Part shown: positions 1 through 64,000 of the stretch, in pieces | Numbering within the stretch: position 1 is the first letter of the stretch | How the letters are laid out: the number at the start of each line of letters is the position of its first letter | IMG/VR virus record: IMGVR_UViG_3300028887_000090 | Span: 37,852 to 101,851 of that record | Origin: a virus | Taxonomy: Duplodnaviria; Caudoviricetes | DNA: 64,000 bases | Reading direction: 5' to 3' (one strand) | Position numbers and translations under genes: made by a program | The notes under the pieces: generated by a model | The model's database searches: none | The model's input: the letters and a program-made list of their open reading frames with translations, nothing else | What the model was told of the DNA's origin: nothing

Positions 1-2
1 TC

Positions 3-128
3 AGTTACCATCTGAAGGATATCTGCAACTGCATTACTTCCTTTGTAGGGGGGGGTATTGGCAAGGATTCAGTAACAGGCATGTATAACACAACTCCGTA
101 TATTTTGATTGAGTATGAACTATTATAA
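3..128 (+). CDS. TRD-like mini-ORF 1 (5' truncated by window edge), G8 tract, in frame
   Basis: Frame 3 reads SYHLKDICNCITSFVGGGIGKDSVTGMYNTTPYILIEYELL*; G8 at 48-55; ends in the LIEY motif shared with the other cassettes. Confidence 0.65.
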   Translation, partial: SYHLKDICNCITSFVGGGIGKDSVTGMYNTTPYILIEYELL

Positions 129-305
129 TTCGCGTCTGTGCGAAATGATTAGGGGGGGCAATGGCGACCACAATATCATGGCGAAATGCTTGACACCTAT
201 AACCAGAACGCCCATCGTAAGGTAGCGATAACCGTTTTGGCTGGCATCAGTTCGCGAAACCACTATTTTGTTTGTGAAGAAAGAACCAATAAATTCAGAA
301 AGTAT
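115..305 (+). pseudogene. TRD-like mini-ORF 2, frameshifted at G7 (OFF); with G8 it fuses in frame to the methyltransferase core
   Basis: ATG at 115 inside GAGTATGA; G7 at 152-158; adding one G gives MNYYNSRLCEMIRGGQWRPQYHGEMLDTYNQ...ITVLAGISSRNHYFVCEE, continuous with ORF 186..1847. Confidence 0.6.
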
Positions 306-1847
306 ATGATCGCAAAGATTTATCCCGACGGACACCCTGATCTTCAGGGTAAAAAGGATCCGAAGCATCCCGTGCGATACTTCGACATCCGAAAACTTAC
401 CCCCCCCGAATGCTATACACTCATGGGGGTACCGCAGCAGCGCATAGCGCAGCTGATGGCAACCGAAAAACGCCCATATACGGCATTTATCGGTGTAGAG
501 GAGGAACTAAGGCTCTTTGGTCTGGAAGAGTCAGCCTCGATGAAAGATGTGCTGGATGCCTACAAGGAGGCGATGCAGAGTTGTGATGAGTTTGACCAGG
601 AAACACAGAAGAAAATCGATGAAGGTTTTCTCAGTCCTGACAGCAGACCCACAACCGATGAAGATGGTGAGGAAATCATCTATCCCTACGACGATGAAGA
701 GAGCTACCAACGTTACCTGGAGCAGTTGAAGGAGGATTTGGAAGGTAACAAACTGGTACGTCAGAATTACGATGAAAGATACGCAAAGATCCGTGCCGCA
801 CCTACTGAGGAACGTTTTGGCGATGTGCAGATAATCTCAAATAGTTCGCACTATAAACTCGCAGGAAACTCGATTGTCTGCGATGTGCTGATGTATATCT
901 ATGAAGAATTTCTCTATCCCACCGGTCGCCGTATTCCTACCGAGCAGCAGGATTTATTCGCGCTGCCGCAATTCCGTTTAGAGCGCGACTGGAAGAAGAA
1001 ACCATTGAAACTTGTTACGCTATGCTCTGGCTATGACTCGCAGGCCATTGCCTTCGACATGCTGAAAGAGCGTTATCCTGATTTTGATTACGAGCTGACG
1101 GCATGGGCTGAGTTTGACCCTGAGAGCAAGCGCCCATTGGAAGAGCAACCCGCAGTGGTGGCCCATAATCTGCTATTCCCTCAGTGGGCCGACCGTAATC
1201 GTGGTGATATGACCAAGTGTGATTGGAGTGACCTGAAGGATGCAGAGGTGGATTTTCTTACTTACTCTACGCCGTGTCAGTCGATCTCACAGGCAGGTAA
1301 GCGTGAGGGCATTAAGAAGGGATCTGAAACCCGTTCGGCTGTGCTCTGGTACACCGAGGAAGCCGTGAAGGTGATGAAACCGAAGATCCTGATGCAGGAG
1401 AATGTGCGTGCGCTGATAAACAGCGTGAACATGCCCGACTTCAAGGAGTGGTGTCAGCTGCTGGAGAAATATGGTTACGTGAACTTCCTTGCGCCCTCAT
1501 TCCCGACATTGTGGGGAGAGACCAAACGCGACAAAAAAACCATTCCTGGCATTCTCAATTCGAAGCACTATGGCGTGCCTCAGAACCGCGAGCGCGTCTA
1601 TATGATTTCTATCCGTCAGGATGTGTTGGGTGATACGCAGTATGAGTTCCCGCGTCCTTTCCCCCTGGATAAGTGTATTGCCGACATTCTGGAGTCAGAT
1701 GTCGATGAGCGTTTCTTCCTGAAGCCCGACTCAGTGATTAAGTTCCTGACTGTGAATGAGAGTGACCAGAAGGCTCAGATCTTCTATGTAGTGACTGACC
1801 ATAAGTTGACGGATGAAGAAATCGCCCAGGCTCGTAGTCGTAAGTAG
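186..1847 (+). CDS. Circularly permuted DNA (cytosine-5) methyltransferase catalytic core (start may be ATG 306)
   Basis: Motif order is IX (IRKLTPPECYTLMG), X (YKLAGNSIVCDVL), I (LCSGYDSQ), IV (YSTPCQSISQAG), VI (QENV), VIII (GVPQNRERVY); no TRD sits between VIII and IX. Confidence 0.9.
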   Translation: MLDTYNQNAHRKVAITVLAGISSRNHYFVCEERTNKFRKYMIAKIYPDGHPDLQGKKDPKHPVRYFDIRKLTPPECYTLMGVPQQRIAQLMATEKRPYTAFIGVEEELRLFGLEESASMKDVLDAYKEAMQSCDEFDQETQKKIDEGFLSPDSRPTTDEDGEEIIYPYDDEESYQRYLEQLKEDLEGNKLVRQNYDERYAKIRAAPTEERFGDVQIISNSSHYKLAGNSIVCDVLMYIYEEFLYPTGRRIPTEQQDLFALPQFRLERDWKKKPLKLVTLCSGYDSQAIAFDMLKERYPDFDYELTAWAEFDPESKRPLEEQPAVVAHNLLFPQWADRNRGDMTKCDWSDLKDAEVDFLTYSTPCQSISQAGKREGIKKGSETRSAVLWYTEEAVKVMKPKILMQENVRALINSVNMPDFKEWCQLLEKYGYVNFLAPSFPTLWGETKRDKKTIPGILNSKHYGVPQNRERVYMISIRQDVLGDTQYEFPRPFPLDKCIADILESDVDERFFLKPDSVIKFLTVNESDQKAQIFYVVTDHKLTDEEIAQARSRK

Positions 1848-2029
1848 TGCCGTGTTGCGGGGTGTTCGTACTGAGCATGCCCGTGCCGTGCGCCGCATTT
1901 ACGGAGATAGGGGGGGGGCATTGCCACTTCTCTGACCGTAATTTTCTTCCGGCTACTGATGGGTGTAGTAATACGATAACTGGAATATTGAAGGATAATT
2001 TGTTATTGATTGAGTATGATGATCATTAA
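1813..2029 (+). pseudogene. TRD-like mini-ORF 3, frameshifted at G9 (OFF)
   Basis: ATG 1813 overlaps the MTase end; G9 at 1910-1918 leads to an early TGA; with G8 it reads ...RTEHARAVRRIYGDRGGHCHFSDRNFLPATDGCSNTITGILKDNLLLIEYDDH*. Confidence 0.65.
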
Positions 2030-2198
2030 AGAGACTGAGCCAACTGCCGATATGAAGCCTGTTCGAATATCGGCAAGCCGTGGTAGGGGGGGGCAAAACG
2101 CTACCCACCAAGTCATCGAATTAGGGTCATGGCAAGCAACGAACACAATTACCTCAGTACAGAAGGATAATATTGTATGGATAGAGCGAGATTTATAA
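2016..2198 (+). CDS. TRD-like mini-ORF 4, G8, in frame
   Basis: MMIIKE...ISASRGRGGQ...ATNTITSVQKDNIVWIERDL*; G8 at 2086-2093; NTITSVQKDN is typical of variable regions in Bacteroidota/phage C5 MTases. Confidence 0.7.
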   Translation: MMIIKETEPTADMKPVRISASRGRGGQNATHQVIELGSWQATNTITSVQKDNIVWIERDL

Positions 2199-2326
2199 GG
2201 AATGTGGGGGGGGTATATTCGCAATGTACTCCCGACTTCAACCGAGGTTGGCTTTGGGGCCTCTCTCGATGTATCAAAGCCTCGATGAATGATGCCGCAA
2301 TATTGATAGAGTATGACTATGAATAG
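2177..2326 (+). CDS. TRD-like mini-ORF 5 (49 aa, below the ORF-track cutoff), G8, in frame
   Basis: MDRARFIRNVGGVYSQCTPDFNRGWLWGLSRCIKASMNDAAILIEYDYE*; G8 at 2206-2213. Confidence 0.65.
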   Translation: MDRARFIRNVGGVYSQCTPDFNRGWLWGLSRCIKASMNDAAILIEYDYE

Positions 2327-2476
2327 GAAATATAAGATAGGTGTTCATATCGTAGGCCATCGTTTAGAGTGGCACGGCGAGGGGGGGCAGACTCGACTAT
2401 GTGGAAAGATATCTGTCCTTGCATTCGCATGAATGATTATAAATGTCCGATGAATATATTGATTGAGTATGAGTAA
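2313..2476 (+). pseudogene. TRD-like mini-ORF 6, frameshifted at G7 (OFF)
   Basis: ATG 2313 inside GAGTATGA; G7 at 2381-2387; with G8 it reads ...WHGEGGADSTMWKDICPCIRMNDYKCPMNILIEYE*. Confidence 0.65.
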
Positions 2477-2723
2477 GGTACGCCATTTCAAACCTCGGTG
2501 TCCCTTCCTTCAGATTGCTACGAGGGGGGGGCAAATCGTGTTACAAGTTCGTCAGGCAACCGAGCAAGGCTATATCGAATGCGTCAGTGGTGGCGTGTTC
2601 GATATGGCTTACCCTACGTCTCAGCTTCGTCGCGCCCGTGTCAAAGACGATGGCCGTGTGGCATCGGCATTGATGGCAGGAGAAACCTCACAATGTGTAT
2701 TTCTGGAGTATGACCTCGATTAA
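2469..2723 (+). CDS. TRD-like mini-ORF 7, G8, in frame
   Basis: MSKVRHF...TRGGQIVLQVRQATEQGYIECVSGGVFDMAYPTSQLRRARV...FLEYDLD*; G8 at 2524-2531; the RQAT..GY...YP.S..RR.RV pattern is typical of phage C5-MTase TRDs. Confidence 0.75.
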   Translation: MSKVRHFKPRCPFLQIATRGGQIVLQVRQATEQGYIECVSGGVFDMAYPTSQLRRARVKDDGRVASALMAGETSQCVFLEYDLD

Positions 2724-2910
2724 ACTATCCAAGACTACCTCCGCACCTCCAAGGGCTTATGGGGGGGGGTATTTGTTGCCTGTCAACACCGCAGCAGGAG
2801 GAATCTGTTGCACACTCAATACCAGATACGACGGCATGCAGTTGCCGGAGGACATCTTATCACTCGCACACTATCCTAAGACGGTTGTGCTCATCGAATA
2901 CAATCTATAA
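2710..2910 (+). CDS. TRD-like mini-ORF 8, G9, in frame
   Basis: MTSIKLSK...AYGGGYLLPVNTAAGGICCTLNTRY...HYPKTVVLIEYNL*; G9 at 2761-2769. Confidence 0.7.
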   Translation: MTSIKLSKTTSAPPRAYGGGYLLPVNTAAGGICCTLNTRYDGMQLPEDILSLAHYPKTVVLIEYNL

Positions 2911-2911
2911 T

Positions 2912-2947
2912 TTGTCACATGGTTACGTTGTTTTACCCCTAACTTTG
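2912..2947 (+). promoter_or_regulatory. Phage promoter TTGTCAC-N21-TAACTTTG
   Basis: Bacteroidota -7 box TAnnTTTG with an upstream GTCAC at fixed 21-nt spacing; one of 8 copies. Confidence 0.7.
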
Positions 2948-2978
2948 TGGCGTATTAATATTTAAAAAGGTATATAGT

Positions 2979-3641
2979 ATGGAAACTTTCTCAATTATGG
3001 AACCGTGCTGCATAGGGCATCAACTGCCGCAGCTGCTGAAAAAGTACCCGCTTGCTACGTGGCAGTCGAATGGTGATGTGACCTTCGATAAACTGATGAA
3101 AGCCATCAGTTGTCTGGCAGGCAACTCTCTGACCGTGAAGATCGTCATCCCGACGATAGATATTCCGATGCTAAGATTGTTGCTCTGGTATCGCCAGCGC
3201 GAGTGGCTGAAAGAGGTGGCCATCCTGACCAAAGACGACCAGACGGCCTTGATGCGCTCACAGTTGGGCATGGACTTTCCGCTGACTGCGAGACACCATG
3301 ACTCGGTGGTGGAGTCGCTGCTGGTGATAGAGGGCGAGAAAGCCACCGTCATCGTGCAGGGTGCCTTGCTGAGTGTGGTCACACCAGGACAGTATCATTA
3401 TACCACCTATGTAGGCACCGACCAGGAGCGCATCGACATGCTGGTATCGTCGGCATGGTCGCTGTTCCGTCTGGCAGGTCGAAAAGGTGGAAAGAAGGGC
3501 AAGGAAGCCGCTGAGGAAACGGATGAGAAGCCGTCGGAGGCCGCTGCCGAACAGCCCGAAGATAATAACGAAAAACCCGTAGAGCATGAAGATACGACTG
3601 AAGAACCCGCTGAAAGCGTGGAGGGAACACAGGAAGCGTAA
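2979..3641 (+). CDS. Hypothetical protein with acidic C-terminal tail
   Basis: 220-aa ORF directly after a promoter; codon style matches neighbours. Confidence 0.75.
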   Translation: METFSIMEPCCIGHQLPQLLKKYPLATWQSNGDVTFDKLMKAISCLAGNSLTVKIVIPTIDIPMLRLLLWYRQREWLKEVAILTKDDQTALMRSQLGMDFPLTARHHDSVVESLLVIEGEKATVIVQGALLSVVTPGQYHYTTYVGTDQERIDMLVSSAWSLFRLAGRKGGKKGKEAAEETDEKPSEAAAEQPEDNNEKPVEHEDTTEEPAESVEGTQEA

Positions 3642-4158
3642 GGCTGACCTGAAGGATCTGCATCAGACGGCATCGGTTTTCGGTTCACTGGAAACGCTGA
3701 TGACGAAGGGCCTGTTGGCATGGAACCAGCAGGAGCGCCGTCTGTACGTGGCCGAGCCGTTGGCCATTGTCATGCTGGGACGTGGTGCCGACCACTGGCA
3801 ACGCTTCCTGAATAACACCTACCTCTATTTGATGAATAAGCTGATGGCTGAAGCATGGGATAAACATGTGCGTGACGAACAGCGCAAGGCCGTGAACGAG
3901 CGTGTGGCGCAGGGCGTGAAGGTAAACCCTGGCGAACTGGATCGCATTCGTCGCGCCGTGCGTGAACAGATAGAGTCTGACGCTGTGCAGCCGCCGAAGA
4001 TTGAACCCTTCGAGTTTTTCGTCATCAACGACCATGCCGAGGGTGACGCGAAGGCTGCCATTACCTACGTGGGTGAATATAATCCCGACACCGAAAACTT
4101 TGTCATGGCTGCCTGGGATGACGTGAAGCAAGCCATCGAGGACGTAAAACTGAAATAA
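3586..4158 (+). CDS. Hypothetical protein
   Basis: 190-aa ORF overlapping the previous one and followed by a terminator. Confidence 0.7.
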   Translation: MKIRLKNPLKAWREHRKRKADLKDLHQTASVFGSLETLMTKGLLAWNQQERRLYVAEPLAIVMLGRGADHWQRFLNNTYLYLMNKLMAEAWDKHVRDEQRKAVNERVAQGVKVNPGELDRIRRAVREQIESDAVQPPKIEPFEFFVINDHAEGDAKAAITYVGEYNPDTENFVMAAWDDVKQAIEDVKLK

Positions 4159-4199
4159 GGTCTTTTTCAAATATAATAAACAACTTCTGAATAAATCAT

Positions 4200-4238
4200 G
4201 TCCGGAGCCAGTCGCGACGACCCGCTCCGGACTTTTTT
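4200..4238 (+). terminator. Rho-independent terminator
   Basis: tccggagc...gctccgga stem followed by a T run. Confidence 0.7.
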
Positions 4239-4250
4239 CTGCATACCCCT

Positions 4251-4286
4251 TTGTCACATGGTCAGCCTTCGGATTTCGTAATTTTG
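4251..4286 (+). promoter_or_regulatory. Phage promoter TTGTCAC-N21-TAATTTTG
   Basis: Motif copy upstream of the tape measure gene. Confidence 0.7.
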
Positions 4287-4322
4287 TGGCAGTAATAATA
4301 GATAAGGTATAAGAAGTAAGCT

Positions 4323-7300
4323 ATGGCACTTTTCAATTCAAAAAAATCGGAAGTCGTGATCACGGTTAATTCTCAGCAGCCAAAAGCCGCTGTGAGGGCC
4401 ATGAAGGTGGAGCTTGACAAACTTACACGGTCTTATGAACAGTTGAATAACGCTGGTAAGGCCGGTACCCAGCGTGCAAAGAACATGCTCAAAGACATTA
4501 AAGACCTGAAGGCCGCCATTAAGAACTCCGAGGCTGATATGCAGAAGGTCGATAAGGTGGTTAAGAATTTAGGTAACGCCACCTTGCGTCAGTTGCGCCA
4601 GGCATTGAAGCAGGTCAATAAGGAGATAGAAAACACCTCCGCTAACAATCCGAAATTGGTTCAACTAAAGGAGCAGTATCGGGCCATTGACCAGCAGATA
4701 CGCATGATGACAAAGGACATCAATTCTGCTAATAGTGCCATCCGTGGATCTGGTGGTGCTTTCGCCACTACGTTAAAGAACTTGACAGCTTACTTTGGCC
4801 TGTTTCAACTGTTTTCACAGATACAATCGAAGCTGACTTCTATCATCAAACTTAATCTGCAATTCTCCGACCAGTTGGCCGACATCCGTAAGGTATCTGG
4901 ATTGGCCATGAGTGACATTAACCACATGTCGGAGAATTTGGCAAAGATAGATACTCGTACCACCATTCAGGAACTCAATCAGATTGCTTATGCAGGCGCA
5001 AAGCTCGGCATCGGAAAGTGGGGAACTGAAGCCCTGGAGCAGTTCGTTCGTGCTTCTAACCAAGTGAACGTTGCCCTGAAAGAAGATCTTGGTGCCGATG
5101 CTTTGACCGCTCTCTCGAAGATTACTGAGGTAATGGGATTGATACCGAAGATGGGCGTAGAGAAATCGATGTTGGCCACCGGTTCTGCTATGTTCCAGTT
5201 GGCTGCTACCTCTACCGCTACCGCTGGCAATATCGTTGAGTTTTCGAAACGACTCACCGGTATGGCCCGCACAGCAGGTATCACAACGGATCAGTTGCTG
5301 GCCCTCGGTTCTGCTGCCGATAGTATGTACCTGATGCCTGAAGTGGCTTCTACGGCATTCAATAAGTTCATCACCGCTTTGCAGAAGAATCACAACCTGA
5401 TTGAGAAGCAACTCCAGATTGACCCTGGCACAATCAGTAACCTGTATTCGACGGGTCGTATTGTCGATGCCATGGTACTGGTGTTCGAGCGCATGAATAA
5501 GATGGGTAACATGAACGTGATGCAGGATTTGTTCAAGGATCTTGGTTCGGATGGTGCCCGTCTGGTAAACGTGATGGTTACGATGTCGAAGAATGTCGAT
5601 ATGCTGAAAGATCACCTCTATACTTCAAGTGAGGCATTCGAGGAAGCAACCGCCGTAACCACTGAGTATAATATCCAGCAGGAAACCGCCAACGCCCTCA
5701 TGGAGCGTGCATCGAATATCTGGGAGAAAGCCTTTGTCAACCCTACGGGTGTGGACTATGTGAAGTCGATGGCCCAGCAATGGTATGACCTCTCTAAGGC
5801 CCTGACTGAATCCAATGTTTACATGGGTCAGATTAAACTTACGCTCGGATTGCTTTGGGCGCTGGTTAAACTTGGTCTGTACCTGTTGCCTGCCCTGATT
5901 CAGTTTATGATGTTCAAGGGCTCCTATACCGTCGTTGTCGGTATGTGGAAGGGTATGGTGGTAGTCTATCAGCAGCTGATGGCGAAGATTACGGGTGCCA
6001 CTGTTGCCCAGCAGGGATTGAACACAGCCATGAAAGCCAATATCTTTGGCGTTATCATTTCGCTGTTGTCGATGGCTGCCGTCTATATGTTCAACTATGG
6101 CGAAAAAACGGAGGAAGCAGCCAACTCGCAGCGTAAGTTGAACAGTTACCTGGAGGATGCTGCCAAAGCCTACGATGAAGAGCGTCGTAAGTTGGAATCG
6201 TATCGCAATGTGCTGGATGATGCAAACCTGGCTCAGGAACAGCGCGAGCGTATCATTAAGAAATTCAATCACGAATACCAGCCATACCTTACTAAACTTG
6301 GTCTTGAAGTAAAGAGCGTGGGCGACTTGAAGGGAGCCTATGAGGATCTGAATGCCGAGATTAAGAAAAAGATGTACTACCAGATGCGTGAGCGTGCCTA
6401 CAGTGATAAGTTAGGCGAAGCGCAGGGTGGGGTAGAGAATGCCGTGATGGACTACAGCCGCTATGTCAATGGTAAGGCTGACTTCAAGGCATTTGATACC
6501 AAGTGGCTCCAGTCGAAAGTGGATGCCGGACTGACTGTTGATGAAATCTATAAGTCTGTCATCGAGCAGACCTATGGTAAGGGTGGTGTTTGGTCTGGTT
6601 ATAATGGCGATTACATTATTAATAATAAGTCGAAGCGTGACTCCGGCCTTCGCAGTCGTATTGCGAACTTCGTCAACGCCAATAAGAACTATACGACCAC
6701 CAAGACTGAGATTGACGATGCTTTCAATCCTATCATTGGTGACTACGACCCATTCAAGAATGACGACCTGGGCGAGTTGGAGCGTGATGCTGTTGATAAG
6801 CGTGAGCGTGCCAAGCAGAAGGCCGAGGAAGCGGCCCGTCGTAAGGCACTCCGTGCGGAAATGAAAGCCGAGCAGGAGCAGGCAAAGGCTGTGATGGATA
6901 ACGTCAAAAACTATTATGAGCGTCAGATTGCCGCCATTACCGATATGGCCACCAAGACGAACATGGATCCTGAGCTTCAGGCAAAGATGGTGGATGCGAT
7001 GAAGAATCGCATGAATGACGCTTTGGCGAACGTCCGTAAGGCTATTGCCGGTGTTGAGAATGGTTGGAGTGACTTCCGCGAGACCATGATTAACGACCTC
7101 TACGAGCCGTTGAAGTCTGATGGTACCAACGAGTCAACGCAGTTGCTCGACAATATCATTCAGAACGATGTCGATAAACTCCGTGAAATGATTAAGGATC
7201 TCTCGAAGGCCCTTGGTCAGAGTCAGGGCGTATTGCTCGACCAGATTTGGCGCAAGGCTACTGAAAACCAGTTGAAGAATGCCGTGCAGGAGAATAAGGC

Positions 7301-9548
7301 TTCCCAGGAGCGCCAGAAGATTATCATGGAGAGCAATTACACGGGTAAGGTGGATAAAGACTACGAGGGCCAGATGGAGAAACTGCAAATCGCAGAGTTT
7401 ACTCCTGACCAGACCGCTTACCTGATGGGATTGCAGCAGAAGGGTGGTAAGGATGCTGTGCAGGCATTCCTCGATGAGCGCAGCAGCTTATGGCGCGAGG
7501 CATTCGTGAAGGCCCGCGAGAATATGATAGCACTTATCTCCAATGACCCGTCAACGGAAAAGGGACGCAAGGCTATTATGACCTTGCTCTATGGTGCCGA
7601 CTACGAGAACCGCTTGCAGAACTCTCCGCTGAAGTCGTTGCTGACGATGGAGGCTGATAAGTGGCAGGTGTTCTACGAAAAGCTGATTGCCTATGGCGAT
7701 GATTATACCGAGGCCCTGAAGAAGGTAGCCGACCGTGAAAAGAAACTGTTGGATTTCCGTCTGAAGGTTTACGAGGCATACCAGAAAGCCACCAGTGAGG
7801 CAACTCGTGCCGACTATAAGGATAAGAGCATCTATCAGTTTACAGATGAAGGTTATGCCCAGCGTGCGCAGCATGAGTTGGCAAAGAGTCAGCGCAAACG
7901 TAAGTTGGGTAATGTGAATGATGGAAACTCTCGTGCGCAGACTATGCGTGAGGGTCGTGAGCAAGAGGAACTTGTTACCGATCCAGGCAAAGTGGAGCGT
8001 ACCGGTATGATGGGTGGCTCTACCTTCTTTAACTCATTCAAGGCTGACCCAGCCCTGGCACAGTTGAAGGCTGAAATGGAACTCCGCAAGCAGGCTATGG
8101 AATTGGCTATTGCCGAAGGCCAGTTAGAGGAGAATATTGCAGAGCGTAAGACAGAACTTTGGCAGGCTCAGGCAAAGTATTATGCCGAGCTTGGTACCAG
8201 ACTGAAGGCGCAGATGGAGGAAATGTATGGTCTCGCCGCTCCTGTCGAAACCTTTGGTACTAACATCGGTAAGGCTTTCGCCACGATGACCGAGGACGCA
8301 GAGGCAGGCCGTAAGGCTATCCGTGCTGCCATCGGTGACATGATTAACGGCTTCATGGAGCAGACCGTGAAGATGACTGAGGAATGGATTAAGCGTCGTC
8401 TGATGCAGACGATGTACGACAATCTGATGTCGAAGCAAATCGTTGCTTCTGCTGAAGAGCAAGTTGCTCTTGAAGAAAAGAAGCAGGATGATATCACTGA
8501 TGCCCAGAAGGAAGGTGGCGAGGCGAAGCAGTCCATCTTTAAGAAGATAGGTAATGGCTTTATGTCCCTCTTCAAGAAACAGAAGAAGGATGAAGTCAAA
8601 ATGGAGGAGGATAAGCAGGATGAAATCATCGAGACACAAGAGACCGGAGGCGAGGCCCAGGAGTTCTTGAATCAAGAGGTGAAGAGTAATATCTCGAAGG
8701 CTACAGCTGAGATTGGCAATGAGACCCTTCAGACTGAGCAGGCTCAGGTACAACAGGAGGTGCAGACCGAATCCGCAAAGACGCAGGCTAACACCTCAAT
8801 GGGTATTGCCAGTGGTGCCTCTAAGATCATTGGTACGTTAGGCTGGTGGGGTATTCCTCTGATTGCCGTCATCACTGCCTTGCTGAATGGCTTGCTCTCG
8901 TTTGCCATGTCGAAGGTGTCATCACTCTTTGGCGGTGGCAGCGAATCCGATGATGGTGGCGGTCAGACGGCCAAACTTGTGACGGGTATGTTGACTTACG
9001 ACTCTGGTAACGTGCAGGCTTATGCCGGTGTTCTCGATGGTAAGAGTTATCCTGTCGTTGGTAGCGATGGTAACGTCTATGCCGCTACTGACGGTGGCGA
9101 ACTGAGTACTGGCTTGGTGAAGGATCCTATCACTACCTTCGTCAATGGTCAACCGGCTTTGGTGGCTGAAAAAGGCCCAGAAATGGTGATTGGTCGTGAA
9201 ACGACGGCTGCCATGATGATGGCTCGCCCAGACTTGATGGCAGAGATAGTGAAGTTCGATAAGAATCGTTCCGGCATGAATTACCGCGTCTTTGACGAAG
9301 GTAACGTAGGTGAGTTTGGGGCATTCGCTAACCCCGACGGCTCTCCCGCCGCTCCCTCGCTCTCCCAGGAGGATGTGCAGCAGTTGCGCGGAGCCATCAC
9401 TGAGTTTACGGCTATGATGTTGCTGTTGCAGAAGAATGGCTTGCATGTGAATAAGTACGGACGTGGCGGTATTGCCGAGGAAGCCGAGGATGGTGCTCAG
9501 TTTATGGGCCGCTATTCCGGCTCCCGTCTGTGGAATAAGAAAAAGTAA
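4323..9548 (+). CDS. Phage tail tape measure protein
   Basis: 1741 aa, coiled-coil rich, TP901-like core (FSDQLADIRKVSG...), hydrophobic segments, C-terminal VAEKGPEMVI motif. Confidence 0.88.
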   Translation: MALFNSKKSEVVITVNSQQPKAAVRAMKVELDKLTRSYEQLNNAGKAGTQRAKNMLKDIKDLKAAIKNSEADMQKVDKVVKNLGNATLRQLRQALKQVNKEIENTSANNPKLVQLKEQYRAIDQQIRMMTKDINSANSAIRGSGGAFATTLKNLTAYFGLFQLFSQIQSKLTSIIKLNLQFSDQLADIRKVSGLAMSDINHMSENLAKIDTRTTIQELNQIAYAGAKLGIGKWGTEALEQFVRASNQVNVALKEDLGADALTALSKITEVMGLIPKMGVEKSMLATGSAMFQLAATSTATAGNIVEFSKRLTGMARTAGITTDQLLALGSAADSMYLMPEVASTAFNKFITALQKNHNLIEKQLQIDPGTISNLYSTGRIVDAMVLVFERMNKMGNMNVMQDLFKDLGSDGARLVNVMVTMSKNVDMLKDHLYTSSEAFEEATAVTTEYNIQQETANALMERASNIWEKAFVNPTGVDYVKSMAQQWYDLSKALTESNVYMGQIKLTLGLLWALVKLGLYLLPALIQFMMFKGSYTVVVGMWKGMVVVYQQLMAKITGATVAQQGLNTAMKANIFGVIISLLSMAAVYMFNYGEKTEEAANSQRKLNSYLEDAAKAYDEERRKLESYRNVLDDANLAQEQRERIIKKFNHEYQPYLTKLGLEVKSVGDLKGAYEDLNAEIKKKMYYQMRERAYSDKLGEAQGGVENAVMDYSRYVNGKADFKAFDTKWLQSKVDAGLTVDEIYKSVIEQTYGKGGVWSGYNGDYIINNKSKRDSGLRSRIANFVNANKNYTTTKTEIDDAFNPIIGDYDPFKNDDLGELERDAVDKRERAKQKAEEAARRKALRAEMKAEQEQAKAVMDNVKNYYERQIAAITDMATKTNMDPELQAKMVDAMKNRMNDALANVRKAIAGVENGWSDFRETMINDLYEPLKSDGTNESTQLLDNIIQNDVDKLREMIKDLSKALGQSQGVLLDQIWRKATENQLKNAVQENKASQERQKIIMESNYTGKVDKDYEGQMEKLQIAEFTPDQTAYLMGLQQKGGKDAVQAFLDERSSLWREAFVKARENMIALISNDPSTEKGRKAIMTLLYGADYENRLQNSPLKSLLTMEADKWQVFYEKLIAYGDDYTEALKKVADREKKLLDFRLKVYEAYQKATSEATRADYKDKSIYQFTDEGYAQRAQHELAKSQRKRKLGNVNDGNSRAQTMREGREQEELVTDPGKVERTGMMGGSTFFNSFKADPALAQLKAEMELRKQAMELAIAEGQLEENIAERKTELWQAQAKYYAELGTRLKAQMEEMYGLAAPVETFGTNIGKAFATMTEDAEAGRKAIRAAIGDMINGFMEQTVKMTEEWIKRRLMQTMYDNLMSKQIVASAEEQVALEEKKQDDITDAQKEGGEAKQSIFKKIGNGFMSLFKKQKKDEVKMEEDKQDEIIETQETGGEAQEFLNQEVKSNISKATAEIGNETLQTEQAQVQQEVQTESAKTQANTSMGIASGASKIIGTLGWWGIPLIAVITALLNGLLSFAMSKVSSLFGGGSESDDGGGQTAKLVTGMLTYDSGNVQAYAGVLDGKSYPVVGSDGNVYAATDGGELSTGLVKDPITTFVNGQPALVAEKGPEMVIGRETTAAMMMARPDLMAEIVKFDKNRSGMNYRVFDEGNVGEFGAFANPDGSPAAPSLSQEDVQQLRGAITEFTAMMLLLQKNGLHVNKYGRGGIAEEAEDGAQFMGRYSGSRLWNKKK

Positions 9549-9579
9549 TGAATTAATGTTTTAATGAATTGATGAATTT

Positions 9580-9843
9580 ATGGAAGAAAAACTTTTCCCT
9601 TACATTGTCGATCTGCTAATCAAACTATTCGACACGATGCCTCCCCAGGAGGAGATAACCCTTGATACGCGCTTGCAGGAGGATTTGAATCTCGATTCTC
9701 TCGACATTCTCGATTTCATCCTGGCTGTGGAAACGCAGTTTGGCGTGAAGCTCGACATGAACAATGCGAAGAATACCCGCACCCTGAGAGATCTGGTGCA
9801 GGCTGTTATCACCCTAAATCCTGACGCATGCAACAGAGAGTAG
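9580..9843 (+). CDS. acpP: Acyl carrier protein
   Basis: 87 aa, acidic, DLNLDSLD phosphopantetheine attachment motif, ETQFGVKL. Confidence 0.85.
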   Translation: MEEKLFPYIVDLLIKLFDTMPPQEEITLDTRLQEDLNLDSLDILDFILAVETQFGVKLDMNNAKNTRTLRDLVQAVITLNPDACNRE

Positions 9844-11072
9844 TCATCACCGGCATGGGCATCTGGAGCTGCATCGGCGAGAACATCCAAGCCGTTGAGC
9901 AGTCGCTTCGCCTGGGACGTTCTGGCATCGGTGCTGACCCACGACGCACGGAGTACGGCTACCAGTCGCCATTGACGGGTATCGTGCCTGAGCCGGATCT
10001 GTCGCATGAAGGCTTGCGCCGTTCGCAGCGTATGTGCCTGTCGGAGGCGGGTCGTTATGCGTATATGGCCGTGAAGCAGGCCCTGGAGCAAGCGCCCATG
10101 ACCGACCGCCATCGGGTAGGGCTGATAGTCAGCAACGACTCGACGGCTTGTGAACTGGCAGAGGTGGAGGACATCATGCGCTTGCATCACGACTCACGCC
10201 GTCTGGGTGCTGGCGCGGTGTTCCGTTCGCTGAACTCGACGGTATCGATGACGCTGGCCTCTATCTTCGGCATCGGTGGTATCTCGCTGACGGTCTCTGC
10301 CGCTTGTGCTGGTGGTGGTCATGCCGTCGGACTGGCGCTGTCGCTCATCCGTAGCGGACAGGTGGATGCGTGTATTGTCGTGGGTGCTCAGGAGGTAGGA
10401 CTGCATGCCTATACGTCGTTTGATGCACTGGGTATCTTCTCGCAGCGTGCCGATGATCCTGAGAAGGCAAGCCGTCCTTTCGATGCAGCCCGTGACGGTC
10501 TGGTGCCGAGCGGTGGTGCTGCCTGTGTTATCCTGGAGAGCGCCGAGCATGCTGCTATGGGTAATCGTAAGCCCATGGCCACGGTTCGCGGTTATGGCTT
10601 CTGTACGTCGCCCGACATCGTTACGCCTTCAGCAGAGAGTATTTTCCGCTGTATGAGCAACGCCATTCAGGATGCCGACATCAATCCGGAGCAGCTATCG
10701 ATGATTATGGCACATGCCACATCAACGCAGGATGGCGACCGTGCTGAAGCCGATGCGCTGCTGTCATTGTCGCTCTGGCTGCCGAAATATACATGTGGGG
10801 TAGGGAAACCTATCGGTAATCCCTTCGTGGTCTCTACGAAGTGTTTGACAGGCCACGAGTGCTGGATGTCTGGTGTATCACAGGTGGTCTATGCACTTAT
10901 CCAGATGCAGGGTGGTTTTGTGGCTCCGCATATCAATCTGGAACAGCCGGAACCAGCTGCCGCACGTCTGAATATTCCAACCAAGCCGACAGTCACTAAT
11001 ATCAATCATGTGTTGTGTAACGCCTTCGGCTTCGGTGGCACCAACAGTTCTATCATTATCTCGAAACCTTAA
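9828..11072 (+). CDS. Beta-ketoacyl-ACP synthase (FabB/FabF family)
   Basis: RVVITGMG start, catalytic Cys in SAACAGG, His in AHATST and TGHE, SRPFDAARDG, C-terminal NAFGFGGTN. Confidence 0.92.
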   Translation: MQQRVVITGMGIWSCIGENIQAVEQSLRLGRSGIGADPRRTEYGYQSPLTGIVPEPDLSHEGLRRSQRMCLSEAGRYAYMAVKQALEQAPMTDRHRVGLIVSNDSTACELAEVEDIMRLHHDSRRLGAGAVFRSLNSTVSMTLASIFGIGGISLTVSAACAGGGHAVGLALSLIRSGQVDACIVVGAQEVGLHAYTSFDALGIFSQRADDPEKASRPFDAARDGLVPSGGAACVILESAEHAAMGNRKPMATVRGYGFCTSPDIVTPSAESIFRCMSNAIQDADINPEQLSMIMAHATSTQDGDRAEADALLSLSLWLPKYTCGVGKPIGNPFVVSTKCLTGHECWMSGVSQVVYALIQMQGGFVAPHINLEQPEPAAARLNIPTKPTVTNINHVLCNAFGFGGTNSSIIISKP

Positions 11073-11202
11073 TGCACCATCAGCGGATGGGCATTCTTCA
11101 TTATGATATTTGAATTTTTAGTTAGTAGTTAGTAGATTAGTTTTAGGTTAAGTATTAGTAAAATCTTGTATTACATACATCTGTTTATGTATAGTAATCG
11201 TT

Positions 11203-11232
11203 CGAGGGCTGTGCTGTGAAGCACGGCCCTCG
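11203..11232. terminator. Strong hairpin, probable terminator after the KS gene
   Basis: cgagggctgtgc-tgtgaa-gcacggccctcg stem-loop. Confidence 0.55.
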
Positions 11233-11239
11233 CTTGTCA

Positions 11240-12060
11240 TATATCCCTCTCGCGGCTTTCCCGCCACCAAGGTAATCTAAATCTCGCGTTTTCCCGCACC
11301 TACGGTAGTAATCTTACTCCGCACCTACGGTAGTAATCAAAATGGTGGCACCGCCACCTCTCTGACCTAATGTAATTAGGGCATAATACCCCAATTTAAT
11401 ACTGGGTACAAAGGTACGAAAAATCCCTGAAACTACTAAAAGATATTCAAGGAAATTTCGAGGATGAATTAATATTTTTCTCCTTTCCCTCTATTTAGGG
11501 CATTCCTGGGCATTTCCAGAGGGTCAAAAGGAGAAAATGATGGTTTTCCGCATACCTCATATATATTTTGAGAAAAAATTTCTCTCTGATAGAGATAGAA
11601 ATCCCGTACCCTAAAAGGAATTGAGCAACAAAGCGAAAGTTCCACTTTCTCCTTTGATTATCAGATACTTGGGGGCGAGGGGAGGTGGCATAAAGCGAGC
11701 GGTTTTCATGGAATTTTTGTCATAAATTCTGTTTTCTATTTTTCTTCCCGTGTGTACTAAGTTTTTTAGAAAAAAGGTAAAAATAACTTTTTACCAATGT
11801 TTATGTCTGATTTTCAGCGAGTTAAAGCTATTTCGAAATCTCCTTTTGAAATCTTTTCATAACTTTCGATAACTTTTTTCCCCGTTTTTGACTTTACAGA
11901 AATTGGGGATTCGGGCTGCAAAAAGTAGTTTTGAGGTTCAAAAGGAGAAAATATCCCTGGTCAGGGAGAAAATTTCCTCGACCTCGAAAACGGATTATTT
12001 GGTGGCTCCGATTGTGTTCAAATGTTAAAACTTACACGATATAAGAAATTAAATAGATTT
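11240..12060. other. Long AT-rich non-coding region with direct and inverted repeats; candidate replication origin
   Basis: No ORF of 60 aa or more; 20-nt direct repeat at 11294 and 11319; AAAGGAGAAAA-like motif in both orientations; upstream of the primase-like gene. Confidence 0.45.
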
Positions 12061-12064
12061 TTAT

Positions 12065-12095
12065 TTTGTCTATTCAAATATTATGTTTAACTTTG
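12065..12095 (+). promoter_or_regulatory. Host-type Bacteroidota sigma-A promoter
   Basis: TTTG-N19-TAACTTTG upstream of the 12133 operon. Confidence 0.6.
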
Positions 12096-12132
12096 TCCGC
12101 GAATAACAAATATCATATAAGGTGAAACGCTT

Positions 12133-12525
12133 ATGAAAATCTATCTCGTTATCCTGAATTGGGTATTGTTGATGTCGCTGTTGACGGTGATCGCGCTGGG
12201 CATCCTCGGTGGTGGTTGGACGTTACCTGTCGGCATGTTCATTGGTTCGATGGCTACCGCCGGTCTGATATCCTATCAGTACAGTAAGGATGAGTCGCCC
12301 GACAAAGACTGGAAATGGCGCAAGGGTTATTTCCATAAGGATTATCCAGTAGAGACATTGGTACACCTGTTTCTTGGTACCCTGTGTTTTGTTCTGTCGT
12401 ATTGGTTCTGGCGTGGCTTCTGGCTGATGGGCCTCGGTTTCTGTCTGGCATGGCTCATCAATATTCTGGTGGAATGGGCCTGGGCCAAGTGGCATAACTA
12501 TTACAACTATTATAATAATAAATAG
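12133..12525 (+). CDS. Hypothetical membrane protein (about 4 TM helices)
   Basis: Four long hydrophobic stretches. Confidence 0.7.
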   Translation: MKIYLVILNWVLLMSLLTVIALGILGGGWTLPVGMFIGSMATAGLISYQYSKDESPDKDWKWRKGYFHKDYPVETLVHLFLGTLCFVLSYWFWRGFWLMGLGFCLAWLINILVEWAWAKWHNYYNYYNNK

Positions 12526-12528
12526 GTA

Positions 12529-13560
12529 ATGGACTCCATTTTCGACCGCATGTGTTCTGTCTATACCGATGCGAAAGATAACGTCGGGCGCTTCGTAGAT
12601 ATGGAAACGGGTGAGATCATCCAGTCGATGACCATCCGCGAGTTCTGTATGACGGATCGCTGGCAGCCTGTGGTTGAGAAGTTGCGTGGCATGGTAGAGA
12701 CGATGGGCGAGAAGGCTGCAAAGGCATCTGACGAATACCGCGAGACCAAGCAGTTCCTTCCAGGCGCTACACTCTCCGGACTCTTTGAGCCGCGAGAGGT
12801 GGAGGTGGAAAAGACCAACCGCCGGACGGGTGAGAAGTTCATAGTGAAGGAAATGGTGTCGCGTCGTGGGTCGCATCTGGCACAGCATACGGGATTCCTC
12901 TGCATAGATATCGATCATCAGGATAACGAGAGCCTGGGCGATATGAAGAGCATCCTGCGTACCCTTCGCCACCGTCCTGAAGTGGCGCTGCTGATGAAGT
13001 CGTGCAGTGGTACCGGCTACTTCGCTCTCATTCCGTTGCTCTATCCGCAATACCATAAGGAACAGTTCAAGGCCCTGTTGCGTGAGTACTCGGCGCTGGG
13101 CATCCAGATAGACCGTAAGTGTGGTGACGTGACTCGCATACGCTTTGCTTCGTATGACTCAGATCCCTATATCAATGAACATGCCCTGGCTTATGCCGGT
13201 GTGTGCTTAGAGACCAGCGAACAGGTGTTGGCTCCGAAGGCAGCGGTGTATAGCAGCAGTGGCGAGAGTGACGACCAGTTGGTTGAGCGTGTGCGCCGGA
13301 TGGTAGAGCTGCTGGAGCGTACCAATACCGACATTGTGAATGACTACGATGTGTGGTTTCGTGTGGGCCTGTCGTTGGCCAACCTTCCGGCACCCTACGG
13401 CTTCGAGTTCTTTGACCGCGTGAGCCGTATCAATGTGTCGAAGTATAATGCAAAGGATGTGGAAGAAAAGTTCAAGTACAATTCCAGTCCGGATAAGATC
13501 TCGATAGCGTATTTCTTTGCCCGCTGTAAGGATGCGGGAATAACCCTCAGAGGATATTAA
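12529..13560 (+). CDS. VirE N-terminal-like (BT4734 family) primase with PriCT-2-like C-terminal domain
   Basis: KQFLPGATLSG, HTGFLCIDID, SCSGTG, CGDVTRIRFASYD; C-terminal YDVWFRVGLSLA...FFDRVSR. Confidence 0.75.
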   Translation: MDSIFDRMCSVYTDAKDNVGRFVDMETGEIIQSMTIREFCMTDRWQPVVEKLRGMVETMGEKAAKASDEYRETKQFLPGATLSGLFEPREVEVEKTNRRTGEKFIVKEMVSRRGSHLAQHTGFLCIDIDHQDNESLGDMKSILRTLRHRPEVALLMKSCSGTGYFALIPLLYPQYHKEQFKALLREYSALGIQIDRKCGDVTRIRFASYDSDPYINEHALAYAGVCLETSEQVLAPKAAVYSSSGESDDQLVERVRRMVELLERTNTDIVNDYDVWFRVGLSLANLPAPYGFEFFDRVSRINVSKYNAKDVEEKFKYNSSPDKISIAYFFARCKDAGITLRGY

Positions 13561-13576
13561 CTTTTCAACGATTGAT

Positions 13577-14470
13577 ATGCAATTAATAAAACCTACAGTT
13601 GAACTTTGGCCCTCTCCGGAGGTATGGCAGGAACAGGTGGCTCGTGCTGCCCGTCTGTGCTACGCCTCCGAGGGTGGCCAGAAAAGCGCAGAGGACTTCT
13701 GCGACATGTTGCTGAAGCGTAAGCACCTGTCGATGTTCCGACATGGCAGTGCCTATTTCGTCTTTGCTGTGAAGGGTGAACCCGACAACAGCGTGTTTCC
13801 CTTGTGGCTCATTACGGCCCTCAATAACACCCCTTATGTGTGCATCCGCTACCATAAGGATAAGAAGAAAAAGGAGCGTACCTTCTTTGTCTCTACAAAC
13901 CGTCATTTCCTGATGGATGCAAAGGCCATCGCCAAGGAACTGAAACCCTACGAGGTGACACTCCAGGACTTTGTGGCCAAGGCTAAGGAGTTGAATTTCC
14001 CGACGGCCTTCGCACTCATTCGTTATACCGTATGTGTGACTACACAGATATCTACTTCGAGAGAGCTGAACCGCACTTCACCTAACAATATCGCCGAGCA
14101 ATCGACACGATATGTCAACTTTGGCAAACGTGGTGGCATCACCATCTGTCTGCCGCATTGGTATGAGTGTGCGCACTGGTCGAAGAAGCTGCTGGCGCGT
14201 GTTGGTTGGAAGATGTCGGAATGGTGCTATATGCTGGGCCTCCGTCTGGGACTGCCCGCACAGGATGCGCGTGGGTTCCTCTGTCTCGATGCTGCTACCC
14301 GTGTGGCTTACACTTACAATGTGTTTGAGTGGCGCAATATCATGCGTTTGCGTCTGACAGGTGAAACCGGTAAACCGCATCCCAATGCACATATCGCTGC
14401 ACAGCAGATCCACGATGTCATTTTACCCCAGATGCGGGTCTATGGCGGTGAAAGCTCGACGTTACTATAA
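13577..14470 (+). CDS. thyX: FAD-dependent thymidylate synthase
   Basis: ARAARLCY, HLSMFRH, SRELNR...EQSTRYV, QDARGFL, LRL...HP. Confidence 0.82.
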   Translation: MQLIKPTVELWPSPEVWQEQVARAARLCYASEGGQKSAEDFCDMLLKRKHLSMFRHGSAYFVFAVKGEPDNSVFPLWLITALNNTPYVCIRYHKDKKKKERTFFVSTNRHFLMDAKAIAKELKPYEVTLQDFVAKAKELNFPTAFALIRYTVCVTTQISTSRELNRTSPNNIAEQSTRYVNFGKRGGITICLPHWYECAHWSKKLLARVGWKMSEWCYMLGLRLGLPAQDARGFLCLDAATRVAYTYNVFEWRNIMRLRLTGETGKPHPNAHIAAQQIHDVILPQMRVYGGESSTLL

Positions 14471-14491
14471 TAATAATTATGATAAATAGGT

Positions 14492-15268
14492 ATGAAACGA
14501 CCTCTCGCCCATCGTGCCATTTATAAGCCGGAAGGCCCCGCAGCGGAGTATGCCGTATGGGGTTGCAATCTGTATAAAGGTTGTCGTCATCAGTGTACTT
14601 ATTGCTACTTGCGTCGTGGCCCGATGGGAAAGCAGCTCGGTGGTGCTGTGCCTGAGATTGAGAAGAAAGTGGGTGGTACTGAAGAGAAGGCTTACCGACG
14701 CTTCTGTAAAGAAGTGGATGCCTACCAGGAGCAGTTTAAGACTGACGGTGGCATTTTCTTCTCTTTCAGTACTGACCCATTGCTTCAGGAACAGTGGAAC
14801 CTGACATATCGCTGTGCGCGTTATGCTCTGGAGCATGGTGTTCCTGTGTGGCTGCTGACCAAAACGACATGGTGGTACCGTAATGCCCAATTCCTTTGGG
14901 AGTATCGCGATTTGTTGCACATTGGTTTTACGTTGACGGGGCATAATGAACTGGAGCCTTATGCGCCCAGCAATGCCGACCGCATCACCTTCATTCGTCG
15001 CCTGCATGATATGGGTTTCCATATCTGGGTATCGTTGGAGCCAGTGATTGATTTCGAGTCGTCGCTGACGTGTATTCTGAACACTACCGGACTGGTGGAG
15101 GAATACCGCATCGGCCTCCTGTCGCCTTACTCTAAGAACCGCTACGACTGGCAACAGTGTGACCGTTTCATGGATGCCGTTCACAAACTCCAGCGCGAGA
15201 ACGGTTTCTTTAAGGTCGTTTGGAAGGATAGTATCAAGAAATTTTATAATGAACAAAAACCAGAATAA
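14492..15268 (+). CDS. Radical SAM protein (phage SPL-like family)
   Basis: CxxxCxxC motif in GCRHQCTYCY; FSTDP, LLTK, VSLEP. Confidence 0.8.
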   Translation: MKRPLAHRAIYKPEGPAAEYAVWGCNLYKGCRHQCTYCYLRRGPMGKQLGGAVPEIEKKVGGTEEKAYRRFCKEVDAYQEQFKTDGGIFFSFSTDPLLQEQWNLTYRCARYALEHGVPVWLLTKTTWWYRNAQFLWEYRDLLHIGFTLTGHNELEPYAPSNADRITFIRRLHDMGFHIWVSLEPVIDFESSLTCILNTTGLVEEYRIGLLSPYSKNRYDWQQCDRFMDAVHKLQRENGFFKVVWKDSIKKFYNEQKPE

Positions 15269-15270
15269 TT

Positions 15271-15759
15271 ATGGCAGAAAAGAAAGAAACTAAGCAGCGT
15301 CCATTGAAGAAGGGTGATTTTGTCCGCATTGCAATGGAAGTGATGATGAAACAGCATGAGCCTAAGACCAAAGAGGAACTTCAGGAGTTGAAGGCTCTGG
15401 AAAAAGAGGTAGAGGGTCTGGAAACACAACTGACCGCACTCGTTGGAGGTTATATCATTCAGAGCGACTTGCTCCAGAAGCATACCTCGATGGCCCTGCT
15501 GATGGCAGCCTGTATCAGTACGTGCGATATTCTATTTATGGTTGAGCAGTTGGGCGACATGAAGGGTATCACTCCACTCGATGCCTTCAACGAACTGTTG
15601 CCCGTGTATAAACCCATGCAGGATGCCGTGCTCGTGCAGCGTATGGCGAAAGCAGCTGAGGAAGCCAAGCATTCCCGTAAGAAAAAGAAGCCAGCAGTGA
15701 AGGCTACTGTGAACACGGCAAAGAAGGCTACGTTGAAGGTAGAGAAACCAAAAAAGTGA
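15271..15759 (+). CDS. Hypothetical protein
   Basis: ORF in a tightly packed operon; Lys-rich tail. Confidence 0.7.
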   Translation: MAEKKETKQRPLKKGDFVRIAMEVMMKQHEPKTKEELQELKALEKEVEGLETQLTALVGGYIIQSDLLQKHTSMALLMAACISTCDILFMVEQLGDMKGITPLDAFNELLPVYKPMQDAVLVQRMAKAAEEAKHSRKKKKPAVKATVNTAKKATLKVEKPKK

Positions 15760-16373
15760 TGGATAAGTTGCCGATCATCCGCTTTACGCAGGGTCTTACT
15801 ACGCTGGTTACAGAGGGTAAGAAGGATATGACCCGCCGGTTGACCACAGACCGCCGACAGTATGAGGTGGGCGAACGGGTGGCTATCGCAGAAGGTTATG
15901 GCTTTATCTGGCGCAGTCTGCCCACTCCTGGCGATAAGATCAGGTTTATCCATCGCTTGCAGCGTGAGTTGGGTGTGGAGCATCCTATGCAGTTGCCCGC
16001 GTGGGAAAACAAACTCTTTGTCCGTCCGGAGCTGATGCAGTACCAAATAGAGATTACCGAGAAACGTCGTGAGCACCTTCAGGATATCTCCGAGGCCGAC
16101 ATGTTGCGTGAGGGTATTTTCCATGGTCTTATGAGCGCGACGGACATCAAGACGAAGGAAACGGGTGACTTTACCTGGCTCGACATCAAGCGTAAGAAAC
16201 TTCCTAACGGAAAGTATCATGTCAGCATTCGGCATAACATCCATAGCAATTTGCGTGAGTGCTTTATCGACATGATCGACCATGTATGTGGCAAAGGCAC
16301 CTGGGACTCCAATCCCGAAGTCTATGCCTACGCCTTCAAACTGATCGACCTTTATCCCAAATTTTTAGAATAG
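15756..16373 (+). CDS. ASCH/PUA-like phage protein
   Basis: GKKDMTRR, EHLQDISEADMLREGI, WDSNPEVYAYAF motifs. Confidence 0.6.
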   Translation: MMDKLPIIRFTQGLTTLVTEGKKDMTRRLTTDRRQYEVGERVAIAEGYGFIWRSLPTPGDKIRFIHRLQRELGVEHPMQLPAWENKLFVRPELMQYQIEITEKRREHLQDISEADMLREGIFHGLMSATDIKTKETGDFTWLDIKRKKLPNGKYHVSIRHNIHSNLRECFIDMIDHVCGKGTWDSNPEVYAYAFKLIDLYPKFLE

Positions 16374-16374
16374 T

Positions 16375-17106
16375 ATGGATAAGCTCATTGATGCCACAAT
16401 CATATACGGTTACTTGGTGCCGGTAGTCATCTTGTTTATTGACTTCCTGGTGGTGACATGCCGTAATGCCTGGACTGGTAAACGCTATTGCAGTAGTGCT
16501 TTGAAGAAGCAGCTGATGATGTTTGTTCCAGCCTACAACTATTTCTGGGCGTTATTTGTGGTATTAGATTGGACTGACTGGTTAGGAAAACAGTTATCGA
16601 AATATTTATTTAAACACGGTATTATTATGACGAATTTAGACGAAATGGCCGAGAAATATCTTGGCGCAGTAGAGACTCAGAAAAAGACTGAAAACAAAGA
16701 TTTTGATGGTAAGTTTACTCGTGGCGACATGGAAACATGTTATGTGACGGGTGCCTCGGAATCGCAGGTGTTACAGGTTGGTCAGAGTGGTAGCTTTGGC
16801 CAGGCTATCGGTTCGCTGAAGCATGGTTTTCTGGTGGCCCGTGAAGGTTGGAATGGTAAGGGCATGTTCCTTTTCATGCGTCCGTTTGACATGTTGAAGG
16901 ATGACTTTATCATCGATACTGTGAAGTCGTTGCCCTACAACTTCAAGCAGTGGGTTAAGAACCATCCTAATGAGCGTAAGGAGCGTTTCTTCACTCAGTA
17001 TATCTGTATGAAGGCTGCTGATGGTTCTATCGTGAATGGTTGGCTGGCATCGCAGACCGATATGTTGGCCGACGATTGGGTTTTGGTTGATCCTGAGAAG
17101 GTATAA
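16375..17106 (+). CDS. DUF2829 (Tad2-like) domain protein; possible internal start at 16627
   Basis: SFGQAIGSLKHG..VAREGWNGKGMFL and GWLASQTDMLADDW motifs. Confidence 0.75.
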   Translation: MDKLIDATIIYGYLVPVVILFIDFLVVTCRNAWTGKRYCSSALKKQLMMFVPAYNYFWALFVVLDWTDWLGKQLSKYLFKHGIIMTNLDEMAEKYLGAVETQKKTENKDFDGKFTRGDMETCYVTGASESQVLQVGQSGSFGQAIGSLKHGFLVAREGWNGKGMFLFMRPFDMLKDDFIIDTVKSLPYNFKQWVKNHPNERKERFFTQYICMKAADGSIVNGWLASQTDMLADDWVLVDPEKV

Positions 17107-17108
17107 TC

Positions 17109-17600
17109 ATGGCAAATAGAATACAGCAGAATCCAGTAGTCAGTTCCGATGAGTGGTACACCCCTCGTTGGGTGATTGATGAACTCGGCCCGTTTGACCT
17201 CGATCCGTGTGCGCCTATGCAACCTCCATACGAGATTGCGCCGTTGTCGTTCAATCAGGAGCAGGATGGATTGAGTCAGACGTGGCCCGATACTGCTGTT
17301 GTGTTTATGAATCCACCTTATAGCCGTCCTTTGCTTCGTCCGTTTGTGGAGAAACTGGCCAAGCATGGCAATGGTATTGCGCTGCTGAAGAATCAGGTGG
17401 ATAATTTGCTGTTCCAGGAGGTCATCTTTACTAAGGCTGCCTCGATGCTCTTTATGCGTCATCGCATCAAATTCATTACGCCAGAAGGCTCTACTGGTTC
17501 GCCGTTCTTTGGCTCTGTACTCGTTGCCTTTGGCCATGAGTGTGACCGTCGCTTGCGCCAGTGTAAGATTGAAGGTAAATATGTGGTGTTGAATGTGTAA
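17109..17600 (+). CDS. Phage DNA N6-adenine methyltransferase (phage Dam-like)
   Basis: DEWYTP, FDLDPCA, DGLSQTW, MNPPYS catalytic motif. Confidence 0.85.
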   Translation: MANRIQQNPVVSSDEWYTPRWVIDELGPFDLDPCAPMQPPYEIAPLSFNQEQDGLSQTWPDTAVVFMNPPYSRPLLRPFVEKLAKHGNGIALLKNQVDNLLFQEVIFTKAASMLFMRHRIKFITPEGSTGSPFFGSVLVAFGHECDRRLRQCKIEGKYVVLNV

Positions 17601-17631
17601 TATATGAATATATTTTTAGAGAATTGAACGT

Positions 17632-17997
17632 ATGACAAAGAATGAAGTAAAAAAGCATGTTCCTGATGTGTGCGTACAGAAAATTACGCTCAGGAATTGT
17701 TCGGCTATAGCTACTAAAGCGAAGGTCGTAGCAGAAAGTATGGGCACCGGTTTGATTTGTTATGATTGGAATGGTGAGCGTGACCTACTCAGTATCTTTA
17801 CCTCTTATGATTTTAAGGATTTCTTGGATTTCCTGAAGCCTGGCGTGAAAGTCACTAATAAGTATGGTGGTGAGTTTACTATTGAGAGTGAGCCGTATTT
17901 GGAAAACTGTAGAATGTGCGTTCGTGCCAATGGCGATGTCTGGTTTTGTGATGTGTTGTATAATCCGACGTTGAACTATAAAGGAATGTTACAATGA
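17632..17997 (+). CDS. Hypothetical protein
   Basis: 121-aa ORF in the operon. Confidence 0.6.
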   Translation: MTKNEVKKHVPDVCVQKITLRNCSAIATKAKVVAESMGTGLICYDWNGERDLLSIFTSYDFKDFLDFLKPGVKVTNKYGGEFTIESEPYLENCRMCVRANGDVWFCDVLYNPTLNYKGMLQ

Positions 17998-18237
17998 ATA
18001 GGTCTAATGTTGGAGTGAAACAGGGGGGGGGTAAAATCGCCCTTCAGAGGAAACGGTCTGAGTCGTACCGCCATGTTGTTTAAGATAGCGACGCTGGCAG
18101 GTCATAAACTGACTATTCCAGAAATGAATAAGTTTAAAGAGGTGAATCCTCGTAGTCTTGAACAAGTATATAATGAAGTGGTTCGCGTAGGCGATGCCGG
18201 TAATGCCCGATTCGCTTTGCAACTGATATTAAAATAA
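17994..18237 (+). pseudogene. Hypothetical 80-aa gene frameshifted at a G9 tract (G8 restores the frame)
   Basis: ATGA overlap with the upstream stop; G9 at 18023-18031; removing one G gives an open frame to TAA 18235-18237, 4 nt before the next ATG. Confidence 0.6.
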
Positions 18238-18241
18238 GATT

Positions 18242-18571
18242 ATGGCTGAAGAAAAGAAAGAACAGTTGACTCCTGAACAGGAGTACATGAAAGAGAAATC
18301 GGCAATCCTGGCTGAAATGTCTGAGGTGTTTAAGAAGCATAATTGCGATCCAAACCTCTCGATAGAAATTCTGGCAGAAATGCTGATGCAGATCTTTGTC
18401 GGTATGCAGTGGATGACTGATGAGAAGATGGAGCATTATGTATTCCCCTTCTTTAAGAAATTGAAAGAGCGTGCAAAGGAAGTGTTGTTTAAGACCCGTA
18501 ATAGTCGTGCAGCACAACTTCGCAGACAGGAAAAGCTGGCGCAGAACGAAAACCCTCAGAATACAAATTAG
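18242..18571 (+). CDS. Hypothetical protein
   Basis: 109-aa ORF. Confidence 0.7.
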   Translation: MAEEKKEQLTPEQEYMKEKSAILAEMSEVFKKHNCDPNLSIEILAEMLMQIFVGMQWMTDEKMEHYVFPFFKKLKERAKEVLFKTRNSRAAQLRRQEKLAQNENPQNTN

Positions 18572-18578
18572 TAGAGTT

Positions 18579-19394
18579 ATGAATAGTAATATATTTCGTG
18601 CAAAGGCCGTAGATGATGGCCGTTGGGTGGTAGGTGAGCCACATACTATGTGCTCAACTCCGCATATTCATATTTCTCCGTTGGAATCTGTTAGAGTTAA
18701 TCCTAACACCATTGGAAGGTTTACGGGTTGGTTTGATAAGAAGGGTAAGCCAATCTTTGAGGATGATATTCTTGCATTGACTATTCCTGATGGCACTACT
18801 CGACTTTTTATCGTAGAGTGGCAACGCCAGGTAAGGCATCTGGCAGCATTGAAGGATTTTGTTCCTGATGGCAATCCGGTGGAGATTAGCGGATGGTGTT
18901 TTACTTGGGGAAAGAATTGTCTGTTACCATCGGTTATAGGTGAGGTGCCAGACTATAATCGTATGGAGATTGTCGGAAATGTTTATGACAATAGAGATTT
19001 ACTTGAACCTGGTGCTGAAGAAAATTTCCATGGTCAGCGTGAACTTATTGGTAATACATGCTGTCTGTCAAATAAACCTGGTGTGCAGGTGTTCATGTAT
19101 GACCTGAAAGATGAACGTGGTGAATGGTTGGCTCGTGTCATCCTGACTTCTGATGGGCTTTATATGGCCTATTCTGAATATGGCAATTTCTATCATGTTT
19201 TTAACGCTCCTGGTAAGGATGGCATTCGTAAGTTTATGGTAGGTATCTCGCCAGATTATTTTGGTGGTAAGCTCTGCGAAGTGGAGTGGTTTACGTCGGC
19301 CAAAAAGGTTGAAATGGCCGCACGTCGCCATGCTAAGTTCATCCTGCCGGTACTCCAGCAAGCTATTCGTGAACAGTTAGAGAAAGAAGATTAG
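18579..19394 (+). CDS. YopX-family protein with an additional C-terminal domain
   Basis: IFRAK...GRWVVG, TIGRFTGWFDKKGKPIFEDDIL, EIVGNVYDNRDLLE. Confidence 0.75.
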   Translation: MNSNIFRAKAVDDGRWVVGEPHTMCSTPHIHISPLESVRVNPNTIGRFTGWFDKKGKPIFEDDILALTIPDGTTRLFIVEWQRQVRHLAALKDFVPDGNPVEISGWCFTWGKNCLLPSVIGEVPDYNRMEIVGNVYDNRDLLEPGAEENFHGQRELIGNTCCLSNKPGVQVFMYDLKDERGEWLARVILTSDGLYMAYSEYGNFYHVFNAPGKDGIRKFMVGISPDYFGGKLCEVEWFTSAKKVEMAARRHAKFILPVLQQAIREQLEKED

Positions 19395-19395
19395 G

Positions 19396-19626
19396 ATGGA
19401 AGTGCATGTAAATCATCCAAAGCACTATAAGTGGAAACGGTTTCTGTGTAGCATCCTGGGACACCAACTGCATCTGGTAGTAATACATCAGGAGGGACGT
19501 AAGATGAAGGCTTGCTATGAATGCTTTCGATGCCGTCAACGCTTCAAATATGCTACAGTGGAAGATATTATGGTTGATCACATGATTAATAAGAATATTG
19601 AAAAGATATTGAAACATAAAAAATAA
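19396..19626 (+). CDS. Small hypothetical protein with Cys/His motifs
   Basis: LCSILGH and CFRC; abuts its neighbours. Confidence 0.6.
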   Translation: MEVHVNHPKHYKWKRFLCSILGHQLHLVVIHQEGRKMKACYECFRCRQRFKYATVEDIMVDHMINKNIEKILKHKK

Positions 19627-20136
19627 ATGGCTGAAATAAAGAAATATCCAATATCATTGACTGTCGTGCTGGAGTGTTCGGACAGTGAGACAATCGACCG
19701 CGTGATGGTTGAGAAATTTCAAGCTGAGAATGTGCCTCTGCCAATCTTTACGCGCTTTATGGGTGCCGTAAGTAGTGCTCAAAACAAACAGAAGCCGGAT
19801 TCTGATCTCGATTGTGATGATTTCGAGAAAGGAACGCCAGAAGGTCGTTGTGACGGCATGGGACATTATCTGTGTGATGAATGCAAGTATCGTAGTCAGG
19901 AGTCTATTCGCCAGAAACATGAAGAGTTTCTGCATCGTAAGAACTACTATAAAAAGGATAGGCCGATGATTCGTGCAAGGGTGATAGATTCTGGCGAAGA
20001 GGTGATGGTGGATGATTTTCCCATAGAGGATTTTGGTACATCGTATTATAATATGTGGCATAACACGGAGAGTGGAATCACCTACCATGACGATGACTTG
20101 GAATTTATAGATGAACGTTTACAGAAGATAGACTGA
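19627..20136 (+). CDS. Hypothetical protein with a Cys cluster
   Basis: CDGMGHYLCDEC motif; operon packing. Confidence 0.65.
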   Translation: MAEIKKYPISLTVVLECSDSETIDRVMVEKFQAENVPLPIFTRFMGAVSSAQNKQKPDSDLDCDDFEKGTPEGRCDGMGHYLCDECKYRSQESIRQKHEEFLHRKNYYKKDRPMIRARVIDSGEEVMVDDFPIEDFGTSYYNMWHNTESGITYHDDDLEFIDERLQKID

Positions 20137-20369
20137 TGAAGGTAGAGAATTTAGACACAGCAGCGCTATTTGCTGAGAAGCGTAAGAAGTTGGTAGCAAT
20201 ACAGGAACTGCTTTCTTCGTATGTGACGCAGGCAGAGGTGCATGTGGTTGTGAATATGGGTACCACTAAAAAGACCGCAAGCATCCATGAGGCAACTTTC
20301 AATGCCCTTATGTATAAGTTGGTGGAGTCTGAAATCGCAAATATTGATCATTTTGTAGAGCAGTTGTAG
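20136..20369 (+). CDS. Hypothetical protein
   Basis: Stop/start overlap with the upstream gene. Confidence 0.65.
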   Translation: MKVENLDTAALFAEKRKKLVAIQELLSSYVTQAEVHVVVNMGTTKKTASIHEATFNALMYKLVESEIANIDHFVEQL

Positions 20370-20370
20370 T

Positions 20371-20703
20371 ATGGCAAATATGAATGTTGACATAGCGAAT
20401 TTGTTGAAGGATAAGCGTGGACTCCTGGAGTATCTGGTGAATATGATTATGGCATCGGATAAGTTCATGCAGAACCTTCCACAGCTTCGCGAACGTGGTT
20501 GGACTGAGAAGGGTATGTTGGATAAGGTGATCGAGATTACGGCTATCCAGTCGAATCAGTTGAAGCACCTGGCATTGATTGCCCTCCTGATAGTGCAGAG
20601 TCGCGACTTCGATACGAACGTGGCACTGTTGATGAATAAGATGGGCCGAGGTGACGAAGCCCTTCAAATCCTGATGCGTAACAAAATGGAAGGAAAAGAA
20701 TAG
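20371..20703 (+). CDS. Hypothetical protein
   Basis: Operon packing. Confidence 0.65.
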   Translation: MANMNVDIANLLKDKRGLLEYLVNMIMASDKFMQNLPQLRERGWTEKGMLDKVIEITAIQSNQLKHLALIALLIVQSRDFDTNVALLMNKMGRGDEALQILMRNKMEGKE

Positions 20704-20704
20704 T

Positions 20705-20992
20705 ATGGTAGAAGAATCGCTTTGGGGTGTGTCGCTCTCGATGGCAGCGAAAGAATTGCCGATGACGCAGAGCATTATCGCACAGACATTGAAGAATATG
20801 CAAGTGTGCCAGCAGAAGTATAAGGAAACTGAACCTGAGTACGAACGGCTGAATCACTTGATAACGATGGTTGGCTCTATCTCCTATCTGATGATGGGCG
20901 TAGAAGCCGCTCTGAATGCTATGGTGATTGATATGATGAAGGAATTTAAGAAGGCGAAAGAACAAATCGCCGAACAGGACTCAAACGGATAA
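20705..20992 (+). CDS. Hypothetical protein
   Basis: Operon packing. Confidence 0.65.
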   Translation: MVEESLWGVSLSMAAKELPMTQSIIAQTLKNMQVCQQKYKETEPEYERLNHLITMVGSISYLMMGVEAALNAMVIDMMKEFKKAKEQIAEQDSNG

Positions 20993-21384
20993 TGGTGTCG
21001 AAGGTGAATCTGTTAATGGACGGCTTCAAACGCTATGCTCAGGTAGCAGCCGAGCATGGGTTTACGAGGGAGCAAATCGTCTGGGTTTGTAATGAAGTCC
21101 GGAAAGATATACTGGAATATCAGAAACATTCGAGAAGATGGATATTATCAGATTTACTAAAGAGGAAATCGAAGGTGGTTATGGATATGAATAAGGCAGC
21201 CGAAATGGTTCGGCAGATGATGTCTGATGAGCCGTGTGTGTTGCAGATAGATTTGGAGCACAAAGTCTTGGTATGTAATGCCGGTGGTGGTCGTATTCGC
21301 CTGGTTGCCCTTTCTGACCTTATCGACCCATACGAAGTAGAACAAATGGAAGCAGAACAAAAATTAAAAGAATTGAATATATGA
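20992..21384 (+). CDS. Hypothetical protein
   Basis: Operon packing. Confidence 0.65.
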
Positions 21385-21815
21385 AGATTAAGATTGTAAA
21401 CAAGTCGCACCATCCCCTACCCGCTTATGCCACTGAGCTGTCAGCCGGTATGGATCTGCGTGCAAACATCGATGAGCCGATAGTGCTCAAACCTATGGAG
21501 CGTCGTTTGGTACCAACGGGATTGCATATCGCTTTGCCTGTCGGTTACGAGGCACAGGTACGTCCGCGTAGTGGCCTGGCCCTGAAGAAGGGTATAACAG
21601 TGCTGAATGCACCTGGCACTGTGGATGCCGATTATCGTGGTGACGTGGGCGTTATACTGATTAACCTCAGTGATGAGCCGTTTATCATTGAGGATGGTGA
21701 GCGTATTGCTCAGATGGTCATTGCCCGCCATGAGCATGCAGAGTTTATTCCCGTTGATGTCCTCGATGAGACAGAACGTGGTGAAGGTGGTTACGGACAT
21801 ACTGGTGTGAAGTAA
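21381..21815 (+). CDS. dut: Trimeric dUTPase
   Basis: [37 protein letters not shown] motifs. Confidence 0.95.
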
Positions 21816-22138
21816 TGACATCGAAGAAAGTGTATATCTCTGGGCCGATAACCGGCTGTGATCCTGAATGGGTAGAATCGCAGTTTGCGAGGGCTGAGAA
21901 GAATCTGATAGGCTTGGGCCACCGTCCCGTTAATCCGTTGAAGATGTGGGGATGGTGGAACTGGCTCTTTCGTCGCCTGCCCTACCAACTCCAGATGCTT
22001 ATTGATATCTGTAAGCTGCATGGTTGTGATGCTATCCTGAAACTCCCCATGTGGGACTACTCTCGTGGTGCAAAGCTCGAAAGTGCCTTTGCTGAATTTT
22101 GGAAAATTGAAAACCTGAATAAAGACTATAGTAAGTAA
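21815..22138 (+). CDS. DUF4406-like (nucleoside deoxyribosyltransferase-like fold) protein
   Basis: KVYISGPITG, VNP, CDAI..L..W..SRGAKLE. Confidence 0.75.
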   Translation: MTSKKVYISGPITGCDPEWVESQFARAEKNLIGLGHRPVNPLKMWGWWNWLFRRLPYQLQMLIDICKLHGCDAILKLPMWDYSRGAKLESAFAEFWKIENLNKDYSK

Positions 22139-22148
22139 GGAAATCACT

Positions 22149-22880
22149 ATGCCTAAGATCTATCTGCGTGTATCTAAGTATGTCGGTAGCTTTATGCGTG
22201 CCGATGGTAATGGAAACTCAATTTCAAAACAGACACCTATCCAACTGTCGCAATGTTCTGATGAATATGCTGTGATGGTGCATAGCCTTCGCATCGTGCC
22301 TGAGACACAACAGCGTCGTGCCTGTTGCTATTCTCAGTCTGCCTGGAATAACATGTTGCGTGGTCGTCTGCCTGAAGGTGGCAAACCGATTATCCAGCGC
22401 GACCCGAAGGATTACCTGACCTACGCTGAGGTGTGTACGTTGGAGCGTCTGCCTAACAAGACCCGTCGCGAGGCTTACGAGTTTCTGTGCATCGCCCTGC
22501 CCAGGGAGATATATGTGGATGGTCGTATAGAACTGGTCAGCAGCTCGCATACCCTCGATACATCGGCTGCCAACCAGCTTCGTAGAATTTTTAGACAGAG
22601 GTTCATCCGAGAATACCTTTACTTTGAAGAGCGACAGCGTGACTGGTGTCGTGAGCAGCGCATCGATCGCACGGATGTAGAGATCCTGGAGCGTTTCTTT
22701 ATGAAGTGGGATATTCCAGTGTCGCATGATAACAAAGAGCGTGAACACCTGCGTCGTCAGATATTCCGCTGGCGCGAGGGAGGTAAGCGTATGGCGAATG
22801 AAGCCGACGTGATAGGTGACGCTGAGATTACGCGAGTTGACGAGTACGAATTAAGGGGTGGATTACCGAAATACGATTAA
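22149..22880 (+). CDS. Hypothetical basic protein (possible regulator)
   Basis: 243-aa Arg-rich ORF, last gene before the structural cluster. Confidence 0.65.
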   Translation: MPKIYLRVSKYVGSFMRADGNGNSISKQTPIQLSQCSDEYAVMVHSLRIVPETQQRRACCYSQSAWNNMLRGRLPEGGKPIIQRDPKDYLTYAEVCTLERLPNKTRREAYEFLCIALPREIYVDGRIELVSSSHTLDTSAANQLRRIFRQRFIREYLYFEERQRDWCREQRIDRTDVEILERFFMKWDIPVSHDNKEREHLRRQIFRWREGGKRMANEADVIGDAEITRVDEYELRGGLPKYD

Positions 22881-23005
22881 ATTGTAAAAAAGGTCAAAAT
22901 CGACTACGAAAAGATGTTAAATAATGAGGTATTTTCTATGTTTTTTTGTCACACCCCTGTCACACCTCTAACGTTAGAGTAATAACCATCAAAAAAGATA
23001 AGATT

Positions 23006-23497
23006 ATGAACGAGAATTTATGTTTGGAACTTCGCCAGGATGACATCGTGCGCGTGGATGTCTATCTGGCCTCGCAGTGCAGCATGCCTGTTCCTGCCCA
23101 AGTGAACAGCGTGCAGTTTGTGAATAGCAATCTCTTTACGGGCGATCCGGTGCTGACGCTGACTTTGCCGCTGAGTGATGACACCCCGATGCAGGATGTG
23201 CCGACGCTGAAGGTACAGAATGCCCGCCAAGCCTCTGGAAACGTCTATACACATGACTTGCAGGCCGCTGTGCAACTGGCTCGACAGCAGGTAGAATCGG
23301 CTATTGAAGCATTGAACGGAAAGGATTTTAATGTGGTCTATACCCGCAATAATGGCGCTAAGGATTTGTCCTACGCCCTGCCTAATGCGTCGATGGCCAC
23401 CATCGATGAGACGCAGAGTAATAACAGTGTGACCACTCTGAAAATCAAGTTGCAGTCCATGTCGGCCCTCATCCGTCTGGCATCACCAACCAATTAA
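23006..23497 (+). CDS. Hypothetical protein (possibly structural)
   Basis: ATG 23006 within the 22946 ORF; beta-rich composition. Confidence 0.65.
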   Translation: MNENLCLELRQDDIVRVDVYLASQCSMPVPAQVNSVQFVNSNLFTGDPVLTLTLPLSDDTPMQDVPTLKVQNARQASGNVYTHDLQAAVQLARQQVESAIEALNGKDFNVVYTRNNGAKDLSYALPNASMATIDETQSNNSVTTLKIKLQSMSALIRLASPTN

Positions 23498-23563
23498 ACC
23501 GGCCTCTATATATATAATAAGGTATATTGAATCTAACCACGTAAATAACAGTAATTGTTCCAT

Positions 23564-23600
23564 CCCCGATGTCGTTGCGAAACGCTGTCGGGGCTTTTTT
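23564..23600 (+). terminator. Rho-independent terminator
   Basis: ccccga...tcgggg stem followed by a T run. Confidence 0.65.
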
Positions 23601-23643
23601 ATGCCTTAAAACGTCCTAAAACCCTAATATATTAAGGAAAACC

Positions 23644-23679
23644 ACATCACGACCTCGCCCGCACGTTTCATTACTTTTG
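23644..23679 (+). promoter_or_regulatory. Phage promoter variant ACATCAC-N21-TACTTTTG
   Basis: Same spacing as the other copies; upstream of the head protease gene. Confidence 0.6.
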
Positions 23680-23711
23680 CGATAGAATTTTTAAACTAAA
23701 AGCGAAAAAGT

Positions 23712-25325
23712 ATGAACGGATTACTGGAAATATTGTCAACGAAGAAGTGGATGATCATGCCTGAGTATGTTCATGGTTCTCGCACGATGTGGGAACAAAA
23801 TTTGAATGGTCATATCGGTTTGGAGTTTGACAAAAAGAAAAAGCCATACGCCATGCAACTCATCAAGTCTGCCGAGGATGCCGCTCCTGAAATAAAGGAG
23901 TATCAGGTTACGGAGCAAGGCAAGGTAGAGTCGCGCTGGTGGATGGATGATATGGATGCGCCTTTTGTCAATGTTATGCCGGTGGCTGGCCCTATCACTC
24001 GCGAAGGTGGTGCCTGTTCTTATGGCTCTATGGATCTGCGCGACTGGCTCATGGAGGCTGCTAATAACGAGTTCTGCAAGGCACATGTCTTTGTCATCAA
24101 CTCCCCTGGTGGTTCCGCTTGGGCTATCAATGACTTTAAACAGGCTATCGAGTATGCGCATGAGCGTGGTCAGAAGGTGTATGCCTTCGTTGACGGCCTT
24201 TGTGCATCAGCAGCTATGTATCTCGCTTCTGTCTGTGATGAAGTGTACTACATGCACCCCAAAGATTTGTTTGGCTCTATCGGTGTGATGGCTGTGTTCT
24301 ACACCGAGAAGAATGGTACTACAAACAAGTACACCAATGAGACCTTCCATGAGCTCTACGATCCTGAGTCCTATGACAAAAACAAATGGTATCGTGACCT
24401 CGCCGATGACCCGAAGAATGATAAGGTGCTCATCGAAGAGTTGAAGGAGGATGGCGTACAGTTCCGTAAGGATATTCAGGCTGCCTTTCCTGCTGCTAAG
24501 GAAGAGCACATCCATGGTAAGCTGTTCGAGGCTGATAAGGTGACTGGCATCCTGTGTGACGGACAAATGACGCTGGGTGAGGTGATTACCCGTGCCTTTG
24601 AGGTGGCTAACGGTTCTGCCGAGCCTATCACTCGTGTAAAGCCGGTGGCTCCGGAGGATGACGTGCCAGAGGATGACCCCGCACCAGCCGCTAATGCTAA
24701 TTCTTTAACCCCAAATAATAACAACAGTATGAAAGAGTACAAGAACATTGCCACCGCTTGCGGTGTAGAGGAACTGGTACAGACCGAGGAAGGCGCACAT
24801 TTCGTACCCGAAATGCTCGACGCACTCGACCAGACTCTTGAACAGCATGCCACTGAAAAGGCTGCTGCTGAGGAAAAGATTCAGACCCTTCAGGGACAGG
24901 TTGACAACGCCCAGACTGAGCGTGAGGAAGCTGTCGCTAACCGTGAGAAGGAACTGAACGAAGCTCACGAGCAGGCCATTGCTAACCTCAATGAGGAGCA
25001 CAACCAGGCCATCGAAAAGCTCAACACTGAGCACACTGAAGCTCTCCAGACGGAGAAGGATGCACGCGAGAAAGCCGAGGGTGAAGCAAAAGACCTCCAG
25101 GCAAAGCTCGACGAAGCCAATCAGATTATCGCCGACCAGAAGGGTCAGATCGAGGCTATGACTGCCGCTCCCGCTGCTGAGAAGGGTGGCTCTCCCGCCA
25201 ACAATGGCCAGGGTGCAGAAGCTCCCGCTGCTGAGGAAGGTGGTATGCCTGCCTACGACCACTCTAAGTCTCCAAAGGAGAATAAGGAGATTCGTGAGGC
25301 ATGGAAGAAGGCTCACCAAGTTTAA
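23712..25325 (+). CDS. S49-family prohead protease with C-terminal scaffold-like coiled coil
   Basis: INSPGGS, CASAAMYLAS, GSIGV motifs; E/A/Q-rich coiled-coil tail. Confidence 0.85.
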   Translation: MNGLLEILSTKKWMIMPEYVHGSRTMWEQNLNGHIGLEFDKKKKPYAMQLIKSAEDAAPEIKEYQVTEQGKVESRWWMDDMDAPFVNVMPVAGPITREGGACSYGSMDLRDWLMEAANNEFCKAHVFVINSPGGSAWAINDFKQAIEYAHERGQKVYAFVDGLCASAAMYLASVCDEVYYMHPKDLFGSIGVMAVFYTEKNGTTNKYTNETFHELYDPESYDKNKWYRDLADDPKNDKVLIEELKEDGVQFRKDIQAAFPAAKEEHIHGKLFEADKVTGILCDGQMTLGEVITRAFEVANGSAEPITRVKPVAPEDDVPEDDPAPAANANSLTPNNNNSMKEYKNIATACGVEELVQTEEGAHFVPEMLDALDQTLEQHATEKAAAEEKIQTLQGQVDNAQTEREEAVANREKELNEAHEQAIANLNEEHNQAIEKLNTEHTEALQTEKDAREKAEGEAKDLQAKLDEANQIIADQKGQIEAMTAAPAAEKGGSPANNGQGAEAPAAEEGGMPAYDHSKSPKENKEIREAWKKAHQV

Positions 25326-25363
25326 GTATTTCCAATTATTAACCCTTTAAAAACATTAGAATT

Positions 25364-26647
25364 ATGGCTGACAACAAAGCTCCAGAGTTCATCGGTCGTG
25401 AGGCGCTGACCCACGTAGCCGAGCAAGTTGGTAAGCAGATCATTATGGGCCCCGCTTACGAGGATCCTGAACTGCTCGACCGTCTTGGTATTAGTGTGAT
25501 TTCAGGCGTACAGTTCAAAAAGACTGATCACCTGTTGGTTCGTAAGGGTGGTACCACTCGCCGTAAGAAGGTTGGTACACCCGTTGAAAACAAGATTGGC
25601 TTCCTGAAGGAGCGCACCCTGATTGCGAAGCTGACATGGAACCGTTACAAAGACAACATCGACAACTACGTTGAGACTGTCTTTGGTACAGACGGCAAGC
25701 CTGGTGGCGAATACCCCATGTCAACCGTAGCAGTAGAGGCAATCCTGAAGAGCTACGCAGAGGATTTGAAGAGCAACCTCTTCTTCGGTGACATGGAGAA
25801 TGAGGACAGCCTCGATGAGGACAAGCAGAAGCTCTCTCTGTACGATGGTTTCCATACTGACATGGCCCATGATATTGCCGACGGCATTATCAGCGTACAG
25901 AATAAGAACCTGATTCCTTGCGACGCTATCTCTGCTCCTACCGATGCCCACGACTCTACTCCGTTCGACACCGCTCTGGAGTGGTACACCAAGTGGGATG
26001 GTCGCCTCCGTCAGCAGAAGCTCGTGAAGTTGCATGTTGACATCCTGCGTGGTCTCTACATCGCTCAGGGTTATGCCAACAAGTATCACGGCAATGCTAA
26101 GGTGAACTACCTGCCTAATGGCAACTTCACTGTGCCTGAAATGCCTCGTGTAGAGTTCTGTCCCTCTGACGCTTGGGGTGTTGGTACCCGTATGATGGCC
26201 ACAATACCTGGAAACCTCCAGTATGGTGTGGATTCTGAAAACAACCAGTCTTTTGTTAAGACTCAGTTCGGTTCGGATGAGGACGCTCAGGATGTGATCT
26301 TCCAGATCCAGTCAATCCAGGGCACCCGCATTATGAATCCGCTCCCCAGCGCATTCGTGATGAGCGATGGCTCTATTGCTGAGAACGTCATCAATGGTGA
26401 CTACGAGAACTCTAAGTTGGTTGTAACCCTCGACGGTGCCGATGAGGGTGCTAAGGTACAGGTGAACGGTCAGGATTATCCGAAGGCCCTGGAGTTCGCT
26501 CCTAACGCGCTGATTACCCTGAAGGCTGTTGAAGGCTCTGCCGAAGGCCACAAGGTGTTCAAGCAGTGGAGCAACGGCAAGACCGAGAAGGAGATCACCA
26601 TCACCGCTACCGGTATGCCAATGGCTATCACCGCCTTCTATCAGTAA
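25364..26647 (+). CDS. Probable major capsid protein with a C-terminal Ig/B-repeat-like domain
   Basis: Follows the protease/scaffold gene; strongly biased codons; YDGF...DI motif; C-terminal FKQWSNG...ITAFY. Confidence 0.7.
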   Translation: MADNKAPEFIGREALTHVAEQVGKQIIMGPAYEDPELLDRLGISVISGVQFKKTDHLLVRKGGTTRRKKVGTPVENKIGFLKERTLIAKLTWNRYKDNIDNYVETVFGTDGKPGGEYPMSTVAVEAILKSYAEDLKSNLFFGDMENEDSLDEDKQKLSLYDGFHTDMAHDIADGIISVQNKNLIPCDAISAPTDAHDSTPFDTALEWYTKWDGRLRQQKLVKLHVDILRGLYIAQGYANKYHGNAKVNYLPNGNFTVPEMPRVEFCPSDAWGVGTRMMATIPGNLQYGVDSENNQSFVKTQFGSDEDAQDVIFQIQSIQGTRIMNPLPSAFVMSDGSIAENVINGDYENSKLVVTLDGADEGAKVQVNGQDYPKALEFAPNALITLKAVEGSAEGHKVFKQWSNGKTEKEITITATGMPMAITAFYQ

Positions 26648-26723
26648 AAAAGTCTGGGAGGGCTCCGGCCCTTCCGCTTTTTATTTTTCTGCATTAAGTA
26701 ATCAATTAAAAAAGAGTAAGAAT

Positions 26724-27275
26724 ATGGCAAATATTAATTGTCCTGAGCTGGCCGACTACCTGAATGAAGAGAACTGCCTCGAAAACATCGGTGGTACATC
26801 GGCTGTAGCATATTACTTCGTGAAGGGCGACCTCGCTGCTCCTATGACTCTTAGCGGTTGCATCTACTCTACTCCTACCTTCAAGAGCGGTAAGGGCTTG
26901 TATAAGTTCGACCTGAAGGATGAGACACAGCAGATCAAGGGCGAGAGCCAGGGTAACAACGGTGGTTTCAACCTCACCTACAATGCTACCATTGAGAGCG
27001 TCAACAAACGTATCGCTGAGTTGAGCCGTGCATTGAACAACCTCGACATCTGTATCATCGTTCCTGATGGTCAGACTGGCGACATGCAAATTATGTACGA
27101 TCCCAACCATCGCGTGAAGGTGGAGCAGGGCGGTATCTCATCCGACACGGGCGCTGCTACCTCTGACGACCGCCAGACCACACTGGAGTTCCACCTGAAC
27201 GGTGTTCTGTATCAGAACCTGTACGTGACCGCTCCAGCAGACGGCTGGGATTCACTGCTGGTTTCTGCACAGTAA
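26724..27275 (+). CDS. Probable major tail (tube) protein
   Basis: C.ENIGG start and TGAATSDDRQTTL motif, typical of Bacteroidota siphophage tube proteins; follows the capsid gene. Confidence 0.6.
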   Translation: MANINCPELADYLNEENCLENIGGTSAVAYYFVKGDLAAPMTLSGCIYSTPTFKSGKGLYKFDLKDETQQIKGESQGNNGGFNLTYNATIESVNKRIAELSRALNNLDICIIVPDGQTGDMQIMYDPNHRVKVEQGGISSDTGAATSDDRQTTLEFHLNGVLYQNLYVTAPADGWDSLLVSAQ

Positions 27276-27300
27276 GCGCGTTTCGTTTACAATCATAAGG

Positions 27301-27335
27301 CCCGCACCGAGGACTATCCCCGATGCGGGTTTTTT
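27301..27335 (+). terminator. Rho-independent terminator
   Basis: cccgca...tgcggg stem followed by a T run. Confidence 0.7.
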
Positions 27336-27348
27336 CTATCCCCGATTT

Positions 27349-27384
27349 TTGTCACGTACTTCCCCGATAGGTTTCCTACCTTTG
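27349..27384 (+). promoter_or_regulatory. Phage promoter TTGTCAC-N21-TACCTTTG
   Basis: Motif copy. Confidence 0.7.
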
Positions 27385-27423
27385 CTTACGTGAATTTGAA
27401 TATCGAACATCGAAAGTAAAAGT

Positions 27424-28575
27424 ATGGAAAAAAAATTATTCAATCAGATGTCGCAGCAGGAGCGTACTTCCTGGCTGTCCGACTTTCAGCAATGGTATGC
27501 CGCCACTCTGCCGCAGATTGAGAAGAAGGGCGTGACCGGCGAACTGTTTGCGGAGTTTGAGCGCGGCCTTCACATGATGGAGCCGTTTGCCTACTGCCGT
27601 GCGTTCGTACAGGAATCTCTCAGGTTTAAGGATTATGGAGCCCGTTGTAAATTGCTCCGTCGCTATGCCGATAAGGTGGCCACGGAGGTACAGGGTATGA
27701 TAGGTATGATGAAAACCGTGGATCTTAACGACCCCAATCTTCTGACTCCCCATGTGGGCCGTCCTACGAAGGATGAACAGGCTGCCCGTCAGTTGCAGGC
27801 TGAGAAGGAGCGCCAGGAACAGGAGGAAAAGGAAGAGACGCTGTTTGGTAAAAAGAGTGATATCCCCGTTGTAGAGACACCCGACACGGAATCGGTCTCT
27901 GGCTCGATGGGTGGTGGCACGCTGCTTCGCCTGGATGAAATCAAGTGGTTGCTCTCCCCTGCCCTTCAGGAGGCCGTAGAGACTGTGCGTGATTTGCGTC
28001 AGAAGGAATCCGACTGTGCGGCAACGGCAAAGGCGCTTGCTCTGGCTGGTAAGCCGGAGGAAGAGGTGGCACCTTATTCTGAAGATGCCGTGACGTATAA
28101 GCAGCAGTACGAGAGTATCTATGAACATGTGGATAGCGAACTGGCTCATGTCTATGTACGTCTGAAGGAAGATACCACCTATATCGCGAAGATCCAGGCA
28201 GCGAAGGCCGACCCGCAGGAGTGGCGTAGCAAGCTCCGTGTGTATTGGGATAAGTTTGATGACCAGCAGAAGGCTACCATCAAACAGCAGGTCATCGACG
28301 ACATCAAGCGTAACGACCCTGAGCAGGCAAAGATCCGCGAGGCCGAGGAAAAGAAGAAGAAGGAAATCGCCGACCTCATTAAGTATCTCACCCGTAAGGA
28401 TAAGCTCAACACCCCTCGCCGTGTAAAGACGATGGAGGAGCGTTATCAGCAGCTGGTGGAACTGGCTGGTGAGGAAGAGGCAAAGCACTACTATCCCGTT
28501 TTGGAAGCAGCCCGTAAGGATGCGGAAAATTATACTATTAATAACAAAAAATCAAAGAAAAATGAAGAAGAGTAA
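27424..28575 (+). CDS. Hypothetical coiled-coil protein
   Basis: 383-aa ORF. Confidence 0.75.
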   Translation: MEKKLFNQMSQQERTSWLSDFQQWYAATLPQIEKKGVTGELFAEFERGLHMMEPFAYCRAFVQESLRFKDYGARCKLLRRYADKVATEVQGMIGMMKTVDLNDPNLLTPHVGRPTKDEQAARQLQAEKERQEQEEKEETLFGKKSDIPVVETPDTESVSGSMGGGTLLRLDEIKWLLSPALQEAVETVRDLRQKESDCAATAKALALAGKPEEEVAPYSEDAVTYKQQYESIYEHVDSELAHVYVRLKEDTTYIAKIQAAKADPQEWRSKLRVYWDKFDDQQKATIKQQVIDDIKRNDPEQAKIREAEEKKKKEIADLIKYLTRKDKLNTPRRVKTMEERYQQLVELAGEEEAKHYYPVLEAARKDAENYTINNKKSKKNEEE

Positions 28576-28924
28576 AGTTATGACAGTACTCGGCGCTATG
28601 GCTGCCGGTGCTCTGGGTTTGGTATCATCACCATCGGGTCAGCAGTTGGCTGAACAGTCTATGCAGCAGGTCAAAGGCCAGCAAGTCACACAACAGGCTC
28701 CGCAGCGTTACCTCAATCAGCAGGGCCAGCAGGCACAGCGTGCTAATCCTGGTCAGACGGTGCAGCAGTATCTTCAGAATCCTACCATCCCTGGTGGCGG
28801 TGGTCTGCGTATCGCCGGTAACTACGGCATGTCGCCCAAGGAATATGGCGAGTACCTGATGCGCACAGGTAAGGATAAGCAGAATAAGCGCAAACGTAAG
28901 CATATTGCCAAAGGTATTGCGTAA
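28562..28924 (+). CDS. Small Gln-rich protein with signal-peptide-like N-terminus and basic C-terminus
   Basis: MKKSKVMTVLGAMAAGALGL; QQ-rich; ends KRKRKH. Confidence 0.6.
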   Translation: MKKSKVMTVLGAMAAGALGLVSSPSGQQLAEQSMQQVKGQQVTQQAPQRYLNQQGQQAQRANPGQTVQQYLQNPTIPGGGGLRIAGNYGMSPKEYGEYLMRTGKDKQNKRKRKHIAKGIA

Positions 28925-29652
28925 TGTCGAAGCCCTCAGAGAAATACTTTGATAAGGTCGAACGTTGGCTGTTAGGTGGCATTTCCATCGAAAAGATGGT
29001 GATGTCGCCCGACCAGCGTTTCCGTGCCATGCTCGCCTATGAGGTCTATCAGCGATGGCTTCAGGATAAGCAACTCCGTGCCTCTGATGTGCTCCGTAAC
29101 ATTGCAGCCCGTGAGTACCCTATCTTACTCCGTCGTGCTGCCGAGGGTGACGCAAAGGCCCAGGAGTATGTAGATGCCATGAATGTGCGCCCTGGCATTC
29201 CGCGTACACCGACCGAGATTAGCAATGACCTCGCACTCTTCAATCATATCATCGGACGCTTTGAGGTGCCGATGGATAACATCGAACGTGCGAAGGTGCA
29301 GGATGCCTCAGACTGGCTAATCCGCGAGGGCATGAAAATGGGCGACCCCAGAAGTGTGAAGTCAGGTGCAGACCTGAAGATGGATCTCTACAACGGCTTC
29401 AAGGAAAAGGATGATGCGGAGGAGCAGATGCCTGACTCGGATATTGTGCTGACGCATGATGTCTCTGTCGTGAAACGTGACCGTGTGAACTACACTGACG
29501 AAGAGCGTAAGAAACTGGCCCGTCGCTATGGTCTGACCGACAAACAGGTGATTGACATGATTCAGAACAGCGACGGCACCTGGGAAATGCCCGACGAAGA
29601 AGGTGATAAGGAACCAGAAAAGGATGTGTTTGACGAAGATCCATTGCCATGA
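28924..29652 (+). CDS. Candidate terminase small subunit
   Basis: Helical protein directly upstream of, and overlapping, the large terminase gene. Confidence 0.45.
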   Translation: MSKPSEKYFDKVERWLLGGISIEKMVMSPDQRFRAMLAYEVYQRWLQDKQLRASDVLRNIAAREYPILLRRAAEGDAKAQEYVDAMNVRPGIPRTPTEISNDLALFNHIIGRFEVPMDNIERAKVQDASDWLIREGMKMGDPRSVKSGADLKMDLYNGFKEKDDAEEQMPDSDIVLTHDVSVVKRDRVNYTDEERKKLARRYGLTDKQVIDMIQNSDGTWEMPDEEGDKEPEKDVFDEDPLP

Positions 29653-31631
29653 GGAAGGTCTATTTAAATTATAAGCAATACCTTATATATTTAATGAACG
29701 TGCGCGACGGACGCTTACTTGGTGCCCGTCGTTTCGGTAAGACTGATGGCACGTTAGGCCCTCGCATCTATCGGGTGTCGAAGTCTATGCCCCGTGCTAC
29801 GAACATCTGGCTTGGTAACTCGCGCAAGCAGCTATACACCCGTACCGTGCCAGGTACGATAGCAGCTATTGAGCGTTTCTTCGGACTGAAGGAGGGCCGT
29901 CATTTCGGATGGGGCAAACCGCCTCGTTGGGTGAAGTCGCCGATCATTAAGCCAAAGACCTGGGATAACTGCATTTGGTTTGCCAATGGTACACTTTGGC
30001 AACTCATTTCACTCGCCGTCACCGGATCTGCCAACTCTATTACAGCCAATTCCATTGTGGCTGATGAGTGTAAGTTCATGTCGAAATCGAAACTCGATGG
30101 TGAGGTTATGCCTGCCCTGTCGGGTATTGTTGACCCCTACGGCAATCTGGGCTACACCGAGGATAACCCGATGTTCAAGAGCACCTTCTTTGCCTCTGAT
30201 GCCTCATTGACCAGCAAGGGCAACTGGCTCGAAAAGGAGGAGGATAAGCTCGACGCACATCCGGACACAGGCCCGTTGGTGGATAAGACCTATCGTGAAA
30301 TCCAGGATGAATTGCAGGCGTATGCCGAGCGCGTCATCTACTACAATGATCTGATGGATGCAGCCGAGAAAGATAAGTGTGTGCCTATCGTACAGCGTCC
30401 GGAGGATATCGAGGCAATCCGCATCAAGGCAGAAGCCATGATGAACCACGAAGGGCCGTTTAAGATTCTTCCTAACTACGGCAAGCGCATTAACAAAGCG
30501 ATGCTCGACATGGCCGTAAACTACAAACTCATCACGCCTGAAGAAGCGGAATTGATTTTCTGTCATAAGTATCTCATTACCCCAGAACAGGACTTCGACA
30601 TGCAGATGATTAATCAGTCGAAGTCGTATGCTAAGAAGATCCGTGAGTTACAGTGCAATGCCTTTGCCTTTTGGCGTGTCTCTACCCTCGACAACCTTGA
30701 TATTGTTGGCGAGTCGTACATAGCTCGCATGGCGCGTGACCTGCCGCCGGTCGTCTTTGCCATATCTATTCTGAATAAGAAGGTGGCTAAGAGTAACGAC
30801 GGCTTTTATTCAAACCTCGATATTGAAAACATTCACGGCTATATTCCTGATGACTGTCCGGCTATCGACAACTCGTTTACCAAGCGCATGGCGACGGGCA
30901 TCGTGGGTGGTACGATGGAGCAAGAGGAATACGAGACACCTAACTTTGGCGACCTCCAGACCATTAAGGATTGTACGCTCGATGGTGACGTAGTGGATGC
31001 TGCCCCTCTGTATATCAGCATGGACTATAACGCCAATATCAACTGGGTTGTTACGGGCCAACTCTATAAGCGCGACAATCAGGAATGCCTCAATGTACTT
31101 TCCTCTATGTATGTCAAACATGAGCGCAAACTGCGTGAATTGATGGCCGACTGGAACCACTACTATAAGCCTAAGATGTCGAAGTGTAAGGAGGTGGTGT
31201 ATTTCTACGATGCGACGGCAAAGTTCAAGGGCTATGCCATCGAGGGCATGGAGGACTTTAAGGATGTGGTGATAAATGAATTGACCCGTTATGGTTGGAA
31301 TGTACGACCTGTGGATATGGGCTCGCCGTTGGGCCACGAAAAAAAGTATGCCGATATCAATGAGTCGCTGGCTGGCGTGAGTTATCCCGCCATCCGTATT
31401 AACCGCGAGAATAACGAGGCGCTGATAGTGGCCATGCAGACAGCAGAGGTGGAAATAGGCTATAAGGGTTTCCGCAAACGTAAGAGTGGTGAGAAGCTGT
31501 CCGAGGATGCTGACGATGCAGTACGACTGGAATACCGTACCGACGGCACCGATGCTTTCGACTCGCTTTATATCGGCTGTCGCTATCATCTTACAGCCAT
31601 GTCGGGTATGTGTCTGCCTATTCCTGGCTAA
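29649..31631 (+). CDS. terL: Terminase large subunit
   Basis: Walker A GARRFGKT, Walker B IVADE, nuclease acidic motifs SMDYN and TDAFD. Confidence 0.8.
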   Translation: MRKVYLNYKQYLIYLMNVRDGRLLGARRFGKTDGTLGPRIYRVSKSMPRATNIWLGNSRKQLYTRTVPGTIAAIERFFGLKEGRHFGWGKPPRWVKSPIIKPKTWDNCIWFANGTLWQLISLAVTGSANSITANSIVADECKFMSKSKLDGEVMPALSGIVDPYGNLGYTEDNPMFKSTFFASDASLTSKGNWLEKEEDKLDAHPDTGPLVDKTYREIQDELQAYAERVIYYNDLMDAAEKDKCVPIVQRPEDIEAIRIKAEAMMNHEGPFKILPNYGKRINKAMLDMAVNYKLITPEEAELIFCHKYLITPEQDFDMQMINQSKSYAKKIRELQCNAFAFWRVSTLDNLDIVGESYIARMARDLPPVVFAISILNKKVAKSNDGFYSNLDIENIHGYIPDDCPAIDNSFTKRMATGIVGGTMEQEEYETPNFGDLQTIKDCTLDGDVVDAAPLYISMDYNANINWVVTGQLYKRDNQECLNVLSSMYVKHERKLRELMADWNHYYKPKMSKCKEVVYFYDATAKFKGYAIEGMEDFKDVVINELTRYGWNVRPVDMGSPLGHEKKYADINESLAGVSYPAIRINRENNEALIVAMQTAEVEIGYKGFRKRKSGEKLSEDADDAVRLEYRTDGTDAFDSLYIGCRYHLTAMSGMCLPIPG

Positions 31632-31656
31632 TTATTTCCGTACCCCGATAATCAGT

Positions 31657-31692
31657 TTGTCACGTAGTCGAAGAAGGTATTTGCTAACTTTG
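31657..31692 (+). promoter_or_regulatory. Phage promoter TTGTCAC-N21-TAACTTTG
   Basis: Motif copy. Confidence 0.7.
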
Positions 31693-31719
31693 CTTGCAGA
31701 AATTTTAAAACGGAAAGAT

Positions 31720-32355
31720 ATGACAAGTCTTGATTTCTCTTACGATTATCCCAGCTTCGTCTCGACGGTGTTCGAAGGCGACAGCAAAGTGAGTATGGCC
31801 TTCGACCGTGAGGCTCTGAATTTGGTTCATGTAGATACCCGTGCGGATGAGAACGATGTTTGGCGCAAACTGCGTTCTTTCACCATTGGTACTAAGAACG
31901 AGTTTTCTCTGACTGGCTCTGCCAGTGGTCAGCAGTATCGCCTACGTTGTGATGCGCGTCCCGTGTCGTGCGACATAGAGCCTATCAAGGGTAGCGGTGG
32001 TGGTGGCTCTGACATCACACCAGGCGTACCCATTCCAAAGGACACCGTGAATAGCGATTCTATTCAGGATGGCAGTATCAAGCGCGAAGATCTTTCTGAG
32101 GAAGTCCTGGCTGGTCTTGACGAAATGAATAACATCGGACTGACCGAACAGGATATTGAGGATATCTTCTTCCCTGATGGTGATGCTCCTGATACGGGCG
32201 ATGACGACGCTGAAGGTGGTGATGACAATCAGAACCAAAACGCCGAAACGCCTGAGAACCCTGAGACACCGGAAAATCCTGAGACCCCAGAGACCCCAGA
32301 GAATCCAGAAACTCCTGAGACACCGGAAACACCCGAAAGTCCGGAGGAACCCTAA
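31720..32355 (+). CDS. Hypothetical virion protein with PEN/PET tandem-repeat tail
   Basis: SDSIQDGSIKREDL motif; 9-nt repeats at about 32244-32352. Confidence 0.65.
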   Translation: MTSLDFSYDYPSFVSTVFEGDSKVSMAFDREALNLVHVDTRADENDVWRKLRSFTIGTKNEFSLTGSASGQQYRLRCDARPVSCDIEPIKGSGGGGSDITPGVPIPKDTVNSDSIQDGSIKREDLSEEVLAGLDEMNNIGLTEQDIEDIFFPDGDAPDTGDDDAEGGDDNQNQNAETPENPETPENPETPETPENPETPETPETPESPEEP

Positions 32356-32425
32356 CAAGTCTGAAACGGTGCTTGCACCATCAGAATAGTTCACATTTTT
32401 ATTAACCCCAAATTTTTCAAGCATT

Positions 32426-33244
32426 ATGGCAAAGAAAAAGTTATCTGAACTTGAGTTGATTCTCAAGAAACTTGGTTTTGTAGCCAAGACGTACACGGAT
32501 GAGCAGGTTGCTGCTAACGCCGTTCACATCATCGAGCAGGGCACTGCCGAGACGGGCTATCTGAAAACTTACATCTTCGCAAAGGGTGTAACGTTGGAGT
32601 CTGAGGTTACTCAGGACAACCTGATCGGTAAGGTCAACATCCCGAAGGACTTCCTGGTAACAGCTGTGAAGCGCGTGACCGTCGAAGCCGGTACTGGTGC
32701 CCTTGAAGGCAAGTGGGTGATCGTATCTGAGAACGGTACTGCCGTTACTCCATACGAGGCTCCTTCTTCTATCAACGCTGCTGGTATCTGGGCTCTGTTC
32801 ACCATCAACGTGAAGAGCGGTTCTGCAACCGACGAGTACCTGAGCGTGAACCTGAGCGAGCTCATCGACGTTTACACCGGTGGTAATGGTATCAACGTTT
32901 CCAACAACGTTATCACCATCGACCTCGACGCTAACGGCGGTCTGGAGTTCACTGGTTCTACCGATGGCGCTAAGAAGCTGGCCATCAAGATCGACAGCAG
33001 CAATGCTAACGGTCTGGCTCTGACCTCTGCTGGTCTGAAGCTCGCTCTGGCTACTCCTTCTACCGCTGGTGTCGGTGGTACTAACGGTGCTATGTCCGCT
33101 CAGGACAAGGAGAACCTGAACAAGCTGAACATCGCTCTCTGCTCTGACGCTGAGATCGCCAGCTGGTTCGGTTACGCTTCTAACAGCACTATGGTTACTA
33201 CCACTCTGCCTGCTGTAAGTGACGACTCCATCGAGGACGAGTAA
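32426..33244 (+). CDS. Probable virion/fibre protein
   Basis: VNIPKDFLV, VYTGGNGINV, NGAMSAQDKENL motifs typical of phage fibre or decoration proteins; strong codon bias. Confidence 0.6.
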   Translation: MAKKKLSELELILKKLGFVAKTYTDEQVAANAVHIIEQGTAETGYLKTYIFAKGVTLESEVTQDNLIGKVNIPKDFLVTAVKRVTVEAGTGALEGKWVIVSENGTAVTPYEAPSSINAAGIWALFTINVKSGSATDEYLSVNLSELIDVYTGGNGINVSNNVITIDLDANGGLEFTGSTDGAKKLAIKIDSSNANGLALTSAGLKLALATPSTAGVGGTNGAMSAQDKENLNKLNIALCSDAEIASWFGYASNSTMVTTTLPAVSDDSIEDE

Positions 33245-33342
33245 TCCGTGATGAATGACTGACGGTGGCGAGGGTGTTCCTTGTTATCCTGGCACCCTCG
33301 CCCACCGAAAGTCGTTTGCTGTAATGCGAAAAGAAAGAAACT

Positions 33343-33609
33343 ATGGCAAAGAAGAAATTAAGTCCACTTGGTCTGTTGCTGAAGAAGATGTCAGTACTGG
33401 CCGTGGCCAAGTTCGCTACTAATGTCGCACATGCAGCATTGAGCGACCGCGTGACCCAACTGGAGGCCGACGACGGTAGCTTCATGCTGTCTGTTGACTA
33501 TGATACCGGCATGCTCGTGCAGACCGGCTCTGTTAATGGTACATTCGGTGTGGATTACGAGACAGGTTACTTGACCTTCACGCCCGCACCTGCAAGTGGA
33601 AACTCTTAA
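33343..33609 (+). CDS. Small virion-associated protein
   Basis: Shares the MAKKKLS N-terminus with the upstream gene; duplicated VDY(D/E)TG motif. Confidence 0.6.
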   Translation: MAKKKLSPLGLLLKKMSVLAVAKFATNVAHAALSDRVTQLEADDGSFMLSVDYDTGMLVQTGSVNGTFGVDYETGYLTFTPAPASGNS

Positions 33610-33621
33610 AATGATAATGAT

Positions 33622-33990
33622 ATGCCTTTAAACATCGCAAGAATCTTACAGAAAAGCAAGGGTGCCTACAGTGCTTCCCAGCAGTATGATATCCTTGATA
33701 TCGTACAGCAGGGCGCGGCCCTCTATGAGTCGAAGAAACCGAATAATATCGGTCATGCGGTTACTGATACGGAATGGTGGAACCTTCACTATGACCTCTC
33801 CGAGGCCATCGCTGCCGCTACCAGTGTCAATATGCCTACGACGGAGGATCCGACGCTGATTCGTCGTATCATGTGTATTGGTACTGACGGACAGCCGCAC
33901 GCCATTACGCCGCTGACACTCATTAAGTATGTAATGGAAACGCTGGTTGACTACGATGTCATCGCACGTCCGAAACCTTCTAACAGTTAG
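33622..33990 (+). CDS. Hypothetical protein
   Basis: KGAYSASQQY..LDIV...YES...NNIGH..TDTEWW, resembling small carbohydrate-binding modules of tail proteins. Confidence 0.6.
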   Translation: MPLNIARILQKSKGAYSASQQYDILDIVQQGAALYESKKPNNIGHAVTDTEWWNLHYDLSEAIAAATSVNMPTTEDPTLIRRIMCIGTDGQPHAITPLTLIKYVMETLVDYDVIARPKPSNS

Positions 33991-34000
33991 TAGCTAAGGT

Positions 34001-35194
34001 ATGAAAAGGCTCAATAACTCCCAACCGTTGTCGGTGACGATGACCTATCGCCCCTTGACTACTGTGCTTCGCATAGAGCCATTGGGTAATCTGTCAACGA
34101 CGCAGTTCTACAGTCAGGCAGCGCTGGAGTGGTTTCCGGATCATACCAAGACTCCTGTGTTCGATGAGAACGGTCATCAGACGGACGGGACATTGCGCCT
34201 GCATGCCAACTACTTCATCCAGGATGAAGATGGTCTGATTGATATGGCCGACCTCTCTCCGCAGGTGTTCTGGTATATTGATGATGCCGAAAGCGGACAG
34301 GTTACAGATACCGACCCGACGAAGGATTTCTATATCGTTGGCCGTGATCTCTACGTTCGTAAGAACTTTACTCACCTGGCAGGCGCGAAGGTCTATTGTG
34401 AGGTACGTGTTACCGACCCCCGAAACTCACAGCCGATAGTCCTCTCTGATACGTTGCAGCTCAATGCCGTACTGAAGGCGAAGGAACAGTATGCTATATC
34501 GCTCCTGTGCGATAAGACGCTGAAGCACTATCCGCTTCATGCTGCCTCGCCCATCTACGATATAGAGGCTGAATGCCGCAAGGGTGCCATTCTTTATGAC
34601 GACCGTGTGGCGTGGTTCTGGGATTATTCCGACAATATGGGCCAGACGTGGAAAACCATCGATGCCTCGTGCCTCTGGTATGTCAGCGGTAAGAATACCA
34701 AGAAACTGAGAGTTGACATGGATTATATCGAGTCGCTGATGGTTCGCTGTCGCATCGGTGTGACCAACGGAGCTCAGACTGCTGCTCCTGATGTCAACAA
34801 TGAGGCTACGGCAAGCATCGCATGGCGATGGCCCAAGCTCAATGCACAGGTGTTCTCCTATGGAGGCGACCGCATCTTTGCTGAGAATGCCAGCATGCGT
34901 TTCGGTCTGATCGTACATTGTCAGAAGCACAATGACCTGACAACAGCGGAAAAGAAGCACTGGCTTTTGACCTCATGGGTCATCCGCAAGCAGGGCAGCA
35001 GTGCTTCTCCGGTGTTTCTTAACAAGCATGACCTGGAAGTGGATGTGCCACAGTCATATCTCTTCGGTCAGAATCTCGAAAAGTTCATCCTCGACCCTAA
35101 CCTGGGTATGCGGGGTGTCTATGACATCGTAGGTCTTTCTGGTGGTGATGAGATAGAACTCTCTTTCGGACAGACCTTCGCAATACGCTCTTAA
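34001..35194 (+). CDS. Probable tail/fibre-associated protein
   Basis: 397-aa beta-rich ORF upstream of the DGR target. Confidence 0.65.
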   Translation: MKRLNNSQPLSVTMTYRPLTTVLRIEPLGNLSTTQFYSQAALEWFPDHTKTPVFDENGHQTDGTLRLHANYFIQDEDGLIDMADLSPQVFWYIDDAESGQVTDTDPTKDFYIVGRDLYVRKNFTHLAGAKVYCEVRVTDPRNSQPIVLSDTLQLNAVLKAKEQYAISLLCDKTLKHYPLHAASPIYDIEAECRKGAILYDDRVAWFWDYSDNMGQTWKTIDASCLWYVSGKNTKKLRVDMDYIESLMVRCRIGVTNGAQTAAPDVNNEATASIAWRWPKLNAQVFSYGGDRIFAENASMRFGLIVHCQKHNDLTTAEKKHWLLTSWVIRKQGSSASPVFLNKHDLEVDVPQSYLFGQNLEKFILDPNLGMRGVYDIVGLSGGDEIELSFGQTFAIRS

Positions 35195-35221
35195 AAATAA
35201 CTCTTTAATACATTATTTATT

Positions 35222-36496
35222 ATGATTAAATCAAAGACAACTCTCGCTTCTGGTGAAGGAATCTCGAAGGTTCTTACTATCACCAATCAGAACAATGTCT
35301 ATGAGGCAACGCCCTCAGAAGTCATGGAGGGTGCTACTCCTGCTCCAGCAGTAGGTGCCATTGCTACGCAGTACACCTTGGAGGAGTCCAGTAGCCCTGC
35401 TATCAATCTCTCTAATCGTGGTGCCGCTGAACTTTACCAGGCTCAGATGGGTGGTTACATGCTTTTAATTAAGAATGGTAAGGTCTATGCTGCCAAGCTC
35501 AATGGTTCAAATTGGGATCGTTTTGCTGATGGTACGCCAGTTACTAACCCTGAACTCTTCGAGTGTATGGTAAAGGTTCCTGACTGCCATTTCAAGGGTC
35601 AGGGTAAGCACATGGATTTCGGTGGCCTTACTCCTATCGATGGTGGTAAGACGTTCGGATCTCCTCATTGGGTAGGTGCCTATCTGATGGGCTATCCTGC
35701 CAATGGTAGCAATGGCACGAACGACTGGCACTCTCGCCCTGGTTACAAGCCCGCTCACAGTAAGACAATGCAGGCCTTCTGGGATCGCGTGCAGGCTAAC
35801 CTCGGTTCGGAATGGGGCCTTGCTAACTATGGTTTCTTCTGCCTGATCAATGCCCTTTACCAGGCTCGCTATGGCAATCTCAATTCACAGGCTACTATCG
35901 GTGCCGGTTTCCAGCATTCGAATTGGGAGGCATGTCGTGACGTGCCTACTGGCTTGCTGAAGCATCTGGGCGATGGTTCTGGTTCTGTGCTTTACAATGA
36001 CTCTACCCTGGGCGACCAGTACCCTGTGAAGCTCTTCGGCTTTGAGGATCTTTGGGGTAAGTTGTGGGAGTTCCGTCCTGGCATCCGCTTCTATATGGAC
36101 GGTCAGACTCGTAAGGCTGTTGTTTATAATGGTAACATCGTAAGCAACACCGTAAGCAATGGTGATGCCGCCTTCGACCATGAGTTTGAATGCCTCTCTG
36201 CTGCTTCTGGTAGTTACATTGTATCTATGCAATGTGGCGAGTTCTGGGATATGATTTGCCAGAGCGTTAGCGGTGGTAGTGCTACGACATACTACTGCGA
36301 CGGTTATTGGGCCGCTACGACAGGAGAGCTGCTGGTCGTGGGTGGTCCCGCCTCTTATGGCGCTCTCTGTGGGCTTTCGTACTCGGGCTCGGCTGACGCC
36401 TTCTCGCGCTCGTACGCGTCCCTCGGCGCTCGCCTGGCCTTCTACGGAGAACCGGAAATCGTCAGCGGCGCGGAGTTGGTGGCATTGGCCGCGTAG
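35222..36496 (+). CDS. DGR target protein (C-type-lectin-like fold, probable receptor-binding protein)
   Basis: C-terminal VR matching the TR; FGFEDLWGKLWEF and VGG...G...GL...S......GARLAF motifs. Confidence 0.88.
   Translation: MIKSKTTLASGEGISKVLTITNQNNVYEATPSEVMEGATPAPAVGAIATQYTLEESSSPAINLSNRGAAELYQAQMGGYMLLIKNGKVYAAKLNGSNWDRFADGTPVTNPELFECMVKVPDCHFKGQGKHMDFGGLTPIDGGKTFGSPHWVGAYLMGYPANGSNGTNDWHSRPGYKPAHSKTMQAFWDRVQANLGSEWGLANYGFFCLINALYQARYGNLNSQATIGAGFQHSNWEACRDVPTGLLKHLGDGSGSVLYNDSTLGDQYPVKLFGFEDLWGKLWEFRPGIRFYMDGQTRKAVVYNGNIVSNTVSNGDAAFDHEFECLSAASGSYIVSMQCGEFWDMICQSVSGGSATTYYCDGYWAATTGELLVVGGPASYGALCGLSYSGSADAFSRSYASLGARLAFYGEPEIVSGAELVALAA
36326..36444 (+). repeat. DGR variable repeat (VR)
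   Basis: 119-nt ungapped match to 36842-36960 with 24 mismatches, all at TR adenines. Confidence 0.95.
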
Positions 36497-36532
36497 CGGA
36501 CAATAGCCAGCCAACAGGCGTTTTCTCGTAAT

Positions 36533-36584
36533 GCACGGGGCTGCGTAGCAGCCTGAGCGGAATTAGGCGCGAAGCGCCCTGTGC
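36533..36584 (+). promoter_or_regulatory. GC-rich hairpins downstream of the VR (candidate DGR target-recognition element)
   Basis: ggctgc-gta-gcagcc (36539-36553) and ggcgc-gaa-gcgcc (36566-36578). Confidence 0.55.
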
Positions 36585-36841
36585 CTTTACTTACAATTGA
36601 ATTAAATAACTAATTAATAAAATCCAGAAGGGTAATCCGCAAGGAGCCTTTTAACGGAGAATAGATCTTTGACATGATGATGACAGCAACGAAGAAACCA
36701 TGACGGTTTTCCTGAATTGCACAAAGATATGCGTGTGTGGCCTGATAAGTGAGGTTCCTATCCTTCTACTACTTAGCAGGAATAAGTACACACGAAGTAT
36801 GGTGGTGGTGACATCTACCATGCGAAAGGCAATACAACGTG

Positions 36842-36960
36842 GAGCTGCTGAACGTGGGTGGTAACGCCAATAATGGCGCTCACTGTGGGCTTTCGAACTC
36901 GAACTCGAATAACGCCTTCTCGAACTCGAACACGAACATCGGCGCTCGCCTGAAATTCTA
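36842..36960 (+). ncRNA. DGR template repeat (TR)
   Basis: AAC/AAT-rich copy of the VR, lying between target gene and RT. Confidence 0.95.
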
Positions 36961-37256
36961 TACATGAAAGGGAGTCGTTGTATTCCTTTTTTCCAGAGCT
37001 TCGTTCCCCTTTACAATGGTTACGTGTTGACCGAGGTAAAGCTACGGAGCACACGTTTGCGCCTGTCTCGATGGAGGGATAAATCCCGACAGAGCGAATT
37101 AGGAGGCGTTGGGTATGAGCCGCAAGGCAACAGAGTCCCCTCACGCAAGTAAGCAATGCAGTTGTACGCATATACCGAACCCCTGAGAGCCGAGAAAGTG
37201 TAGAAGGCCGTTAGAGAAGGTCGTTGTAGTCAGATTTGTGTGGGCAAGCATATTGT

Positions 37257-38630
37257 ATGGCAGAACTGGCCTATAAGCGTAAAGCCAGGCTGAGAGGTAA
37301 GAACCGAAAGGTTCGTTTCAGTATGGTTTACGACATGAATAACATTCGTGTCGGTGAGAAAGAGGCGCGTAAGGGCAAGGCTTCTCCAAGGAACTATCAT
37401 AAGGGTGTTCGTATCTTCGACAGCCGTCCTGATGAGTTCATTAAGGAGATACACGATGCTTTGGAGGCGAGAACCTATCACACCAGTAAACCGACGGTCT
37501 GTGATCAGTTGTGTCCCTGTGGTAAGGTTCGCCGTCTGACGAAGCTCCCATATTATCCTGACCACATCGTTCATCACGCGCTGATGAATGTGTCCTACCC
37601 TATAATGAAGCGATTCTATTACTATGATTCGTATGCCAGTATCTCTGGTAAGGGTATGCACTTCGCATCCAAGCGTGTGAAACGATACATCAGTGAGCAT
37701 GCGAAGGCAGGTAGGTTGTATTGGATCAAGCGGGATTTCGTGAAGTTCTATCACAACATCAATCAGCAGAAAGCCTTCGACTGTGTTTGCAACCTCTTCG
37801 GCGACAGTGGCATCCGCTATCTGTTCCATGAAGCGGTTACGGTCTGTGAGCAGGGATTGGGTATAGGCTTGTTTCCTATACAGCCCATAGCCAACCTCTA
37901 CACATGTGGCGTTTGCCGTGAGGTGATGCGTCGTTTCGAGGTGAGGATATTCGTCTATTGCGATGATATCCTGCTGATCGGAGAGGATAAGAAGGAGGTG
38001 TGGAAGGCCAGTAACTTCTTAGAGGAATATGCCAACAAAGTGATGGAGCAGCCACTACACGAAGAGGTGGGGATGCAGATTATCGATAACGAGCATTTCT
38101 GCGATTTCGTGGGCTATCGTTTCTATATGAACCGCACACATCTTCGTAAGCGCATGAAGGGCATCTTTATGTGTCGTATGCACAATATCAAGGATCCTAT
38201 GATTCGCTATCAGGTTGCTACCTCCTATAAGGGATGGCTGATGTACTGTGATGGTTTCTCTTTCTGGTGCAGAGTTATGGGAATGAAATCTTTTAAGGAG
38301 CTGATGGTTCCGAAATTTGAGGAAGTGGATGGCGAGGGCAAGCGTATGCTTAAAGGTACGCGATGCAGCGCCTCCATCTTCGTGGGTCGTGAGATTATCT
38401 TCCGTGATGCCGAGATTGGTGTACGTTCGAAATTCAGCAAGAATGGCAGAGAGAAGAAATCTACGCTCATTCAGGTAGAGGAGCATGGTCAGCTGTTCAA
38501 GTTCTTTACAGACAACCAGAAGCTCATCAAGACGATGGAGTATGTGAAGAATCAGGATGGTTTTCCGTTCAAAGGCATGTTGGTAAACATGAATAAGACC
38601 GGTGGTCTCCCCGACTATGAGATAGAATAG
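37257..38630 (+). CDS. DGR reverse transcriptase with C-terminal extension
   Basis: PYYPDHIVHHA, GKGMH, KRDFVKFY, GLGIG...Q, YCDD, DFVGY motifs; adjacent to the TR. Confidence 0.92.
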   Translation: MAELAYKRKARLRGKNRKVRFSMVYDMNNIRVGEKEARKGKASPRNYHKGVRIFDSRPDEFIKEIHDALEARTYHTSKPTVCDQLCPCGKVRRLTKLPYYPDHIVHHALMNVSYPIMKRFYYYDSYASISGKGMHFASKRVKRYISEHAKAGRLYWIKRDFVKFYHNINQQKAFDCVCNLFGDSGIRYLFHEAVTVCEQGLGIGLFPIQPIANLYTCGVCREVMRRFEVRIFVYCDDILLIGEDKKEVWKASNFLEEYANKVMEQPLHEEVGMQIIDNEHFCDFVGYRFYMNRTHLRKRMKGIFMCRMHNIKDPMIRYQVATSYKGWLMYCDGFSFWCRVMGMKSFKELMVPKFEEVDGEGKRMLKGTRCSASIFVGREIIFRDAEIGVRSKFSKNGREKKSTLIQVEEHGQLFKFFTDNQKLIKTMEYVKNQDGFPFKGMLVNMNKTGGLPDYEIE

Positions 38631-38655
38631 TATTCACTTTTAAATAATAGCTATT

Positions 38656-39342
38656 ATGACAGAGATTAAGAAAATCGAGTTTAACGAGCAGCCCGCTCTC
38701 ATCGAGTACGAGGGTGCTCAGGTTCGTATCAATTTCGACGTAGAGACTGGTACGGCAGTGTCTAACAATGGTGCAGAGAGTGGCGAGCAGGAGCCTCGTA
38801 CCATCTATCTGGCTTACGTTGTGCGTATGGATAATCCGCTCAACGAGGAGCGCGTAAAGGAGGCTGTCATGGCAGCCGGATTCCCTGAGTTCAAGGCCGA
38901 CGAAGTGGCTGCATTGGTGATGAAGAGTGTGATGGAAGGCTACGGCAACGAGTCTGGCATCCTGGCTTATGCAAAGAAGGCCGTCATTGCCCGCATCAGT
39001 CAGTACGACATCAGCGATGCCGTCAACAACTTCACCTTCGATGCTATTGACATGTGGCTCGACCGTGAACTGCGTCAGACCCTTCGTCAGCGTTTCAACG
39101 ATGAGAAGGAAGAGGGATTGGCACAGACCAACCTTGTGTATGGCGAATTGGTCATCACCCTGCCTATCGACCTGGCTATTGGCCTGATTAAGGATCTGGA
39201 GCGTTATGCCCGTCAGTGCTACGACCAGACGGCCCGCCACAAGGCTGCTGTGCTGGCCCTCGACAATGTGGCTGATGTGCTGGCCTACGACTTCACACAG
39301 GGCTATCCCACACAGTTGGATTTCGTCGGCGAGGCTGAGTAA
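38656..39342 (+). CDS. DUF4376-like tail-associated protein
   Basis: YDISDAVNNF..MWLD...LERYARQCYDQT..HKAAV...YDFTQGYP. Confidence 0.65.
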   Translation: MTEIKKIEFNEQPALIEYEGAQVRINFDVETGTAVSNNGAESGEQEPRTIYLAYVVRMDNPLNEERVKEAVMAAGFPEFKADEVAALVMKSVMEGYGNESGILAYAKKAVIARISQYDISDAVNNFTFDAIDMWLDRELRQTLRQRFNDEKEEGLAQTNLVYGELVITLPIDLAIGLIKDLERYARQCYDQTARHKAAVLALDNVADVLAYDFTQGYPTQLDFVGEAE

Positions 39343-39348
39343 TCATTA

Positions 39349-39906
39349 ATGATTCTTTCCGCTATGGTTACGCTGTTAATACTGTCTCTCCTGTTGGTCA
39401 CGCTCTACGTGGGCGTGGCCACCTGGAGGCTCGGTGCATTGCCCGATAGCATATCGTCGATGGTCTATGTGCTGCCTGAAGGTGGTTGGCGCTGGCTATG
39501 GACGGCATGGCTCTGGGTGGTGGCACTGCTGACGTGCATCCCTGCAATCGAGGCCCTGAGTTACAAAGGTCTGGAGGTTTTTGGATTCTTCACGCTGGTT
39601 TGTATCGGATTCACGGGTGCCATGCCACTGTTCCTGAAGGAAATGATTCGTACACACTATATCCTCTCTATTGCCGGTGGTATCTTCTCGCAGGTCTGTG
39701 TACTGATTATCTGTCCCTGGTTCCTCGCGCTCTGGCTGCTGATGGTGTGGTTCTTACTCGACAGTCTTACGGCTGGCGATAAGCCACGTTGGTACGATCA
39801 TAAGTCCGTATTAATCAGCGAAGCCATCTGCTATGCCTCTTATATCGGCAGTCTCCTGGTGTTCTTTTTAACTCTCAATTCTCAACTCTCAACTCTCAAC
39901 TTGTAA
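39349..39906 (+). CDS. Multi-pass membrane protein
   Basis: About 5-6 hydrophobic helices; PDSISSMVY motif. Confidence 0.7.
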   Translation: MILSAMVTLLILSLLLVTLYVGVATWRLGALPDSISSMVYVLPEGGWRWLWTAWLWVVALLTCIPAIEALSYKGLEVFGFFTLVCIGFTGAMPLFLKEMIRTHYILSIAGGIFSQVCVLIICPWFLALWLLMVWFLLDSLTAGDKPRWYDHKSVLISEAICYASYIGSLLVFFLTLNSQLSTLNL

Positions 39907-39910
39907 CGTT

Positions 39911-41008
39911 ATGCCAAATTCAATATCCAACCATTTTGCGATTACGGCACTCCAAGAGGGTATTACCGTACAGGGTTCTCTTCGTATCAACGGATCGCTC
40001 TCGCAGAATTTCAATCCTCGTAGTGGCACAGCTGTTCCCGACTGGAAGGGTGATGCCTCTACCCGTCCGTCGCTTTATCCGGTCATCCGTCGTGGCTCGG
40101 TATATATGAGTAAAAATCAGATATTCCAGGCTAAGTGGTACTACAACGATATCCAGATTCAGTTTGGTGCTGATGGCAAGTCCACCAACTTCAAGGATGC
40201 AGCCAACGACCCGCTCTTCCATTTGGGTACGACGACTGTAGAATTGGGTGGTGTCGATGTCTTGGTAGAGGAACTGACTATTATATCTAACCTCGCTTCT
40301 GAGGGCAACACCGACCTCGACAGCATCAGCTATCAGGGTTCTGTCGAACTCAATGGTAAGCAACTTCAGTTCCCGATGTGTTCGGTTGACGTGAAGATTG
40401 CTGAAATGAGTACGCAGGGCTATCTCGGTTTGCTGTCGCCTGAGTCTGCCATTATCTCCGCAAAGACGGGTGCTGGTAGCAGTGTCACCATCAAGGCTTC
40501 GCTTTATGATGACAGCGGACGCGCACCTGCCTCGTGGTTCTGTAAGTGGTACGATGCCGGTACTGGTACCGAGATTTCTAACTCAGCCGATAAGAAGCAG
40601 TTGACTTTCACGGAGTCCGATGTAACGGATAATCTGGTCATCCGTGTCGATTTCTTCACTGACTCGGCTCATACCAATAAAGTGACTTCTGCTTTTGCCT
40701 CTATCGATGATACGCAGGATCCAGAATACCTCTATATCTCGATGAATGGTAGCAACAGCGATTTCAGTGGTCAGCTGTCGCCTGGTGAGAGCGTCATCGT
40801 GACGGCATGGGTAGCTACGATGGAGGATTCTACGGCTATCAATACGGCCTACAATACCTTCGGTCTGAAGTTGTATAACGGTAATCAGGGTGAGATATCC
40901 GGAGGCCCGTCGATGACAGTTACCAACCATAAGGGATCTGTCACCATCGGTTATGATTTCGTGGCCCAGAACGGCTATAAGATTATGGGTATCGTGACAG
41001 CGCAATAA
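39911..41008 (+). CDS. Probable tail protein (Ig-like beta domains)
   Basis: 365-aa S/T/G-rich ORF; IDDTQDPE motif. Confidence 0.6.
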   Translation: MPNSISNHFAITALQEGITVQGSLRINGSLSQNFNPRSGTAVPDWKGDASTRPSLYPVIRRGSVYMSKNQIFQAKWYYNDIQIQFGADGKSTNFKDAANDPLFHLGTTTVELGGVDVLVEELTIISNLASEGNTDLDSISYQGSVELNGKQLQFPMCSVDVKIAEMSTQGYLGLLSPESAIISAKTGAGSSVTIKASLYDDSGRAPASWFCKWYDAGTGTEISNSADKKQLTFTESDVTDNLVIRVDFFTDSAHTNKVTSAFASIDDTQDPEYLYISMNGSNSDFSGQLSPGESVIVTAWVATMEDSTAINTAYNTFGLKLYNGNQGEISGGPSMTVTNHKGSVTIGYDFVAQNGYKIMGIVTAQ

Positions 41009-41060
41009 CAAGGCGCTGCCCTAATTCTTAATTCTCAATTCTCAATTTTCAATTTCGAAG

Positions 41061-44000
41061 ATGAATCCGGTTATATCGAATAATTTCGCATTGACGGCCC
41101 TGAAGCAAGGTGAGGACGCATTCGTTTGCGACCTCACCAATCAGATGGACGCTGTTCCCGTCGATGCCAATGGTAAAGTTACGTCAAAGACTGATGTGAG
41201 CACGACGGCCCGCATTATCAAAGGTGCAGGTATCATTCCGTCGGGTATCACGCCGACACCTGCTGCCTCTATGGTCATTGCGGGTGTCACGCCAACCGTC
41301 AATATTGCTGATGGTGAAGTCACCTACACATGGTCTTTTGCAAAAGGTACTACAGTCAGTGATGCCCGTTATGTGAAGAAAATCACGCTTACCTATAACG
41401 GACACTCTTACAGTGCCGACTTTACACTCGTGACCGATAAATCCGGAGCCACCTATAATCTGCTGCCTTCGCTCTCTGAGATACCCTTCGTCCGCGATGA
41501 TAGTAATGTGCTCATCCCTTCTTCGATGTATGTCTATTGCGGTTATGTTAAGAATCAGGATGGCACGGTTACTACCGTTAATGGTAAGGGCGACAATCAG
41601 CATACCAACATTGATAGTCGCTATTACATCTACTATCGTATAAAGAATGCCGATGGCACCTATGGCAGTTATACCCAGATGACCAAGAGTGGTATTCAGG
41701 TTAAGAACTCTGATACTTATGCAGCCATAGAGTTTGTGATGTCGTCTGCAACTACCGTTGGTGGTATTGCGGATGCTAATATCATCGATATCGAGGATGT
41801 GCCTGTAGTCCGTCAGAATGAGCGTGGCTATGGTATTGTTTGTTCTGTGCAGCGTAATAATTTCACAGAAGCTCAGTGGAATACTGATCCTGGTTATGGT
41901 GTGATAGGTCATAGTGACACTTTCACTGACACCAGCAGCATTCGTAACGGAGCCCGTAAGGGCGACCTCTTTACGGTCGTTGGTACGGCTACAGATACAC
42001 ACAATGGCCATACGGCTACCTATCGTTGTACCAATGCCTCTGGCAACCTCTCAGGTATCTGTATTGCTCATCAGGTTAGTAAGGCTGGCGATAACACCGC
42101 TACCGTACAACTTTTCCGTCGCAGTGCTACGGCCCTGACAGCAAGCGATAAACCTACCGGTACGCTGACCTATACCTTCTCAACAGGAAAACTCACGGGT
42201 GATGGTTTTAACAGTTGGTCTCAGACCGTACCAGCCAATGATGGCAATCCGCTATATATTATTGTGGCCACGGCTTATAGCAGCAGCGATACTGATACCA
42301 TTGCGGCTAACGAATGGAGCTCGCCTGTCTTGTATAATAAGGATGGTATGCACATTGCACCCGTATTCCTCTATAAGCGTGGTGCAACGACTCCAGATAA
42401 GCCAACTGTCGAATTAACCTACACGTTTTCTACGGGCGCTTTGACTGGTTCTGGTACCAATCCTTTGGCTGGTTGGTCGCAGAACATTCCTTCTACAGAT
42501 GGTCATCCTTGCTGGGTTATTCAGGCAACAGCTGTTGGCACGGGTACGACCGATAAGATTGCCGCCTCTGAATGGAGTGAGCAGCGTAAACTCGTAGAGG
42601 ACGGTACATCGCCTTATGTGGCCGATCTTGACAATGAAATGGATTCAGTAGCCTGTGATGCTGATGGTAAGACTACCAGTGAGCAGTATATTGAGACTAA
42701 TGTATGTTTCTATAAGGGCAATACCAAGCAGACTATCAAGAGTTCTGGAGGCATTGTCTGTAAGATTGGTAGTTATGAATTGGGGTCTGATTATGCCGCC
42801 GAAGGCTCTCCTACTCCAGCAGCTACCTATAAGGCTGTTGTTACTGGTCTTGGTACCACGAATGCAAACGTGAAGATCTATATCAAGTCCGGTACGTCTA
42901 TTACTTCTACGAATATCACTATTACGGTTAAATCTACCATCGATGGTGCCGACCGCACTGCTGACTTGGTACTGACCATGAATGGCATCCGTCCTGGTGG
43001 GAAGGGTGAAAATGCCATCCTTTATAACTTGATGCCAAGCGTCAGTGAGATTAATATCGGGCGTACAGATGCCGGTGGGTATAGCCCTACTACTTTCGAA
43101 CTGACGTGTGGCTATAAGAAGAATAACGGAGGTACGATTACCTCTGTTGAAAACGCAACTTCGCGTATTGATAGTAAGTACTACATTTATTATCGTCGTC
43201 GCACCCGTAGCAATCAGACGTGGGAGGGTACTTATTTCCGCTATGATTACTATCGCTCTGATAGTAGCCATTCTCTGACGGCCCTCGATGTTACTACCTA
43301 CGATGCCGTAGAGTTTATTATTTGTACTGCATCCTCTACTTCTTTCTATGTTTCGAATATAGGTAACTATATCCTTGTTGACAAAGAAACTGTCCCTGTC
43401 ATTTCTGATGGTAAGAAGGGTGATGGTGGCCCTACTGGTAACGGTATTTCTTCTGATGAGTTCTATTATTGTCAGACAACTACAGTAGAACCACCGCAGA
43501 CTACATATTTGACGGAAACTTACGGTTGGTATTTACGTGGTTCGGCTAATTGTCCGACGGCACCAACTGGAAAGAATAACTATCTTTGGGAGTGTCGTTA
43601 TATTCAATACTCTGTCGATACTTCGCAGAATAAGAAAATCCTGCGTCTGGTACTGATGCGTGATACGGAGGTGAAACCAAATCTTTTAGAGCAAACGGCA
43701 TTCGACTCTGAGGACTCTATGGATAAGTGGATGCACAATCTTGGTAGTATTGAAAATGTTGGTGAAGTTATTCCACAAGCGCGTGGTGCTCTAAATGCTT
43801 TCGGCGCTTTCCCGACTTCTGCATCCGAAAAGAACTTCCTTCAGCAGGTGGTTTTTGATCCTGGTGCTTTGGCGAAGATTAAGAGTAACGAATGGTACAC
43901 GCTTTCTTTCTATGCTCGTACCCGTCGTTATGTGGATATGGATGGTAATACCTATGGTTTCTATTTCCAGAACATCTATCTGAAGGCTGGAACTTATAAA

Positions 44001-45656
44001 CTTCAGTATAATGGTCGTTGCTCTGTCTCTGCTTATAATAATAATGTTAGTCTGAATGGTTATCTCTGGTATTCCGGCGATCATGGTCAGACTGAGGATT
44101 GGGGTAAATCTACCAATACGTCGTTATTGTCAAAGGCTGATACCACTGTGACGACTGGTAATTTCACGGTTAGCGTAGCCGGTTATTATAAGATTGGTTT
44201 CTATGCCTATAAGACTTCAGGCCATGCAGGTACGGAAAATGATATAGTTCATATTAACTGGTGGCGCATTCTCAGTGTTGGCGATAACTCGCAGATTTAT
44301 ACATTTCTCTATCCGACGGCTGTTAAGAATGGTACAACCTATTTCGTGGATGGTGTTGTGAAGAGCAATCTTCCTACTGATTGTAATGTCTGCTGGCAGT
44401 TGGATGAAGATGATGACGATTGTGACAACCTCGGTTGGACGCGCCACTCTGTGACATTCCAAACAAAATCTTCCATTACGATGGCAGAGCAGAAAGTTCT
44501 ATTTAGAATGTATAATACCTATGTGGAAATCTGCATGGTCAAATTGGAACAGAATGCAATGCCTACTGAGTGGTGTGAGAATGAGCATGATACTTCTACG
44601 GAGTGTAGCCATAATCCATGTGGCACCTGGGTAAGTGGAAACACTTATTATTATTGTAATGGTGTTCGGGATGTTGTGCGTGCTCTCGACTCTGCAAATG
44701 GTGGCTACAACTGGTTTAGAATGAAACGTAGAACGACTTTCTTGGGTTATAAATCTACTATTCAGCCTTATGCAGATACCGATCATTGGGAAAAGGGTAA
44801 CAAAATGAAGTTTACCATTGTGGACTCCATGTTTGCCGAAGAGATCTTTACGGATAAGTTGACAGTGGCTCGTTTGTTGACTACTCCGGATGATCGTGGT
44901 GCTCATGTCGAAATGCACGATGCCGTATTGGATATCTTTGGTACTCATGCTTTCCCGAATATCAGATTGGGTATTGATGATGATGGGTGTGCTGTTCTGA
45001 AATTCTTCAATAAGGATGGACTGTTAATGTACGACCTTGGTCCTGCTGGTATCTCTCAAACGGTTTCCCAGGATGAAGTTAGCCGTTTCTTGGATCGTTA
45101 TCAGTTGGTAGGTGCTAATGATAACAGTGATGTTAATATGGACGATGCTTATTCCTATTATAATAAGATATTTAATAAGAATACAGCCGGACAGCCCACT
45201 GCGATGTATTTCTATGAGGCAAAGATAACTGCTAATGTATTCGATGCAGGTCAGTATTGTGCTTCTGCCGCTGATGCACAAGCAGCTAATAAACGTATGT
45301 TCCTGGAACCAGCAGCTACTACTCCTTCTGGAAGGAAATATATACGTGATATTGCCAAATTCACTGGACTTGTTCGCTTTAGTCGATTTGGAAACGGACA
45401 GCCTATGGGTGGCTTGTTTATGACAAATCGCTCTGGGACGCTTTGTGATCAACCTGTTTATGAAGGAAGGGCTGTACCTGATGATTATGATACTTCATTG
45501 GATGGTTCTTCTTTAGAAGTCAACTTCTATACCGATGATGAGGGCTATTATATAGATCCCATCTATTATTGTTGGGTTATACATTTTGTCAATGGTGAGC
45601 AAGTGGAAGGTAAATTCTTCTATTATAATAAGTCAAAGGTTGATTTGATTGGTTAA
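41061..45656 (+). CDS. Large tail fibre / adhesin-like protein with internal duplications
   Basis: 1531 aa, T/G/S-rich; repeated DL.N.MD.V..DA.GK and TYTFSTG.LTG modules; CBM-like segment. Confidence 0.7.
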   Translation: MNPVISNNFALTALKQGEDAFVCDLTNQMDAVPVDANGKVTSKTDVSTTARIIKGAGIIPSGITPTPAASMVIAGVTPTVNIADGEVTYTWSFAKGTTVSDARYVKKITLTYNGHSYSADFTLVTDKSGATYNLLPSLSEIPFVRDDSNVLIPSSMYVYCGYVKNQDGTVTTVNGKGDNQHTNIDSRYYIYYRIKNADGTYGSYTQMTKSGIQVKNSDTYAAIEFVMSSATTVGGIADANIIDIEDVPVVRQNERGYGIVCSVQRNNFTEAQWNTDPGYGVIGHSDTFTDTSSIRNGARKGDLFTVVGTATDTHNGHTATYRCTNASGNLSGICIAHQVSKAGDNTATVQLFRRSATALTASDKPTGTLTYTFSTGKLTGDGFNSWSQTVPANDGNPLYIIVATAYSSSDTDTIAANEWSSPVLYNKDGMHIAPVFLYKRGATTPDKPTVELTYTFSTGALTGSGTNPLAGWSQNIPSTDGHPCWVIQATAVGTGTTDKIAASEWSEQRKLVEDGTSPYVADLDNEMDSVACDADGKTTSEQYIETNVCFYKGNTKQTIKSSGGIVCKIGSYELGSDYAAEGSPTPAATYKAVVTGLGTTNANVKIYIKSGTSITSTNITITVKSTIDGADRTADLVLTMNGIRPGGKGENAILYNLMPSVSEINIGRTDAGGYSPTTFELTCGYKKNNGGTITSVENATSRIDSKYYIYYRRRTRSNQTWEGTYFRYDYYRSDSSHSLTALDVTTYDAVEFIICTASSTSFYVSNIGNYILVDKETVPVISDGKKGDGGPTGNGISSDEFYYCQTTTVEPPQTTYLTETYGWYLRGSANCPTAPTGKNNYLWECRYIQYSVDTSQNKKILRLVLMRDTEVKPNLLEQTAFDSEDSMDKWMHNLGSIENVGEVIPQARGALNAFGAFPTSASEKNFLQQVVFDPGALAKIKSNEWYTLSFYARTRRYVDMDGNTYGFYFQNIYLKAGTYKLQYNGRCSVSAYNNNVSLNGYLWYSGDHGQTEDWGKSTNTSLLSKADTTVTTGNFTVSVAGYYKIGFYAYKTSGHAGTENDIVHINWWRILSVGDNSQIYTFLYPTAVKNGTTYFVDGVVKSNLPTDCNVCWQLDEDDDDCDNLGWTRHSVTFQTKSSITMAEQKVLFRMYNTYVEICMVKLEQNAMPTEWCENEHDTSTECSHNPCGTWVSGNTYYYCNGVRDVVRALDSANGGYNWFRMKRRTTFLGYKSTIQPYADTDHWEKGNKMKFTIVDSMFAEEIFTDKLTVARLLTTPDDRGAHVEMHDAVLDIFGTHAFPNIRLGIDDDGCAVLKFFNKDGLLMYDLGPAGISQTVSQDEVSRFLDRYQLVGANDNSDVNMDDAYSYYNKIFNKNTAGQPTAMYFYEAKITANVFDAGQYCASAADAQAANKRMFLEPAATTPSGRKYIRDIAKFTGLVRFSRFGNGQPMGGLFMTNRSGTLCDQPVYEGRAVPDDYDTSLDGSSLEVNFYTDDEGYYIDPIYYCWVIHFVNGEQVEGKFFYYNKSKVDLIG

Positions 45657-45687
45657 TTCTCCCCGATAACTCCTAAATTCCCCGATT

Positions 45688-46458
45688 ATGGATAATATTC
45701 AGGTTTTCAATCATCCGCAGTTTGGTGAAATCCGCACAGCAGGGTCATTCGACAATCCAGAGTTCTGTGCGATGGATCTTTGTCGTGCGCTGGGCTATAA
45801 GAATGGGCGTGATGCACTTGCAAAACATGTTGATGACCCCGACGTAGCAAAACGCGACATAGGGGTAGTTACTGGCAAAAAGGCAGACGGTACAGATGCT
45901 GTGCAGGTCGTGTCGGTTTCGTTTGTCAATGAATCAGGAATGTATTCTTTGGTTCTTGGTTCAACACTACCGCAGGCCAAACAGTTCAAACGCTGGATTA
46001 CGTATGATGTGTTGCCTGCCATTCGTCGTACTGGCTCCTACTCCATCGAGCAACTGTCGCGCAAGCAGCTGGCAATGATGGTAGTCCAGGCTGAGGAAGA
46101 AAAGGAGCGTTTGGAACTTGTGAACAAACAACAGCAACAGCAGTTGGAAGATCAGCGCCCGAAGGTGGTCTTTGCAGATGCCGTCATTGGTAGTAAGACG
46201 AACATCCTGGTACGCGACATGGCCAAACTCCTTCAGCAGAATGGCTACGATATTGGTGAGAAACGTCTGTACTGTTGGCTTCGCGATAACAAGTATCTCA
46301 CGCTCTCTAATATGCCTATGCAGCGTTACTCTGAAATGGGCTTGTTCTTTGTCGATGAAGGCGTGCATCCCGAAAATGGCGAAATGGCCTGTCACTTTAT
46401 TACGAAGGTTACACCCAAGGGACAGCAGTACTTCATCAATAAGTTCCTTCATAATTAA
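45688..46458 (+). CDS. Phage antirepressor (BRO-N plus KilAC/ANT domains)
   Basis: FNHPQFGEIRT, NESGMYSLV, FKRWIT.DVLPAIRRTGSY, PKVVFADAV, KVTPKGQQYF. Confidence 0.9.
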   Translation: MDNIQVFNHPQFGEIRTAGSFDNPEFCAMDLCRALGYKNGRDALAKHVDDPDVAKRDIGVVTGKKADGTDAVQVVSVSFVNESGMYSLVLGSTLPQAKQFKRWITYDVLPAIRRTGSYSIEQLSRKQLAMMVVQAEEEKERLELVNKQQQQQLEDQRPKVVFADAVIGSKTNILVRDMAKLLQQNGYDIGEKRLYCWLRDNKYLTLSNMPMQRYSEMGLFFVDEGVHPENGEMACHFITKVTPKGQQYFINKFLHN

Positions 46459-46485
46459 TTCATAACTTCATAAATTCATCAATCT

Positions 46486-47172
46486 ATGAAACAAACAATG
46501 ATTATTCTCGGTACGCCGCACTTGCTCAGTACACCTGGCAAGTGTGCGCCTGATGGTTCCATCCGTGAGGCAGTCTATTGCCGTGAGAGGATCCAAAGTA
46601 TAGCAGCTAAGTTACGCAGTTACGGTTACAATGTCGTCATCGACTACGAGGACGGCTACCTGCCTCAGAATCTTCAGACGAAGGATGTCAAACTCGAACA
46701 GTCGCGTGAGCTCTCCCTGCGCTGCCGTCTGGTCAACGACCTTTGTAAGCAGTATGATTGTATTTACGTGAGCGTCCACCTCAATGCCGCTGGTGCTGAT
46801 GGCAAGTGGCATGGTGCTGGTGGCTGGGCTGCCTATACGTCGCCTGGTAAGACGAAGGCCGACAACCTCGCTGAATGTCTCTATGATGCTGCCATCACCA
46901 ACCTTCGCGAGTACATCGATATTGTCAACACTGGTAAGATTCATGGTGACTATGGTAGCAACCAAACGCCTATTCGTATGGATAAGACTGATGGTGATCG
47001 TGACTATGAATCCAATCTCTATGTGTTGGCCCACACCAACTGTCCCGCCGTGCTCACTGAAAACCTATTCCAGGATAATAAACTGGACGTGAAGTTTCTC
47101 CTGTCAGATTCTGGTAAGCATGCCATCGAACGCCTCCATGTCGAAGGCATCCTGAAGTACCTCCAGAAGTAA
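46486..47172 (+). CDS. N-acetylmuramoyl-L-alanine amidase (Amidase_3), endolysin
   Basis: TPGK.APDG.IRE, VSVHLNAAG, PAVLTENLFQDN. Confidence 0.88.
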   Translation: MKQTMIILGTPHLLSTPGKCAPDGSIREAVYCRERIQSIAAKLRSYGYNVVIDYEDGYLPQNLQTKDVKLEQSRELSLRCRLVNDLCKQYDCIYVSVHLNAAGADGKWHGAGGWAAYTSPGKTKADNLAECLYDAAITNLREYIDIVNTGKIHGDYGSNQTPIRMDKTDGDRDYESNLYVLAHTNCPAVLTENLFQDNKLDVKFLLSDSGKHAIERLHVEGILKYLQK

Positions 47173-47196
47173 AATATCGGGCTTTCGCATTTGAAA

Positions 47197-47232
47197 TTGT
47201 CACGACCTTATGGCCGTGACTTTTTAATTTTG
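47197..47232 (+). promoter_or_regulatory. Phage promoter TTGTCAC-N21-TAATTTTG
   Basis: Motif copy. Confidence 0.7.
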
Positions 47233-47255
47233 TGGCAAATAAAACGTTTTATATC

Positions 47256-48347
47256 ATGTTAATATCTACCACCGAAGAGCTCCGTCTCTATTCTCCGGCA
47301 AATGCTATTGATCACATCGAGTCCATTATGGGTTTTCTCGATAGTAGCGAACAGGACTTCCTTTTAGAGAAGTTGGGTCAGCCACTCTACGACTCCATCG
47401 TGGAGTATTACCAGACTCTTCGCAGTGGCGAGGATGGTATCTCTGAGTTCATTAAGCAAGTGACCGACGGCGCTACACTTCCACCCTACGCCCGTCTGCT
47501 GACTGTTGCCCAGCGTGTCGTCACTTTTGATGCTTTGGGCCGAAGCGTAAATATCCAGGCTGTCAGCGTTAATGGATCTGGCGTGAATATGGCTACTGCT
47601 GATGACTATGGCAAGGCCGACCGCGATGCCGTGCGCGACTATAAAACCACTTGCATCACGGAGGCCCATGCTGCCGTTAATCGTTTGTTGGTGCTCCTGG
47701 AACAGTGGACGAAGGATGTTGCTGCCATGCCAGACCCGTCACCCGATCCGTTGCCTGATGATGCCGACTCACCCGAAGCCGTTGCAGCTACCGAGAAGAG
47801 AGAGATAGCCGAGAAATGGAAGGAGAGTCGTTTCTTCTATCTCGCAGCCGGTCTCGCCATTCCATCTGCCACCGTGCTTCAGGAATATCTCGATATCTAC
47901 GACTCACGCGAGAAGTTCATTCAGATGCTCCCTGACCTCCGCACCATTCAGGAGGATGTCTTAGGACCCATCTTTGGTGAGGACTTCATCGACTATCTCA
48001 TAGAGGTGGCTACTAAGGGCACCGATGATAAATTGATGAATCGATTAATTCATAAATTGCGCAAATGTGTGGCCCGTCACCTCGAAGAGCGTACCAAGGT
48101 TATCAAGGTCGATGATGCCCGTCGCACGGCTGCCCACAACGAGGCTGTGCGCTGTGTGACCGACCTCTCAGAGTATCTTCAGACGCACCAGCCCGACCTC
48201 GACGAAAAGGCCCTGGAAGCCTTCAAAGATTCTCCTCTCTACGTGGCTCCCGCTACTCCCGAAGCGTCAGCAGGCGATGACTACGAACCTGAGTTCCAAA
48301 ACAACGCCGAAGGTTCCGTGATGTTCGTCACCCCTGCATTGTCTTAA
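47256..48347 (+). CDS. Probable head-tail adaptor-like structural protein
   Basis: Internally duplicated helical unit (EQDFLLEKLGQPLY / QEDVLGPIFGEDFI) like Bacteroidota phage DUF6712-type proteins. Confidence 0.5.
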   Translation: MLISTTEELRLYSPANAIDHIESIMGFLDSSEQDFLLEKLGQPLYDSIVEYYQTLRSGEDGISEFIKQVTDGATLPPYARLLTVAQRVVTFDALGRSVNIQAVSVNGSGVNMATADDYGKADRDAVRDYKTTCITEAHAAVNRLLVLLEQWTKDVAAMPDPSPDPLPDDADSPEAVAATEKREIAEKWKESRFFYLAAGLAIPSATVLQEYLDIYDSREKFIQMLPDLRTIQEDVLGPIFGEDFIDYLIEVATKGTDDKLMNRLIHKLRKCVARHLEERTKVIKVDDARRTAAHNEAVRCVTDLSEYLQTHQPDLDEKALEAFKDSPLYVAPATPEASAGDDYEPEFQNNAEGSVMFVTPALS

Positions 48348-48383
48348 TTTTCAATTTTCAATTTTCAATTATCAATTTGAAAA

Positions 48384-50888
48384 ATGACCCAAGCCCAGCC
48401 CACTAACTATTGGGTGTCGCCCAGCGCCCTTTTCATCCAGCTCAACGCTGCCGGTGATCGTAACTACATCCATGCCAACTGCGCCAGCGGTTCCATGGTG
48501 ATGTGCTACATGAAGGGTATCACTGGCTTGGAGTATGATAATGCCCACAACTACCGCCGTTGGCCGCTCATTGCCTCGCCGACGGTGTTCCACGATAACA
48601 ATAAGCGCTGGGTCTATATCGCCATTCCTAAGAGCACGGCTGCCGATGCTCAGGCTCAGGTGGTATTCTCGCCACAGGAAATCGACCTTTACGGACAGAA
48701 CGAAGAAGGTACACAGGTAGGCCCCACTGATTTCTATTACATCTATACGCAGGGTATTATCTCTGCTTCATCAGATGGTGGTGTACTCAGAGACCGCACA
48801 TGGGAACAGCAGTTCAACAATGGTTCGCTGGCTTCTGACGAAGCCATTGCATCCGGAGGTGAAGGCACCTGGTGGGAGTACAACGCCACCACCAATATGG
48901 TGAAGTTCCTCAAAACAATCTCCGAGGCTGTCTTTGAGAAACTGACCGCATCGTGGGCCTCTATTACTACTCTCGTACTTGGTGGTAAGACGCTGAAGTT
49001 CGTGGCAGGCGATGACACCGCTGAGGATGCCGAGGATAGCGTGGTTACGCCGAAGTGGTTGGGCCAGCGTTACCTCTCGCGTACTCACGATGATACCGCT
49101 CAGGGTGCCATTACCATTCTGAAGGCCGTTACCGTCGGCAACTTCGAGAAAGATATCCAGGTGGGCATCGGTTCGCGTGATGGTGCCCGCATCCTGCCCG
49201 ATGGTACCATTATCGCCCGTTCGCTCGAACTGTCGCAGTCGCTATCTGTCCCCACCATCAAGTATAACCAGATTGAAGTGCTCTCTGGTACCCGTTGGGA
49301 CTCTGCCGGTAAGGGCCGTGTGAAGGAGATTATCGATGTCAATCAGGCCAACCACACCTGCCAGTTCGTGCTCGACTTGAACGATGGCGAACCTGGTGAG
49401 TTTATCATTGGCGATATCCTGCGTGGTTTCTGGTCGAATATGGACGGCTCGAAGAATGCCACAGCCAACAGCGACGACCATCACGGTAACATCCAGCGTG
49501 CGGGCTTCATGTCTATCTACTGCCGTGTGCAGGCCGTAGGCGACGTGGTGGAGCGCGTCATCGATGATACAACCTATTACATCGCTAAGGATGCCCGCTA
49601 CTCTCCTATGGAGGGTGATAAGATCTATCAGAACGGTCTCGTTACCGTTGTAATGCGTAAGTTCGACACCGAGGAAGGCGAACCTGAAGTATGGTCGCCC
49701 GCACCCGAACAGTGGAGCGTGCTCAGTGTCTCTGGCTCGTTCGACAACAATCATCCGGAGCGTCAGGCATTCTTCGTCTATACCACTACTTACATGGCCC
49801 GCTTCCAAGGTGTCAACACTTGGGAATGGGAGGATCATTGCTTTATGGGAGGTTGGGGCGACCTCACCGGCTTCACCATGCTTGTGACCGACGATGAAGG
49901 TCAGACCATCCACCGCAAGGAGTTCAATGGTGAGTCGTTTGTTACCAAGGATGCTTATATCTATGGTGTCATCGAACAACTCACCCGTTTCTCTGATAAG
50001 GTGGAAATCGTACTGTCTAATCCTGATGGTACCATTGCCTCCGACGAACAGATACGTGCCGACTTCGTGCTGAAGGATGTCAGTGGTCAGGTCATTCAGT
50101 CTGGCTATCAGATGACCATCACCCGTCAGTCTGGTAACTCTGCTGCCGATGCCGCATGGGACGCTGCCATTGCCCAGCAATATCCCGATGGTATTCCGTC
50201 GGCGCTCTACTTCCGTTACTCCGATGTGCCTGAGCTGGGTGCCGTATTCGTGGTGGCTGCCTCGCGCACCATCCATACCGAGGATGGCGACCAGGTATAT
50301 ACCACCTCTGCCTCGTTCCTGTTGACCCGTGCAGTCATCCATGAGGTATTCATGGGCGAATGGGATCCGACGGTCACGTACACCCGCACCTCTCGCGCCT
50401 ATCCTACGATTACTTATGGTGGTTGCAAGTGGTATCTCAATGCCAATTCCAGTACTAACGATGAACCTTACCCTGGATCATCTGTCTGGAAGATGCTCTA
50501 TGGTGTGGCCGATCTCACCATCCGTTTTTACGATGCCAACGCCCAACTCATCACCACCTCCGCACAGATACCAGGACAGGTTGACCTCTATCTCGATCCG
50601 CGTCTGTTCTGTGGTAACTTCGACATCACTTCGCAACTCACAGACTCAGATTGGGCGTGGGAGCGTTATACCGGCAACTATGGCGAAGATACCGATACTC
50701 GCACACCTGCCGACAAACAGAGTGACCAGGGATGGCGCAATGCCCACTGGCCTGAGCAGCCTATGACGCGAACCATCCGCATCCGTAATGCCGACATGCC
50801 TCCTACCTGGCCTATGTGCGCCAAGGTGAACTTCATCGTCACCGCCACCTACGACGGCTTGGAGATTCCGAACATCGTGAGCTTCTAA
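48384..50888 (+). CDS. Tail protein
   Basis: 834 aa; YLSRTHDDTAQG, SLSVPTIKYNQI, GDILRG motifs seen in Bacteroidota phage tail proteins. Confidence 0.65.
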   Translation: MTQAQPTNYWVSPSALFIQLNAAGDRNYIHANCASGSMVMCYMKGITGLEYDNAHNYRRWPLIASPTVFHDNNKRWVYIAIPKSTAADAQAQVVFSPQEIDLYGQNEEGTQVGPTDFYYIYTQGIISASSDGGVLRDRTWEQQFNNGSLASDEAIASGGEGTWWEYNATTNMVKFLKTISEAVFEKLTASWASITTLVLGGKTLKFVAGDDTAEDAEDSVVTPKWLGQRYLSRTHDDTAQGAITILKAVTVGNFEKDIQVGIGSRDGARILPDGTIIARSLELSQSLSVPTIKYNQIEVLSGTRWDSAGKGRVKEIIDVNQANHTCQFVLDLNDGEPGEFIIGDILRGFWSNMDGSKNATANSDDHHGNIQRAGFMSIYCRVQAVGDVVERVIDDTTYYIAKDARYSPMEGDKIYQNGLVTVVMRKFDTEEGEPEVWSPAPEQWSVLSVSGSFDNNHPERQAFFVYTTTYMARFQGVNTWEWEDHCFMGGWGDLTGFTMLVTDDEGQTIHRKEFNGESFVTKDAYIYGVIEQLTRFSDKVEIVLSNPDGTIASDEQIRADFVLKDVSGQVIQSGYQMTITRQSGNSAADAAWDAAIAQQYPDGIPSALYFRYSDVPELGAVFVVAASRTIHTEDGDQVYTTSASFLLTRAVIHEVFMGEWDPTVTYTRTSRAYPTITYGGCKWYLNANSSTNDEPYPGSSVWKMLYGVADLTIRFYDANAQLITTSAQIPGQVDLYLDPRLFCGNFDITSQLTDSDWAWERYTGNYGEDTDTRTPADKQSDQGWRNAHWPEQPMTRTIRIRNADMPPTWPMCAKVNFIVTATYDGLEIPNIVSF

Positions 50889-50925
50889 TTTTCAATTTTC
50901 AATTCTCAATTTTCAATTAGACAAA

Positions 50926-51588
50926 ATGGATAAGCAATATTTCATTCGATTTCAAGAATTGTGTATAGATATCCTCTCGCAGAGCGATAACTGTCAGGAG
51001 TCGCAGAACATGTTCCGCGAGGCTAAGTCAGTCCCCGAACTGGTGGCTGCCTGGCAACGCTTCTGGGCTGGTGTGCTCCATGAGGTGCCTGAGCAGGTCA
51101 TCACGGCCTTTTCGAAACTATATCCCGTCTATCGCTCCGATATTATCCGTGCCGGTGTCTATTACAACGAGTCGCCCGTTACCAATTCCGGTGGTATGGT
51201 ACTCGTGGGCGATAAGCCCGAAGGCGTGGCCATCAATCCGGTGGTTATCACGGGCCGTCATCGTGTCTATGTCCTCGGCGATATGCCCGTGACCGTCGAT
51301 GACAACTGTTCCGTACATGTCGCTGCCGACCGTGCTGATGTTATTGTCAAAGGCCATGCCCGTGCCGTCATCGAACAGGGTAAGCTCACCGCCCGCGACT
51401 TTGCCTTTGTCTCTGGTAAGGGCAACATCACCTGCTATGATGCTGCTACCCTCTACGTCAATGGTGGCCGTCTCGATGACCATGGCCACATGGAGATTGT
51501 CGCTTCCGGCGATGCTATGGTCTATTCCTTCACCAACCGTCGCATCACCGTGCAAGCCAATGCTAAGTTGTACTATAAACAGCAGTAA
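50926..51588 (+). CDS. Hypothetical protein with a short beta-helix-like repeat region
   Basis: 220-aa ORF in the tail operon. Confidence 0.65.
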   Translation: MDKQYFIRFQELCIDILSQSDNCQESQNMFREAKSVPELVAAWQRFWAGVLHEVPEQVITAFSKLYPVYRSDIIRAGVYYNESPVTNSGGMVLVGDKPEGVAINPVVITGRHRVYVLGDMPVTVDDNCSVHVAADRADVIVKGHARAVIEQGKLTARDFAFVSGKGNITCYDAATLYVNGGRLDDHGHMEIVASGDAMVYSFTNRRITVQANAKLYYKQQ

Positions 51589-51590
51589 GT

Positions 51591-54233
51591 ATGAATAGCC
51601 ACATTGCCATTACCGCCCTGAAGGATGGAAAGCAGCGCCCGCTGAACCTCCCCGACGATTTCTCGATAGATATCGACGACCAGAATCCGTTGTTTAACGA
51701 CAACGAAATGTTTTCTTACCCCTGTCGGATGCCGATGGAGGGCAATCGTTTCCTGTTGGGTAATATCGACGACCCTACGAATATCGACCGTCCCGTTAAT
51801 CTGGAGCATACGAAGATGCGTATCGTCGTGGATAACCAACCCTTCCGTTCTGGTACGCTCGTGACCTCTGAGGATGAAGAGATTGACAACGCTCTTACGA
51901 TGAATATCTCTGCCTCTGAGCACTCCATGCAGGATCTCATCGGTCAGCTAAACTGCCGCGACATCCCTGTAAAGGATAAGATACTCATCGGCGAGAAGAT
52001 TGGTAATGTGAAGTGTTCGGTCAACTATGACTTCAACATCAAAATCACCTACGATGGTAAAAAACCGGACGAAGATCATTCCATCACCTCTAACCGCACC
52101 AGCGAGGCTGAATTTACGCCACAGGCACTCGGTTTTTCGTTCCCTGGACGCTGTGAGACTACTAATAGCAAAGAGAAAGCTGCCCTGAAGGAAGAGGTGT
52201 CGTATGGTAACGGCAACGTGGTTAAGAAGCCGCGTGTGGCTCAGTCGTATATCAATGTGTCAGAACCATATCCCAATGCGAAGTATTGTAATGCCCGTGT
52301 AGCCTATACGCACCATGGTATCGATGATGATGGTAAAACCACTACCACCGTATCGCCCAAGGCACAGAAGTTAGGCCCAAACGACCACTGGCCCTATTGG
52401 GTACTGGAGGCCGACCGTCAGCAATCTGGCATCTGCTTCTACGTGCTCTATTTCCTCGACTGTCTTTTTGACTACCTCGGTGTTTCGTGGGATAACTCCG
52501 AACTGCTGAAGATTGAGGACATGCGCCACCTGTGTTTCTTCACCACCCATTGTAAGTACGATGAAGAGAAGAAATACCCCGACATCGATAGTTTCTTCAC
52601 CACCAAGCAGCAGATCAATGAATGGCTCGACTCTCGTGGTTGTGGTGGTCAGTTTGAGATATCTGACGTGAAGGGTAAGCAGCTCGACGATTGCGATTAC
52701 CATTACTACGACCCTTGGAGACAACAGACGTATGACGGTCATGCTTCTGTCGGTCAGAATGGTGTCACTTCTATCACCGTAGAAGGAACCAAGACAGGTG
52801 AGACCATGAAGGCCGATATCATGCTGATGTATGCCAACAGCGACAATTTCCCTGACGAATCGGTACAGACGGTGCTCGACTCGCTCTGGGCTTCTTTCGG
52901 CATCCGTTTCCACTACGACTACGAGAAGCGCCATGTTACGGCTTACTTCGTTCGTGATGTATTCCGTTCCAACGAGGCACCCATTGACTTCCCAGGTAAG
53001 GTCATCAGCATGCACAAGGTGGCCGAGAAGATTACGGGTGTCCGTATGAAGTACTCGGCTGAATCAGATGCCAAGGAACAGCGTGCCAACGTGAAGAATG
53101 GTGTAAAGGATTACGATACGGACTATGACTATATCGACTATCCTCAGAAATCAACAGACACCTCTAAGACCTACGAGCAGATCTTCCGTGCGCCGAAAGC
53201 GTATGGTGGCGACCGCGATAAGACGTGTTACATCGACCTCACCACTGGCAATGCCTATCGTATCAAGGTGAATGGCGATGCTACCAGCAGCAGCGATTGG
53301 AAACCGGCACTCTTCGAGGTTGGCCAGTATAAGGGTGTGGAAATGGGTGATTGCTCTGAGCTTAACGATGACTTTGTAGAGGAATACGTCAGCGATTTCC
53401 AGCCTGTCACTTTCAACGATGTCAACTATCAGGTGGAGATCGAGCAGGCCAGTGGTACGCATACCGATTCCAGCGGCAATACTGTGACGCTCAATCAGCA
53501 GCAGAAGCAGCAGCCCATCCTCGCGGCCTTCATCGATGAAGATATGGAACATGAGTTTATCGAGCAGAAGATACGCCAGTCCATCGGCTCTGAGTTCGTG
53601 GAGTGCTATGCCGACGAAATACTGAAACTGATAGAGAACTACGATCCAAGCGATACCGAGGACGGTAACTCTCCGCTGCAAGAAATGGATTGGGGACTGG
53701 CTATCGCCCTCATGCGTGGTGGTGGTACCAACGCTACCCTTCAGACCTACGATTTTAACTACGACGGTTTCGGTTGCAATTCCAAGTGGCGTACTGTCGC
53801 CGGTCTCTATGCCCTCGCTTCCGACTCGCTCGATATGTGGGGTAATGAGTTCGACTATAACGGCACACACGAAGGTATTGGCGATGGCGAACGTTTCAGT
53901 CTGAAGATCCGTTCGTGGAAACAGCCTGAGTGGGCCAATGCACCGCTCATCAATCCGGATGTGGTCAATCCTACTACGGGAAAGATAGAGAAGAAAATCA
54001 AGTCGCGTGGTCTCTGCGATACCTTCATGTCCGAACTGATGAACTTCGTTCTGAAGCGTCGTAAGTACCGCATCCGCATTGAGTGCTCTGCCGCTCAGGT
54101 GGCCGACGTACCAAACCATTGGACGCGCCGTTTCCGCATCAACGGCCTCGTGGGTTTCATCAATAAACTATCCTATAACGTCTCTGCCAAAGATGGTCTC
54201 AACAACCTCGAAGTAGAGTTCTATGTCTTATAG
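51591..54233 (+). CDS. Probable tail hub/baseplate protein
   Basis: 880 aa; N-terminal LPDDFSIDIDDQNPLF...FSYP; C-terminal RINGLVGFINKLSY. Confidence 0.6.
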   Translation: MNSHIAITALKDGKQRPLNLPDDFSIDIDDQNPLFNDNEMFSYPCRMPMEGNRFLLGNIDDPTNIDRPVNLEHTKMRIVVDNQPFRSGTLVTSEDEEIDNALTMNISASEHSMQDLIGQLNCRDIPVKDKILIGEKIGNVKCSVNYDFNIKITYDGKKPDEDHSITSNRTSEAEFTPQALGFSFPGRCETTNSKEKAALKEEVSYGNGNVVKKPRVAQSYINVSEPYPNAKYCNARVAYTHHGIDDDGKTTTTVSPKAQKLGPNDHWPYWVLEADRQQSGICFYVLYFLDCLFDYLGVSWDNSELLKIEDMRHLCFFTTHCKYDEEKKYPDIDSFFTTKQQINEWLDSRGCGGQFEISDVKGKQLDDCDYHYYDPWRQQTYDGHASVGQNGVTSITVEGTKTGETMKADIMLMYANSDNFPDESVQTVLDSLWASFGIRFHYDYEKRHVTAYFVRDVFRSNEAPIDFPGKVISMHKVAEKITGVRMKYSAESDAKEQRANVKNGVKDYDTDYDYIDYPQKSTDTSKTYEQIFRAPKAYGGDRDKTCYIDLTTGNAYRIKVNGDATSSSDWKPALFEVGQYKGVEMGDCSELNDDFVEEYVSDFQPVTFNDVNYQVEIEQASGTHTDSSGNTVTLNQQQKQQPILAAFIDEDMEHEFIEQKIRQSIGSEFVECYADEILKLIENYDPSDTEDGNSPLQEMDWGLAIALMRGGGTNATLQTYDFNYDGFGCNSKWRTVAGLYALASDSLDMWGNEFDYNGTHEGIGDGERFSLKIRSWKQPEWANAPLINPDVVNPTTGKIEKKIKSRGLCDTFMSELMNFVLKRRKYRIRIECSAAQVADVPNHWTRRFRINGLVGFINKLSYNVSAKDGLNNLEVEFYVL

Positions 54234-54236
54234 TCT

Positions 54237-55304
54237 ATGAATATCAATCTCTCCCTCCCTACCAGTTGGAACCGCTGCACGCTCCCCCAACTCCGTGCCA
54301 TTTCCGAAGTCTTACAGGACTGTGCCATGCGCTCCGATAAGTATCACCCCTTCGACATGCTGGAGGTGAAGGTGGGCGTGTTCTTTGCTCTCACCAACCT
54401 CGAAATCGTGCAAGGTCTCAATCCCGTTGCTGCCGTCGAAGATCAGTACTACACCGTCCGCATCCGTACCCCAAAATTTTCAATTTTCAATTATCAATTT
54501 TCAACTAAGTCTGAGCCTTTTGCTCTCTACCTATGGCAGATCCATTCCTGGCTCTCGCCGCGAAAGAATCCTGTCAATGGTGCAACCATCCCTGGCATGC
54601 TCGACTGGCTCTCTCCGGAGTCGAAAGATAACCTCCTGCTGTTCCCCTTCGAGCGTATTTCCCGCCGTCGTAGGTATCGCCTTCGCTCTGTTACCTTCGA
54701 AGGCCCGTCACCATTGATGGACGGCTTCACCTGGAAACGTTTTCGTTTTGCTCAGGACTACATGGAAATGTATTCTAACCAGTCCAATCACCTCTTGCAG
54801 ATGCAGCAGATGGGCAAAAAGGTACTCCCTCGCGACCTCCTGAAGGCATACAAGGCCGTGGATCTCGCCAAGGCGATGTTTCTCGCTACCATTTTCTGCC
54901 GTAAGATTGCCTTCGTCGATGAGACCACCGGTAAGACCAAGCGCGATTTCCGCTACCAGTCCAACCAGCATAGCGACAATGCACAGTACTTCCGCAACTT
55001 CCCCGACCGCGACTGGCAGATAGTCACGCTTTGGTGGCAGGGCATGATGCACTACCTCGCCAAGACCTACCCGAAGGTGTTTAAGATGCAGCCCGTGGCC
55101 AAGGATAAGAAGAAAAAGCGTGTCAACCCCCTCGAACTTTACACCCGCACGACGGCCACCCTTGAAAAGTATCTCCATGCGACGGCTTCCGACATCGACC
55201 GCGAGCCCTACACCACCATCCTTCAGCAGCTCGAAGATATCACCCGCCGCAACGAAGAGACCGAAAAGCTCAACGCAAAATTGAAGTCCCGCAAAAAGGG
55301 TTAA
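54237..55304 (+). CDS. Hypothetical phage protein
   Basis: INLSLPTSWN start; YLAKTYPKVF. Confidence 0.65.
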   Translation: MNINLSLPTSWNRCTLPQLRAISEVLQDCAMRSDKYHPFDMLEVKVGVFFALTNLEIVQGLNPVAAVEDQYYTVRIRTPKFSIFNYQFSTKSEPFALYLWQIHSWLSPRKNPVNGATIPGMLDWLSPESKDNLLLFPFERISRRRRYRLRSVTFEGPSPLMDGFTWKRFRFAQDYMEMYSNQSNHLLQMQQMGKKVLPRDLLKAYKAVDLAKAMFLATIFCRKIAFVDETTGKTKRDFRYQSNQHSDNAQYFRNFPDRDWQIVTLWWQGMMHYLAKTYPKVFKMQPVAKDKKKKRVNPLELYTRTTATLEKYLHATASDIDREPYTTILQQLEDITRRNEETEKLNAKLKSRKKG

Positions 55305-55340
55305 GTATGTTGCTATGCTATAGCAACCTTCCAAACCACT

Positions 55341-55376
55341 TTGTCACGACCTCAAAATCCCTTTTGACTAACTTTG
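55341..55376 (+). promoter_or_regulatory. Phage promoter TTGTCAC-N21-TAACTTTG
   Basis: Motif copy upstream of the portal gene. Confidence 0.7.
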
Positions 55377-55397
55377 CCAAAAATAAAAGCTGTTATT

Positions 55398-57158
55398 ATG
55401 GCAAAGAAGAATCAAACACCCAAAGTCATCACCCGCGTAAAGGCAGGCGACTTCATCCGTAAGGCTGCCGAACTGCACGGCAAAGGCTATTCTGTCCTGA
55501 TGCCTGGCGACCGTTCGTATTATAATATGGATGGCCCTGGCGACATCACATGGGCCGACTTCATCGGCGCACAACTGCGTGCTGGTACCCAGCAGAACGG
55601 TAAGATGCAGCGCAAGCAGATACCGACGCTCTATTTCAGCAGCGGCAACGAGTCGATGCAAGGTGCTGACGGTAAAGGCACTGAGGGCCTGGGATGGATT
55701 GAGTGGGGTTTTGGCAACAACCTGCCTAACCTCGTGGCACTCCTTACCCACATGCTGCCCTACACGGCTGCCGGTATAAAGTTCAATGCCGACCTCTGCG
55801 CCGGTCTTGGGCCACAGCCGATGTACGACACTACCCAATACGTCGGTGGTAACATCACCCAGAAGTTCATTCGCTATAAAGACGCAGGCCAGTGGCTTCG
55901 CGGTCGTATCATCGACCTCCAGACCCAAATCTTCAATCTCAGTGCTAAGGAAGGCAATTCTCAGGCTTTGAAGAAATCGATTCAGGGCCAGATTGATGAA
56001 TTGGAGAAAGCCTTGCAGGAGTGGCAAAAGACCGACCCGCAGGTACAGGAGTTCTTAGACCGTAACAACCTCGCCCAGACGTGGCTCTCCTTAGTACTCG
56101 ACCAAGAACTATTTGGTATTTCCTTCCCTGAGCTGCTGCTGAATCAGCACCAACTCGACGACGAAGGCAAGGAAGTATCTACGTCGGTTTGGCTTCCCAA
56201 GGTGACGGGTATCGCCCACCGTTCCTGCCATACCACCCGCATGGAGCGTATGGATGACTATGGTAAGATCAACTTCGTGTATTGCTCAAACCGCTGGCTC
56301 GATAAGTACTTCATCGAACAGGGTGCAGAGAATAATGCCCCCGTCAATGCCGTGCCGTCGCTGAATATATCATCGCCATTAAGCGACCTGGAGGATAAGG
56401 TACGCGAGGCCCGTTTGAAGAATGTCTCGTTAGAGAATCGTCCGACACATTTCGTATTGCCTTCTGTCTATCCCACCGCTGGCCGTCCCTATTACCCGAC
56501 TCCAGCCTGGTACTCCATCTTTGGTGGCGATATCTACGAGTATATCACCACGATATTCTCCGACCGCCTCTCGCGCAAGCGTAACAGCAATGTCATCGGG
56601 CGCGTGATCTACCTGAATAACGATTACATGCAACAGTTGTTTATCCAGGCCAAGGCACAGTCTGATGCCAAGAAACAGTCTGAAATCCGCGACAAACTCT
56701 ATACGCAGATCAACCAGTGGCTCGCCAATCGCAACAATGCCGGACAGTCGCTGTTGGCCTTCACCTTCACGGGCAACGACCAGAAGGAACACAAATCGTT
56801 TGAGATTGTGGAGATTGAAGCCAACTCGAAGGATGCTGTAGCAGCCAACGAAAAAGAGACTGCCGAGCTCTCCAGCGTGGTATTCATGGCTCTCGGCCTC
56901 GATGCCCGTCTGCTTGGTTCGTCGCCCCTCTCACTGGTAGGCTCCAATGGTGGTACCGACATCCGCGAACGCTTCCTGCTGCGTCAGATCCTCAAATCGC
57001 CTCAGTTGAATATCATGCTCAAACCTCTCGAAGTGCTCTCCCGTTTCAACCAGTGGGATCGTCACCTCGTTTGGCAGGTGCAGCGCGAGGCGATGACCAC
57101 CCTCGACCGCTCTAAGACCGGTGTCACCACCGATAACCCGAATGAACAAAAGTCGTAA
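55398..57158 (+). CDS. Probable portal protein
   Basis: WGFGNNLPN, GRPYYPTPAWYS, NAGQS, GGTDIRE, TTLD motifs typical of Bacteroidota phage portals. Confidence 0.7.
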   Translation: MAKKNQTPKVITRVKAGDFIRKAAELHGKGYSVLMPGDRSYYNMDGPGDITWADFIGAQLRAGTQQNGKMQRKQIPTLYFSSGNESMQGADGKGTEGLGWIEWGFGNNLPNLVALLTHMLPYTAAGIKFNADLCAGLGPQPMYDTTQYVGGNITQKFIRYKDAGQWLRGRIIDLQTQIFNLSAKEGNSQALKKSIQGQIDELEKALQEWQKTDPQVQEFLDRNNLAQTWLSLVLDQELFGISFPELLLNQHQLDDEGKEVSTSVWLPKVTGIAHRSCHTTRMERMDDYGKINFVYCSNRWLDKYFIEQGAENNAPVNAVPSLNISSPLSDLEDKVREARLKNVSLENRPTHFVLPSVYPTAGRPYYPTPAWYSIFGGDIYEYITTIFSDRLSRKRNSNVIGRVIYLNNDYMQQLFIQAKAQSDAKKQSEIRDKLYTQINQWLANRNNAGQSLLAFTFTGNDQKEHKSFEIVEIEANSKDAVAANEKETAELSSVVFMALGLDARLLGSSPLSLVGSNGGTDIRERFLLRQILKSPQLNIMLKPLEVLSRFNQWDRHLVWQVQREAMTTLDRSKTGVTTDNPNEQKS

Positions 57159-57181
57159 TAACGATATAACGCAATACCGAC

Positions 57182-58219
57182 ATGGCACAAGGTTTACTCA
57201 TACAAGGCGCATCGCCGCTCGTAGGCTCACCCATCACCTATAAGGTGCAGGCCGCTGTCATCAGTGGCGAGTGTGCTTTCCACCGTGTAAAACTCACGGT
57301 GACGTGCTTCCTCGAAGGTGTTGACCTCGCAAGTCAGGCGCTCACGCTCGCTTCACCCGCCGAGAGTGGCGAAATCCTGTACTTCGACATCAGCAGCGCC
57401 CTCCGTGCCGTGGCCGATAAGTATGAGTACACCGTCACGCCTCCTGCCTCCTACCCCCGCATCGGCTACACCCTCTCTGCTTGCGACGAATACATGCAGA
57501 ATGGCGAGGTACACGACAATGTGGGTGTGGTCACGCTCTCTACGACGCAGTATTGCATCATGGGCGCTTACACCGACCTGGAGAGACTTCTCAGCTCTGG
57601 CAGTAAACTCGCCCAGCACTTCTCTCGCAAGCCTTCTACACAACCCGAAGTGGTGATGGTGGGTGAATCTATGGTTTGCCCGCTATCATTCGCTTCACCA
57701 GTCAGCAGCGGCAACGTCACTGTCGGGCCAACCTCACAAGTAGTCAATATAACCACCGCCGGACTCCAGACCGTCAATGGTCGTCAGGTCTATGCCGTGG
57801 CAGCCGGACAGCCCGACCGCTATCAGTTCCGCTTTGTCAACGGCTTGGGCTGTCTCGAAAGCGTCAGTGTGCGCTCCATGCGTGAGACTGAAATGAACGT
57901 TACCCAGGAGCAGTACATCCGCTCCATTCAGGAAACCTTTGGTCAGTTCTCGCGTGGCCTGGTCACTAAGAAGAATGACTATGAGACGTGGAAACTCACC
58001 TCCGGCCCGCTTGATGAAGCGTGGGCTGCGTGGTTCATGCACGAGTTCCTGATGGCAAAGTTCGCCTGGATAATGATTGCCGGTCACTGGATCCCCTGCC
58101 ACATCGTACCCGAAGATACGGTCAAAGGCCCCGACCGCACCAATGCCTCGCTCATCGACATCGAGTTTTCCGTCCGTCTCGACATCAACGGCTCGCCACT
58201 GTCCTCGTTAGCGGTTTAG
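57182..58219 (+). CDS. Probable structural (tail) protein
   Basis: FRFVNGLGCLES and SGPLDEAW motifs. Confidence 0.55.
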   Translation: MAQGLLIQGASPLVGSPITYKVQAAVISGECAFHRVKLTVTCFLEGVDLASQALTLASPAESGEILYFDISSALRAVADKYEYTVTPPASYPRIGYTLSACDEYMQNGEVHDNVGVVTLSTTQYCIMGAYTDLERLLSSGSKLAQHFSRKPSTQPEVVMVGESMVCPLSFASPVSSGNVTVGPTSQVVNITTAGLQTVNGRQVYAVAAGQPDRYQFRFVNGLGCLESVSVRSMRETEMNVTQEQYIRSIQETFGQFSRGLVTKKNDYETWKLTSGPLDEAWAAWFMHEFLMAKFAWIMIAGHWIPCHIVPEDTVKGPDRTNASLIDIEFSVRLDINGSPLSSLAV

Positions 58220-58278
58220 TATGTCGCTGTGCTACAGCGACCCTCAATGAATTAATGATTTAATGAAATAATGAAACA

Positions 58279-58860
58279 ATGAACAGTATCGTTACTTTCT
58301 TCCAGAACTTCTTCAGTTCCATCCCTCGCTGGATTGCCATGGGATTGGGGATCGTCTGGGCGTGGATGGAACCGACGCTCCCCTACGCCCTTATGTGTGT
58401 GTTCGCCGTCATCGTCGATTGTCTCACGGCATGGCGCTTAAACCGTCGCATCCGTCGCACGGTGCCCGAAGGTGGCGCTGATGGTAAACTGAAAAGTGCC
58501 AACATGTTCAAGATGATTTCCGACCTGGCGATTGTCTGGCTCTGTATTCTGTTGGCAGAAGGTGTCGATAACCACCTCTTAGGCCATTTCGGAGGGCTAC
58601 ACCTTGGTCAGTACATAGCAGCTATCTTCGTGCTCTGTACCTTCGTCTCGATCCTCGAAAACGAGTCATCGTGCAACTCATCCACATGGGCGCGTGTCGT
58701 ACAGAAAATCGTATGCTCCAAGGTAGAGCGCCACATCGATATGCGACCAGGCGAACTTGAAGAGATCCTGAAGGGCAAGGAGGCTGAAAAGAAGCCTCGC
58801 CGTCCCCGTAAGCCGAAGGCCCCAATGCCTCCTATGGAGCCACCTATGGATATGGAATAG
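58279..58860 (+). CDS. Phage holin (holin-4-like)
   Basis: Three TM helices; VDCLTAW, KLKS, SILENESS. Confidence 0.75.
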   Translation: MNSIVTFFQNFFSSIPRWIAMGLGIVWAWMEPTLPYALMCVFAVIVDCLTAWRLNRRIRRTVPEGGADGKLKSANMFKMISDLAIVWLCILLAEGVDNHLLGHFGGLHLGQYIAAIFVLCTFVSILENESSCNSSTWARVVQKIVCSKVERHIDMRPGELEEILKGKEAEKKPRRPRKPKAPMPPMEPPMDME

Positions 58861-58905
58861 TGTTAAGTATGTTGCTGTGCCACAGCAACCCAAACCGCAT
58901 CAGAT

Positions 58906-59556
58906 ATGAAAGCAAACCTGAGTGTAATTCTCGAACGATGGGCCGAGCTCTACGATGCCATCGGTCACAATCGCAAGTCAAAGGACGGTAAGAAGGAGAA
59001 AGCCTTCTACCTTATTCGTGCCATCAATGAGGACAATGAGTTTGTTCGCAACCAGAATACAGCCAAGTCGCCCTGCATCGCCTACAGCATCCTGATTGAT
59101 GCCGAAGGTACCAACAATCTTGTGGTCAACTACGAGCACACCATCTATTTCCTGATGCGCTCCAAGCAGACCTCCCTCGCCAAGAGCGCCCGTCAGGATG
59201 ACGAACAGTTTATGAATGTGCAGATGGCGATGGATGAGTTCGTACAGGATCTTCTCGCCTACCTCGCCAGACTGAAGCATACCGGCAAATGTCCCATCAC
59301 GGGTCAGACCTACGATGCTGCCACCATGCAGGCCCTCGCTGGCCTCCAGTTGGATAAGGCCAACTGGCTCAGTCTCGCCACGAAGTACAGCGGTTGGAAT
59401 GTCCTGGCACTCGCCATTGAGCAGAACCAGCCCCGCAATCTCAACTGCATCAACACCGACCAATACACCGTACCCACCGCCGAGCCTGCCACCCCACAGC
59501 AGCCCTCTGGCTCTGGTACCGACCCCAATACCGGCACCGATGCTGGAAACCCATAG
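58906..59556 (+). CDS. Hypothetical structural protein
   Basis: 216-aa ORF with a P/T/G-rich tail. Confidence 0.6.
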   Translation: MKANLSVILERWAELYDAIGHNRKSKDGKKEKAFYLIRAINEDNEFVRNQNTAKSPCIAYSILIDAEGTNNLVVNYEHTIYFLMRSKQTSLAKSARQDDEQFMNVQMAMDEFVQDLLAYLARLKHTGKCPITGQTYDAATMQALAGLQLDKANWLSLATKYSGWNVLALAIEQNQPRNLNCINTDQYTVPTAEPATPQQPSGSGTDPNTGTDAGNP

Positions 59557-59589
59557 TTGTTGTTCACAACTATATGCGGATTGACACTG

Positions 59590-59628
59590 CCCCGCTCTCG
59601 AACCCCCAACGTTCCTGAGCGGGGTTTT
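59590..59628 (+). terminator. Rho-independent terminator
   Basis: ccccgctc...gagcgggg stem followed by a T run. Confidence 0.7.
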
Positions 59629-59747
59629 CTTCCCCTTTTTTGTTAAATTTTTCGCCTTTTACTAAAATTCTTTCGCTTTTTCTTGTAAATATCGCAAATT
59701 CTTTTTATCTTTGCCACCGAAATTCAAATATTTATTTATTCCCGATT

Positions 59748-60119
59748 ATGGCAAAGACAAAGTTATCAACAAAGGATAAGGAGTTTACACCTGCCTGGTA
59801 CATTGCAAAGCGTGTGCTCCGTGCCTATGGTTTCAGTTACGAGCGTCTGGCAGAGCTGCTGGAGTGCTCCGTTACCTCTATTCACGATATGGTCAACTAT
59901 ACGCCCAACGTCTATCGTGTCTATCAGCTCTCCGTCGCTACTGGCATCCCCTTTACCGACTTCTTCGATCTCGAACTGATGAAGCAAAGCAGTGCGAACC
60001 ATGGTGACAGTCTTAATGATGGTTCAAAGGCCCCTGTGATTTCCGACGATGGCAACATTATCTTCCATTGTCCTGACTGTGGCGCAAAACTTAAAGTCAC
60101 ACAATTACCCGATGATTAA
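59748..60119 (+). CDS. XRE-type HTH regulator with C-terminal CxxC
   Basis: YERLAELLECSVTSI HTH; FHCPDCGAKL; own TATCTTTG promoter box at 59706-59713. Confidence 0.7.
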   Translation: MAKTKLSTKDKEFTPAWYIAKRVLRAYGFSYERLAELLECSVTSIHDMVNYTPNVYRVYQLSVATGIPFTDFFDLELMKQSSANHGDSLNDGSKAPVISDDGNIIFHCPDCGAKLKVTQLPDD

Positions 60120-60146
60120 TTCATTAACTCATTAATTCATACGTTT

Positions 60147-60641
60147 ATGAAAAAACTAATTATTTCCTTTCTCCTGATGGCTATTGCTGTCACCTCTGCC
60201 TCGGCTCAGGTAGAGTTCTCGAAGTTCAAGCTGACTACGGACAATCCCTTTGGAGCCTTCCCTGGTCGTAAGATGCTTAACACCAAGTTCAAGGTCACAG
60301 CCGACCGCGATTTGAAGTATGTGTTGGTGGATTTCTACATCGTGAATGCTGTTGGCGATGTAGTCTCTGGATTGCATACTGGCATCAAGTCTGATGACCA
60401 GGAGTTTGTTAAACCGAAGCGCATGGAGTGTACTGGCCCATTCGAGAAGGGTAAGTCCTTTTCGCCCTGGCTCAGTGGAGTTGTTACCGGTAACAACTAC
60501 ACGGCCTTCCCCTTCCAGATTCAGGTGATGTATATGGGTACCGACGAATGGATAGAGATACCCATTACCAAAGACAATATCAGTAAGTATTTCCCAAAGG
60601 TTCCCTGGATGGAGATCAATCGCAAAAACAAGCTGCTTTAA
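60147..60641 (+). CDS. Exported protein with signal peptide
   Basis: MKKLIISFLLMAIAVTSASAQ, a classical Sec signal. Confidence 0.75.
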   Translation: MKKLIISFLLMAIAVTSASAQVEFSKFKLTTDNPFGAFPGRKMLNTKFKVTADRDLKYVLVDFYIVNAVGDVVSGLHTGIKSDDQEFVKPKRMECTGPFEKGKSFSPWLSGVVTGNNYTAFPFQIQVMYMGTDEWIEIPITKDNISKYFPKVPWMEINRKNKLL

Positions 60642-60653
60642 CGAGCAGCTTTT

Positions 60654-60971
60654 TTAGTGTGCAAAGAAGCGCATGCCGTCGATCTCGATTACGAGGATAT
60701 CATAAATCCATCGGAATTGGCGTGACTCTACGAATTGCACCATGCGCATACCTTTACGACGGTCAACCTTCAGACATACACAGTTACCACGCTCCAAACG
60801 TCCGCTCTTGGTGACATACACAATATGGAATGGCACCCGCTGCAACTCTTTCGCGCCCAGCGGAGGATTGTAACCCGTGGTCAGCAGGCCCGTAGTCTTA
60901 TCGCGCCATTGGAACTTCTCGGTGTAGTTTCTGATGTGCTGATACGATGTAGATGGCTGTTTCGTTGGCAT
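60654..60971 (-). CDS. Hypothetical phage protein
   Basis: 105 aa; converges on a hairpin at about 60625-60655. Confidence 0.65.
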   Translation of the reverse strand: MPTKQPSTSYQHIRNYTEKFQWRDKTTGLLTTGYNPPLGAKELQRVPFHIVYVTKSGRLERGNCVCLKVDRRKGMRMVQFVESRQFRWIYDILVIEIDGMRFFAH

Positions 60972-60975
60972 ACGC

Positions 60976-61518
60976 TTATACGTTTAGGTCGATGGCCTTC
61001 ATGCCTGCGAAGGTCTTATAGACCACTGCCTGCACCTCACGGCCATAGAAGTCCTGGAGATAGTTGGTCATACGTGCCTCGATGTGCCGAGCCTCACGCA
61101 TAATCGATGGACGGTGCTGGTCGCCACCGCGAGAGTCCCAGATGGCCACGTAGCGTTTGTTATGCTTCGCCTTACGCTGGCGCTGGATGGTCTCAATCTT
61201 CTTACCACCCGCAGTACCCATATCCACGAAACGCAGGTGATCCAAAAAATCGATGCGGATGGTCTCGTTGCCTTCAGCAGCCGACATCACCTCATACTGA
61301 AACGAGTTGATACCCTGTCCGGTGGCGTACCAGTCGCCTGAGCCTGCCATCGCTTTCATTCTGCGACGCTCATTCACCTGCTTATAGCCAGGGTAGATCT
61401 CGTAGGGGTAGATGTGCTGCGTCCTGAAGTCACTCTCCAGCTGCTGCACGGCCTGCCGAGCAAACGACCTTAGCACTACGTTTATCGGTCTGCGAGGTTT
61501 GTCTAACTGTACTGCCAT
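60976..61518 (-). CDS. Hypothetical phage protein (neck/tail-completion-like); true start likely ATG 61518
   Basis: MAVQLDK...LRFVDMG; the longer ORF-track N-terminus runs through a promoter and a repeat array. Confidence 0.6.
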   Translation of the reverse strand: MAVQLDKPRRPINVVLRSFARQAVQQLESDFRTQHIYPYEIYPGYKQVNERRRMKAMAGSGDWYATGQGINSFQYEVMSAAEGNETIRIDFLDHLRFVDMGTAGGKKIETIQRQRKAKHNKRYVAIWDSRGGDQHRPSIMREARHIEARMTNYLQDFYGREVQAVVYKTFAGMKAIDLNV

Positions 61519-61541
61519 AATTCTATCTTTTATTGTCGCTA

Positions 61542-61577
61542 CAAAGTTACGCATTTTGCCCCCGTACCATGTGACTT
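61542..61577 (-). promoter_or_regulatory. Phage promoter AAGTCAC-N21-TAACTTTG (minus strand)
   Basis: Reverse-complement motif copy with 21-nt spacing. Confidence 0.65.
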
Positions 61578-61586
61578 TTCCTTTGC

Positions 61587-61663
61587 GTCGCACAAAATGG
61601 CAGTCCCGTCGCACAAAATGGCAGATGCGTCGCACGAACTGGCAGTTTTGTCGCACGAAGCTC
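61587..61663. repeat. Four 21-nt-period tandem repeats (GTCGCAC(A/G)AA..GGCAG)
   Basis: Copies start at 61587, 61608, 61629 and 61650. Confidence 0.85.
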
Positions 61664-61914
61664 CTTTTTGATGTTTATCGGTTCTTTGAAAAAATTAATT
61701 TTTTCTTTTCTCCGTTCCAAATTTGGTTTATATCAGGGAAATTCCGCTCTTTCCGCGAGGTTCTTTTGCGGCACCCTGCCGAAAATTGTGTGTAACTTTC
61801 TGATAATCAGAGGAACCATACGAAAAAAAACACCCCTATCTCACGCGAGACCCGCCGCCACAGTGGTTGCGCCTCCCCTCCCCCGTCCCCCTGGATCGGG
61901 TGCAAATATGCCGC

Positions 61915-62419
61915 CGGTGCCCTGAGGGGTGCCAGGGGTGCCCGTGTGTGTCTGATCTGGAGGCCGGACGGGTGCCAGGGTGCCCGTGTGTGCCTCCATG
62001 TGTCCGGACGGGTGCCAGATGTGCCAGGGGTGCCAGTTCTGGACGTGTGCCCGTTTGTATGCCTGAAGGGGTGCCCGTGTGTGTCTGATCCTGAAGGGGT
62101 GCCCGTGTGCCTCCATGAGTCCGGACGGGTGCCAGATGTGCCAGGGGTGCCAGTTCTGGACGTGTGCCCGTCTGTATGCCTGAAGGGTGCCAGGGGTGCC
62201 CGTGTGTGCCTCCATGTGTCCGGACGGGTGCCAGATGTGCCAGGGGTGTCAGTTCTGGACGTGTGCCCGTCTGTATGCCTGAAGGGGTGCCCGTGTGTGT
62301 CTGATCCTGAAGGGGTGCCCGTGTGCTTCCATGAGTCCGGACGGGTGCCAGATGTGCCAGGGGTGCCAGTTCTGGACGTGTGCCCGTCTGTATGCCTGAA
62401 GGGTGCCAGGGGTGCCCGT
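61915..62419. repeat. GC-rich GTGCC-based satellite array
   Basis: Subunit ccggacgggtgccagatgtgccagggg at 62004, 62121, 62220, 62337; 216-nt higher-order period. Confidence 0.9.
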
Positions 62420-62617
62420 TTTCATTTATTCATAAATTCATTAATTCATATATATATAATAATGTATATAATATAATTTTGTCAAGAAACACGAAAATTT
62501 TTCAAGAAAAACAAAAATTTTTCCGTTTTTTCTTGCAAGTTTAAAAATAATATTGTACCTTTGCAACATCAAATTTAATTAGTAACCGTGGCACCCGCCA
62601 CACAAATAAAAAAAGTT

Positions 62618-62974
62618 ATGGATAAAAAAAGTATTTCTTTATTCTTTGCTTTAATGAGTATAGCAAACGAAAACGCCGCCGGTTTTACGGTTAACGCTGA
62701 ATCTTTGCAGCCAGTTAAAAAGGGGTACGCCGTGGCCCTGGCTGAAACACAAAACAGTTTTAACGGGTACGGGCTTTTAAATGTTATTTCTTTCGTACAG
62801 AAAAACACCGGACGGGTTAACGCTTTCGGCGGCTGGCTGGACGAAAAAACGGGCCGTTATTATTGGGACGCTACAGTAATTTGTGAAGATCTGCAAACAG
62901 CTATAGATCTGGGCCGTCGTAATGGGCAAATAGCTATTTTTGATCTTGAAAACTTGCAAGAAATAAGACTTTAA
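62618..62974 (+). CDS. Hypothetical phage protein
   Basis: GFTV..GYAVA..ETQNSF..GGWLD..YYWDA..GQIAIFDL; TACCTTTG promoter box at 62556-62563. Confidence 0.75.
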   Translation: MDKKSISLFFALMSIANENAAGFTVNAESLQPVKKGYAVALAETQNSFNGYGLLNVISFVQKNTGRVNAFGGWLDEKTGRYYWDATVICEDLQTAIDLGRRNGQIAIFDLENLQEIRL

Positions 62975-63052
62975 TATTATAGGATCAGGGCCGGCCCTGG
63001 CTGGCCCTTTTAATAAATTCATATATTCATTAATTCATTAAATAATAAAGTT

Positions 63053-63370
63053 ATGGTTACAACATCTTATTTTTTCCAGAATTGCCGCGATGGTTTTAAT
63101 CATGTGGCCGTTTTAATGGTTAACGGTGAAATTATAAACCGTGCAAAAGTCCATTATATAAATAGAACGTGGGAAAGTTACAACGGACAAACGGCCCGCC
63201 GTCGTGTGTGTGCAAATGAGTTGGCACAAATGGAGGCCGCCGCCGTCCGTCGTGCAAAGGATCAGACGGGCCGCCGTCGTGTGTGTCCGGTGGTTAAAAA
63301 CGCCGCCGCCGTGATCCTGGCAAATAATAGTTTATATAATGATATTAAAAAACATTATAACAGTTTATAA
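63053..63370 (+). CDS. Hypothetical phage protein
   Basis: YINRTWESY motif; AT-rich codons. Confidence 0.7.
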   Translation: MVTTSYFFQNCRDGFNHVAVLMVNGEIINRAKVHYINRTWESYNGQTARRRVCANELAQMEAAAVRRAKDQTGRRRVCPVVKNAAAVILANNSLYNDIKKHYNSL

Positions 63371-63426
63371 GCTGCAATTATTCATATAATAATAATAGAT
63401 GTATAACTAATTAAATATTTTATAAT

Positions 63427-63762
63427 ATGTCACGTTTTGAAGAAATTAAAAAAGTATATAACAGTATTTTAAATAATGGTATTGTTAACACGTCCCGCAA
63501 AATTTCAAGTAATACACGTATTAATTCCAGGGCCGGACAAATAACAGTTATTTTGCATGATACGCCAGTTTTCCGGCTGGATCTGACGGCCCGCCGTGTG
63601 TCTCTTAATTCTGGAGGCTGGCACACTGTTACGACTCGAAAAGTTATAAATGAATGTTTGCAGGCGTGCGACCTGGACTCTAAATTTAATATTTCGTGTC
63701 GTGGTGGTTACTTTCTCATTAATGGCGTTAAAAGTCCGGCCTATAATGATTTTAATATTTGA
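63427..63762 (+). CDS. Hypothetical phage protein
   Basis: LNSGGWHTVTTRKVIN motif; followed by a terminator hairpin at about 63778-63808. Confidence 0.7.
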   Translation: MSRFEEIKKVYNSILNNGIVNTSRKISSNTRINSRAGQITVILHDTPVFRLDLTARRVSLNSGGWHTVTTRKVINECLQACDLDSKFNISCRGGYFLINGVKSPAYNDFNI

Positions 63763-63825
63763 TAGGATCGCGACAAATAAACCGGCCCGCCGTGGCCGGT
63801 TTTATTTTGCCGTGGTGCCCTTATT

Positions 63826-64000
63826 TGTGCCAGGGGTGCCCGTGTGCCCGTCTGACGGCCTGAAGGGTGCCAGGGGTGCCCGTGTGTGCCTCCATGTGTC
63901 CGGACGGGTGCCAGATGTGCCAGGGGTGCCAGTTCTGGACGTGTGCCCGTTTGTATGCCTGAAGGGGTGCCCGTGTGTGTCTGATCCTGAAGGGGTGCCC
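63826..64000. repeat. Second copy of the GTGCC satellite array (runs off the window)
   Basis: Near-identical to the 61975-62100 and 62180-62320 units. Confidence 0.9.

Follow-up and report, generated by a model that had tools for sequence, protein, structure and literature searches.

Introduction

In the multispecific C5 cytosine methyltransferases (C5-MTases) of Bacillus phages, M.SPRI, M.Phi3TI, M.Rho11sI and M.H2I (work of the Trautner laboratory), several short modular target-recognition domains (TRDs) sit on a single core and each is thought to provide one specificity. In these enzymes, which are expressed constitutively, a single chain carries all the TRDs, placed between motifs VIII and IX. 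Another multispecific C5-methyltransferase, M.phiBssHII, attributed to Sethmann et al. 1999, is said to have TRDs at more than one place relative to its core, reportedly within a single polypeptide, and neither detached TRD genes nor homopolymer switches are reported for it. Such placement implies that a TRD can function outside the canonical VIII-IX position. References for the Bacillus phage enzymes are given in PMC8936443 and PMC7544214.

Natural circularly permuted C5-MTases include M.BssHII, M.Alw26I, M2.Eco31I, M.Esp3I and M2.BsaI (PMC5944983), and split forms are known from M.AquI alpha/beta and from artificial fragment complementation (PMC5944983, PMC3404938). In bacterial phasevarions, which involve Type III mod and Type I hsdM/hsdS genes, methylation is switched by changes in repeat length (PMC5149525, PMC7383803).

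Here we describe a locus of a rumen or gut phage that likely encodes a phase-variable, multispecific C5 cytosine methyltransferase system, in which a permuted core is served by switchable mini-gene TRD modules (cassettes). The locus resembles the Bacillus phage enzymes in being phage-encoded, in combining one core with many TRDs, in its presumed anti-restriction role and in having modules homologous to the tandem modules of canonical relatives, but differs from them in its permuted core and in giving every TRD a separate mini-ORF, complete with stop, coupled start and a homopolymer switch of its own. As in the permuted enzymes, motifs IX-X come before I-VIII, with the new N-terminus placed in the variable region, the order being TRD-IX-X-I..VIII when cassette F is fused (G8), whereas those enzymes are complete single chains with one cis TRD, and here 11 further modules are encoded apart and most relatives are TRD-less. 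The split enzymes keep the TRD on the IX-X chain, whereas here only the TRD is separate, IX-X being part of the catalytic chain. With the phasevarions the locus shares a coding-region homopolymer or short repeat whose change in length turns methylation on or off; those systems, however, are bacterial and N6-adenine specific and rely on a single switch for each enzyme or on recombination among hsdS copies, while this is a phage C5 enzyme with about 12 independent switches, one per specificity module, and one more in the core. As the first-pass annotation of this DNA had supposed, no published description of such an architecture was found in the literature searched.

Results

Anatomy of the array

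The 101.9-kb phage genome (96% complete) contains one C5-MTase, by match to PF00145, with six cassettes upstream and six downstream of it (Table 1). In the window, by which we mean the whole 64-kb stretch of DNA analysed, the first-pass annotation had counted two short ORFs before the core and six after it; the six after it stand, while in the whole genome there are six before it as well. The expectation that the array runs past the left edge of the window was correct, as 990 bp more, with four further cassettes, were found there. The 12 modules are of 12 sequence types around the single core. Instead of being contiguous in one polypeptide between motifs VIII and IX, the TRD modules each have a stop and their own +1-frame ATG, and each cassette is a mini-ORF with the tail xLIEY(D/E) followed by the stop. 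A LIEY-like ending had been claimed for every cassette, from which the one ending at 2198 departs (WIERDL). All eight G runs reported for the window lie exactly where they had been placed, and of the eight cassettes there, five read in frame while the other three (G7, G9, G7) are each restored by G8.

Table 1. Features of the array and core (window coordinates unless marked genome).
Feature	Position (strand)	Homopolymer tract	State	Remarks
Cassette A	genome 36873-37039	G7, genome 36981	OFF	
Cassette B	ends genome 37489	G8, genome 37412	in frame	
Cassette C	genome 37479-37630	G8, genome 37596	OFF; ON at G9	
Cassette D	genome 37620-37807	G7, genome 37663	OFF	
Cassette E (fifth upstream)	1..128 (+), 3' part; full mini-ORF genome 37797-37979	G8, 48-55	ON	HhaI-like TRD module (..NCITSFVGGGIGKD..YILIEYELL)
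Cassette F	115..305 (+)	G7, 152-158	out of frame with core, stop at 225; at G8 in-frame fusion to core	ATG at 115 within LIEY tail of cassette E; N-terminal TRD when fused (..ITVLAG..YFVCEE)
Core	186..1847 (+)			circularly permuted C5 cytosine methyltransferase, motifs IX-X-I-IV-VI-VIII
C tract of core	400..407 (+)	C8	in frame	within motif IX (LTPPEC)
Cassette G	1813..2029 (+)	G9, 1910-1918	OFF; ON at G8	tail LLLIEYDDH; ATG within C-terminal DEEI codons of core, other frame
Cassette H	2016..2198 (+)	G8, 2086-2093	ON	TRD module (..TNTITSVQKDNIVWIERDL)
Cassette I	2177..2326 (+)	G8, 2206-2213	ON	tail AILIEYDYE
Cassette J	2313..2476 (+)	G7, 2381-2387	OFF; ON at G8	tail NILIEYE
Cassette K	2469..2723 (+)	G8, 2524-2531	ON	TRD module (..RQATEQGYIEC..RRARV..CVFLEYDLD)
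Cassette L (array end)	2710..2910 (+)	G9, 2761-2769	ON; ON at G9	TL-type TRD (..CCTLNTRYD..VVLIEYNL)

Neighbouring cassettes are joined in a characteristic way. At about 50 junctions the ATG of the next cassette lies in the +1 frame inside the GAR-TAT-GA tail of the preceding one, with about 14 nt conserved at the junction. In the final cassette of the array, four of five phages have TAC or CAC, which leaves no ATG; cassette L of this phage, with TAC as its Tyr codon, likewise provides none for a following cassette. A programmed +1 ribosomal shift that would join the cassettes into a polyprotein was considered and rejected, because there is no shift-prone codon pair, tRNA-Tyr and tRNA-Glu are unable to re-pair in +1, and the conserved feature is specifically an ATG.

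The catalytic core

The core has motifs I (SAM binding), IV (PCQ, with the catalytic Cys), VI (ENV), VIII (QxRxR), IX and X, in the permuted order that had been read from the ORF before: IX and X precede motif I in the same polypeptide. With I-VIII and IX-X on one chain, the two-subunit layout of M.AquI is absent. Residues 333-519 align to positions 44-216 of Pfam PF00145 (E=1.4e-38), and a second, weak match relates the N-terminal TRD/IX part of the core, including cassette F, to profile positions 207-292. The AF2 model has the two-domain methyltransferase fold (pLDDT 87, pTM 0.83), with low confidence for residues 1-40, the remnant of cassette F, and a helical acidic insertion between motifs IX and X; its best Foldseek matches are M.MpeI (4dkj) and M.HhaI (E ~1e-14 to 1e-12).

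The TRD had been proposed to lie outside the core altogether. This holds for most relatives, while in this phage cassette F fuses to the core in frame at G8, so that a cis TRD is present at the N-terminus only in that state, the tract being G7 here. Judged from its sequence, the fusion of core and cassette F is of M.BssHII-type topology. In relatives the TRD-less core invariably begins at the position of Met41 (ATG 306-308, MIAKIYPDG).

The C8 tract within motif IX, which had escaped notice, is a candidate master switch of the core. Two relatives have C9 and C10 at this position, with the core broken, and in a third the tract is missing. The earlier figure of up to 2^8 or more methylation patterns is accordingly incomplete, as the count also needs this tract, which is able to switch the whole core.

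Related loci

About 50 of 80 related viral loci in IMG/VR have a core without a TRD of its own, starting 17 aa before motif IX, and the cores of closer relatives begin at the residue equivalent to Met41. All of the TRD-less cores are flanked by mini-ORFs, and some of these loci lack any G run of at least seven. Across the relatives 297 mini-ORFs are in frame and fall into about 17 recurrent families, and the same family can lie upstream of the core in one phage and downstream in another. Common cassette families are carried by related phages and differ in ON/OFF state, order and number, as had been predicted. An E-type module is fused in the N-terminal slot in P0017 and in L018-L023, and more distant gut-phage relatives (Dulem virus 40 and P0001) have one chain with I-VIII and another with multiple TRDs, IX and X.

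The core had no close relative in prokaryote contigs sampled at one genome per species, and among GenBank phages no record spans 80% of it, the best being 37% identical. The matches to a relative's core were all to metagenome bins, with labels such as Prevotella, Oscillospiraceae and Clostridium, and since bins are unreliable for phage contigs no host is assigned.

Cassettes as TRD modules

The resemblance of the cassette peptides to C5 TRDs, previously suggested, is borne out by homology to C5-methyltransferase TRD modules. For nine of 11 cassette types the match falls within the variable region between VIII and IX of canonical relatives, and in canonical relatives of the multispecific type several cassette types are fused in tandem, such as the C, K, G and I types in P0144. 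In P0001, a PF00145 protein of about six fused modules plus IX and X, the module immediately preceding motif IX shares 58% identity with cassette K over 45 aa. By this homology the cassettes are true TRD modules, and several distinct modules appear to be shared by one catalytic core, as in the multispecific phage C5-MTases. A word-based search for longer relatives gave one informative match for cassette K and none for cassette L; a Pfam scan of the five in-frame cassettes gave no methylase match at E<=10, and phmmer gave none for cassette L against PDB sequences. The AF2 model of cassette K alone (14 orthologues) has a pLDDT of 51, too poor for a fold search.

Selection on the G runs and variation in their length

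The cassette runs are eight of the nine G runs of at least six in the window. In the 101.9-kb genome a first-order Markov model predicts about seven G or C runs of at least seven on both strands together, and 12 G runs are observed within 3.8 kb. Among Gly codons GGG is the least used (4.7%), and only one of 99 Gly-Gly pairs is spelled GGGGGG, yet every cassette run is pure G, and the pure runs are kept among relatives despite saturated synonymous sites. The homopolymer tracts are kept by selection. The cassette orthologues, those out of frame included, are under purifying selection, with a pN/pS of 0.21 overall (pS 0.56-0.95, OFF cassettes included).

Tract lengths were compared at the consensus level on assembled contigs (Logan), and phages that are nearly identical but come from independent samples showed the variation that had been anticipated. 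In run X2, which represents another sample, 4.3 kb hold one substitution relative to this phage and 11 one-base gaps, of which those listed are at G runs. The run of cassette E is G7 in runs X3 and X8, that of cassette K is G7 in X2 and X3, and that of cassette L is G8 in X3. Between L003 and L004 (96% identical), all frame-changing indels in coding DNA are at G or C runs. Of the cassette tracts at 81 loci, 74 have the ON length and 84 miss it by a single base, and a given cassette type may be ON in one relative and OFF in another. A phage population can therefore probably switch single methylation specificities on and off. Gene conversion driven by G-quadruplexes, of the kind known from pilin variation, is an improbable cause, the runs lying 70-430 nt apart, too widely for a standard quadruplex.

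Discussion

All predictions of the first-pass annotation that could be tested in silico were borne out, and the following mechanism is proposed. The mini-genes would be translated separately and in succession, each from the ATG that lies in the +1 frame inside the preceding LIEY(D/E) tail, and each mini-protein would bind the core in trans, adding a single DNA specificity to it. Slippage of a sense-strand poly-G tract (ON mostly at G8) during replication would shift the frame and turn one specificity off or on, independently of the other cassettes, while the poly-C tract in motif IX would switch the whole core. The phage population would then hold many methylation patterns, which would benefit the phage as a hedge between restriction enzymes that are blocked by methylation and enzymes that attack methylated DNA. 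On balance, we think that C5-MTases can use freely exchangeable specificity subunits of 45-110 residues, and that a clade of gut and rumen phages uses arrays of them; with the 12 switches present here, up to 2^12 patterns could come from a single core.

That about 50 of 80 cores are without a TRD of their own argues that the mini-proteins act in trans, for which the comparative support is strong. A complex model of the core with cassette E, a check that had been suggested, came out in the class of weak support with a score of 0.59, against 0.01 for the best control. The mark is reached by 58 of 80 solved complexes and two of 110 mismatched pairs, and at scores up to 0.60 by only seven of the 80 solved complexes and by both passing mismatches, counts that hold only roughly here as own alignments were used. 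The model runs agree in at least 20% of contacts, and the partner pLDDT is 31-42.

Several features count against trans docking. The core of this phage bears its own fused TRD (cassette F), which makes access of free modules problematic; the lone TRD is without motif IX; and the isolated K module folds with low confidence. To our knowledge, no C5-MTase uses a lone TRD subunit without motif IX.

Other explanations of the array differ in what the tracts or the modules are for. The tracts might act mainly at the level of RNA or the ribosome, where slippage on G7-G9 would yield a fixed, small in-frame share of the mRNA and set an expression level instead of a heritable state, the TRDs still serving the core. 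In almost every one of five close relatives, families A, G and J are a single base short of the ON length, yet with a pN/pS of 0.07-0.16 they are under strong purifying selection. This near-constant state can be explained by RNA-level slippage or a sticky G7 no less than by free switching. The runs are always G on the sense strand, also in other methyltransferase genes on the opposite DNA strand. We nevertheless consider this explanation unlikely, given that DNA tract lengths differ between near-identical phages and that about half of all tracts are exactly ON. RNA-level slippage and DNA-level switching can coexist. It is slightly less likely still that the array is a reserve library, whose modules work only once recombined in cis at the N-terminus of the core, in the slot of cassette F, with the junction and the G run as crossover points. 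Cassette order and content do differ among relatives and among strains of one sample, the N-terminal slot is filled by E-type modules in the relatives named above, and the junction of about 14 nt is conserved; but silent copies need neither a start codon nor a private frameshift switch, whereas each cassette keeps its own ATG and stop, the ATG being missing only where no cassette follows, and the cis slot is unused in the cores of most relatives.

A role of the mini-proteins other than core specificity, for example as DNA binders that shield sites or as decoys or inhibitors of host restriction enzymes, is very unlikely. Binding to the core is putative, and the isolated modules are small and not confidently folded; homologous modules, however, sit inside methyltransferases of the working type, linkage to a TRD-less core with its catalytic motifs kept is constant, and the genome has no second C5-MTase. 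Least probable, and to be regarded as far-fetched, is that the locus is what remains of a decaying multispecific methyltransferase, with frameshifts that were introduced in error by assembly or sequencing. Homopolymers are error-prone and consensus contigs were compared, but the sequence on either side of each run is under purifying selection, the runs have stayed pure G against codon preference even where synonymous sites are saturated, the same design recurs in dozens of independent assemblies from many samples, and contigs at a depth of 10-120x disagree only at the tracts.

If the mini-proteins of the proposed phase-variable system work in trans, they would be the first detachable recognition subunits of any C5-methyltransferase and a C5 counterpart of the HsdS logic of Type I systems. 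No phase-variable epigenetic system described so far would be as finely divided, with about a dozen independent switches on one enzyme, and this one would belong to a virus instead of a bacterium. The ability of abundant rumen and gut phages to cope with many and changing host restriction systems, methylation-dependent ones included, would then have an explanation, and the locus bears on the old question of how several TRDs are used by one multispecific catalytic core. The 17 or more recurrent module families, approximately, are a natural parts list for cytosine methyltransferases of chosen specificity. For annotation, the locus is a warning that frameshifted "hypothetical" mini-ORFs next to phage methylases can be functional. 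Elsewhere in this phage, too, a sense-strand G tract interrupts at least one further methyltransferase gene.

The Permuted Core and Its Array

The motif order read from the core C5-methyltransferase ORF by the first-pass annotation holds, running IX (RKLTPPEC), X (AGNSIV), I (LCSGYDSQ), IV (TPCQ), VI (ENV) and VIII (QNRER), and Pfam PF00145 matches this protein strongly over its I–VIII part and weakly over its N-terminal TRD/IX part. Its AlphaFold2 model (pLDDT 87) is confident apart from residues 1–40, with M.MpeI and M.HhaI as top structural matches, and a Pfam search found no second C5-methyltransferase in the genome. Twelve cassettes accompany the core, A–F upstream and G–L downstream, each with one sense-strand G run. 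All eight runs previously reported are present and constitute 8 of the 9 runs of G≥6 in the window; the array lies at the left edge and does continue beyond it, as seen when the DNA to the left was also examined from the whole IMG/VR virus record (101,851 bp, estimated completeness 96%), in which the window spans bases 37852–101851. Genome-wide, 12 of 14 runs of G≥7 are packed into 3.8 kb; for both strands of the whole genome, about 7 G or C runs this long are predicted under a Markov model.

As assembled, cassettes B, E, H, I, K and L are in frame and A, C, D, F, G and J are one base off. At G8, cassette F is fused in frame with the core N-terminus to give the order TRD-IX-X-I..VIII, the arrangement known in M.BssHII-type enzymes. 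The core's own C tract varies among relatives (C8, C9 or C10), being absent from one (LTPREC), while C9 and C10 break the core in two others, and it is possible that this tract serves as a master switch of the core.

The ATG of cassette A lies within the last codons of an HNH_3 gene, a neighbor shared by at least three of the four closest relatives and itself preceded by a gene that appears sliding-clamp-like. A tape-measure-like ORF begins 1.4 kb past the array, and the methylase block thus adjoins tail genes. Sequencing runs containing this phage's DNA are labeled as bovine, sheep or gut metagenomes.

Coordinates of the core, the array and other features
Feature	Genome	Window	Related locus	Remark
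C5-methyltransferase core		186–1847
C8 tract		400–407		Inside motif IX (LTPPEC) of core; only tract that is poly-C on sense strand
HNH_3 endonuclease gene	36586–36909		L001:235–558	Directly before cassette A
Clustered G≥7 runs	36981–40620
End of cassette A			L001:624–684
Cys-rich ORF	37029–37349			107 aa
Tape-measure-like ORF		4323–9548		1741 aa
N6_N4_Mtase gene			L008:5764–6417	Minus strand
G7 at end of N6_N4_Mtase frame	20766–20772			Sense strand of gene
G9 joining two open frames	17818–17826			Minus strand; sense-strand G9
G8 within 332-aa ORF	16281–16288			Minus strand; in frame
G9 at start of small ORF		18023–18031		72 aa, one frame

Cassettes Are Detached TRD Modules

That the mini-genes encode TRDs is upheld by homology to TRD modules of C5-methyltransferase relatives. 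A full HMMER search gave 8222 relatives of the core; when cassettes were compared with the best 150 of these by local BLAST, 9 of 11 cassette types matched within the VIII–IX variable region of canonical-order relatives. Several types occur in tandem in long canonical-order proteins (C, K, G and I in P0144; G and K in P0053; H and G in P0049), which indicates that the array is a multispecific-type TRD set cut into separate genes. Cassette K shares 58% identity over 45 residues with the module preceding motif IX of P0001, a PF00145 protein with about six fused modules, each ending in hydrophobic-I-x-E, followed by IX and X; cassette H aligns with a different module of it. The enzyme is split differently in two more distant gut-phage loci, L088 (Dulem virus 40, PP511379.1) and L007, which have a I–VIII chain and a second chain of 6–7 fused TRD modules, then IX-X. 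L007, the ENA contig encoding P0001, carries G7 and G9 runs in or ahead of its modules.

Most cassettes end in xLIEY(D/E), followed by 0–3 residues and the stop, so the LIEY-like ending once ascribed to every mini-gene stands for most and fails for F and H. At about 50 junctions in five phages, the next cassette's ATG is formed in the +1 frame by the Tyr codon TAT and the G of the following codon, 5, 8 or 11 nt ahead of the end of the stop. The final cassette has TAC or CAC instead in four of the five phages, such that no ATG forms where none is needed, and fused relatives lack the Tyr; Y(D/E) is therefore a nucleotide-level constraint. Judged from sequence, this design is what would be expected if small proteins were made separately by coupled translation. 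The ORF opened by the junction ATG behind cassette A is Cys-rich and hydrophobic and lacks a TRD-like tail; cassette B comes after it in another frame and would require an internal ATG.

Related Loci and Proposed Action in trans

A profile scan of IMG/VR yielded 80 related loci, about 50 of them with a permuted core that starts MITKLNFTDRTIKSYAIRKLTP and has motif IX at residue 18. Cores of closer relatives start MIAKIYPDG at the position of Met41 here, the sole invariant column of the core alignment. The TRD-less cores are flanked by 3–7 recognizable LIEY+ATG junctions. Together the loci hold 297 in-frame mini-ORFs, which group into about 17 recurrent families, and members of the same family can precede the core in one phage and follow it in another. 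That a TRD-less core always occurs with free TRD genes, usable on either side, is the strongest argument for modules acting in trans, and these gene arrangements suggest that they do. Locus L078, with its 12 mini-TRD ORFs, lacks any run of G≥7.

Modeled as a complex, the core and cassette E received a verdict of "weak support" (score 0.59 versus 0.01 for the best control, partner pLDDT 31–42), in a range (≤0.60) where, by the tool's calibration, wrong passes outnumber right ones unless the pairing is likely a priori. Cassette K modeled alone folded poorly. Both models are compatible with a cassette folding on the core and are not proof of it.

Tract Lengths Vary and the Homopolymers Are Selected

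Tract lengths were compared in assembled contigs of runs and relatives, that is, between samples or phages. Run X2 comes from a different sample, and between its contigs and this phage there are 1 substitution and 11 one-base gaps in 4.3 kb; the gaps listed across runs are at G runs: D from G7 to G8 (X2, X3), E from G8 to G7 (X3, X8), K from G8 to G7 (X2, X3) and L from G9 to G8 (X3). In a pair of relatives with 96% identity, eight tracts differ in length, and apart from these their coding DNA has no indel that changes the frame. Of 158 cassette tracts at 81 loci, 74 have the ON length and 84 miss it by one base; that length is G8 for 97 of the 158. Phages differ in tract length, as the first-pass annotation had anticipated. 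Short low-depth contigs (X1, X3) join the end of cassette A to L001 position 1312 or 4020 through 35–39 other letters leading straight into the G run of a D-type or K-type cassette, which shows that co-occurring strains differ in cassette order or content.

Synonymous sites of orthologous cassettes are near saturation (pS 0.56–0.95) with an overall pN/pS of 0.21, and the low nonsynonymous change extends to both sides of the runs and to families whose frame is broken as assembled here. Among the long genes of the phage, 4.7% of Gly codons are GGG and only 1 of 99 Gly-Gly pairs is encoded as GGGGGG. Every run is nonetheless pure G across divergent phages, and the homopolymers themselves are therefore under selection.

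Mechanism and Alternatives

The system probably consists of TRD subunits translated separately from the mini-genes, through which a single permuted core would receive many specificities, each subunit being governed by its own mutational switch. Slippage at the RNA level may contribute, though as the main mode of action it is unlikely; families A, G and J, which are conserved even though their runs almost always lack one G of the ON length, speak for it. It is rather improbable that the cassettes are a library for recombination only, which would leave their private start codons and the TRD-less cores unexplained. Some other function for the peptides fits the data poorly and is very unlikely, and decay or artefact, also a poor fit, can be given hardly any weight.

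Every single ingredient of such a switchable trans-acting system is already known. Multispecific phage C5 enzymes have modular TRDs, and in M.phiBssHII the TRDs reportedly lie at separated locations. Permuted C5 enzymes, and split ones with fragment complementation, are known (PMC5944983), as is repeat-driven phase variation of bacterial methyltransferases (PMC5149525, PMC7383803). The literature searched, which takes in only part of the subscription papers, describes neither TRDs encoded in genes apart from their C5 enzyme nor a switch for each module, and within it the earlier impression of an undescribed architecture stands.

Other Tracts

The reading frame of an N6_N4_Mtase gene (PF01555, E = 8e-14) breaks off at a G7 run, and its motif I part (DNTMGSGTT) goes on in another frame. 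A Pfam search of both pieces connected by the G9 run at 17818–17826 gave no match. The only other long G run of the window opens a small ORF, and the ORF containing the G8 run has a weak radical-SAM match.

Follow-up and report, generated by a model that had tools for sequence, protein, structure and literature searches.

An overlap joint between target-recognition mini-genes in a phage C5 methyltransferase array, a probable three-frame punctuation mark and module boundary

Overview

A conserved short motif links the small ORFs at the beginning of the window, by which we mean the whole analyzed stretch of 64,000 nucleotides. The motif is probably an overlap joint between stand-alone mini-genes for target-recognition domains (TRDs), providing both stop-plus-start punctuation in three reading frames and a module boundary for exchange. 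The mini-genes lie on either side of a circularly permuted C5 cytosine methyltransferase in a bovine-gut phage of 102 kb, and each of them carries its own hypermutable run of seven to ten guanines (G7–G10). The start codon of the motif is conserved wherever a gene follows and is often lost at the array ends, and the codons used at the motif are biased toward those that create stops in the next reading frame.

Organization of the array

The cassettes of the window's phage lie in the order A B C D E F-core G H I J K L. The array extends upstream past the window edge, with five more cassettes at 36.9–38.0 kb of the genome, and the following features lie within the window.

3–128, forward strand: 3' part of cassette E, the last of the stand-alone cassettes A–E, with the remainder upstream of the window; G8 at 48–55
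115–1847, forward strand: cassette F and the methyltransferase core, in the order TRD-IX-X-linker-I..VIII; G7 at 152–158, one G short of in-frame; C8 at 400–407 in motif IX
1813–2910, forward strand: the six downstream putative stand-alone TRD mini-genes G–L, as follows
1813–2029, forward strand: cassette G, G-run from 1910
2016–2198, forward strand: cassette H, G-run from 2086
2177–2326, forward strand: cassette I, G-run from 2206
2313–2476, forward strand: cassette J, G-run from 2381
2469–2723, forward strand: cassette K, G-run from 2524
2710–2910, forward strand: cassette L, G-run from 2761

The core matched PF00145 at 1.4e-38, with the Pfam match limited to the I–VIII part (residues 333–519), and matched M.HhaI and M.MpeI over motifs IV–VIII. 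The C5 catalytic motifs I, IV, VI, VIII, IX, and X were readable in its translation. In the ORF at 186–1847, motifs IX and X are N-terminal and motifs I–VIII are C-terminal, which is the type H circular permutation; the core order TRD-IX-X-I..VIII is shared with M.BssHII (PMC5944983). With its G-run in frame, cassette F becomes the N-terminal TRD of the core, and no other cassette can join the core. Full-length relatives with F in frame (F-ON) exist; the predicted fold of such a core had a mean pLDDT of 54 and was too poor to use. Fusion of cassette I to the core in locus L009 was considered and rejected, as a TAG abuts the run and cassette I has its own ATG.

A profile of family K matched 601 clusters. 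The long matches were PF00145 enzymes, in the segment between motifs VIII and IX (P0039), or tandem multi-TRD enzymes (P0029, P0051, and P0126), while the short matches were stand-alone ORFs ending at the same strand. We read the cassettes as putative TRDs of C5 enzymes, from profile matches in family K and from motifs in the other families. No polypeptide here combines several TRDs between motifs VIII and IX; each TRD has its own ATG and stop. Pfam searches of single cassettes returned no matches, and profiles of families K and D/L gave chance-level matches to PDB sequences. The predicted fold of K alone (pLDDT 79.7) was all-beta, with the tail forming a short strand and the Gly-Gly encoded by the G-run placed at the turn between the first two strands; Foldseek and VIA-align found no structural match for this model. 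Complex predictions of stand-alone K with the core scored 0.00, 0.77, and 0.27, and these values count neither way.

The cassettes had been described as otherwise unrelated in the sequence-only reading. This was only partly right, since all of them are TRD-like and some are paralogues (families D and L). At least 11 loci, with core identities as low as 61%, retain the array layout. The methylase/TRD family is abundant in rumen and gut viromes, with hundreds of protein clusters and roughly 2,800 relatives of the core, and the window's phage is present in sequencing runs from 13 studies. Gene callers currently render the array as truncated methylases and many tiny hypothetical proteins.

Homopolymer runs and selection on the cassettes

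Every cassette of this array contains a G7–G9 run, a feature absent from the sequence-only reading, and eight of the nine runs of six or more G in the window lie within 48–2769. Their lengths toggle the reading frame between near-identical genomes, as in contingency loci that vary in phase through homopolymers. Loci L006 and L007 share 97% identity, and their 1-nt indels all fall in G or C runs. In run X2, from another study, six of eight G-runs differ in length from those of the window against approximately one SNP in 3 kb; run X5 also differs from the window in this way. The X2 and X5 comparisons are of Logan contigs and describe variants, not run-length frequencies within a sample. Run-free "locked" stand-alone ORFs also exist. 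The junctions of locus L019 were at one point taken to lack G-runs, which was rejected; G6 runs are present, together with a few run-free cassettes.

It might be argued that the array is a decayed multispecific methyltransferase, once fused and then broken by frameshifts, with the motif being just the end strand of each TRD and its ATGs being functionless. Fused tandem enzymes with the same TRD types do exist (the three named above), and many assembled cassettes are out of frame (30 one G short and five one G over, with 19 in frame). However, the cassettes are real genes under strong purifying selection in both halves, with saturated synonymous sites (pN/pS 0.27/0.73 before the G-run and 0.16/0.73 after it; wrong-frame controls 0.31/0.19). 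Decay is also opposed by the toggling of run lengths between near-identical genomes, by the locked ORFs, by the layout kept down to 61% core identity, and by the ATG, which every internal joint retains and terminal joints lose. We consider this explanation quite improbable.

The junction motif

A scan of the window located the exact 14-mer TTGATTGAGTATGA at three positions and two variants of it, as had been claimed. The copies are far above chance: four occurrences at no more than two mismatches were observed against 0.61 expected, and four or more were reached in 0 of 100 shuffles. The motif was confirmed to close a short ORF with L-I-E-Y-(D/E), or F-L-E-Y-D at 2702, and at each of the five copies its ATG opens the following ORF in the +1 frame. 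The joints of the window are listed below.

105–118, forward strand: junction E to F, exact 14-mer; cassette E tail L-I-E-Y-E; ATG 115 starts cassette F
1813–1847, forward strand: joint core to G; ATG 1813 of G lies within the T-D-E-E-I codons of the core; core stop at 1845–1847
2006–2019, forward strand: junction G to H, exact 14-mer
2177–2198, forward strand: joint H to I, second type; ATG 2177 lies within GTA-TGG of the H tail I-V-W-I-E-R-D-L; 22-nt overlap
2303–2316, forward strand: junction I to J, TTGATAGAGTATGA, a copy of the 14-mer with one mismatch; TGA-TAG in the frame of the next gene
2459–2472, forward strand: junction J to K, exact 14-mer
2702–2713, forward strand: junction K to L, TCTGGAGTATGA, a variant of the 14-mer; tail F-L-E-Y-D
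2893–2910, forward strand: tail of the last cassette L, ATC-GAA-TAC-AAT-CTA-TAA; same peptide motif, no ATG, no ATGA, preferred codons

The joints core to G (ATG 1813) and H to I (ATG 2177) have another shape and were absent from the sequence-only reading; the core end L(S/T)DEEI is conserved across the core family. At 46 joints, the upstream stop lies 1–19 nt beyond the downstream ATG, and the co-directed ORFs overlap. The coding-frame overlap is 4–22 nt, in the +1 frame, and the joint is repeated approximately 11 times in series. No paper describing such a joint was found in a literature search.

Conservation and codon usage at the junctions

Junction composition was scored at 44 sites in five loci, two of which were false picks, leaving 42 true junctions; six further loci provided an independent sample. 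The ATG was present at 42/42 true junctions in the five loci and in 18/18 tails with a following run-bearing cassette in the six loci, and it survives the change of Tyr to His (CAT). Across all of these loci, only GA..(T/C)ATGA is invariant. By position, GA at −4/−3, the ATG, and T/C at −1 are fixed in the five loci, with mostly A at +3, and the third positions vary. The A at +3 is inseparable from the need for Asp or Glu, except through the terminal copies described below.

The nucleotide-level conservation claimed earlier was overstated, given that relatives differ freely at third positions, but the choice of codons is biased toward those that create stops. A stop in the frame of the next ATG lies no more than 15 nt upstream at 29 of 33 unique junctions, compared to 17.8 ± 2.6 expected from synonymous-codon shuffling (0 of 5000 shuffles reach 29), a test that overstates independence because the junctions share ancestry. 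Of the Leu codons at junctions, 21/25 are YTG, compared to 45% genome-wide, and of the Ile codons, 16/24 are ATA, compared to 20%; ATC accounts for 1/24 compared to 48%. The choice of YTG and ATA creates TGA or TAG in the frame of the next gene just 5' of its ATG. Part of this bias (TTG, and ATT or ATA over ATC) could serve an A + T-rich, unstructured start context instead of stops, and the stop-specific signal consists only of the preferences for ATA over ATT and for YTG over TTA or CTT. The preference for GAG or GAA at junctions tracks the codon usage of each genome (GAG here and GAA in L006). Concerted evolution of the junctions was rejected, as each genome's own codon usage explains these biases.

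Terminal cassettes as a natural control

Within the same cassette family, copies that are last in an array lose the ATG and revert to the preferred codons ATC and TAC or CAC. Terminal copies of family L end in ATC-GAA-TAC-(AAT/TTC/TTA), whereas the internal copy in L008 ends in ATA-GAA-TAT-GAG-TGA. Internal copies of family K end in TAT-GAY, whereas terminal copies have ATC-GAA, with CAC in L008, but L009 keeps CAT-GAC. In the six further loci, the ATG was missing in 7 of 15 tails without a following cassette. The start codon is present at all true internal joints and replaced by TAC or CAC at array ends, as expected of coupled gene pairs. Of the three roles proposed from the sequence alone, translational coupling is well supported by this comparison (invariant where a cassette follows, kept through CAT, and TAC or CAC when nothing follows).

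Another of these roles, a +1 recoding site at which ribosomes shift from TAT-GA to ATG-A and make TRD polyproteins, has next to no likelihood. In its favor, each following cassette lies in the +1 frame without exception, and a shift would occur at conserved sequence. However, the new frame always opens with an ATG, which a frameshift does not need, and this ATG is dropped in terminal copies. Judging by what is established for prfB and other +1 shift sites, a tRNA-Tyr paired with UAU is unable to pair again with AUG. The zero-frame stop does not occupy the A site but comes 1–6 codons away at no fixed spacing, and stops block the +1 frame all the way to the ATG. Complete stand-alone ORFs come from gene callers and from run-free relatives, and a polyprotein of TRDs would still be unjoined to the catalytic core.

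Proposed mechanism of the overlap joint

In the reading that we prefer, that of an overlap joint, the motif would perform four jobs. First, it encodes the final, conserved beta-strand of the TRD upstream (h-h-E-Y/H and an acidic residue), a strand that ordinary fused enzymes also have at that place, where it leads into the next TRD or motif IX. Second, the following mini-gene would take its start codon, in the +1 frame, from the (T/C)ATG of the motif. Third, YTG for Leu, ATA for Ile, and GAx after Tyr place TGA or TAG in the frame of the next gene 6–9 nt before the ATG, with the third frame closed by the TGA over the ATG and the coding frame by its own stop 1–6 codons further on. A ribosome in any frame would then end within approximately 10–20 nt of the next ATG and would never read through; in the sequence, no frame stays open across the joints. 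Such closure would matter because the upstream G-run can place a ribosome in any of the three frames. In roughly half of the cassettes, the usual OFF frame meets a stop 6–12 nt ahead of the next ATG. In the other half or so, the OFF-frame stop lies 20–55 nt (rarely more than 100 nt) ahead of the joint, and there the junction stops are a backstop and not the acting terminator.

Termination–reinitiation coupling is known to link co-directed genes that overlap, and the products of such genes are often subunits of the same complex (PMC6728339; PMC10666635). Shine–Dalgarno-like cores precede 5 of 119 long ORFs, compared to 12% in random sequence, and the upstream regions are A + T-rich. In a host without Shine–Dalgarno-led initiation, the arrangement would allow termination–reinitiation coupling, and the ON/OFF state of each cassette would be kept independent of its neighbors. 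From the conservation of the junction ATGs, we infer that ribosomes initiate or reinitiate there, and the mini-proteins may act in trans with the core. As its fourth job, the motif would be the boundary at which cassettes are exchanged, gained, or lost, because it is the sole sequence common to all cassettes and neighboring genes overlap there.

Cassette exchange between phages

Neither the order of the cassettes nor the side on which they lie is fixed among relatives. The order is A B D F-core G H M C J E K L in L006 and L007, and different again in L008 and L009. A fixed order together with free synonymous variation had been named in the sequence-only reading as evidence against its proposal; synonymous positions do vary, with the bias described above. 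When aligned arrays have different neighbors, homology stops +4 to +13 nt from the next ATG and begins −6 to −20 nt from the cassette's own ATG, whereas homology continues for more than 170 nt with the same neighbor. Breakpoints were thus found where they had been proposed, within approximately 15 nt of the ATG. In the major form of run X5, 2185–2468 is replaced by 123 other bases, and the collinear form co-exists in the same sample. This swap is bounded by the joint H to I on the left and the joint J to K on the right (joint 2185 to 2468).

These observations also favor the motif being mainly a recombination site for cassette gain, loss, and reordering, acting perhaps through HNH breaks or a phage recombinase on microhomology, with its coding and start roles secondary. 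Cassette A is immediately preceded by an HNH_3 endonuclease gene in 7 of 10 loci, and in L019 such a gene sits within the array; the 9-kb loci showed no integrase. Against this, approximately 8 nt are invariant, all explained by the Glu and Tyr/His codons, the ATG, and the following GA, that is, by coding and start needs. Synonymous positions vary, and GAG or GAA follows genome codon usage, giving no sign of homogenization among junctions. The last cassette lacks the motif at its 3' end, where a flanking site would be required. All copies are direct, so recombination between them would yield deletions and not shuffling, and selection for intact overlapping genes would equally leave breakpoints at gene boundaries. 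We regard a primary recombination function as unlikely. Of the recombination point proposed earlier, the module boundary stands; the microhomology itself may promote exchange.

Comparison with known systems

The joint resembles the overlaps of coupled gene pairs (ATGA/TGATG; PMC6728339, PMC10666635) in that the downstream start is shared with the upstream end, and the TGA that covers the ATG in the third frame forms the classic ATGA overlap. Unlike those pairs, the joint here is serial (approximately 11 times) and has stops in all three frames, apparently because the G-run can set each upstream gene to any frame.

The array shares with multispecific C5 enzymes one catalytic core and several TRD modules of approximately 40–80 aa. 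In phage enzymes of the SPR/phi3T type, the TRDs are reportedly joined in one polypeptide between motifs VIII and IX, according to the literature of the Trautner laboratory. The fused enzymes P0029, P0051, and P0126 carry the same TRD types (K-, H-/G-, and A-like), whose last strand, h-h-h-E, coincides in position with the junction. Here, instead, the TRDs are encoded singly, every ORF having an ATG, a stop, and a homopolymer switch to itself, and cassettes flank the permuted core on either side. We know of no permuted or split C5 methyltransferase with an array of alternative, separately encoded TRDs. A C5 enzyme working from two polypeptides, split in the variable region, is known in M.AquI alpha/beta (PMC5944983).

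Poly-G phase variation in phages has been described for Campylobacter phage receptor-binding proteins (Cell Rep 2021, according to the passage of PMC12823448 that cites it), and contingency loci and phase variation have been described in T2/T4 (preprint 10.1101/2025.10.21.683753). As in such loci, coding G7–G10 runs vary between near-identical genomes and toggle the frame. Unlike in them, a dozen switches stand in series in an operon-like array, isolated from each other by the junction.

Biological implications

The motif would explain how many alternative DNA-recognition modules per methyltransferase are packed in 3–4 kb, each independently switchable. Since the joint would stop ribosomes in every frame beside the next start, a slipped G-run would neither silence nor fuse the next module. 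More tentatively, and with somewhat less than even confidence, the junction may have evolved as a "frame-reset" mark through which a dozen G-run switches become independent. Free-standing TRD mini-proteins docking in trans on one permuted core could then give thousands of methylation-specificity combinations per lineage, a combinatorial bet-hedging system against restriction whose modules are traded between phages at the same mark. The motif also defines natural module boundaries, which are needed for tests of free-standing TRDs, for the prediction of phage methylation from metagenomes, and for the design of C5 methyltransferases with swappable specificity.

Cassettes and Core of the Array

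The window comprises the 3' 64 kb of a virus record 101,851 bp long (IMG/VR). Its methyltransferase core is preceded by five stand-alone cassettes, A–E (A–D outside the window), and the core-joined cassette F, and is followed by six, G–L.

186-1847, C5 cytosine methyltransferase core ORF (PF00145; M.HhaI and M.MpeI matched over motifs IV–VIII)
400-407, C8 run in motif IX (K-L-T-P-P-E) of the core

Motifs IX and X precede I–VIII, a 'type H' circular permutation shared with M.BssHII and others; permuted and split C5 enzymes have already been described (PMC5944983). The predicted model of the full-length core was of poor quality, and structural searches with the predicted model of cassette K returned no match.

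Searched against 1.84 billion representatives, a family K profile matched 601 protein clusters. In the long match P0039, a PF00145 enzyme, the matched segment lay between motifs VIII and IX, and in P0029, P0051 and P0126 it was one of several tandem target-recognition domains (TRDs) preceding motif IX. These proteins are conventional mono- and multispecific C5 enzymes; multispecific fused C5 enzymes have already been described. The short matches were stand-alone ORFs of 51–110 aa terminating at the same hydrophobic-Glu strand. Because the family K matches place the segment in the TRD region of PF00145 enzymes, the cassettes are predicted to be TRD modules, and the junction position is exactly the linker site after the last TRD strand of fused enzymes. 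In their own frames, the cassettes had pN/pS of 0.27/0.73 before and 0.16/0.73 after the G-run, against 0.31/0.19 in wrong-frame controls. Both halves are thus under purifying selection, even with synonymous sites saturated.

The Junction Closes Three Frames

The exact 14-mer reported by the sequence-only reading, TTGATTGAGTATGA, was confirmed at 105-118, 2006-2019 and 2459-2472, as were a one-mismatch copy at 2303-2316 and the variant TCTGGAGTATGA at 2702-2713. Where 0.61 matches with at most two mismatches were expected, four were observed, a number reached in none of 100 shuffles. Every copy encodes L-I-E-Y-(D/E) and closes one short ORF, and its embedded ATG opens the next in the +1 frame.

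Junctions were compared in four relatives (core 68–72% identical) and six more (61–76%), all ten of which kept the array layout. Across 44 sites scored in five loci, two of the sites being false picks, the fixed bases were only the GA for Glu, the T/C, the ATG and, mostly, an A behind it; the Leu, Ile and Glu codons varied in their third positions. The claimed nucleotide-level conservation therefore stands as biased codon choice and not as the exact 14-mer, which is not kept as such. Junction Leu codons were YTG in 21 of 25 cases (45% genome-wide), and Ile codons were ATA in 16 and ATC in 1 of 24 (20% and 48% genome-wide, respectively). As a result of this bias, TGA or TAG stood in the frame of the next gene, at most 15 nt from its ATG, at 29 of 33 unique junctions; with synonymous codons shuffled, the expectation was 17.8 ± 2.6, and 0 of 5000 shuffles reached 29. 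The A after ATG yields a third-frame TGA at 31 of 33 junctions, and the coding frame of the upstream cassette terminates 1–6 codons after the junction. With stops in all of these, the 14-mer closes all three frames around a single start codon. No homogenisation among junctions was found; the preference for GAG here and for GAA in the related locus L006 tracks the codon usage of each genome.

A nuclease gene adjoins the array:

Genome 36589-36903 (L001:134-448), just upstream of the window, HNH_3 endonuclease gene directly preceding cassette A

Of 10 loci, 7 have such a gene directly before cassette A. In L009 the gene ends in GAG-CAT-GAC-TGA, codons that make a joint of the kind described above with cassette A, and in L019 it lies inside the array, beginning at a junction motif.

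Homopolymer Switches

A G7–G9 run was present in every cassette, and eight of the nine G≥6 runs of the window fell within 48-2769. The ninth, the sole one outside the array, is a G9 at 18023-18031 between ORFs 17632-17997 and 18073-18237, which may mark a further switch or a gene split in two. For most cassettes the in-frame length is G8, and G7 is one short. L006 and L007 are 97% identical, and all single-base indels between them lay in G-runs (6 runs) or in the motif IX C-run. A contig of metagenome run X2, from another study, differed by about 1 SNP in 3 kb, yet its length differed at 6 of 8 G-runs; a contig of run X5 differed at two. By these comparisons, the cassette G-runs are switches. 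Logan contigs from several metagenome runs are interrupted at homopolymers of G and C, which would be expected if samples contain a mixture of lengths.

Phage poly-G contingency loci have been described previously (10.1101/2025.10.21.683753; also a Cell Rep 2021 paper, as cited in PMC12823448). A literature search found no paper on arrays of split TRDs switched by homopolymer runs, or on the joints of such arrays.

In the window array (48-2769) and loci L006–L009, 30 cassettes were one G short, 5 were one over and 19 were in frame. These strongly one-sided OFF (frame-broken) states could reflect contraction bias of the runs or an OFF state at rest; alternatively, G7 could be decoded through transcriptional slippage or −1 slippage of the ribosome. 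Two 'locked' cassettes are run-free: the A-like L009:6554-6808, which reads ...T-A-G-H-G-N-C-P-K-I-L-I-E-Y-E, and L019:2790-2954, a complete A-type ORF of 54 aa whose G-G-G-K is encoded by mixed codons.

Cassette F (run 152-158) is the only one able to join the core. It was OFF here and in L006, L007, L009 and run X2; L008 alone has it in frame, and there a C-run breaks the core. The motif IX run is C8 in L006 and C9 in L007, whose core it breaks; the L008 core instead carries a C10 run, about 30 nt downstream, in L-M-G-V-P codons, and the L009 core has no such run. The core's own homopolymer switches seem to have originated at sites that are not homologous. Database core relatives were F-joined ('...MIRGGQW...'), called from internal ATGs, or began after motif IX, forms consistent with natural occurrence of all switch states; full-length F-ON core proteins are present (e.g., P0158–P0165).

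The genome carries a second DNA methyltransferase gene, outside the window (genome 20763-21431, minus strand; L037:5764-6432; PF01555 N6_N4_Mtase, 8.6e-14), whose end coincides exactly with a G7 run; the profile match breaks off at 182/221. Two further G8/G9 runs, at genome 16281 and 17818 on the minus strand, lie inside ORFs without a clear family assignment, one of which carries the SAM-motif-like E-P-A-C-G-E-G.

Terminal Copies, Proposed Recoding and Coupling

Terminal copies provided a natural control. Family L copies at the array end (here, L006 and L007) have ATC-GAA-TAC followed by a non-acidic residue, and the internal L008 copy ends ATA-GAA-TAT-GAG-TGA. In family K, internal copies close with TAT-GAY and the terminal one of L008 with ATC-GAA-CAC; that of L009 is an exception, retaining CAT-GAC. 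An internal joint with a Tyr-to-His change kept the ATG (GAG-CAT-GAT). In six further loci, the ATG was embedded in 18 of 18 tails followed by a run-bearing cassette and absent from 7 of 15 tails without one. Because the ATG is kept at internal joints and often lost in terminal copies, the nucleotide features of the junction serve the gene that follows rather than the protein encoded upstream.

The proposal of a +1 recoding site producing TRD polyproteins was unsupported, as each new frame opens with an ATG and terminal copies drop it. Moreover, the zero-frame stop lies at variable distance, and run-free stand-alone ORFs exist. A tRNA-Tyr bound to UAU cannot re-pair on AUG, which also counts against recoding.

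In the common OFF state, one G short, the ribosome is in the frame of the next ATG and, without a stop, would run into the next cassette. The junction TGA/TAG closes this frame 6–12 nt before the next ATG in about half of the cassettes, and the rest are closed earlier; no read-through into the next cassette was found in any frame among the cassettes of the compared loci.

Shine-Dalgarno-like motifs preceded 5 of 119 starts, against 12% in random sequence, and leaders were A+T-rich, as is typical where the host belongs to the Bacteroidota. Taken with the origin of the phage in bovine gut (13 studies), this style points to a Prevotella-like host within the Bacteroidota. Overlapping starts couple genes by termination-reinitiation (PMC6728339, PMC10666635), and the dozen end-to-end genes would start in this way. 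Since the phage genes lack Shine-Dalgarno motifs and have A+T-rich leaders, we infer that overlapping starts are the obvious means of initiating the packed cassettes.

Exchange of Cassettes at the Joints

Cassette order was not fixed: order and side relative to the core differed between relatives, and synonymous positions of the motif did vary. Here and in L009, families C and E precede the core, but in L006/7 they follow it; in L008, E, B and D are downstream and C was not found. Breakpoints in related arrays fell near the cassette ATGs. Where orthologous cassettes have different neighbours, homology begins at −6 to −20 nt relative to the cassette's ATG and stops at +4 to +13 nt relative to the following one; where the neighbour is shared, it continues for over 170 nt. 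In the major form of run X5 (depth ~26), 2185-2468 (cassettes I and J, 282 bases) was replaced by 123 other bases, the ends falling at the H/I overlap and the 2459-2472 junction; a collinear minor form co-existed (depth ~6).

The database protein P0002 (89 aa) is a hybrid of an A-type pre-run half and a K-type post-run half fused at Gly-Gly, and cassettes may also be exchanged within the G-runs.

The order changes, homology breakpoints and X5 replacement bounded by two joints show that cassette exchange occurs at the joints. The proposed recombination point is upheld to this extent, promotion by the motif not being part of it: microhomology may promote exchange, or selection may merely keep intact products.
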